Part shown: one piece after another, positions 1 to 64,000 of the stretch
How positions within the stretch are numbered: the stretch's first letter is position 1
Layout of the letters: each line of letters opens with the position of its first letter
DNA from: Hormiphora californensis
Taxonomy: Eukaryota > Animalia > Ctenophora
Length of the DNA stretch: 64,000 bases
Direction: 5' to 3'
Assembly (NCBI GenBank): GCA_020137815.1
Contig: CM035359.1
Span: 2,852,001-2,916,000 of the forward strand
Position numbers and translations under genes: made by a program
Notes under the pieces: generated by a model
What the model saw: the letters and a program-made list of their open reading frames with translations, nothing else
Databases searched by the model: none
Told to the model about the DNA's origin: nothing

Positions 1-1288
1 TACTCCGACCCTCACAGAGCGTCATTTTATTAAATAAAACGCAGTGTGACTCCAACTCTTCAATGACTTACTTCAAGAAACAGAGAGTTATATACTGTCC
101 CTTCAATAACTTACTTGTTCCAAGGGACTCTGCATCCAAGACAAAGTTGAAGAGATGAAGTGTTGTGAGGTAATACAGCCACAGACCTGTGCCCTGTTCT
201 GTTAGGAGAAATAGTACATTGTTACTACATACTATCTGGTGGTGCCAGAGACACCGTTTTGATTACAGAGTTCGCTCAGATCGGTGCCTCGAGACAGCCA
301 CTTTATATTATTCAAGAAGTGCGCTTAAATCTTTCAAGTTGGCAAAACAGAAAATAAAAAGACACGCATTCATTGGAAAACAGTAAAAACAGATAAACAC
401 CACACAAAATCATTTTCAACAAAAAGTATGTACACACTCAAATCCCAAAATCCAGACATCCAAATATAGCAGTTCAGCGATGCCCACGTCATATATTACC
501 CAATAGTTGAGATGGAAGCAAAAGTACTTGATAGATGGTTAGCTCCTGCAAAAAAAGAGTGATAAATTGTACGAATATGTAGTAAGTTTTTGTTTCATGC
601 ATCTCAGCAACAAAATGGGCAATCACTCACGTTTCCTACTACATCCTGCACATTGTCCCATAGGAATTGCTCCTTTATAAAGTATTTCAGTCAAAGGATT
701 GCTCCTTCACAAAATCAAAGAGAATCAAAATGCAAATGAGTTCTAAATTGATCAATGTTCTGTTTGGCGAATACACCTGCGTGATCCAATGACCAGCATA
801 TGACACAGGTATGTACAAGTGAGTGGGGAGAGAGAGAGAGAGAGAGAGAGAGAACACGTGCGTAAATCTATTTGGAGGAGAAGAAGATTAGGATGATTAT
901 GAAAACCGATACCACGAGTTATTATAGCTATGACATAGACGGGTATAATAATATGTGATTCACAGGAAATGTAATGATTTAAAAAGACAAAACCAGATGG
1001 CTGACAGTAATGAAACGCTGGAACACTTGTCCGACAACTATTCTCAAATCGACAGAGTACGGTGTATGTACTGTTATGTGTGGTAATTACCACAGCGGGA
1101 GAGAAATAGTCAGTTAATTGACAAAGAATCATCACACGCATACACACACACAAATTGGGAGAGAAAAGAGTGCAAATGAGAGAGAGATGCCCGGGATGAG
1201 AAATCAAACATTGCCAATTATTATTACAGCCGTAATAATAGTGTGATGCAAATATTGTTGACAATCGAACTCAAACAAAAATACCAAC

Positions 1289-4200
1289 CTAGCTTTTGAC
1301 AGATTGCCTCGAGGATGCCCGTTTTAGGTCCGGTTTAACGGCAGGAACTGTCATCTTTACTGAGTCCTTTACTGAGTCCTTCTTGGGACTTTTTGTTACT
1401 CCACTTGCGAGTGATACTGGAGTTCCTTTTGCTGGACTCTTTTCCGGACTTTTCCGCGGACTCCGTGGAATTCCAGAGGCTATCGACTTAGCCGGCGATG
1501 ATGTGGCCGGTTTGGGAATTGTCGTTTTTGTGGCAACTTTTCCCGGGCTAGGTTTAGGAATTCCTGGTTTAGGAATTCCGGAACTCGTTTTAGTAGCTGC
1601 CCCACTGACCACCGGTTTACTACTGGCAACAGTGTTGCCCTTTTTTGGGCTAACAGGAACTCCATTTGCTAAAGACCTGGGACTCTTGTCAGGGGATTTA
1701 GATAACTCCAGTTTATTTGGGCTCTTTTTTATTCCACTCGCGATTGAAGACCGTCCTTCTGAAGCACTCTTCGATGGTGACTTTTTCGGAGACAGATGTT
1801 GGGAAACTTGAACAGGGAAATCATCAGTGGATTTGTCCCTTTTGACTGCAGGTTTTATTTCTGGAACTGTCATCTTAGTGTTTGATTTGCTTGGGCTTCT
1901 TTTCAGTACCTTCACTACAGGTTTCTTGACGGTCGATTTGAGAACTGCCGGCTTCTTCAACTTGTCAGACAAAGTTTCTGAGGTCGTGGATGGTTTTGAG
2001 GGAGATGTCTTTTTCGCAGACGGTGTTGGAATTGTTGGCTTTGGACTAACTAACGGTTTTGTCGGGGATGGTTTAGTGGCTACAGAAGGTTTAGTGGCTA
2101 CAGGTGGTTTTACAGCTACAGGTGGTTTTACTCCTACAGGAGGTTTTGATGCCTGTTTCCGATCGTTGCTCCCGGTAATTTAGGCTGAACTTTCTTTCCA
2201 GATACATCAGATGTTCTTGCTTTAGATTCAACCGCCGATTCTTTCACACCCGCCAATGGTTTTGAAACCACTTTCGAGACAGCTACACCTCTGCTCGGTG
2301 CAACCTTGGTTGTTGCTTCCTTCCCCAAACTTGCCACACTGTCAGCACTCCCCGTTCTCTTTGCGGCTGCACTTGACACGTAACTAGCACCGGGCGGTTT
2401 CCTTGATGTTGTACTGAGCTGTTTCCTAAGAACTGGCTTAGTGGTTGAAGGTGGTTGTTTGACCCCACCTGCAGCTCTCGGTCTCGGGGGTTTGATTCCA
2501 GTGGTTTTGGAAGAATTTGTAGCTTCTGTGTTGGGCTTTGAGCTAATTGTTGTTTTGGGTATAACTGCTGCTGTTTTGACTGCTGGCGATGTGATATTTT
2601 TAGGAAGAGAAGCTGCCGTTTTAATCGGAGAAACTGTTCTGGAGGGAGATGTCGATGATTTGGCGGGTGAAACGGTGGCCACTTTGTTCGGAGACACTGC
2701 CGTTTTAGTGGGAGAAACTGTTTTCTTCAGCACTTTTGGAGGAGAGACTGGTATTTTGGCGGGAGATACTGATGCTTTGGTTATTTTGGCGGGAGATACT
2801 GAAGCTTTGGTTGTTTTGGCGGGCGAAATATTTCTCTTGACTGGAGAAGCAGGAGCTGCAGTGAGAGACCTCTCTGGTTTAGATGATGAGACTGCAGCTG
2901 GAGAAGCTCCTGTTTTCGAGGGAGAGATTGTACGTTTTGGAGAGATGGGCAGTTTTGTAGATATGGCCGGGGATCGAACTTGTTTCAAGGCATCCAGTTT
3001 AGGTTTTGGGCTAACCACTGGTTTTGAAGGTGATGTCTTTCTGGGAGACGGTTGAGGAATTATGGCAGATTTTGGCTTAGGACTTATTACCGGTTTTGTT
3101 GGAGATGGTTTTGTCGGAGATGGTTTTGAAGGTGATGCTTTGGTAGGGGATGGTTTTGAAGCTTTTGGTTTTGGTATCCCTGGTTTCCCAGCTTCCTTCT
3201 TCTCCAACTTCTCCATTCTGTACTCGTCGTATTTGAACAGCAATGTCTCTATCTTATCTAGATCACTCTCGTATCCCGAAATTTCCTGTGACACTTTACT
3301 GACGGGCTTCGGTTTCACTTGGGGCCGGGCTGATCGTGGTGTTGGCTTGGGTTCGCCTTTTGCTGATTCGTCCCTGGAAGATGAGATTTAGATTTGGTTC
3401 AAGAACCAAGAATATCAGGAATATTTAATTAAAATTGTCAATATATTAGTACTGGCGAAGATCATTGATCGAAACGTACTTGTCGATGCTTCGTTGAAGA
3501 AGGGGCAACTCCTCAGCTGTGAATCGTAGATCCTCAATCGAGGACGGTACTGATATAATACTCTCTGAAATATTGAAGGGGGGGGGGGTTGCCCGGTAAA
3601 TCGGGACCCGGTGTATTGGGGTTCGACTGTATTTTAATTCTTGAAGGACACAAGGAAACATGCGTCAATACTAACCAAGTTGTTCGATTTGTGAATTCGA
3701 TAAAGTTCTATCCTCCACAGCTGATCCCTTCCTTCCTTCCTCTACCGCTGCTTCCTCCGCAAGCCGGCGCTCATGGTCCAGAAAACTGTCATTGCTTGTA
3801 TCAAAACTGCTCATTATAACAGAGATTCTCTGTTCACTTTCAGTTAGTAGAGCCCTCGCTTCATCTTGGGATATCTTCTCCGAGCAAAGAGAAAAGCCAT
3901 CATCCTCACTCACTGCTTCTTGGCTGAAACAATGATTGTGTTACTTTCAACATCTGGTTGTAAAGTTGTCAGTGTACTTTCTCTGACACTAAGCACACAA
4001 ACAACTGGCATCTATCATGCAATCTATATCCCATGGGACCAAGTGAAAATAAAAGATCGAGAATCGGATAAAAATATACCTGATATCAAGTTCATGTTGT
4101 AAGTTCAGCACTCCCAATTGACCACCATAGTCATCGTCCGTGAATGGGTCGGAAGTTAAACTCCTGAAACAGTATTTAGAACTGAACGCTACTCATATTT

Positions 4201-4840
4201 TTGAGGAAATTATATAAGGGTTGTCAATGGTTTTCATTGTTCAGCCAAACCTCCCCGCAGGGGTTTATTTTCCCGGTAAATCGAGGTTCTTGTAAATCGA
4301 GGTTTGAACCATTTCCAACACAGGTCTAGGTTTGATTGTATAATTTACTACTTACTTGTTGTCCTCAAAGAATGTATCCTCTCTAACCTCCTGCCTATCA
4401 TCACCACTGTCCTCAGCCGACACAAAATCCGCCACCTGCCGCTCCTCTCTTACCCTTCTTACGGGTGGAAGCACCGGTTTGACGACAATCTCCATCAGGC
4501 GCTCCCTGGTGCATCTCAACTGAGTTGTAAGATCTTGGATCGTGGTGCTTTGTCTCCGATTTGGTCGGGAGTAAAACCCAAAATCGTGACCACTTTCAAT
4601 GGGACGATTGCACTTCCGGTGCTTGTCAATCAGGATGCGGTTAAGCCTCACGGGAATTTGAGTCTTGATCTGTTTGTAATCTGGACTCCGTGCCAACTCT
4701 CCACGGGTTCGCTTGACAGTCGGAATGGGTGGAATTTGGTCGCGTAGCAACGCCTCTCGTCTCCGTGACAACCGCATGTCAAGAACGGTTTTTATGCGGC
4801 TCCTACTTGTCAATGGAGGGAGAGGTTCGAAACATGCCAT
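1289..4840 (-). CDS. Uncharacterised ~995-aa low-complexity Ser/Pro/Lys/Thr-rich protein with many SPxK sites and SxIP-like motifs; 5 exons, one apparent frameshift near 2160
   Basis: GT-AG exons 4840-4356, 4163-4080, 3923-3676, 3564-3480 and 3373-1289 join in phase (MACFEPLPP...DNK/SLTSDPF.../SQEAVSEDD.../ESIISVPSS...IDK/DESAKGEPKP...). The last exon switches frame between ORFs 2134..3318 and 1289..1972; total CDS length is 1 nt short of a multiple of 3. Confidence 0.7.
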
Positions 4841-5029
4841 GGGAGAGGAGCTCACTGTATGCAACAAAGTGGACAACAAAATGGACACCGGCGAGCTTTT
4901 AGGGAGCGTGCACCATAAAGAAAGAGAGGGGAGAGAAAGAAAGAGAGAGAGAGAAAGAGAGAGAAAGTTGAGAGATCCAAGACAGATGGAGATGCCCCCT
5001 GTTGCGATGCTGTGATGTCAAACTACAAG

Positions 5030-5043
5030 GTTACCATGGAAAC
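5030..5043. promoter_or_regulatory. RFX X-box-like element GTTACCATGGAAAC, ~190 bp upstream of the ATG at 4840
   Basis: Matches the X-box consensus GTTNCCATGGNAAC and sits in apparently unique intergenic sequence. Confidence 0.45.
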
Positions 5044-5252
5044 AACGTCCAATATTGTGTAACCCAATCTCAATAACTTAGATCTTACTGTGTTAGAAAC
5101 GAAACAGTTTAATGGACAGCTGTGCAAGTAGAATTAAATAAAACAGAATACGAACAAACAAATTCAATTTATCGTATATTATGGAGGTTAGATCAGCGAG
5201 GTTAGAGTAAAATAGCATCTCATGTCATTGTCAAATAACTGGATTGTACAAT

Positions 5253-6347
5253 TCACAGTCCAGTGTCCTGTGTATTTTGACTGTTTTGAATGACTACAGG
5301 AACTCCCGGCCTAGTTGGCTGACTACCTGTTCCCGCTACTGGCTGACTACTTGTGTGTGCCTCCCTCCCTCCACCAGTGATCCTATCAGCTACCCATGCT
5401 GCATATTTGGGTATCCTAATCAGGTAGACCACTGGGTTGACAGCGGCGTTCACACAGGGAAGCACGGCTCGTGTAAGGGGCCATGCGTACCAGTACATGA
5501 ACACTGTCATAAAGTGTGGTTTAGGGTAGGTACCAGCCATCATGTCCATCAGGTAGTAAATATCAATCACAATGAAAGGTGCCGTGGTTACTAGGAAGAT
5601 TCCAGTAAGCGTTGCTATGGTAACTGTAGCTCGCCGACTTCTGGAGCTTCCTGAGCCGTGGTTTCTTCGGAGTAGGTAACCAGCGGACACAGCGAATGAA
5701 AGTAGAACGATGCAGGTAGGGATTATGTAGGAAAGGTTGGGGAGAAGCTCCCAGAGTTGATCATTATCGAATTCTGGGACGTTGGGATTCGAGACGAAGG
5801 TACAGTAGACCGTCGAAGTGGAATACTCCAGTTTGTAGCTATCCTTGGTGGTGAGCGTGAACGTGACACCCTCAATAATCGTGTAGACAGCCCAAACTCC
5901 TATTGCAATAAAGATATATCGTCTCTGTAACCGGATGTACGGCCTCAATATCACCACAATTCTCGAGGCACTCAACACAAGTGTGAGGAAGAGGGACGCC
6001 TCCAGGAGGGTGCCCCAAACAGTGGCCCAACCGTAACATAAAGGCTGGGAGTGGAACCACCTCGGTTCACGGTTAGCTAACAGGGACACCAAGACTGGGA
6101 TACCACACAGACCCGTCAGCAGGTCAACCCCACACATGAACATGTACACGCACGTGGCAATGTCCTTTTTAGGGGACCGGAGGGTGAAGTAGTAGAGTGC
6201 GGTGGCGTTACCAGGGACTCCGATCACTGTTGCCAGGAAGATGGTGAGGGCTAGAATGTGGTCCCAGTTCCGGTGTTCTGGGTAGTAGAGGACGATGGGG
6301 AGGAAGAAGACGTGGGGATTCCATACTTCCGGAACGAGGGACACCAT
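5253..6347 (-). CDS. Single-exon orphan rhodopsin-like (class A) GPCR, 364 aa
   Basis: Seven hydrophobic segments; GN in TM1, Asp in TM2, Cys at the top of TM3 (PLCYGW), SASR at the DRY position, P in TM6 (TTAPF), NPVVY in TM7. Confidence 0.9.
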   Translation of the reverse strand: MVSLVPEVWNPHVFFLPIVLYYPEHRNWDHILALTIFLATVIGVPGNATALYYFTLRSPKKDIATCVYMFMCGVDLLTGLCGIPVLVSLLANREPRWFHSQPLCYGWATVWGTLLEASLFLTLVLSASRIVVILRPYIRLQRRYIFIAIGVWAVYTIIEGVTFTLTTKDSYKLEYSTSTVYCTFVSNPNVPEFDNDQLWELLPNLSYIIPTCIVLLSFAVSAGYLLRRNHGSGSSRSRRATVTIATLTGIFLVTTAPFIVIDIYYLMDMMAGTYPKPHFMTVFMYWYAWPLTRAVLPCVNAAVNPVVYLIRIPKYAAWVADRITGGGREAHTSSQPVAGTGSQPTRPGVPVVIQNSQNTQDTGL

Positions 6348-7357
6348 CTAAGGTAGGAATAATTGAAATTCATTTTGAAATTTTATTGAATCTATTCAAA
6401 ATAAAACACATTTGTGCTAATGAAAAACAGAATTTTGCTACCAACATCAAAATTAAATGTAGGAACAGCAGTATTTAGTGAGAGGGTGGAACAAGGCAAG
6501 CAAATTTAGCTACACATCTGCCCTGTAATCTGATCATGTTCAGACATGTAAGTACAGCAGCAGTATGTAGAAAGTTGAGGAAATCACCGGTTGTATCATA
6601 CCAGATCATGTAAAATTACAAATTGTGTCTAAAAATAAATGGAAAAGTTGGTACACGAGAATAAAAGTAGAGAAAAAGGAACACGTGTGCGGATGTATTA
6701 AGTATTGTGTTACGTACGCATGAAATTAAATAGTGATCTGTGATTCAAAAAGCGCTGAGAATATTTAATTCGTCACAGGCTTAAATATGTCTAATTTCGC
6801 TCTGCCGTTAATCGCTTACTTCAGGCAGTATTTAATTTAAAGAAGCATTCTTGACCACATTACAGTGTAAAATTTGTCGACTTTCTTTTGATAGTGACAA
6901 ATTAAACAATAATTCACTCAACAGCTCAACAAAGTTAATAATAAAGCTTGTTACTGTCAAGTGCAGCACAGGACACAACTGAAAAGGATCTTGTACACAC
7001 ATTTAGCTTACAAGAGCTCTCTCCTAATTAACACACTAATTATAACTTCCAGTAAAATAAAGAGTGATCTCAATCGAACTATATAATTACAGGAATTTGA
7101 TAGCTTTGAGATTAACGTACCATGATACCACTGTTATTATACTACTACTGCTGAAGGAATCGATCAAATGAATATATCGATATAGAGGACCATGTTATAG
7201 AATTCTTCTTTACCGCCAAATATCGCACAATGTGCAATAGAAATGTAATCATGTTCCCATTTATCGAGACGATATAGTTCCATTGAAGACGGTATCTGGC
7301 AATTGCTGCCATAATATAACAGCTTGCCCTCGTATAATAGCTTGGAACAGCTTGTAG

Positions 7358-8430
7358 ATTCAAGATTCAAGATTCAAGATTCAAATTAAAAAGTACTTAA
7401 CAATAATATTATTGTCATATAACTATAGGTAAAAAAGTGGGAGTAGGAGGGTTAGAGAGAGGGTTCAGGGGGTTGAGAGGAGAGGTATGGTGGGCGGTGG
7501 TAGTGTGTGTATTATGGGTTGATGATGGTGTGAATTAGGTGAGAGAGATGATGATTGATATGTGAGGGGAAGACATGACCACGAAGGGAGGTTCTGTCTT
7601 GATCTGTTAGGCGGTCTCGAGCTGATTTGGTGCGGGTGCATTCATTCAGCATGTGCCACTCATCTTGAATGATGGGGTCGAAGAAAGGGAGGGCACGCAG
7701 GAGAGGTATAGACTCGGGTGAGGAGCAATCATCACAGAAGCGCTCAGATCTGTCAGTTTTATTATGGCGTCCGGTTTCGATTTTTAGGCGGTGGGTACTC
7801 GTTCTTAACTTGATGAAGTCAGGTGCCGTCCTTCTTTCTAGGTAATCCTCAAAGCCATGTCCGGTCTTGACACTGTTGTAGAATTCAAGCTTCCGGTTGC
7901 TGTGGCGAATATCGTCCCATTGGGTCCAAAACCAATCTGAGATACGGGCCTGCACGAGTTGGGAGTTAGGGAGAAGTGTCTTCTGCGGGTGGTGGGCATT
8001 GGAGTCGAATATCTCGGAGGTCCTTAGGACACTTTGATACCAGGGCAACTGTAGTCGCTTCTGTTCGTTATAGGCGTGTACGACTAGCTTGCTTTGGTTG
8101 TCGAGAGTGTTGCTCATGATACATAGTCTATTGTGGAAGTCCAGCAGGTGTTTGCTGTTTCTTACGGCCAGGGGGACTCTATCAGTGTCCCCGTAGAGTG
8201 GAGGTAGCGGTGTGTTTTTCCGAAGTCCTAGTAGCCATCTCAGAAAGCTGGTTTGACATTTTTCTGTTTGGTCGTCCCAGATGTCCTTCGATGTAGTTTT
8301 CACATGCTTCCCGTTTAGAGATGTCTTGAGAAATCTTGTTTCGTGCAGCCAGATAGCTGATGCATACCCTGCTACAGGTGCTACCAGAGCATCAAATAGT
8401 TTTGTATAACAGCTTGGCAAGATTATCCTA
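7358..8430 (-). mobile_element. 5'-truncated non-LTR retrotransposon (L2/CR1-group-like): post-RT C-terminal part of ORF2 plus 3' UTR
   Basis: ORF 7512..8420 contains KLRTSTHRLKIETGR...RFCDDC...DEWHMLNEC, the Cys/His C-terminal motif of LINE ORF2. The element ends in a (TTGAATC)n tandem tail at ~7358-7384. Confidence 0.8.
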
Positions 8431-9298
8431 GTCAGGTGCAGTGAGAGTGATAATGGGCGAAAATGGGGAAGATGTAGTTTGAACTTCGGCAGTAGTTTGG
8501 CATGCTGATGCGTTACTAAATGCCCGTTTACCGAAACGAGAGGCAGACGTCCGGCAACTTGGACCGTTTTTCGTATGATGCATTAGACGAAAAACAATCC
8601 AAGTTTCCTTACATTAGCGAAACGTTTTTCATGGAACTGGAGCTGAGCTGGCAAACACGGAGAACAGGCCATTTATTTGGGCACATCGCACAATCCCCTG
8701 TGCGTGTGACGTAGTCACGCCACCCCCGTACATGTCTCCGACGTGTTCGGCAGCTTCACTGCCAATCCATTCATTTGGTGATGCAGTCACCCTTACAAAG
8801 CACGGCAAAACAACTCGAGTGAGGTGACTTCGCCACAATCCATTCATACACCACGTAACAAGGCTGCTTACAGCTTTACACGGTCGCTTGTAGTGGGAAA
8901 ACGGTAATGGAAAACTGAGATTCAGTAAGACGACGCGCAACCGTGGCCAATCAGGGCGCTAGTACGTGCTGAACACATGCACTTTTTGCCGCGTGTTATG
9001 CATTACGGTAATACGACTACAAGCAGCACTGTAACGAGCTAGGTACTGTTATACTGTACACTCATTTCATTGTGAGTGAGCTTGAATAGATACTGCTACA
9101 GCACAACAGTGTAGTAAAGAAAATACAGCTGTAGCAACTGAAAGAGAGAGACTTGAGAGTCGACTAAGTGTGTGATGGACACTAACAGGTGTTTTGGGTG
9201 AGTACTGAGTACTGAGTACTGAGTAGTATAATGGACATAATATTATTGTGACATACTAAAATATTATTCATATAACACACCTCATCGCTGATCATAGA

Positions 9299-10668
9299 GG
9301 CAATTTCTCATTTGCGGCATACGGCGTCTAGACGGCGTCGCAACGCCGTCTAGACGGCGTCTAGACGGTATACCGTCTGGACGGGTTTCGGTGAAATCAG
9401 CTAAAAACGGTACCGAAATTGCTTGAGACGGGTTATAGACGGTATCAGACGGTCTCTAGACGGGTTATAGACGGTATCAGACGGTGTTGCGACGGTATCA
9501 GACGGTCTCTAGACGGTGTCTAGACGGTACCGTCCCGGCGTCTGGACGGTGTCTAGACGGTATTCGTCCGAAAATTGTATCAGACGTTGAGACGGACTTT
9601 TAGAACTCCGTCTGTATTTCAGACGGAGTTTTAAAAGTACGTCTCAACGCAGTCTAAAGGAAAATCGATGAAAGTACCGTCTAGACAACGTCTCAACTGA
9701 AACCGGTCAACATACCGTCTAAACAACGTCTAGACAACGTCTAAACAGAATCTCGCGATTCAGTTTCAAATACCGTCTAGACAACTTCTCCAGCAATTTC
9801 GATAAGAATACCGTCTAAACAACGTCTAGACAACGTCTCAAATAATGATGTCTAGACTCGACCGTTTTCGAAGACCATTCTGGATTACCCATGCCAGTTG
9901 GAATTAGTGGTAGATGTGTGGTAGGCAGTCTAAAGAATTAAACTTCGCGCCTTACATTCATGAGACGACAATGGCGGGTTGCTGTTTCTTCTTACATTCA
10001 GCCAAACTGTTTTGGTATCTCCACATTCACTCTTACATCCAGCTATCGCGTTGTAATACAACTGTGAGATACTGTTTATGGCTGATACTATGAGACGTTG
10101 TTTAGACGGTATCTGTATCGGATTCGCTTAAGACGTTGTCTAGACGTTGTTTAGACGGTATTCGTATCGAAATTGCTAGAGAAGTTGTCTAGACGGTATT
10201 TGAAACTGAATCGCGAGATTCTGTTTAGACGTTGTCTAGACGTTGTTTAGACGGTATTTTGACCGGTTTCAGTTGAGACGTTGTCTAGACGGTACTTTCA
10301 TCGATTTTCCTTTAGACTGCGTTGAGACGTACTTTTAAAACTCCGTCTGAAATACAGACGGAGTTCTAAAAGTCCGTCTCAACGTCTGGTACAATTTTCA
10401 GACGTGCCGTCTCAATTTCGGACGGATACCGTCTAGACACCGTCCAGACGCCGTCCAGACGCCGGGACGGTACCGTCTAGACACCGTCTAGAGACCGTCT
10501 GATACCGTCGCAACACCGTCTGATACTGTCTATAACCCGTCTAGAGACCGTCTGATACCGTCTATAACCCGTCTCAAGCACTTTCGGTACCGTTTTTAGC
10601 TGATTTCACCGAAACCCGTCCAGACGGTATACCGTCTAGACGCCGTATGCCGCAAATGAGAAATCGCC
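9299..10668. mobile_element. Non-autonomous foldback/Mutator-like element with ~550-bp TIRs built from TCTAGACGG-type subrepeats
   Basis: Ends GGCAATTTCTCATTTGCGGCATACGG ... CCGTATGCCGCAAATGAGAAATCGCC; perfect 9-bp TSD GATCATAGA at 9290-9298 and 10669-10677. Confidence 0.85.
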
Positions 10669-10690
10669 GATCATAGATCCATAAAATGTA

Positions 10691-11049
10691 CTGTAAAACC
10701 AGATATTTTCACGACCATTAATTTTCGCGATTCGATCAAAATTGACTATTTTCGCGGTTTTAATTTTCGCTAATCCCACTGCCACCCCCATTTCACGGTC
10801 CTAGATTATTGTCTAATTACGCCATGAAGAGTCAGTCATACGAGCAGTGGTAACATGACCATTATTAACACTACTCCCATCTACAATGCTCAAGTTTCTC
10901 TACAAGCTCAAAGATAGTCAGCAATAATTTGCACGAGTTTTTTGTGAAAAATCTTCCAAAAATATTTTCGCGGAATTAATTTTCGCGGATTTTCCAGCCA
11001 AAAATAAAGAGCGAAAATTAAAACCTCATGAAAATTAATGGTTTTACAG
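10691..11049. mobile_element. Tc1/mariner-type MITE
   Basis: TIR CTGTAAAACC ... GGTTTTACAG flanked by TA on both sides; internal TTTTCGCG subrepeats. Confidence 0.65.
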
Positions 11050-11690
11050 TAGTTCATTTCCCCTTTAAATTTCATATTTCCCTTATTGATTGATGTTATC
11101 ATATAATTGATAATACAATAACAGTGATACTCCCAGTGATACTCCCTTATATTCGCCGCCCGCACAGCGCCGCCCAAAGCGCTGTTCACCGCGTCCATGA
11201 CTGCGTCTAAGCGTCTTGTAAAAAGAAATTTTTTTCTTCAAATCCGTTTATTAATTGTAGCTCTCCGTTGTAACAGCACCTGCTGTCTGTTGCTGTACTG
11301 CAGTAAACAATCAATGATCCATCACAGGATAGGTTAGGAGATGGGACGAGCATCAATCCATCACAGGATATAACAGAACTACCTCTAGGAGATGGGACAA
11401 GGTGCAATATCTCCCTAGACCCATGCCAATGGCGAACAGTAAATCATCCTGTCAGGTATAAACATGATGTTTGAAATGAAAGAAGGTGAGTTTATGACTA
11501 TTTAACTTTAATTTCATAAAATTTATAATCTGATGATCTGAGATGGGTTGAGGTGAATTATTATTATAGGAGAACGGAAACGCTCCTTCATTGTTGAGTA
11601 AGGGGGAAGAGTGTTCCCCCTTACTCAACAACTCCTTCACTTTCTCTACCTAGCGTGTATTGTTTACTTTTCCTACTGACTTTTTCTCTT

Positions 11691-11763
11691 TCTTTATTAT
11701 TATTATATCTTTATTATTATTATATCTTTATTATTATTATTATATCTTTATTATTATTATATC

Positions 11764-11800
<37 letters not shown>

Positions 11801-11872
11801 CTATATTATTATATCTTTATCTTTATTATTATTATTATATCTTTATTATTATTATATCTTTATTATTATTAT
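11691..11872. repeat. (TAT)n / CTTTATTATTATTATAT simple satellite
   Basis: Directly visible; explains spurious ORFs 11655 and 11660. Confidence 0.95.
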
Positions 11873-12533
11873 TGACTTTTTCTCTTTCATTATGCAACGA
11901 CGGACATTTAGTCTTTACTTGAGCCGTGGATACAGTTTAGCTTAAGCAAAATCTGAATGTTATCAATTTGAATGCATCGTTTGGGAAAGCTTCGAAAGCT
12001 CAACAGAGAGCTTGGTTTCGACTTGTTGAGTCCCCTTAGGTACTTAAAAAGTTTTGACAATTTCTGCTAGCTCGCTTAAATGATGGACCTCATTCCGCTG
12101 TGACGTTGATCATGGGAAATTGTCAGTATTTAAACTTGTTGCATTGCTTGTTTGTAAGTGCATACCAAACCAATGAGTAGATACAGTGAGTAGCTTGTTT
12201 TATGACACATTGCCATTGGTGACATAGACACATGTGCAAGATCGAAGTCACGCAACGACTGAGATAGAGCTCCGGAGCTCATACATATATTACTTGCGAA
12301 GCGAGAATATGTGGCAATGGTACCAAAGTATCACAATTAATGCTTTTGTCGTTTATAGATCAATCGATATTTTGCATGGCAGCGTGTACCTTCTGTGTAT
12401 TAAGCAAGACACTTATAAAATGTGGTTTGATACTCAACTTTTTGGTAGAACGGAATTCATTTTCAATTAACCACCATAACGGCCACTCAATTGATTTTAA
12501 CCTGTTAAATTCCAATTTCCGAAAAAGTGAATA

Positions 12534-12705
12534 CAGTCGGACCCCGATTTACCGGGCCCCGATTTACCGGAACCCCGATTTACCGGGAGGATAAACTTCC
12601 CCGAATATAGGATTTGAACAGTATTTAACCCCGATATACCGGGCACCCCGATTTACCGGGCAAAACCCTTTCCCCCGAGCATCCCGGTAAATCGGGGTCC
12701 GACTG
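12534..12705. mobile_element. Tc1/pogo-like MITE, CAGTCGGACCCCGATTTACCGGG family
   Basis: TIR CAGTCGGACCCCGATTTACCGGG ... CCCGGTAAATCGGGGTCCGACTG with TA TSD. Related copies or fragments at ~3590-3630, 35353-35529, 37358-43568, ~49620-49692 and ~50246-50356. Confidence 0.85.
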
Positions 12706-13388
12706 TACCATGAGAATTGAGAAGTTTATTCTGCAAAGTCTTATTATATTGGTAGCGTCTCTTTTCGAATACTTCGCGACGGAAGGTTACATATTTGAAT
12801 AGCGTCTTTTTATTTGCATATTGTTTGTTTAGTCCAGTGTTTGATTTCCACTTCTTTAGCATATTTCGCTTCGTGTTCCACTATCACACAAGTATTTGCC
12901 TTGCTCGACCCTGTTTCACCACGCCCCACCCGGGAAACAGGGCCTCTTTTTACAAATATGAAGGACCAGGGTTATAACCTGTCAGCTGATTATGCCCCAT
13001 ACCAACTGAACTCGTGACTCCGTAAAATAATGATATATCCCATACAATATGGAATTCACATCTAACAAGTTTCCTTCACCCTAGAATTTTGTTATCTTTT
13101 TTGTCAATTCTCCTCTCATTATGTTATCTTATCAGCTGGCTTCGTTCCAGTTGAGCCATTAAGTCGACCCTACAACCTCGTGATGAAGTTGTATGATGTT
13201 ATCCCGTTTTGAGATTACGACCTTCCTCGGCCTCTCTCCCTCCCTCCGTTTCTATAGTATCTCTTTCGTCGTTATCCTCTTCAATATTTCTCTCACTATC
13301 TGTCTAGTGTCTAGTCCAAGATACTTCCGGGTTTCCTCATTGACGTTCTTCAGTTCATTCCTCTATCATGTGGCCACTTTCTTTCTCT

Positions 13389-13773
<385 letters not shown>

Positions 13774-13997
13774 AGACTCTCTCACACAATCTCAGTGCTG
13801 CCTTCCTCCCCTCCCTCACGCGTGATAACCTGTTTCCCCGTAACCAGCTCTGCTCACCTCGGGCCCCCGGTAATACCGGTTTGGCTGGTTGCGTCGCGGT
13901 TACATAAGGCCGCAACTTCACCATTTACCATTGCATCTTTTCATGTTTCGCCCACCCAGTTTATTTTCTCTCCGTCCTGATCCTTGAGTTGCGAATA

Positions 13998-15466
13998 ATG
14001 TCAAGACGTCTTCTTTCGTATACCTCCCGAGCACTCAAGTATACTGCAACTACCCGCTCCCTCTCGGCGCTCCCAGCATGCGGTGAGTAATATGCTTAAT
14101 GCGTTTATACATAATGCAGTTATATACAACATGGAAATTTTACTGAAGTCCAATTTACATACGGAGGTGTCGTGCATGGTATACCGTACATGTGGCAGAA
14201 AATTAATTTTTCCACTTTTTTCGCTTCAGCTTGTTCCAGCGGTCCACCGGTCCAGAGCTCTCCGCATTTCTACAGATCGCAGTACTGGAAGTGATGCTCC
14301 TTCATAAACACACCCTTCTCCCACCCCGTAGGTCACACCCCGGCACCCTATACCGGGCCATCTAAGGAGGAAGTCCTCAGTGTCAGAAAGGGCCATGTAA
14401 ACCCCGCAGTTCACCGACAAACGTTCTTCAGGGACCCACCACTATTCGTCGAAGGTAAGATAAATTCAATTCCTGCTCAGATCTCAATATTCAGAGTAAA
14501 ATATATGGTTTTATTTTTGTTCGTCACTTGCAAACTGGCATTGAGAAAATACTCCAGGTTCTAAAATGTAATAAAATCGCAGGAAAGGGCCAGTACTTGT
14601 TCGACGAACAAGGTGAGAGGTACCTGGATCTTATTGGCGGTATCTGCACCATCTCCGCCGGTCACAACCACGACAAGGTATAATTAATCTGATCTGAAGT
14701 TATCTCCAGGCTCCGATCCCTAAATTGTTGTTTGGCCCGGGCCAAACACCAATTTACGGATCGGCCCTTGTGAAGGTCGAGCTTTTTTACACCTGTGGCT
14801 AACCTTTAAATCTGGATGATCATCACATTTTAACCTCTGATAATCATCTCAGATTAATGGCAAGATTGCCGCCCAGCTGGGTACCCTGACACACACAGCC
14901 AACATCCTGCTACACCCCAACCTGTCCAAATACACCAAGGCCATGGCCAAGAAACTGCCCAAGGAGCTGAGCGTCATTTACTTCTGTAACAGGTGGGTGT
15001 GTTTTGTCCCAGTCATAATTCTGAACTAGTGACAATTGTTGGACGTTGGTGACAAAGGTTCCTCATAGACATTATAAAGCCTCGCTAGACCGACTCACCA
15101 GGAGTAAAATAAAACAACAGTCAACACGGCTGTTGATTATATTTTTGCTAACTCGTTATTCTTATCATAGTGGAAGTGAAGCGAATGATTTGGCAATGCT
15201 TATGGCTCGAGCATACACCGGAAATCTGAACATTGTTGGTAAGTTAACTTTGAGTTCTTGTTTTAAGTAGCCAGTCTTGTTCATTCATTCATTATTGTTG
15301 CACAGCACATATTGCTAGCCATATAAAAACCGGTTTTCACTGCACATGGTTACCCAGTTTAGATAGTGTCTTACTGCATATTGAGACACCGTCTTGTTTT
15401 CTTTAACTCATTGCAACTCATATTTTATCTCTCCCTCTCACCCCTCATACATAACCACGTTAGTCG

Positions 15467-15541
<75 letters not shown>

Positions 15542-18500
15542 CCCTCATACATATATGATAGCCATGCCACTTCTTCCCCAAGCTGTTTATTTAACCACCT
15601 TTCCTGGCCGATTTCCAGACGAGTAAAAACCGGTTTGAAAAAGACAACACTTCCCCCTTTACCTGTACTTGACTTTCTACAAATGTCGAACACCCTGAAA
15701 ATGATACTTTGTCATGCAGCAGTCGACGCTCCCCTTGAAAGTTGAAACCATCACGTGTGGACCTCAACATCTCCACTCCCCCCTCAAATCCACAGCTTAC
15801 CCCTCTCTCATACATATCCATTGGTGACACAGTCACCCCTCCACTACCAGCCACACAAGGGCGGCAAACGGAGGGGATGGCATCACCAATCATATCCATA
15901 GCTTCCCTGTTCTCATCCCACCCTCTCTCTTGTCAGGACTAAGAAGGGCTTACCACGGTGCGTCAGCATCCAACATCTCCCTCACTACACTACCTCTGTA
16001 CCGAGCTCGAACTATGCCAACAACCAACATCTCCCATACAATGAATGCTGACCCCTTCCGAGGTCTGTGGGGCGGCAGCAAATGCAGGGATGGCCCTTGT
16101 CAGGTGAGCTTGAGCAGAGTAAAGTTAGAGTATGAGATGTTGAAAATCAGATTTATAAATGATAAATCAGCAATTAAGATTGGATTTTATAGGCTTGAAA
16201 AATGAAAATCTACCTCATTCCTCCCTTTTTGCACACACCCTCATTATAACTCCCATTAATCTGCAGACACTGCGAAGCTGTGACTGTGTAGGGGATGAGT
16301 GTAATGCTGCGACTAACTACGCCGAACAGTACCGGGATCACGTGAGAACCATCTGTCCCCCTGGTGCTGGTCTGGCTGCCTTTATTGGAGAAGGTATCGG
16401 TGGGATGGGAGCCGCCCTTCAACAAACCAAGGGATTCTACAATAAGGTAAAGTGTGGTTACTATTAGAGTAACACGACTCAGACAGCTATTATAACAAGT
16501 GTGGGAATATATCATAGAGTAGAATTATAATGAAATGAAACAGGAAAAGGGCCGAATTATTATCTTATCGATGTAATATCTTTCCAGGTTTATGACATCA
16601 CAAAAGAGTATGGTGGTGTGAACATTATGGATGAAGTTCAGACCGGATTTGGAAGGCTCGGTTCCCATTATTGGGGTTTCGAGTATCACGGCGTTATGCC
16701 TGATATTATCACTGCCGCAAAAAGTAAGTTCTTTATTCTCGAATCAATTACCAAATTGAATACGAGAATACGGGACGGTAAACCAGCCCTCCAACCTGCA
16801 GGTATCGGTAACGGTTTCCCGCTTGCCATGTGTGCCACAAGTCCTGAGATTGCGGAGGCCTTCGCTAATAGCTCCCTTCACTTCAACACCTTCGGTGGAA
16901 ATGCTCTACAATGCGCTGCTGGCCTAGCCACCTTAGAGGTAGGTGCAATATGGTTCATCATCTGTTATTCGGTTGAAGTCCATTTAATAGTTTTTATGGT
17001 TTAAAAGTCGTGCATGGTCTGGTTAGATAGTATTTTTCCTCATGCTTTGTATTCTGAAACCACTGTTAGGTGCAGACTGGTGAAATCTCATTTTCGGCCC
17101 GTCAGATAACCGTTAATTTCTTGGCAATTTTCCAACCCCCCCCCCAAATATATGGCACTCTCCCAACCATTGTCATATGATATTATTATATCATGTACCG
17201 ACGACGGTGGTGAGCATGTGTCTTTTTCTGAGAACTGAAAATGGGAAAGATAAACAGAGACGCATAATTCGATTCAACGTAGGAGACGCATATATTTTCC
17301 CGCTTTTCTCTCTCTCCCGCTTTTCTTTAAAACCGGTTTTACAAACTTGCCTGCGGTGTTGATTACATAGCCTCTTGTCTCGCCCGTAATTCTAAAATTG
17401 AATCAGATATTACATAATATGCATATCGCATCGTATAAATTTATGCAGCGTGCAGTTTAATTTTTTTGCTAGAATATTCTGAATTATAGATCTTGCAACG
17501 TGGATCTATAGCTTTATTCAACCTGAGTTAGATATATCACTAGACTGGATATCTCTCCAGATTTTATGATCACTGATCAAGTTGATGTTTATCTAATACG
17601 CTGGTAACACATATAAGTATGAGAGAGTTCACCATATGATATACATCATCCATTGCAGGCTATTGAGGAGGATGGACTCCAAGAAAACTGTGCATTGGTA
17701 GGAACTCATTTCCTGGAGGGATTCAACAAACTTCGAACCAAACACGAGATTGTCGGGGATTGCAGGTAATTTTTCCCTGCCCGGGTGAATGCCGAAGGCA
17801 TTCACCCGGATGCCTTTTTACTTTGTAAAAAGGCATAGCAGGGTTAGAATTCGAAAACGACATTTTGGTATACTAACTAATCGGTAGAGGGACATTTTTT
17901 GGTCACACTTTCGTTGCGAGGGGCAACGGTGTAGCAACTAGAGCCGCGCACACAGTGACGAGCTGCTCCTTTATCAAACACCTCATTGACACAGTTTGAT
18001 GGACGTGTGTGCGCGCGCCACTCAACAAAACATGACATGCGATGCCGCGTGTTACATACACATTGTCATCTTGCGAGTCGAGTGTGAAAGGTTAGATAAG
18101 TAGTTAAGTTGGAATGTCAAAAGCTAGTTAGCAAGTGTCATGTGAGTTAGCTAAGCTATGTGAGAAGTATACCGACAGCTAGATCGTATGCTTCTCACAT
18201 TACATTATGACCAAGCCTTGATCCTATTGGTAGTGACAATGTCAATGTCACTGTCAGTGTCACTGACATGTGAAACGGTAGGGCAGGGAAACTCAGCATT
18301 ATGAATACATAATGCAATAATTCTTGTTACTTAAATTGAGCGATCTAGGTCTTGTAATCTTATACGACGTACTAAGTACGTGTGTCTCCTGTCTATAGAT
18401 AGACCTATAATAATATGGATCGCCGCTTTTCTTCCCTATTTATAAACAATTTCCATAATTTCAGAGGTAAAGGATTGTTCATGGCGATGGAACTTGTGAC

Positions 18501-18977
18501 TGATAAAGCAAGTAACAATCCCCTCCCCGTTTATCACATTATGGCATTGTTGGAGGCACTCAAGGTATATACTTCTTCATAAAGTACATAAATATTTCTT
18601 ATTGCGGTACTCCTTTATCAATATTTACAATGCTCCTTCATAAAACTATCTTTCCACAGGACCGCAGATGCATCTTCGGACGTGGTGGTCTATTTGGTAA
18701 CTGTCTACGTATTCAGCCGCCTATGTGTGTTACCCTAGAAGATGCAGATTACACACTCGCTGCTTTGGATGCGGTAAGAAATACATTTTATCCTAGAACA
18801 TTTTCTGTCAGTCTGTCTCCGTAAAATGCTAACGATGTTATCTAATTTGTCACTGGTATCTTCAAACTGATACACTGTTTGTCTTCCTGTTCTTTATCAC
18901 TATTCATTCTTTTCCAGGTCCTTACTGAATACACAGAGGGGAAACTCGATGTAGAGTCGTTCAACCCCAACAAATAA
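13998..18977 (+). CDS. AGXT2: Alanine-glyoxylate aminotransferase 2-like class III PLP aminotransferase, ~503 aa, with predicted mitochondrial presequence
   Basis: 13 in-phase GT-AG exons: 13998-14082, 14332-14454, 14583-14677, 14853-14992, 15171-15238, 15937-16103, 16267-16446, 16588-16723, 16802-16938, 17659-17765, 18465-18564, 18660-18773, 18918-18977. Motifs: [39 protein letters not shown] (PLP lysine), [16 protein letters not shown]. It has the Cys-rich [14 protein letters not shown] insert typical of animal AGXT2. N-terminus [23 protein letters not shown] is Arg/Ser/Leu-rich with no acidic residues. Confidence 0.92.
17770..18328 (+). mobile_element. Helentron/DINE-1-like (HINE) non-autonomous element in AGXT2 intron 10
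   Basis: Sub-terminal inverted repeats TTTTCCCTGCCC ... GGGCAGGGAAAA, a 5' hairpin CCGGGTGAATGCCGAAGGCATTCACCCGG, and a 3' stem-loop GCATTATG-AATA-CATAATGC. Related copies at ~43040-43261 and 57484-58120. Confidence 0.6.
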
Positions 18978-19287
18978 TTATTGACTCATAGTGAGTCACA
19001 CAGAAATGCAAGACCCTTCTAGAACTTATCAAAACAGGAACAATTGATTATTATTATTATGTTGCACCGTTGTTAAGTGTTTTGTGTTTTTATCCGACCA
19101 TCCCTGATGTTGAATTATATTATTTACCATGGATCCATTTTTAGAAAAGTTACAGTGTTTTTATTAGAATTTAGGTCCCCACCTCCCCGTAAACGCAATT
19201 CAAATACCCGTCCCATAAACTCCCTATCCGTATCCTTTAATTAACCAATGTTTAACCTGATCTCCTAATAGTTAGCAAATAAGAAAT

Positions 19288-22200
19288 ATGGCAGGAAGAT
19301 CGATCATTGGTCGAGCACTAAATACGAGCAGGCCCTCCCTCGGTGCAGCACCCGCTGTGGCAGTCAGTCCTGCTACACAGGAACAAACAGTGAGTGAACT
19401 GTTGGAGTGTTGAAAACATGCCAATTTGTTGATTAGCTTTTGATTTTCACCCTTTCAATTTACATTACCCCCCCCCCCTGTAGTTTGAACAGAGATCAGA
19501 ACCAAGACATTACAGTGAGCCGGTGAGGATGACTGCTAGTGAGGCCCTAGTTGAGACCATGGCCAGACAGGGTGTGGAGAAGTGTTATGGGATTGTGGGG
19601 AGTGCCTTCATGGACGCCCTGGACATCTTCCCCGAGGCAGGCATCCGATTTGTTGCTGGTATGTTAGTTTTTGGGGTTCGGGAATACCTCTCCTTCATGT
19701 TTCTTTATTTTAGAACCCAATTATATCCATATGATATTACTCAGATAGTTTCAATGACCTCCTTCCTTACCCCGTAATCTCCCAACAGTGCAACACGAGC
19801 AGAATGCAGCACACATGGCTGACGGGTATTCAAGGATCAGTGGGAAACATGGTGTTTGTACCGCCCAGAATGGACCAGGTACATAGCAATCACAAAGTTA
19901 ACGTTGGGCATAAAAAATGTCCCCCCTAGACTAGCATAGTTCCAGATATCGTAGAGCTCTAAAATTTTACACAGTTACTCTATGGGGCAAATAAATAGGT
20001 TCCACAAAATTTCAGACTTTTAGCTCAAAGTTCATTTTTTTTATCGGAATGAACATTATCATTCATTCCAAAAAACATGATTTTTCGGTCCAGAAGTCAA
20101 GCAATTGTTTTTGGCTGTCAATTTTCTTTCAAATGCGACCAAGAAAAGCCCAAACGGACAACCACAAGGCAAACAGTGGTCATGTTTCTGACTGTTAGTC
20201 AGGTCATGTGATCCCCACCGAATCGTGTAAGTTATTCTGAATTGCTAATCAGGATTAGTTGTGGAGAATCACGTATCACAGCCGCTAATGAGGGATGACG
20301 ATGATGATTGGCCATGAGATCCGAAGCTCATTAACAAGTCACCTCTTTACCCAAGTGCTCCCGAATCACATATCGCTTCTTCGATACACATCCCTCATTA
20401 GCGACTGTGATACGTGATTCTTCCCTACTAAGCCTGATTAGCAATTCACGATTCGGTGGGGATCACATGACCTGACTAACAGTCAGAAACATGACCACTG
20501 TGTGCCTTGTGGTTGTCCGTTTGGGCTTTTCTTGGTCGCATTTGAAAGAAAATTGAGAGCCAAAGACAATTGCTTGACTTCTGGACCGAAAAATCATGTT
20601 TTTTGCAATGAATGATAATGTTCATTCCGATAAAAAAAATGAACTTTGAGCTAAAAGTCTGAAATTTTGTGGAACCTATTTATTTGCCCCATAGAGTAAC
20701 TGTGTAAAATTTTAGAGCTCTACGATATCTGGAACTATGCTAGTCTAGGGGGGACATTTTTTATGCCCAACACGTTATGATCATAACACGTGCATTGTAC
20801 TCCATTGCATGGATATTCTCACCAATTCCATATCACAAAGCAGATCCAATCCAAGCTTCTCACAGACAATGTCTTTTTACAGGTATCAGTAATTTTGTGA
20901 CCGGCATTGCAGCGGCTTACTGGGCCCACTCCCCTGTTATCGCCCTGACCCCAGAGGCTAGCACTATGACCAAGGGACATGGCGGCTTCCAAGAGGTCGA
21001 TCAACTACCACTTTTCGAGGTGAGCTGAAATAATTAGGTTTAATTAATTCAATTTGAATTTGGATTATAATTAGAGAGAAGAAGAATAGAAAGTATGTTG
21101 TATGATCAGTTTGAGTTGCTTCTACCATATTTACAGGTTTTTATCCCCTCCTGATCCTCCCCTGTTTTCACTTTTCAGCCCATTACGAAGTACCAAGGAC
21201 ATGTGAATAACCCCGCCCGAATGGCTGAGATTACAAACAGGGCATTTGACATTGCCATGGCCGAGCGAGGCCCAACACAAATCAACTTTCCTCGGGACTA
21301 CCTCTATTATGAAGGTAAATATTGGGGGAACAAGAAAGAGTTAAAGAAACTGAAAAAATGAACCCTCATTTCCAAATGTTCGCTCCAATAATCCTATAAT
21401 CATGATACTTAAGTTTATGACACATGTGCTTCCTACGATACAGGTGACTACCAGATCCCCAAGCCCACAATCCCTGAGAAGGGTGCCGGTGGCCCCAAAT
21501 CAATCCTGGCTGCCGTTGAACTGATCAGAAGTGCAAAGAATCCAGTTATTCTTGGTAAGTCCTAAGAGATAATGGTAGGTACTTTATTGTGATCAATTCT
21601 ATAGTTGGCAAAAACGAACAGTATTTACAACCAAGTCGAGGGTGTTGAGTAGCAATTGTTGAGATCAAATCACATGCGAAACTTTATTAAGTTGTAAACC
21701 TAGTAACCTCTGTAACTCTAGTTTAACCTTTCTTCTTCCCCCTCTCTAGCTGGTGGCGGTGTTACGATGGCGGGAGCTGAGGCCCAAGTTGCCCAGCTGG
21801 CATCCCTCCTATCAGCCCCTGTTGCAGTCACCTACCTTCACAATGATGCCTTCCCCGCTGATCACCCCCTGTATGCTGGAAGTCTGGGTTATCAGGGATC
21901 TCAAACTGCCATGCATTCCATCAGGTACTGCTGGAGATAAAGTCTCGATTCAAATATCTCGTGGTGAATCGGGCACTTGAATTGCCATATATTGAAAACA
22001 TGATGGTTTTTATATTTTCCAGAGAGGCAGACGTTGTGATTGCCCTTGGTACCCGCCTGTCACCCTTCGGCACTCTTCCTCAGTATGGAGAGGAATACTG
22101 GCCCAAAAATGCCAAAATCATTCAGGTTAGTAGCCGAACTATTCGAATCAGGACTCATGATAGGAAGCTTTCATCATTGATTGTTTGTGTCAATCTAAAC

Positions 22201-25021
22201 AAATCGTTTGCTGATAATATCAGTGATATACCATCCCAGCTAATTCTTCTATGATACCATCCCATAATAGTTGATTCCTAACATACTTTACCATATTACA
22301 GGTAGAGGTTGATCCTCGCCGAATTGGCCTTACCAAAAATGTCGATGTTGGCATTTGTGGAGATGTGAAACTCGCTACCGAGGAACTCACCACCCAACTG
22401 AAGGATGGTGGTTTTGCATGTATGGAAACCGTGGGAGAGCGACTTGAAACCCTTTCCAAGGTGAGATACAAGTGGGCCAGGGATGTTGATGTGCGGTTAT
22501 CCGTTGTGTGCAGCATAACGATTTATTACAATTGTATCTCATGCTGCTATAACTCATGCCCTCATCTTGTCAGTTTGTTGAATTTGCTAGTTTTGTGTTG
22601 GCGTTATACACAGACCTGATCCTATACCTTAAATCTATCTACTACCTCCCTAACTTCTTCTATACCTCCCATCTAACTTCTTCCCAATCTCCTTTTTCAT
22701 TTCTTTTCTTTTTCTGTCAATTTTTACTGTTTCCGAAGTCTATCTAATCCAAAATCCCTTTCTAGAATTATACTTTCTAATTTCTGCTGTTCTCCCATTC
22801 TTTTTCCATCCACTCCCTCAATTATCCTCTGATCTATTGTTTTAAATCTTCTTCCCTCCCTCCCAATATCTTTCATCATACCTCTGAACTCTCGTCTCTC
22901 TTCCTTCTATCATTCGAACTCCTTCCTTGCCCCACTCCGCTCCAGTATTCTAATCTCTAAGATTAAAATATTTTCGGATTTTCCTATCCAACCTTTTTAT
23001 ACTTTCCTTTTCTTCTTGAAACCCATATTTTTTTTCAAAAAGATAAACCCTACTCAACTGCTACCACCGTCAAAGAAACACGGTTTCAAAACCTGTTCTA
23101 CTATCTCCAAAAGCCAAAGATCAAAACTCCCCCCATTCAAACGGGGCCTGGAATTTCTCGGAACCGATAAAACCCACGGATTCAAAGATTTTCATCCTCT
23201 CTCTTTCTTTCCATCCTCTCTCTGTGTTTTTCGCCGACACACTCCTCTCTCATCCTCTCTGTTCGTTATCTCTCTCTCTCTCCCATATCGCACGGTGTTG
23301 TCTACCTTTATATGCTACAGGTGTTAGGTGTTCCAGATGGTCGGGCGGTGTCAACAACCAGTATCCTGAGTAGCCGGTCCTGAGCCCGTATTCTACGGTA
23401 TTTATTCCCGATGGTATCTACTTAATTAAAAGCTTTAATAATATCAAGCTTTTTACAAAATCTTTGAATAAATTTCACCCATGTACACAAGATATACTCA
23501 TTCACGAGCCCCTGGGAGAAGCTGCGGGAAGGAGGGGGAACTAGCTCGTCCAAAACAGAAACAATCTCTCTCTCTAACAGTGCTCCTAAGAAGGGGATTT
23601 GTGGGGGATGGCAATACCGGGTTGGTTCACTGGTGGTGGTGTAGTTACACCTCTTTGCTCACGTACTCCGTTTCAGAGACGAATCACGTGGACTTCAAAC
23701 CTGGATGCCATGACAAATGCCCATGTCGGCAGCTCCACCCCAGATCGGGTGAGGCCGAGACAGGCCCTCAGGGAGCTGGAGCTTGCCATGGAGAGGGATA
23801 GCATTGTCAGCACTGATATTGGAAATATCTGTAGCGTTGCCAATAGTTACCTCAAATTCAGGTAAGCATTTCCATTTTTTCAGATCTAGATTTGTTTATC
23901 CCCTCTTAGCATATAACCGCGACCGATTGACCATCATCATTTGCTGCATCATTCCGCCCTCTCCAATCTTCTAACACTAACCCTGACTATTCTTCCAGCC
24001 ACGTCGGTCCCAGTATGTTGGCAGCGATGACCTTTGGTAACTGCGGTTACTCTCTACCTGCTGTAATGGGAGCCAAAACAGCAGCGCCCCACCGAAACTG
24101 TGTCAGCTACTCTGGAGATGGTGCATGGGGCATGCAGCTCAATGAGGTATGTATAATAGTTCTTACTATGCGGGGAGGGAGTAGTACTTTTCTCAATGAG
24201 GTTCTTATCATATTTGACTGGGGCCGGGGTAAGAAGGGGGTGCATCATATCGTATCTCATATCCTTCCTCCACTGAATAAGCTCACCCCGTCCCCTCCCT
24301 CCCCCTCAGATCATGACGTGTATCCGTGAAGAGATCCCTGTGACAGCTGTTGTCTTCAACAATGGACAGTGGGGAGCCGAGAAGAAAAATCAGGTACAAT
24401 AATTTCATACGGCTGTCAGACCATGGTGTGTCAGCTCTCGTGCACTTTTAGAACTCGGGATCCATGCGTTGTGGTACAGCTCGTGCTATAAGTAACGATG
24501 TGGAAGAATGGGGCCGTGGTGTAATTAATAATTACTAATAATAATTACTAATTATCCATCCCTTCACGTGCAGGTGCTCTGGTTTGGTGATCGTTACATC
24601 GGGTCCCAGCTGAAGAACCCCTGGAGCTATGCAGAGATTGCCCGATCAATGGCTGCTGAAGGAATCACCTGCACCCACGTAGATCAGGTATAGATACACC
24701 AGTGATCTGGGTTGTCACCATGGCAACTTAGTCACCATGGCAACCCGGAACCCCCCCATGGCAATTTAGAATTGGATCTCGCTCACATAATATGTCCATG
24801 TCACCGATCTCCTCTCCCCTCACTAGGTTGGCGATGCTCTCCGAACTGCCAGTCAGAACCAGAGGGATGGAAAAACCACCGTTATTGAGATCATGGTTAC
24901 CAAAGAACTGGGGGACCCCTTCAGACGGGACGCCATGAAGCTACCTTTCCGACATTTGGAGAAATTCCATAGCACCATTCAGACCTCAGAGAGCGAGTCG
25001 GGCCAGCCCACAGACTTGTGA
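19288..25021 (+). CDS. xsc: Sulfoacetaldehyde acetyltransferase (ThDP-dependent desulfonase, EC 2.3.3.15), ~637 aa, with presequence-like N-terminal extension
   Basis: 14 in-phase GT-AG exons: 19288-19389, 19484-19658, 19789-19878, 20883-21019, 21179-21314, 21444-21554, 21750-21924, 22023-22125, 22302-22460, 23677-23861, 23999-24146, 24310-24393, 24574-24687, 24827-25021. Xsc-type strings: [104 protein letters not shown]...[22 protein letters not shown]. Confidence 0.9.
19903..20771. mobile_element. ~870-bp palindromic (foldback) insertion in xsc intron 3
   Basis: Arms ~19903-20296 and ~20392-20771 are near-perfect reverse complements (GTTGGGCATAAAAAATGTCCCCCCTAGAC... / ...GTCTAGGGGGGACATTTTTTATGCCCAAC). 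TSD not clearly resolved. Confidence 0.8.
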
Positions 25022-26106
25022 GGCGGCACAATATGAAGATAGGATAGGGTAGGGTAATGATGATAAAGACTTAAAATGAGATGTGTCCGAGCTGAGATAA
25101 AAGACTCTTATGATATATACGGGAAGGCCAACTGGTTGAGATTTTAAGACAGAATATTTAGCAGAAAAAGACTGCGTAATGATATAATAAGGATTAGGGC
25201 CGTCTTCCGAGAAGAATTGTTTTATTGTTTGTCAGAATGTTTGTCAGAATGTTTGAGTCGGTTTAAGACTTGTGTCTCCCTGAAAAAGATGCAAAACCAA
25301 AAAGACATTGCTACTGTGTGTGCTGTTAGTTTGTGTCAGGTGGGGTATGATCCCAATTCTTTTACTTGAAATATATACGATGATATTATGTTATTGACAA
25401 AATATACAGCTTGTTTTCATTTGATGTTTCATGGAATAACACTCCTTGAAAAATCTGCCCTTCATTTTACCCCCTCCCCTCCCTCACCCCTTCATTCTTC
25501 AACCCCCTACCTAAGTCCCCCTCTAAACCCCCCTCCCGAACCCGGATGTGTCAGCTTGTCACACAGAGAATACACAGCTAGTCGCTTCTTACACACAGTT
25601 AGAGAGTGCTCTATGTTTTTATCGATATCCCATATCTTATTAAGCCACTAGCCAGTTCCTTAGTCCTAGTTTGCTAACTTTAGGTGCTTTTGTAAATACA
25701 GATCCTACTTGGCTTGCACACTACATGTTCATTTTGCTACCAAGGATACCTTCAGCCTTGTTCACACATATTCATCAAACGCACCTTTGTGCAGCTGTTT
25801 TTTCACAAAATTCTGTGTGATCGATTCGTTATCATCTAGCTGATGTGTTGGTATTAGTTTCCATATATCATTTGGTCATCATTTTTCAGTAGGCCACGTA
25901 TATTCGTTCCAAGCGTACCTTGTTGAGTAAGAGGACTCAACGTCCCACCTGAGCAAGCGGCCGGTCTGAAAACATTTTTCGACCTCAGTTTTGTTGTGTT
26001 TGATTAGGCTTGAATGCAGCGTTTTAACATGTCTATCTACAATATTTCACTTCTCCCCATATATATTTTCAGTAGTGAGCCGGTCCTTTCCAAGCCCTCT
26101 CCCAAG

Positions 26107-47424
<21,318 letters not shown>

Positions 47425-47574
47425 AGAGAAAGTAAATAAACTTTAATTTTGGGTTGTGTAAAGATTAATAATATTATGTATATACTCATACATCTTTGTT
47501 TACATATACTTCATCATATATAGCAAATAACCGAGTTTTTTCAACAACAATTGTCCAACAAAAAAACGTGTTTA

Positions 47575-50500
47575 TTAAGTCATCATAAGGCTGTCCTGGT
47601 CAAAAAATTCTTCAATCTGGTCCTCAGAGAGTCCAACTTTCTCCAGGACCCCTCGGAAGGTCCGTTCGTCAATTGCATCACCTTTGGTTTCCTGAAAAGA
47701 GGTTGGTGTTCGGTTCGGGGCGATTGTCAGCGCAGGTCGCCATTCGAATATGGAAACAAAGCTACTGAAATGCTGTACTTTTAACAGATGCGCGCACTTG
47801 CGCGTACCTGTCGTTCGAAGAGAAACGGTCTCTCATCAATTTTGGCCTTCATTCGATCCAACTGTATTTTGTACTCCAACTCCTTTGCTTTTTGCACCTC
47901 GCTGTAACAAAATAATGGAATTTGAAATCAACTTTATCGTTAGATGTCATGGCAAGAAATCTAAAGTGAGCTGACAGTATTCAAAACAGGAAACTCTTAC
48001 ATTTTCTGTCGCAGTTGGTCTGATTTGGAGTTGGATGGGGGAGTTTTTCCCTGTCTCGCTGCCATCTCCTTACGTAGATCCATCGTTCTCATCCTCGTTA
48101 CCAGTTCCTTTTCTCTCTCCTTCTCCTCTTTCTCCTTCTCCTATTATAGGAGGAATATAATACATGTTACTAAACGTCTAAACGTTAAAACTAGGAAAAA
48201 CAATCCAAACGAACACACAAACAGATTTGTTCAGTGTTCCTGTTAGCTGTTTAAACAGAAACAAATCTCGATATATTGCTAACCTGTTGTAGCCTCTGTT
48301 TTGTAAGAGAATCCCGTAGTGTACTGCTAACTGTTGGACGACTCTCAGCAACAAGCTCGGGGTACACTCCTGTAGGGGGGAGGGGGACATTTGGAGCTGG
48401 TAGTTGTATTTGAGTGCGGGAGGGAACTCTAAAATTTTAAATTATAATATTTAATTTCATAATTAATTAAAAATTTAATTAAATAACAAAATGTCTCCAA
48501 CCTGTATAATGAAATTGTTTCATTTCACTCCTAACTCTCTCCCCCTCAGCCCCATTCTCCATGGCCTTCAGGGCTTGTTCCCTCTTCTTACATTCTGCAA
48601 GCAACTCAGTTCGCAGTGCAAATGGTTCCACAATGGTCGTGGGTTTGGTGATCTGTCTCCTGATTAGCGCTTCTTCCTCTTGTTTGTGCTGACATAAGGG
48701 GGGGGGGGGGGGGGGGTTAGGTCTAGGATGGGTTTGGGGGGGGGTTAGGATGGGGGGATTTGGGGTTAGGATGGGAGGATTCGGGGTTAGGATGGGGGAT
48801 TTGGGGTTAGGATGGGGGGATTCGGGGTTAGGATGGGTTTAGGGGAGTTGGTGTTAGGATGGGGTTAGGTTAGGAGAGGCGGAGTTAGATCAGCCGAGCA
48901 GTAACATTTGTTAACTGTGTCTCATCCAGCTCTGGATGTTGAATTTATCAGATCTTGTCAAGGCAGGTGTAACACATCAAGAGATGTCGAAATTTGAGAG
49001 CCGGGATGAAGATCACTCGCTTGCTATAATTGGTCCTCGCCCCTAAGCAAAATATATTTTGCTTAGGGGCAATTATAGCAAGCGAGATACATATAAAACC
49101 TATACTTCCCAGTTCCCAGTTCCCACATAAGTATACTGAGAAACATTTAATTATCCCTAAAAGGCTCCACATACATGTACATCTCTCACTTCTAGGAGAG
49201 AGGGTCCCCCATGATAGTATACTTGGGAATACGAAGCCTATGAATAAAGTGGAACATATTTCATAGTATGCCTCCCCCACCAAGACCATTAGACAAACCC
49301 AATTCTCATCAAATTTCCAACTTGAAGTTGTTTCATAGACTCTCGATTTGGCAAAAATACACTGCTCATTACAAATCACCAGTAGATAAAGATCAGAAAG
49401 AGTTTTATCTTACCAGAAGCTCAAAGTCAGGTATAAAATTTCTAATAACGGGGTTGAATGTGTGTTCCTCCGTCAAATGTGCCCTCTTTTCACGTTTCTC
49501 CTGCGCTGCTCTCCTAATCTTACCATCTGAAGTTAATTAATTAATTAATTAATGAGTCATTATACTAATTAGAATTTACTGGTAATTTCACATGCAGAAG
49601 CTTTACTCAAACTGTATTCAGTCAAACCTCGATTCACCAGACTACTCGGGGTTTGTACGCTAAATCGAGGTCCGGTAAATGGAGATTTGACTGCATTTAA
49701 CAAACAAAGTACGAACCAGTGTAGTGTAAACTATGTCTTTTCATAGAGCTGGGTAGATCACTTTTTGCCAAGAGCTGTTCAGATCTCATTTTCATCCTAA
49801 TTTCCCTGTACGCCTCTTCCTCTCTCATCTTTTCTTCAACTTCGCCACTGTAAAATGTAGGGTATTAATGATCTAATTCATTAATGATCAAATTTATTGC
49901 TAGTTTAGCGACCAAGTGGTTTACCAAGAGAGTACCAATAAAGCTCCTAACTGTTCAAAAGAGATCTATACAAGTATTAAACTCGTAATAAGACTAAGAT
50001 TTACCACAGAAAACTCACTCAAACAGATGGTAAGGAAAGGGTCGGGCTGAGAATCTCTGTGGTTGAGGTGCCGCGGTTGCCTGCTGTTTCCTCTCTCCAT
50101 CTCCATCGAGTGCTGACAATGATCTACTTCTTTTGATAGCTGCTCTCTCGTCAAAAGAGAAGGGTTTTTGTAGAGCTTTCGTTAGAGTTTTCCGGTCCGA
50201 TTTGACTCGTTCTCTTCTCGCGTCCTGGAAAAAAAAATGAAAGTGCAGTACGACCACGATTTACCGGGAGGATAAACTTCCCCCAGGAAATTAACGGTAT
50301 TTGACCCCGATTTACCGAGCAAAACCCGAGCATCCTGGTAACTCGGGGTCCAACTGTAACTCTTAGAAGACTACAGAGCGAAGGAGCAAGATAAAAGGGC
50401 GTTATTAAAAAGGGATGGTTGATATAGGTGTGTTATAAATAACCCTGTTACTGTACAGCTGCTCTGTAAGGTATAAATGATATAAAATGAAACCTATAAA

Positions 50501-52399
50501 TACCCTCCCTCCATCAATATGCAAGATTTTACACCTTGATCTAAAAATACAAAATAAATCAAGTAAAAACCTTGATTCGCTTGACATTGTGTCCGTGCTC
50601 GAATAAAAAGAAAGTATGAACAATTCAATAAAAACCTGTCGTTTTTGTAGACTGTGCAGGCGATTTTCAAAGGTAGAAGGAGGTATTGGGGATGCTTTAA
50701 ACTGTTTTTTACACTCAGCTTCTTCTACCATTTCCCGCTCTAATTTCTTCATTTCCGCCTCTATCTGTGGAAAATGATTGTATTTCAACACCATGTAAAG
50801 TGTGAATAAAGTTTCAAAAAATATTTGAATTGTTAGCTCTAAGCACCTGGTTTTTAGTCTTGGTTGGTTTCTTTAACTCATCTCGCAGTGTCATAAAGAA
50901 CGGATCGGGTACAGTTACCCGTGGCCTCCGAGGTCGAGCTCGTTTAGGTGGGGCAGAATACGATTTGTGGGTTACTTTTTGTGGTTCCCGGGGGGCGTAT
51001 TTATCAATGGTGAAATCTTTCCACATGTCAGATACAGTGGTGTTCTGAGATGACTGAAATGTGTGGAAATTATGTTATGGTGGCAAAGATTAGTAAAACC
51101 GATAAAATCAAACATACTGCCTCACTCCTAGCTTCACTGTTTGCTTTGTAGAGTAATTTGCAGCCAGTTTTATTGAAACTTACAAGACGAGGAATATCAC
51201 ATGTGGAGTTGAGAGAGTAATCAGGCACACAGTCCGCCAGAGTGGTCTGATCTGCAGCTGCTGATGTTGCATTGTTCTCTGTCGCAGTTGATGCTCCCCC
51301 AATGGTCGTGTTTCCCTCGACATACTCCCTATCGATTGACAAGTTTAGTCGGAATATCGAATGTATCTTTAGATGGGGGGGGGGGGGACATGTTAATTTT
51401 GTTAACTTTGTTAATATTAACATCGAGAAAACAGGTGATTTATTAACAAAATTAACAAAAAGTTAACAAACGTTAACAAATGCCATTTATGCCATCTAAA
51501 TCCCCTTTAGTATTAGCACGTATTTTTAGTATTTAACACTTGTTCTGCGAGCAAAGTTGTTCATTCTGTACGATTTACATACCCCTACTACCTCTACTAC
51601 GGCTTTTCTACAGCGATTTATTCCATTTTGTTAATGTTAATAAATACTAGCCAAACTAAACCGCAATTGAAGTCAAATGAGCCTAATCCACATTTTCGCA
51701 CCCTAAAAACTAAATAAGACTCATGAATTTACCTTAAAACGAAAAATATCCCAAAAATCTATTTTTCTAAAAAAACACAAGGATTTGTAGCGAAGCAAAT
51801 TTTCAATCCTTGACCAAAAAATTGATTTTGGGAAAATTTTATTTCTTTTTTCAACAGAAACGTTGTACATCATCTTATTAAGTTCAAAGAATCGATTACT
51901 AATTTAAAAATTACGTTTAAGTGAGATTTTATACGCTAAATTGAAATATTTGTAACTTTTGGAATTTTATCGATTTTGAGCCAAAAAACCTGTATGTCGG
52001 ACTTTGGTTATCGGAAAAGGCCTTGTTTGGGTATATATGTGTTAGATAATTCATTAAACTATAAAATTAAACCAGTTAAAGTCGTATTATCAACCAATAA
52101 GAACAGTCTTTTAGCATTTGTTAATTTTGTTAATTTTGTTAATTAACGTTAATTAACAAAATCGAAAAAAGAGGTGATTTATTAACAATTAACATGTCCC
52201 CCCCCCCCTTTAGATTCAAATTAAAGTTCTTCTAGGTGAAAAATGAAATTGGTACTCACCTGAAAGACACGGATGATTTGGGAGCTATAAAACTCTCATA
52301 CAGGTCCTTGTATAGTTCGACTGTTTTGCTTTGGCGAGTTCTCAGCTCGGTAATTCTCTCCAAACTGCTCACGTTTGTCATATCAATGTCAGATGCCAT
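47575..52399 (-). CDS. FAM161: FAM161A/B-like ciliary/centriolar microtubule-binding protein (~12 exons)
   Basis: Exon translations MASDIDMTN..., MWKDFTIDKYAP...VTVPDPFFMTLRDE, EEAECKKQFKASPIP, ALQKPFSFDER, FSARPFP, EEEAYREIRMKMRSEQLL, C-terminal FRGVLEKVGLSEDQI. These match the FAM161 (UPF0564) pattern as recalled. Confidence 0.85.
48700..48873. repeat. ~20-bp tandem repeat GGGGTTAGGATGGGGGATT(T/C) immediately upstream of a FAM161 3' splice site
   Basis: Directly visible; sense-strand unit contains CCTAAC. Confidence 0.85.
51375..52207. mobile_element. Intact ~830-bp copy of the G-run TIR element in FAM161 intron 1
   Basis: (G)nACATGTTAATT ... AATTAACATGT(C)n with 8-bp TSD CTTTAGAT. Confidence 0.85.
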
Positions 52400-52953
52400 T
52401 GTCACGCTTACTGGGGATGGTTTTTGCAATAAAAACTTTGTGACACGCCTAACCAACTAAAATGAACAAAACGACCTGTTGGCAAACGCTGCAGCTTGGG
52501 ATAAGGCAGCGTTTTTCAAAACGACCAGAAGTCGATTAAAAACTTGAAAAAAAAGTGTCAAAAAAGTGAATCGCGATTTCAATTTTGAAAATTTAATAAT
52601 TTGCGCCGCGCATTGATGAAATGGAGGGCGCGAAATTTATGCAGCGCAAAACAAAAATTTGAAACAATTTGAAACTTTCAAAAATTCCAAAATTTCTTGT
52701 TTTTTTTGTTCGGTTTTTCTTGTTCGTTTCTGTAAAAATGTTCATGGTTAAATAGCTCTGGCCTCTGCTCTCAAGGCCGCTTATGAACGCACAAAGTTAT
52801 GTACGATACTCGTACTGAATTTATAATTATGTTCATCGAGAAGAGGTGTTTACAACTTTTGGGGCGGCCCAGGGTTGTGGGCATGGTCCCATAGCCGCCC
52901 CAGGGTCCAGAGTTGCTGGGCCGCGGGGCAACTCCACCCGCGATTCAATTCAT

Positions 52954-53093
52954 TGGGTTTGGGATTTCTCGCGGTGGAGGGAGAGAGTTAGTTTCAGACA
53001 TTGAAAACAACGAAAACGAAGAATTCTTCGTTTTCCTTGTTTTCAATGTCTGAAACTAACTCTCTCCCACCACCGCGAGAAATCCCAAACCCA
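52954..53093. repeat. 140-bp spacer-less near-perfect palindrome between divergent FAM161 and TMEM192
   Basis: TGGGTTTGGGATTTCTCGCGGTGG...CGAAGAATTCTTCG...CCACCGCGAGAAATCCCAAACCCA, centred on GAATTC at 53021-53026. Confidence 0.9.
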
Positions 53094-53192
53094 CTAAAAA
53101 GAAGAAACAATTTAGTAGTAAACACAAAGTTTCAGCAGCTGACCCTTTATGTCGTTCCACAATCACGGTCAATCAACCCTTTTTAGATAGAC

Positions 53193-60167
<6,975 letters not shown>

Positions 60168-61117
60168 AGTTCTTTTATCTATACATGATCATCGAAACCT
60201 CTTATCTAAACATGGATACCTCGGAAGGATGGGATATTACTTGATACTTGATACTTATAATGTCGTGCTAGATTATTTGAATGGTTCTAAGCACTGGTCG
60301 GTGAAGGCCGATAAAATGACACAATATAAAAAGTGGGATTTATAGTGTGTGTAATAAACCTGACAGACAGCTATTGATTTATTGGTGCTATATAATATGT
60401 GTATTATGCCGCTGAGAGTGTGTCTGGCAGTGTCCCAGCTGTGTTATGACTGAGCTACACATGTAACACAAACAAGGGCTTGTTCAATATATATATAAAC
60501 ACTCTCTTACACTGTGTTATAGCTCAATTGATGTGTTTTGTTTGATATTACTCTACTATTATGTTTTTACATTTTGACAATTTTGATTTAATTGATAAAA
60601 GGTGTTTTGGTAAAGCATGTGCCGTAATTATTTGGGCCCCCAATTTGCTGGGTGTCTTTACTGAGATTTTTCTCTTCCTAGTTTATATCTATCCTTTCAT
60701 CCTTTTTATTCTTTTCTCTTTAATTTTACCTCATTTACCTTTTCTTCATATCTTCTACCCATGCCCCTTTAATTATTCATCCCTCTCTTTCTACCCTCCT
60801 TTCTTTTTATTCCCCTTCTATTTCCCCTTTATTCTATACTTTAGCCCTACACTCTTTCTTATCTCCCTCTTACTTCCCTTCGCCTCCCCTTTTTTCTCTC
60901 TCAATCCCACTTTCTCCTCTTTCTTTCTCTCTCTTCTTCTCTCCCCAAATGTGTCTTCCTTACGCCCCTCCCAAATTTCCCCCCTTTTTCTCTTTCTTCC
61001 TTTTTCTCCTTCCTTTTTCTTTTTTTCTCTATCTCTTTCCTCTCCCCGAATCCCCTTTTTTCCCCACCTCTTGATGTCCCTCAATTCCGCAGCGTTTTGG
61101 GGTCTGACAACCGACGC

Positions 61118-61441
61118 ACCTTATCTGACACTGACGGACCTTATCTGGACACTGGGGACCTTATCTGACACTGACGGACCTTATCTGACACTGACGGACC
61201 TTATCTGACATGACGGACCTTATCTGACACTGACGGACCTTATCTGACACTGACGGACCTTATCTGACACTGACGGACCTTATCTGACACTTGACGGACC
61301 TTATCTGACACTGACGGACCTTATCTGACACTGACGGACCTTATCTGACACTGACGGACCTTATCTGACACTGACGGACCTTATCTGACACTGACGGACC
61401 TTATCTGACACTGACGGACCTTATCTGACACTGGACGGACC
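61118..61441. repeat. 20-bp tandem array GGACCTTATCTGACACTGAC (~16 units)
   Basis: Head-to-tail, near-identical units with no spacers. Confidence 0.95.
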
Positions 61442-61590
61442 TAACTGCTAGGTAAACACATACACTAGTTTTGTATTCACATTTTGGAAACTCTGAATTA
61501 TAAGTTCCAAACAACTGTCAGCCACCCTCTCTATTATATCGATAATTGAACATCCCCTACATTTATTTTCCTATCTTTTGATCCCACTAG

Positions 61591-62571
61591 GGATGGAGGA
61601 TAAGCATGGAAGATGCCCACACAACACAACTCAGTATAGGGGGTAACACGAGAACTAACTTTTTCGGAGGTACGTTTCAAACCCCCTCCCGGCTCCCCCT
61701 GTTTCAAATGTTCCATTCAACTTTATTTGTTCCATTCTCACGATATCGACTAGATCTACACTCATTCGTAATCGTTTAACCTTTCCTCTGTGCCCTAATT
61801 CTCCCCTGCTCCCTCTCTGATTCCTGATCCCTAATTTTCCAAATATAATATTCCCATCCCCTCCCAGTATACGATGGGCACGGTGGATCCCAATCAGCCT
61901 ACTACACACAGGAGAATCTACACAAAAAGATAACCAGCCAGCCTGCATTCAAGAGCGGTAATGTTGAGGAAGCCCTAGTAAAGGCATTCGTGGAGCTCGA
62001 TAAGGATATGCAGGAAGGTAAGAGAGTTGGGTGAGATTTTGACTTTTGGAGCGAGATTTTGACTTTTGGGGCGAGATTTGAGTTTTGGGGCTTGGGGTGA
62101 GGTTTGGGCTTGGGGTGAGGGCTTGTTTTGGGAAATTTTTAGGGCTGGTCTAGACTCCCAATAATTGTCTAGCAGCCCCAACACCTTTCCTGTCCTCTGA
62201 ATAGTACCACTTCAAGTTCCAACTTCCATTCACGTTCAAACTAGAAGTTCTAGTTCCCAATTTCATTCCCATAACCGGAAAAGGGATACAACAAAACATG
62301 TTCACCCTCTTTATTCACCCTCTTTATTCACCCTCTTAATTCCTGTCTCAGATTCAGAATGTCGCTTCACAACCTCTGGCTGCACTTCTGTGGTAGTGAT
62401 GACACGAAATAACCAGATCTACTGTGCTAATTGTGGTGATTCAAGGGCTGTGTTGAGTGAAAGAGGTCAAGCTATCCCGCTATCTTTCGATCATAAACCG
62501 GGAAATGAGGGTAGGTAGTAGAACTTTTCGGTGGCTCTATCTATCTATCTATATATCTCTATCTTTCTCTT

Positions 62572-62653
<82 letters not shown>

Positions 62654-62660
62654 GTCTGTC

Positions 62661-62726
<66 letters not shown>

Positions 62727-63798
62727 TCTATCTCTCTCCCCCATTCTTCTACACACTACTATCCCTACGCTTATTGCACCACAGTTTCAATCAAATCGCG
62801 ACTCAATAACCTCTCCCCTGCAGAAGAACTATCGCGAATCAAAGCAGCCGGGGGTTTCGTTGAATTTAACAGAGTCAATGGTACACTAGCTCTCTCCCGG
62901 GCACTGGGTGATTTCGAGTTCAAACGTGGTAACCTGGCTCCTAAAGACCAAATGGTGACAGGTAAATTATTTAATTTGATAATTATTTTTTAATAATTTA
63001 TTTAATATTTCTTATCATTGATTGCATATACTATTAGAAAAGACCAAGATGAGGGGAGAAGTCGGTATCCGAGGTTCCTAAGATGTTTTTATTAAACAAA
63101 CACAAGCAAACAAACAAATCAAGTTCCGAGTCTGAACAGCGCAAGGGTCGAACGAGTAAATTTTGAACTCAAATATATCCGTTTGGCGTGTTTGGTTGGA
63201 GGGCGCGGTGAGTGGCGCGCATGGAAAGTACACCAAATACAGCGCGCTGTGTTATGGGGCACTGTTGGTGGGATGTGAATTGTCCCTGGAGCAAAGCGGT
63301 GTGGGTGGGGCCCCTGAGAGAGGTGTGTCATGTGGGAGCCGTGAGAAGGATAAAGGAGGAGAGATAGTGTGAGAATCGATGATACCTTGTTGCTACTCAA
63401 CAAATGATACCACCCTTTCTCTCCGCAGCGGTGCCGGAAGTGACAGTAACACCGATGAACGAAAACCAAGAATTCATTGTGCTAGCGTGTGATGGTATTT
63501 GGGATGTTCTGACAAGGCAAGAGGTGGTCGATTTCATCAGACCTAAGTTGGCCGAGGGCCAAAATCCTAGCAGGGTAAGAATTGAGCTTTCGTTTTACTA
63601 GATTTTGCCTAAACTTGACCCTAAAATTAGCCATGTCTTATCTCTAGTTGTAAATTTTCCAGGACCGGTTTGATTCATTTTTCATGACCCTCTCCGCAGA
63701 TATGTGAAGCGATATTGACGCGTTGTTTGGCCCCTAGTACAGCTGTCGGAGGGCTAGGATGTGATAATATGACCATAACTTTAGTTTCTCTTATGCAG
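61591..63798 (+). CDS. Protein phosphatase 2C (PPM family, Ptc2/ppm-2-like); first coding exon not found, 3' end runs out of the window
   Basis: Exons ~61591-61669 ([10 protein letters not shown]), 61868-62017 (VYDGHGG), 62352-62510 (SGCT...[11 protein letters not shown]...SFDHKP), 62824-62961 ([18 protein letters not shown]), 63429-63574 (LACDGIWD), 63700-63798 (GCDNMT). Confidence 0.92.
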
Positions 63799-64000
63799 GT
63801 AAGCATCAATTAATTAATTAATTTATTTATTTATTAATTAATAACATTGGCTAGCTAAATTCGGATTTTTTGAAACTGTCACCCCCTTAGAGTTTTCAAA
63901 TTTCTTTAAATGACCATAAGTCCGGTTCCTGATGAGATAGAGACTTGAAATTTGGAAGTTACGAAGATCTTGCTAAGTTCTTCCGAACCTCCAAATTTCA

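Follow-up and report, generated by a model that had tools for sequence, protein, structure and literature searches.

Here, we report that two adjacent genes in the ctenophore Hormiphora californensis encode an aminotransferase of the AGXT2 family and a sulfoacetaldehyde acetyltransferase (Xsc), which, on balance, we suggest make up a mitochondrial route from taurine via sulfoacetaldehyde to acetyl phosphate and sulfite, with an independently recruited transaminase. Taurine breakdown of this type is normally credited to bacteria. In the route as we read it from sequence, the AGXT2-like enzyme would pass the amino group of taurine to pyruvate or glyoxylate, yielding sulfoacetaldehyde, and Xsc would use phosphate to cleave this aldehyde to acetyl phosphate and sulfite. 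Both steps would take place in the ctenophore's own mitochondria, and the transaminase would have been recruited from the host AGXT2 family, independently of the bacterial taurine:pyruvate aminotransferase (Tpa). The sulfite would pass to sulfite oxidase, and the acetyl phosphate would yield acetate, by acylphosphatase or spontaneous hydrolysis, or enter an unlinked Pta/Ack pathway. Across the window, i.e., the whole stretch of 64,000 nucleotides analyzed, we found no match to pta, in agreement with the preliminary description of this DNA, nor to alanine dehydrogenase or a transporter.

Rebuilding the exon models from their coordinates returned the two genes as previously proposed, on the same strand and in head-to-tail orientation with exactly 310 bp between the aminotransferase stop codon and the xsc ATG (Table 1). 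All 25 introns have GT..AG borders, and neither model contains an internal stop. Metatranscriptome contigs carry spliced joints at no fewer than eight of the 12 introns in the aminotransferase gene, one of them shifted by a single letter, and at least nine of the 13 Xsc introns, together at least 17 of 25. Both proteins are collinear with Pleurobrachia bachei models: the aminotransferase with sb|3462102| (97.6% identity over 492 aa) and Xsc with its counterpart (97.7% across the last 342 aa). This identity of about 98% makes the host an animal, a ctenophore, and animal-type genes (a 7tm_1 GPCR and a PP2C) lie nearby in the window. The catalytic motifs described earlier as intact were all found, namely, the pyridoxal phosphate (PLP)-binding Lys331 in PDIITAAK, HEQ at 95 to 97, and GDG at 497 with the NN motif.

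Table 1. Positions of the gene pair and associated features within the window
Feature	Position	Strand	Remarks and basis
AGXT2-family class III aminotransferase gene, ctenophore subfamily	13998..18977	+	13 exons, 503 aa; open frame, RNA joints, tree
Aminotransferase exons	13998-14082, 14332-14454, 14583-14677, 14853-14992, 15171-15238, 15937-16103, 16267-16446, 16588-16723, 16802-16938, 17659-17765, 18465-18564, 18660-18773, 18918-18977	+	
Predicted aminotransferase mitochondrial presequence	13998..14066	+	About 22 residues; basic and amphipathic, free of acidic residues
PLP-binding Lys331 codon	16720..16722	+	Lys in every row of all four groups (subfamily, 29; invertebrates, 26; vertebrates, 47; bacteria, 7)
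310-bp intergenic stretch	18978..19287	.	Aminotransferase 3' UTR to at least 19068 (RNA contig)
Candidate splice or trans-splice acceptor AG	19270-19271		16 nt ahead of the xsc ATG; motif scan
Sulfoacetaldehyde acetyltransferase (Xsc) gene	19288..25021	+	14 exons, 637 aa; open frame, family score of orthologue, RNA joints
Xsc exons	19288-19389, 19484-19658, 19789-19878, 20883-21019, 21179-21314, 21444-21554, 21750-21924, 22023-22125, 22302-22460, 23677-23861, 23999-24146, 24310-24393, 24574-24687, 24827-25021	+	
Xsc exon 1	19288..19389	+	Most of the 49-residue extension before the bacterial Xsc start; predicted presequence
ThDP-activating Glu96 codon (HEQ 95-97)	19797..19799	+	Motif
GDG start of ThDP/Mg-binding motif (Gly497)	24114..24122	+	Motif

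On the curated equivalog model for Xsc (TIGR03457, EC 2.3.3.15; cut-off, 676.4), the Mnemiopsis orthologue scored 808.2 bits and the Rhopilema Xsc 865.3; these are scores of orthologues, and the window Xsc is 74% identical to the Mnemiopsis protein. The P. bachei protein P0001 is closer (98% identical to the window Xsc), and its TIGR03457 score is inflated by internal repeats. On the acetolactate synthase model TIGR00118, the orthologue P0004 scored 349 bits, below the cut-off of 538. The window Xsc retains 209 of the 233 columns conserved at 95% or more among 63 bacterial Xsc proteins; most of the 24 changes are conservative, a few recur across ctenophores and cnidarians (e.g., Lys to Gln at 302 and Arg to Lys at 226), and the motifs GSAF, YLHND, DIGN, WGAEK, and PFRRD are intact. 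Given its family membership, the window protein would very probably carry out the Xsc reaction.

The preliminary description had called this Xsc bacterial-type, which stands for family membership and does not stand for a recent bacterial import, since the protein falls in an old eukaryote clade. In our tree, it nests with a support of 100/100 inside this broad, presequence-bearing clade, which takes in jellyfish, hydroids and protists, and on this placement we rejected the idea that ctenophores alone took up xsc recently from bacteria. The ctenophore proteins fall in the same subclade as those of Rhopilema, Hydractinia, and Clytia (support, 99/96), and a single vertical clade of ctenophore and medusozoan Xsc is compatible with the data in the AU test (p = 0.43). 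Xsc derives from an older eukaryote lineage. The three cnidarian proteins, 66-70% identical to the window Xsc and likewise with presequence-like N-termini, bear the automatic RefSeq name "sulfoacetaldehyde acetyltransferase-like"; apart from these labels, we found no study of them and no description of an animal Xsc in the literature searched. Work by Durham et al. from 2019 on sulfonate networks may cover eukaryotic xsc. The string "sulfoacet" is absent from the main text of the paper on horizontal gene transfer in Mnemiopsis (PMC6005172), whose supplements list genes by identifier.

The aminotransferase is AGXT2-type rather than Tpa-type, as proposed earlier. AGXT2 (alanine:glyoxylate aminotransferase 2, or beta-alanine:pyruvate transaminase; PF00202) is its nearest family by sequence, with 45-50% identity to the best canonical matches and only 26-32% to the class III aminotransferases adjoining bacterial xsc; it also shares with AGXT2 the PLP residues Asp301, Gln304, and Lys331, the Arg of the R-I-x-P-P motif, the cysteine-rich insert and a predicted presequence, and its subfamily retains Arg463 and Gly346. 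The label "host-type AGXT2" is therefore apt for the family and not for an ordinary AGXT2, as the protein belongs to a divergent subfamily with fixed changes. This subfamily, apparently restricted to ctenophores, is a separate clade (support, 1.0; stem, 0.46) made up of 29 rows, which collapse to 13 groups at 90% identity, and a single 50% cluster with no intermediate relative, the bit scores dropping from 1022 to 477; built without an ETNPPL outgroup, the tree does not separate orthology to animal AGXT2 from an older duplicate. The fixed changes sit near the active site at otherwise invariant columns: Gln271, found in all 26 invertebrate and all 7 bacterial rows, is Gly in 29/29 subfamily rows, Gly275 is Ala in 28/29, Lys465 is Gln in 29/29, and an inserted Arg57 present in 28/29 rows is a gap in all 80 others. 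Because the Gln-Gly-Val-x-Gly loop after Glu268, invariant in AGXT2, is thereby altered, we place the protein in a divergent subfamily and not in canonical AGXT2. In an AlphaFold model of the Mnemiopsis protein, the active-site loops are poor (mean pLDDT, 61.8), and a Foldseek search confirmed only the fold, with the phospho-lyases 6tor and 5g4i on top. We rejected a phospho-lyase reading: these two are simply the closest relatives with a solved structure (33-35% identity), and the Lys-x-Lys/Arg motif of phospho-lyases is Arg-Ile-Gln here.

The Tpa fingerprint consists of Leu16, Trp47, Tyr129, Arg145, Gly185, Gly346, and Thr348 (PMC9418295 Table 1). The aminotransferase agrees with it only at 129 and 346, both common to all AGXT2, and has Cys91 at site 47, Tyr192 at 145 in place of the acid-binding Arg, Met273 at 185, and Gly455 at 348; these 3DM numbers were mapped by offsets from shared motifs, and position 16 aligns ambiguously. 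Arg193 is not a copy of the Tpa Arg145, as it is shifted by one residue and occupies a site where most AGXT2 proteins have Lys or Arg. Similarly, the orthologue P0360 scored 199 against a cut-off of 488 on PRK07678 (the 3N5M-like Tpa group) and is not a member, compared with 449-569 for five PRK07678-like xsc-linked bacterial enzymes. A protein outside the Tpa group may still act like Tpa. The neighbors of bacterial AGXT2-like genes (NCS1 permease, dihydropyrimidinase, PreA, and MMSDH, at 5-10 of 30 loci each) point to beta-alanine, which has a carboxylate where taurine has a sulfonate, as the substrate there, and the Tpa of Bilophila accepts both compounds (250 versus 95 mU/mg; PMC9418295 Table 2). 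Based on the linkage to xsc, this analogy and the fixed changes near the active site, there is a reasonably good case that taurine would be the substrate of the ctenophore enzyme. Ctenophore proteins often evolve fast, and the fixed changes therefore need not mean a new substrate.

Both N-terminal extensions are presequence-like in composition, and so are those of the orthologues. The description of both as Arg-rich suits the aminotransferase, which has five basic and no acidic residues among its first 25 (hydrophobic moment, 0.74), and fits Xsc less well, with three basic and no acidic residues. Within the eukaryote clade, 80 of 103 Xsc rows have an extension of at least 20 residues, 77 of which are presequence-like; outside it, 24 of 107 rows have such an extension, and 19 of 107 also pass the composition criterion, which is a loose one. 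These N-termini suggest that both proteins may be imported into mitochondria.

Conserved linkage in a relative had been set beforehand as a test of the pairing. The orthologues in the distant ctenophore Mnemiopsis are numbered consecutively (ACHWQZ_G001663/KAL5271079.1 for the aminotransferase, 66.7% identical to ours, and G001664/KAL5271080.1 for Xsc) and share a longest contig of 13,041,538 bp, evidence that comprises this one other species and its locus-tag numbering. In the passages of Schultz et al. (PMC8527503) on this point, microsynteny between Hormiphora (Pleurobrachiidae) and Mnemiopsis is limited to blocks of at most four genes. The term "operon-like" fits the spacing only: the same strand and the short gap of 310 bp agree with what is expected of a eukaryotic operon resolved by spliced-leader trans-splicing, and the region scans bring up one candidate acceptor (Table 1), no AATAAA or ATTAAA within 18978-19287, and no spliced-leader-like motif in the window (0.35 expected by chance). 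The RNA contigs from four runs do not cover 19069-19310 and none spans the gap, although contigs cannot show absence; the first xsc contig begins at 19311, short of the xsc 5' end. Among 80 AGXT2-like or related metagenome loci, none carried xsc, and a scan of two of 64 metagenome parts with the subfamily alignment yielded no ctenophore locus (best match, 45% identity).

How far the linkage speaks for a shared pathway is best judged against a different reading of the neighbor. It is conceivable, though rather unlikely, that Xsc cleaves sulfoacetaldehyde next to what is simply the fast-evolving AGXT2 of ctenophores, acting on beta-alanine, aminoisobutyrate and glyoxylate; another enzyme or sulfonate (isethionate, sulfoacetate or sulfopyruvate) would then give the aldehyde, and the adjacency would be an old accident or reflect shared regulation. 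The failed Tpa fingerprint and the Arg463 and Gly346 kept as in canonical AGXT2 are in line with this, as is the compactness of the genome, in which a further apparent plus-strand gene begins about 1.1 kb past the xsc stop (read by eye). Moreover, just 12 of 67 xsc loci in bacteria have a class III aminotransferase within 7 kb, so that Xsc is often supplied by other feeders. However, these 12 loci also show that the neighbor is of the enzyme class that feeds bacterial Xsc, the adjacency has outlasted a split between lineages with little microsynteny, the fixed changes affect columns that are otherwise the same in all bacterial and invertebrate rows, and a rough, after-the-fact estimate, for which we take the genome to hold 15-20 thousand genes, puts a feeder-class neighbor by chance at well under 1%.

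The preferred reading, a taurine route ending in acetyl phosphate, also depends on Xsc having kept its chemistry. Drift within the eukaryote clade toward CoA as the acceptor of the acetyl group, so that acetyl-CoA would form with no need for Pta, or toward another small aldehyde, with the pair handling hypotaurine, an N-methyltaurine or another relative of taurine, would suit the lack of a pta match in the window and the 24 altered columns, and the PDB matches included no solved Xsc structure on which to map them (best match, BbmA; E 6e-62). We regard such drift as improbable, as the score of the orthologue exceeds the equivalog cut-off by a wide margin and the differences are mostly conservative, with the motifs intact. 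To bacterial contamination, or a recent block transfer of a bacterial tpa-xsc operon, we give hardly any credence. The tight head-to-tail spacing and an Xsc up to 62% identical to bacterial proteins might recall such an origin; yet it is excluded by the 25 spliceosomal introns and the trees, with Xsc inside the eukaryote clade and the aminotransferase closer to canonical AGXT2 than to the xsc-linked bacterial enzymes, and it conflicts with the spliced RNA, the animal-type neighbors and the orthologues in P. bachei and Mnemiopsis. Descent of the pair from a bacterial operon does not hold.

The closest known system is the bacterial Tpa-Xsc-Pta pathway (Bilophila, Ruegeria Tpa, and the sponge symbiont "Ca. 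Taurinisymbion"; PMC10356861), which likewise has an Xsc-family enzyme beside a class III PLP aminotransferase with the same predicted chemistry. In contrast, the comb-jelly genes are nuclear and intron-rich with presequence-like N-termini, the aminotransferase is of the AGXT2 family and without the Tpa fingerprint, and the window lacks matches to the accessory genes. Xsc-type C-S cleavage of sulfonates is presented as bacterial in the sponge-symbiont work (PMC10356861) and in parts of a 2026 review (PMC13436972). For cnidarians, doubt has already been cast on the view that animals are unable to cleave taurine: TauD-domain proteins were put forward as the means of taurine destruction in their planula larvae, with a substrate for which the authors state they have no direct evidence (PMC12225738). 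That proposal, like ours, has an early-branching animal break down taurine with enzymes of its own, and differs in its 2-oxoglutarate dioxygenase chemistry. If true, the comb-jelly route, complete, expressed and encoded by the host, together with Xsc in medusozoans and diverse protists, would bring animals and eukaryotic plankton into marine organosulfonate turnover, would show that two metabolic genes came together convergently in the genome of an animal, and would imply that acetyl phosphate occurs as a metabolite in animal mitochondria. We tentatively propose, with a little less than even confidence, that ctenophores independently evolved their own taurine transaminase from AGXT2, linked to and possibly co-transcribed with a mitochondrial Xsc of an old eukaryote lineage (jellyfish, hydroids and many marine protists), that gelatinous zooplankton and eukaryotic plankton are an unrecognized host-encoded taurine sink, and that Xsc may be the enzyme behind the breakdown of taurine that has been proposed to gate larval settlement in cnidarians. 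The gene pair supplies two concrete enzymes for assay. The words "sulfoacetaldehyde" and "aminotransferase" do not occur in the main text of PMC12225738, though Clytia has an Xsc gene, and for the removal of taurine in Clytia larvae the Xsc route can be tested as an alternative to TauD.

We found that the aminotransferase and Xsc genes form a real, intact, and expressed pair, numbered consecutively in a distant ctenophore. All 25 introns of the two genes have GT..AG borders, neither gene contains internal stops, and 310 bp separate them; the exon models bear out the coordinates, exon counts, and motifs of the preliminary description. Based on metatranscriptome contigs of near relatives (most of them 90-99% alike), drawn from six runs and four studies, spliced joints are present for at least 8 of 12 aminotransferase introns and at least 9 of 13 Xsc introns. 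Aminotransferase intron 8 (78 nt, in frame, stop-free) is spliced out by RNA contigs in 4/4 runs. In intron 10, a stretch with a short match to RNA contigs, which then continue into unrelated sequence, is probably a dispersed repeat. Most of the 1004-nt Xsc intron 3 is a MITE-like insertion; it is non-coding, its 325-nt terminal inverted repeats are 99% complementary to each other, and it holds an inner 60-nt pair.

Features of the window; the exon models of the two paired genes are from window coordinates
Feature	Position	Strand	Description
Rhodopsin-family GPCR	5253-6347	-	Intronless
Aminotransferase gene	13998-18977	+	13 exons, 503 aa
Aminotransferase intron 8	16724-16801		
Stretch in aminotransferase intron 10	17770-17884		Probable repeat
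Xsc gene	19288-25021	+	14 exons, 637 aa
Element in Xsc intron 3	19903-20771		MITE-like
Apparent multi-exon gene	from about 26100	+	Proline- and glycine/cysteine-rich
FAM161	about 50400-50870	-	Weak match, under Pfam cut-off
PP2C exons	about 62200-63000	+	

The aminotransferase 3' UTR extends to at least 19068, the earliest xsc contig base is 19311, and among the contigs none spans 19069-19310. The intergenic gap contains no AATAAA or ATTAAA, and a candidate acceptor lies 16 nt 5' of the xsc ATG. Ctenophores commonly trans-splice leaders onto their transcripts, in Hormiphora in at least 56% of Iso-Seq reads (available text of PMC8527503), so it is possible that the pair is co-transcribed as an operon.

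On sequence criteria, the ThDP enzyme is an Xsc, as proposed previously. Its orthologue in Mnemiopsis, at 74% identity, reaches 808 bits on the curated Xsc profile TIGR03457 (cut-off 676) and falls under the cut-off for acetolactate synthase, and the window Xsc retains 209 of the 233 columns with conservation of at least 95% among 63 full-length bacterial Xsc, with mostly conservative differences; a PDB search returned no Xsc structure. A recent import from bacteria into ctenophores is ruled out by a eukaryote Xsc clade supported at 100/100 in a 50-row IQ-TREE rooted on 15 bacterial rows. In this tree, ctenophores group with medusozoans and three further rows (99/96), one of them an acantharian transcript that could derive from prey, and a purely animal clade is neither recovered nor rejected (AU p = 0.43). 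The clade consists mostly of environmental sequences; its named members are Rhopilema, Hydractinia, Clytia, Phyllostaurus, Stereomyxa, 'Paraphys...', Polykrikos, Artemidia, and Symbiodinium. In a 212-row FastTree, 103 rows form a single group separate from the bacterial rows, and 80 of them carry an N-terminal extension of at least 20 residues, presequence-like in 77. No bilaterian, sponge, or anthozoan name occurs among the best 120 matches or 19 Xsc clusters, which cannot show absence. The database proteins P0029 and P0337 represent a second Xsc lineage with presequence-like N-termini (a 59-member metatranscriptome cluster). This lineage branches as sister to the main eukaryote clade, lacks that clade's C-terminal tail, and may be an independent acquisition by eukaryotes.

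By the same kind of comparison, the aminotransferase is a non-canonical member of the AGXT2 family. Its clade comprises 29 rows, which fall into 13 groups at 90% identity, and has support 1.0 on a stem of 0.46; it is 60-70% identical internally and 45-50% identical to the best canonical AGXT2 matches. When all 1.84 billion representatives are searched with HMMER, the clade forms one cluster at 1022 bits, the next cluster scoring 477. The subfamily appears to be ctenophore-only, P. bachei and Mnemiopsis being the only members with names. Two full-length members, P0127 and P0130, lie on ENA contigs 188 kb and 26 kb long, respectively, and may be intronless copies or paralogues. The clade retains the PLP residues and Arg463, and is fixed for Gln271Gly, Gly275Ala, and Lys465Gln at columns that are constant in bacterial and invertebrate rows alike and for a two-residue insertion bearing Arg57; given the general anatomy of class III enzymes and the numbering of the published fingerprint, these changes probably line the active site. 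The predicted model is poor in the loops that hold them. Of the suggestion that a host AGXT2 was recruited to act as Tpa, the family assignment stands. The Bilophila Tpa fingerprint (Table 1 in the available part of PMC9418295) is matched at two positions only, both common to all AGXT2, and the acid-binding Arg145 is missing; by sequence, the aminotransferase is not a Tpa.

We moderately favor the idea that the pair constitutes a mitochondrial two-step route, in which both enzymes would be imported into mitochondria, the aminotransferase would convert taurine and pyruvate or glyoxylate to sulfoacetaldehyde and alanine or glycine, and Xsc, with ThDP, would convert sulfoacetaldehyde and phosphate to acetyl phosphate and sulfite. 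This second step is argued from family membership, and the first, transamination of taurine, from linkage and analogy only. The pair is probably an animal variant of a known bacterial pathway with a convergent first step. Consistent with the reported lack of pta, tblastn with all ORFs of 147 loci (Pta and alanine dehydrogenase among them) gave no match outside the two genes, with sensitivity limited by short exons. The main rival, in which a functional Xsc adjoins an ordinary AGXT2 that evolves fast, we regard as unlikely. A changed Xsc reaction appears more doubtful still. Contamination is highly improbable: the best matches come from gene models of Pleurobrachia bachei, at 97.6% over 492 aa (aminotransferase) and 97.7% across the last 342 aa (Xsc), both with internal duplications absent from the window's genes, and these matches and the GPCR and PP2C frames show that the window is nuclear DNA from a ctenophore resembling Pleurobrachia. 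The GPCR, PP2C, and FAM161-like frames are not tied to sulfur metabolism. By eye, a further gene appears to begin ~1.1 kb past the xsc stop; its largest exon has no Pfam match.

Linkage in a relative is indicated for one species, Mnemiopsis leidyi, in which the orthologues carry the consecutive tags ACHWQZ_G001663 (KAL5271079.1) and ACHWQZ_G001664 (KAL5271080.1), taken as adjacency; the longest contig for both entries is 13,041,538 bp. Because Hormiphora-Mnemiopsis microsynteny is limited, with blocks of at most 4 genes (Schultz et al., PMC8527503, available text), retention of the pair is probably informative. In bacteria, a class III aminotransferase lies within 7 kb of xsc in 12 of 67 loci, all 26-32% identical to the window's; the 11 full-length xsc-linked enzymes scanned are of the PRK07678 (3N5M-like Tpa), AptA, or PRK06541 types, and xsc is present at 0/80 AGXT2-like or related metagenome loci. 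Together, these observations rule out a bacterial operon remnant. Reductive pyrimidine-degradation genes recur at the AGXT2-like metagenome loci, which points to beta-alanine, of which taurine is the sulfonate analogue, as the ancestral substrate of the family. Bilophila Tpa takes both compounds (PMC9418295, available part).

Eukaryotic Xsc itself is already visible in databases; RefSeq auto-labels three cnidarian proteins Xsc-like. A eukaryote-fraction transcript table counts Xsc reads, with hosts unnamed in the passage available (PMC5012681). In the literature covered, mostly abstracts and otherwise open main texts, no paper describes Xsc from an animal or its pairing with AGXT2; for protists, novelty is tentative. 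Sulfoacetaldehyde cleavage is treated as bacterial in the available parts of PMC11293860, PMC13436972, and PMC10356861, and the main text of PMC6005172, as available, does not mention Xsc. For cnidarian larval taurine catabolism, TauD-domain proteins were proposed without direct substrate evidence in a taurine-settlement paper that leaves Xsc unmentioned (PMC12225738). The Clytia Xsc gene XP_066916507.1 (P0422 in our comparison set), absent from that paper's main text, is a candidate for the taurine destruction proposed there.

What the first reader, a model, noticed from the sequence alone, without database searches (positions are those of the whole stretch)
19288..25021. Fully eukaryotised xsc: 13 spliceosomal introns and an added presequence on a bacterial-type enzyme
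Seen: Xsc-like sequence begins at [11 protein letters not shown], preceded by ~48 extra residues ([48 protein letters not shown]) mostly on a separate first exon. The ORF is unbroken over 13 GT-AG introns, one carrying a host transposon, and its neighbours are animal genes, so this is not bacterial contamination. Established: characterised Xsc enzymes are bacterial. Inference: either an old horizontal acquisition followed by intron gain and mitochondrial retargeting, or an ancient eukaryotic gene with patchy retention in marine lineages.
Basis: partly seen in the sequence, partly recalled or inferred. Interest (0 to 1): 0.8.

Follow-up and report, generated by a model that had tools for sequence, protein, structure and literature searches.

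The report
Comb jelly sulfonate-splitting enzyme gene
A comb jelly carries a real, spliced 14-exon gene for an enzyme family characterised only in bacteria that likely strips sulfur from a taurine breakdown product, and the gene belongs to an old group shared with jellyfish and many protists, so these organisms may break down taurine themselves rather than leaving it to bacteria.

Summary
The gene is real: 14 exons, 13 GT-AG introns, a 637-aa unbroken frame. Twelve of the 13 introns are seen spliced out in RNA contigs. Each of exons 2-14 matches the Xsc models best, and full-length orthologues pass the curated Xsc cut-off. The host is a Pleurobrachia-like ctenophore. The transfer reading fails in its narrow form. 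The protein sits in a supported eukaryote clade with Mnemiopsis, jellyfish, amoebozoans, a diplonemid, a dinoflagellate, a chrysophyte and Ancoracysta. AU tests reject a separate bacterial origin for ctenophores or animals. The N-terminal extension is shared across that clade, not added here. Best reading: an ancient, patchily kept eukaryotic Xsc, likely mitochondrial, likely desulfonating sulfoacetaldehyde. A diverged AGXT2-like transaminase gene ends 310 bp upstream and could supply the substrate from taurine (untested). RefSeq already auto-labels cnidarian copies 'Xsc-like'; I found no paper on eukaryotic Xsc. The scan's earlier notes cover only bacterial clusters. Enzyme activity, localisation and bacterial donor remain unshown.

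The parts
19288..25021 (+). Xsc gene, 14 coding exons: 19288-19389, 19484-19658, 19789-19878, 20883-21019, 21179-21314, 21444-21554, 21750-21924, 22023-22125, 22302-22460, 23677-23861, 23999-24146, 24310-24393, 24574-24687, 24827-25021; 637 aa
   Evidence: model; 12 of 13 junctions in RNA contigs; exons 2-14 best match TIGR03457/PRK07525
19288..19389 (+). Exon 1: first 34 residues of a 48-residue N-terminal extension; residues 1-30 hold 3 Arg, no acidic residue, 7 Ala, 6 Ser/Thr (presequence-like; targeting predicted by composition only)
   Evidence: no family match; residues 1-32 low-confidence in the Mnemiopsis model
19903..20771 (.). Foldback/MITE-like element in intron 3: 325-nt arms 99% complementary, inner 60-nt arms 92%
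   Evidence: single copy in the window
23321..23413 (+). Alternative cassette exon inside intron 9 with an in-frame stop after 20 codons (candidate poison exon), seen in one contig of one run
   Evidence: joints 22458-23319 and 23412-23676 in run X1
24827..25021 (+). Last exon, ending in a C-terminal tail (GQPTDL-type) shared by eukaryote clade A and absent from the prokaryotic rows
   Evidence: 0 of 115 prokaryotic rows carry it; present in the 11 clade A rows shown
13998..18977 (+). Upstream neighbour: 13-exon, 503-aa AGXT2-like class III aminotransferase with a basic, acid-free N-terminus; candidate taurine transaminase (inferred)
   Evidence: model; 42-45% to insect proteins named AGXT2; class III; last two junctions in RNA
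18978..19287 (+). 310-nt gap between the AGXT2-like stop and the Xsc start; RNA contigs of the upstream gene reach 19036-19068

Best explanation
This is a spliced, expressed ctenophore gene of the sulfoacetaldehyde acetyltransferase (Xsc) family, from an old eukaryote-wide clade, whose product is likely imported into mitochondria and likely cleaves sulfoacetaldehyde and phosphate into acetyl phosphate and sulfite. Shown: gene structure, splicing, purifying selection, family membership by profile score, and a place among other eukaryotes rather than among bacteria. Inferred: the reaction (from bacterial Xsc), mitochondrial targeting (from composition), and that the substrate comes from transamination of taurine, possibly by the diverged AGXT2-like enzyme encoded 310 bp upstream. 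Sulfite would go to sulfite oxidase and acetyl phosphate to acetate or acetyl-CoA (recalled pathways, not tested). The gene most likely entered eukaryotes once, early, and was kept in some lineages and lost in many.
For: Exons 2-14 all score best on TIGR03457/PRK07525, in profile order; the Mnemiopsis, Rhopilema and protist orthologues score 808-876 bits against a cut-off of 676.4 and at most 367 on acetolactate synthase (8 of 8). The window keeps 134 of 141 columns conserved in 111 bacterial Xsc rows and 38 of 42 that differ from three non-Xsc outgroups. 46 of 47 displayed exonic differences in RNA contigs are synonymous. Eukaryote clade A has 96/91 support and a shared C-terminal tail. Separate bacterial origins are rejected; one clade for all eukaryotes and a ctenophore+cnidarian clade are not. 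All 8 N-termini printed have 3-6 basic and 0-1 acidic residues in the first 25.
Against: No eukaryotic member has been assayed to my knowledge. The whole window protein was not scanned; its exon scores sum to about 607 bits, below the 676.4 cut-off, though pieces score lower than a whole protein. Branching inside clade A is mostly unresolved and does not cleanly follow the species tree: a diplonemid pairs with a dinoflagellate at 100/99, and ctenophores with cnidarians is unsupported in the careful tree. A second eukaryote clade B, with an Acartia transcriptome record, does not group with the other animals (AU p 0.005/0.0007). Most protist records are transcriptomes and may hold contamination. 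No pta or acetate kinase was noticed beside the gene, and no genome was held to look further. The neighbour is AGXT2-like, only 27-32% identical to aminotransferases beside bacterial xsc, and I found no paper linking AGXT2 to taurine.
Confidence: 0.68

Rival explanations
1. Same enzyme, but spread by one later bacterium-to-protist transfer followed by eukaryote-to-eukaryote transfers (including into early animals), rather than by early gain and many losses.
For: Patchy occurrence; odd supported pairings such as diplonemid with dinoflagellate and Paraphysomonas with a record labelled Symbiodinium; eukaryotes nest among bacteria in the FastTree runs; clade B is separate from other animals.
Against: Ctenophores and cnidarians each form clades and are compatible with being sisters; two tubulinid amoebae pair up (83/89); short unresolved basal branches fit an old radiation.
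Confidence: 0.17
2. The eukaryotic protein descends from Xsc but now acts on another aldehyde or 2-oxo acid, so it has nothing to do with taurine.
For: Only about 57% identity to the nearest named bacterial Xsc rows; seven conserved columns differ; no Xsc structure in the PDB to check the sulfonate pocket; downstream use of acetyl phosphate is unexplained.
Against: Orthologues pass an equivalog cut-off by more than 130 bits; 38 of 42 Xsc-specific columns are kept.
Confidence: 0.11
3. A bacterium-to-ctenophore (or bacterium-to-animal) transfer followed by gain of 13 introns and a new presequence, as in the first reader's leading reading.
For: Characterised Xsc enzymes are bacterial (PMC6453916 passages); ctenophores do carry intron-bearing transferred genes (PMC6005172 passages).
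Against: AU tests reject ctenophores+prokaryotes (p 0.007, 0.011) and ctenophores+cnidarians+prokaryotes (p 0.001, 2e-6); the tail and N-terminal extension are shared with protists; protist homologues score above all bacterial ones.
Confidence: 0.03
4. Bacterial contamination or an assembly artefact.
For: The public Pleurobrachia bachei model (P0001) is an internally duplicated 1108-aa misprediction.
Against: 13 GT-AG introns, 12 seen spliced, synonymous variation, and an orthologue on a 13-Mb Mnemiopsis contig.
Confidence: 0.01

Closest known systems
Bacterial sulfoacetaldehyde acetyltransferase Xsc (TIGR03457, PRK07525; Burkholderia/Rhodococcus-type and Sinorhizobium/Paracoccus/Ruegeria-type)
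   Same: Three-domain ThDP enzyme; best profile match on every exon; orthologues above the cut-off; about 57% identity to Burkholderia/Rhodococcus-type rows and 43-47% to the alphaproteobacterial type; 134 of 141 conserved columns kept.
   Different: Nuclear gene with 13 introns, a 48-residue N-terminal extension and a C-terminal tail; not in a tau/tpa/pta operon; activity untested.
RefSeq 'sulfoacetaldehyde acetyltransferase-like' proteins of Rhopilema esculentum (XP_065063844.1) and Clytia hemisphaerica (XP_066916507.1); Mnemiopsis leidyi KAL5271080.1
   Same: Same clade A, same tail and extension; 74% identity to Mnemiopsis, about 71% to Rhopilema.
   Different: These are automatic labels (Mnemiopsis: 'hypothetical protein'); I found no paper that describes or tests them.
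Acetolactate synthase, glyoxylate carboligase, 2-hydroxyacyl-CoA lyase (HACL1/ILVBL-type), pyruvate oxidase
   Same: Same fold (TM about 0.70-0.75 by query) and ThDP motifs.
   Different: 22-28% identity and far lower profile scores.
Bacterial Tpa-Xsc taurine pathway (Ruegeria pomeroyi paradigm) versus animal AGXT2
   Same: A class III aminotransferase gene lies directly before xsc on the same strand.
   Different: The neighbour is a native AGXT2-family gene (42-45% to insect AGXT2), not a co-transferred Tpa (27-32% to aminotransferases near bacterial xsc), with altered ESIQG, AKGIG and IKPP motifs; taurine activity and conserved linkage are untested.

Membership tests
Xsc (TIGR03457 equivalog) | Best profile match and whole-protein score above 676.4 bits | tested here: met
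   Best match for 13 of 13 core exons; 8 of 8 full-length eukaryotic homologues score 808-876. The whole window protein was not scanned; its exon scores sum to about 607.
Xsc (TIGR03457 equivalog) | TPP_N/TPP_M/TPP_C architecture with catalytic Glu and GDG..NN motif | tested here: met
   Pfam domains on the orthologues; E96, G497-D498-G499 and N524-N525 read (motif roles recalled); model pLDDT 85 with a ThDP-enzyme fold.
Xsc (TIGR03457 equivalog) | Residues conserved in bacterial Xsc and absent from related ThDP enzymes | tested here: met
   38 of 42 kept; only three outgroup rows define the set.
Xsc (TIGR03457 equivalog) | Converts sulfoacetaldehyde and phosphate to acetyl phosphate and sulfite | not testable with these tools
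   Needs an enzyme assay.
Xsc (TIGR03457 equivalog) | Gene context with pta/ackA and a sulfoacetaldehyde-forming enzyme | tested here: inconclusive
   AGXT2-like aminotransferase adjacent; no pta/ackA noticed by reading 8000-49000; no genome held.
Acetolactate synthase / HACL1 / ILVBL | Profile score above the family cut-off, or closer to these than to Xsc | tested here: not met
   TIGR00118 scores 349-367 against a cut-off of 538; solved relatives 22-28% identical. No animal ILVBL or HACL1 sequence was put in the trees.
Lineage-specific bacterium-to-animal horizontal transfer | Animal sequence groups with bacteria to the exclusion of other eukaryotes | tested here: not met
   AU rejection under two models; clade A 96/91.
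Mitochondrial matrix protein | Cleavable basic amphipathic presequence that directs import | tested here: inconclusive
   Composition fits in 8 of 8 N-termini printed; no targeting predictor was available; the window's helical moment is modest (6.3 over 18 residues).
Eukaryotic operon resolved by spliced-leader trans-splicing | Polycistronic precursor or spliced leader at the downstream gene's 5' end | tested here: inconclusive
   310-nt gap, same strand; contigs do not reach the 5' end of xsc and none spans the gap.

The most novel reading that the evidence does not exclude
Ctenophores, jellyfish and many heterotrophic protists keep an ancient mitochondrial taurine-desulfonation pathway; in this comb jelly its two enzymes, a re-specialised AGXT2 acting as taurine:pyruvate transaminase and Xsc, sit as a linked gene pair, possibly co-transcribed. 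Gelatinous zooplankton and protists would then mineralise taurine sulfur themselves, a job now credited to prokaryotes.
Probability: 0.28. Interest if true: 0.82.

Novelty: new variant of a known kind. Interest (0 to 1): 0.6.

Why it matters
Taurine is abundant in marine animals and its C-S cleavage is described as microbial in the papers I read (PMC6453916, PMC6647121, PMC10356861; passages). An expressed, conserved Xsc in ctenophores, cnidarians and diverse protists would mean that eukaryotes, animals included, can desulfonate C2 sulfonates. That bears on marine sulfur budgets, on assigning xsc reads in metatranscriptomes, and on host-versus-symbiont accounts of taurine use. It is testable with one recombinant assay. 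As a horizontal-transfer story it is weaker than first proposed, and databases already carry the automatic label.

Tried and rejected
No whole genome is held, so pta, acetate kinase, sulfite oxidase and synteny could not be searched. The 1108-aa P. bachei record looked like a fusion with the neighbour but is an internal duplication of Xsc pieces. The search for the Mnemiopsis AGXT2-like locus tag, to test conserved linkage, returned only unnamed relatives. A single-sequence fold failed (pLDDT 33). The fold search and PDB sequence search found no solved Xsc. ESM Atlas feature searches returned only acetolactate synthase clusters and do not give the family's range; its structure search for P0124 gave an Xsc cluster. 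The careful 80-row tree did not finish (quick tree used). The mixture-model AU test in treekit did not finish and was replaced by IQ-TREE runs with 5000 replicates, fewer than the 10000 the program advises. Run X5 laid nothing on the 5' part; this is no evidence of absence. A possible decayed retroelement in intron 9 was considered by eye; no Pfam match and no second copy. A donor lineage or mitochondrial (alphaproteobacterial) origin could not be resolved: the trees place eukaryotes differently relative to the long alphaproteobacterial branch. The supplements of the HGT compendium PMC13342648 were not readable, so a listing of this gene there cannot be excluded.
Full report
Observation. The gene is as described. 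Fourteen exons from 19288 to 25021 give 637 codons with no internal stop, and all 13 introns are GT..AG. Nine public runs were listed and seven were laid. Their contigs skip introns 1-5 and 7-13 at the modelled sites. Intron 10 has a short flank (21 letters) and intron 6 is not among the displayed joints. These contigs are mostly 90-99% alike (run X9 mostly lower), so they come from the same or related species. Of the 47 exonic differences in the displayed tables, 46 are synonymous; 92 further rows were not shown, and I left out intronic and UTR rows. Intron 3 carries an 869-nt foldback element. One contig includes a 93-nt exon with an early stop inside intron 9.

Identity. Each of exons 2-14 matches the two Xsc models best and in profile order; exon 1 matches nothing. 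The nearest record is a Pleurobrachia bachei model, 97.7% identical over the last 342 residues, followed by unnamed relatives and Mnemiopsis leidyi at 74%. The host is therefore a Pleurobrachia-like ctenophore. All 8 full-length eukaryotic homologues scanned pass the TIGR03457 cut-off (808-876 against 676.4) and fail acetolactate synthase. The whole window protein was not scanned. It keeps 134 of 141 columns conserved in 111 bacterial Xsc rows, and 38 of the 42 that differ in three non-Xsc outgroups. An alignment-based model of the Mnemiopsis protein has a ThDP-enzyme fold with a low-confidence first 32 residues; no solved Xsc was found.

Distribution and origin. The best 120 of 7999 scored hits to the Mnemiopsis protein are led by eukaryote-type sequences. 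Named members are Rhopilema and Clytia (RefSeq 'sulfoacetaldehyde acetyltransferase-like'), Copromyxa, Rhizamoeba, Dracoamoeba, Artemidia, Polykrikos, Paraphysomonas and Ancoracysta. Most other members are unnamed and were labelled only by where they group. In a 50-row mixture-model tree clade A has 96/91 support, ctenophores 100/100 and cnidarians 98/98, with little resolution between groups and a bootstrap that had not fully settled. Quick trees joined ctenophores, cnidarians and an unnamed group that includes a Phyllostaurus transcriptome record at SH 98, but the careful tree did not keep this. Clade A shares a C-terminal tail found in 0 of 115 prokaryotic rows. AU tests under LG+F+G4 and LG+C10 reject ctenophores+prokaryotes (p 0.007, 0.011) and ctenophores+cnidarians+prokaryotes (0.001, 2e-6). 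They do not reject all eukaryotes as one clade (0.50, 0.42) or ctenophores+cnidarians (0.48, 0.42) (5000 replicates). A second clade B of 61 rows, with one named record (an Acartia fossae transcriptome), does not join the other animals (0.005, 0.0007). It may be an old paralogue, a second acquisition or a non-animal passenger. The bacterial sample came from 80 close loci, plasmid records and two phylum samples (27 of 401 and 6 of 301 genomes matched). It is not exhaustive, and no donor is resolved. Bilaterians, sponges and fungi were not surveyed.

Presequence. Residues 1-30 hold three Arg, no acidic residue and many Ala/Ser/Thr; residues 31-48 are acidic. Seven orthologues show the same pattern with extensions of 49-62 residues (which stopped after 8 rows). 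Most full-length clade A members have extensions. Mitochondrial targeting is likely but predicted from composition only, and it predates this lineage.

Neighbour. A 13-exon, 503-aa class III aminotransferase ends 310 nt before the Xsc start on the same strand. Its named relatives are insect AGXT2 proteins at 42-45%. Aminotransferases beside bacterial xsc are only 27-32% alike, so it was not co-transferred. It differs from AGXT2 in three conserved motifs, which may mean changed specificity. AGXT2 is mitochondrial with broad specificity including beta-amino acids (PMC6470580, passages), and taurine is the sulfonate analogue of beta-alanine (recalled). In bacteria Tpa makes sulfoacetaldehyde from taurine and Xsc cleaves it to sulfite and acetyl phosphate (PMC6453916 and PMC10356861, passages). 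The pairing is suggestive but could be chance in a compact genome; conserved linkage was not testable. Ctenophores have spliced-leader trans-splicing but operons had not been reported in them (PMC7986045, passage). No contig here spans the gap.

Mechanism. Most likely taurine or a related C2 sulfonate is transaminated in mitochondria, Xsc releases sulfite and acetyl phosphate, and sulfite oxidase and an acetyl-phosphate-using enzyme finish the job. Only the gene, its expression and its family are shown; each reaction is inferred, and the last two steps are recalled and untested.

Literature. Ten full-text searches listed no paper on a eukaryotic or animal Xsc; the library lacks most subscription journals. 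The Mnemiopsis transfer study does not mention sulfoacetaldehyde or taurine in its main text (PMC6005172, term search), nor does the compendium preprint (PMC12637581, term search). The supplements of PMC13342648 could not be read and could list the gene. One study of a eukaryote size fraction tabulates Xsc transcripts without comment in the passage seen (PMC5012681, one table row). PMC6647121 and PMC11293860 (passages) treat taurine and sulfonate breakdown as prokaryotic. The scan's own notes returned nothing by words and only bacterial clusters by sequence.

Verdict. A real and well-supported eukaryotic variant of a known bacterial enzyme family, already auto-labelled in databases but apparently undescribed. 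It is not a ctenophore-specific transfer. Its interest lies in the testable claim that some animals and many protists cleave the C-S bond of taurine-derived sulfoacetaldehyde themselves.

Noticed in passing
window 23321-23413 (+): Cassette exon with an in-frame stop inside intron 9 of xsc, included in one RNA contig (run X1); could be a poison exon regulating the enzyme or splicing noise.
   Followed up: partly
window 32429-32306 and 31860-31738 (-): Small two-exon gene read by eye inside an intron of the downstream + strand gene: signal-peptide-like start, about 80 aa, four cysteines and a poly-Ala end; looks like a secreted peptide precursor.
   Followed up: no
window about 26100-47420 (+): Long multi-exon gene with Pro-, Cys/Gly-rich and coiled-coil segments directly downstream of xsc; converges tail-to-tail with a FAM161-like gene (weak Pfam match at 50408-50872).
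   Followed up: no
window 9300-10670, 17830-18000 versus 43080-43260, and 37360-43570: Several long foldback or nested inverted-repeat elements seen by eye; this genome seems rich in MITE-like palindromes like the one in xsc intron 3.
   Followed up: no
proteins P0029, P0236-P0295 (clade B): A second eukaryote-type Xsc clade of 61 rows from marine metatranscriptomes and metagenomes, with N-terminal extensions but a bacterial-type C-terminus; only named record is an Acartia fossae transcriptome.
   Followed up: partly
protein P0001: The public P. bachei gene model is an internally duplicated 1108-aa misprediction of this gene.
   Followed up: yes
window 5253-6347 (-) and 62457-62993 (+): Intronless rhodopsin-family GPCR and a PP2C phosphatase exon, ordinary animal-type genes.
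   Followed up: no
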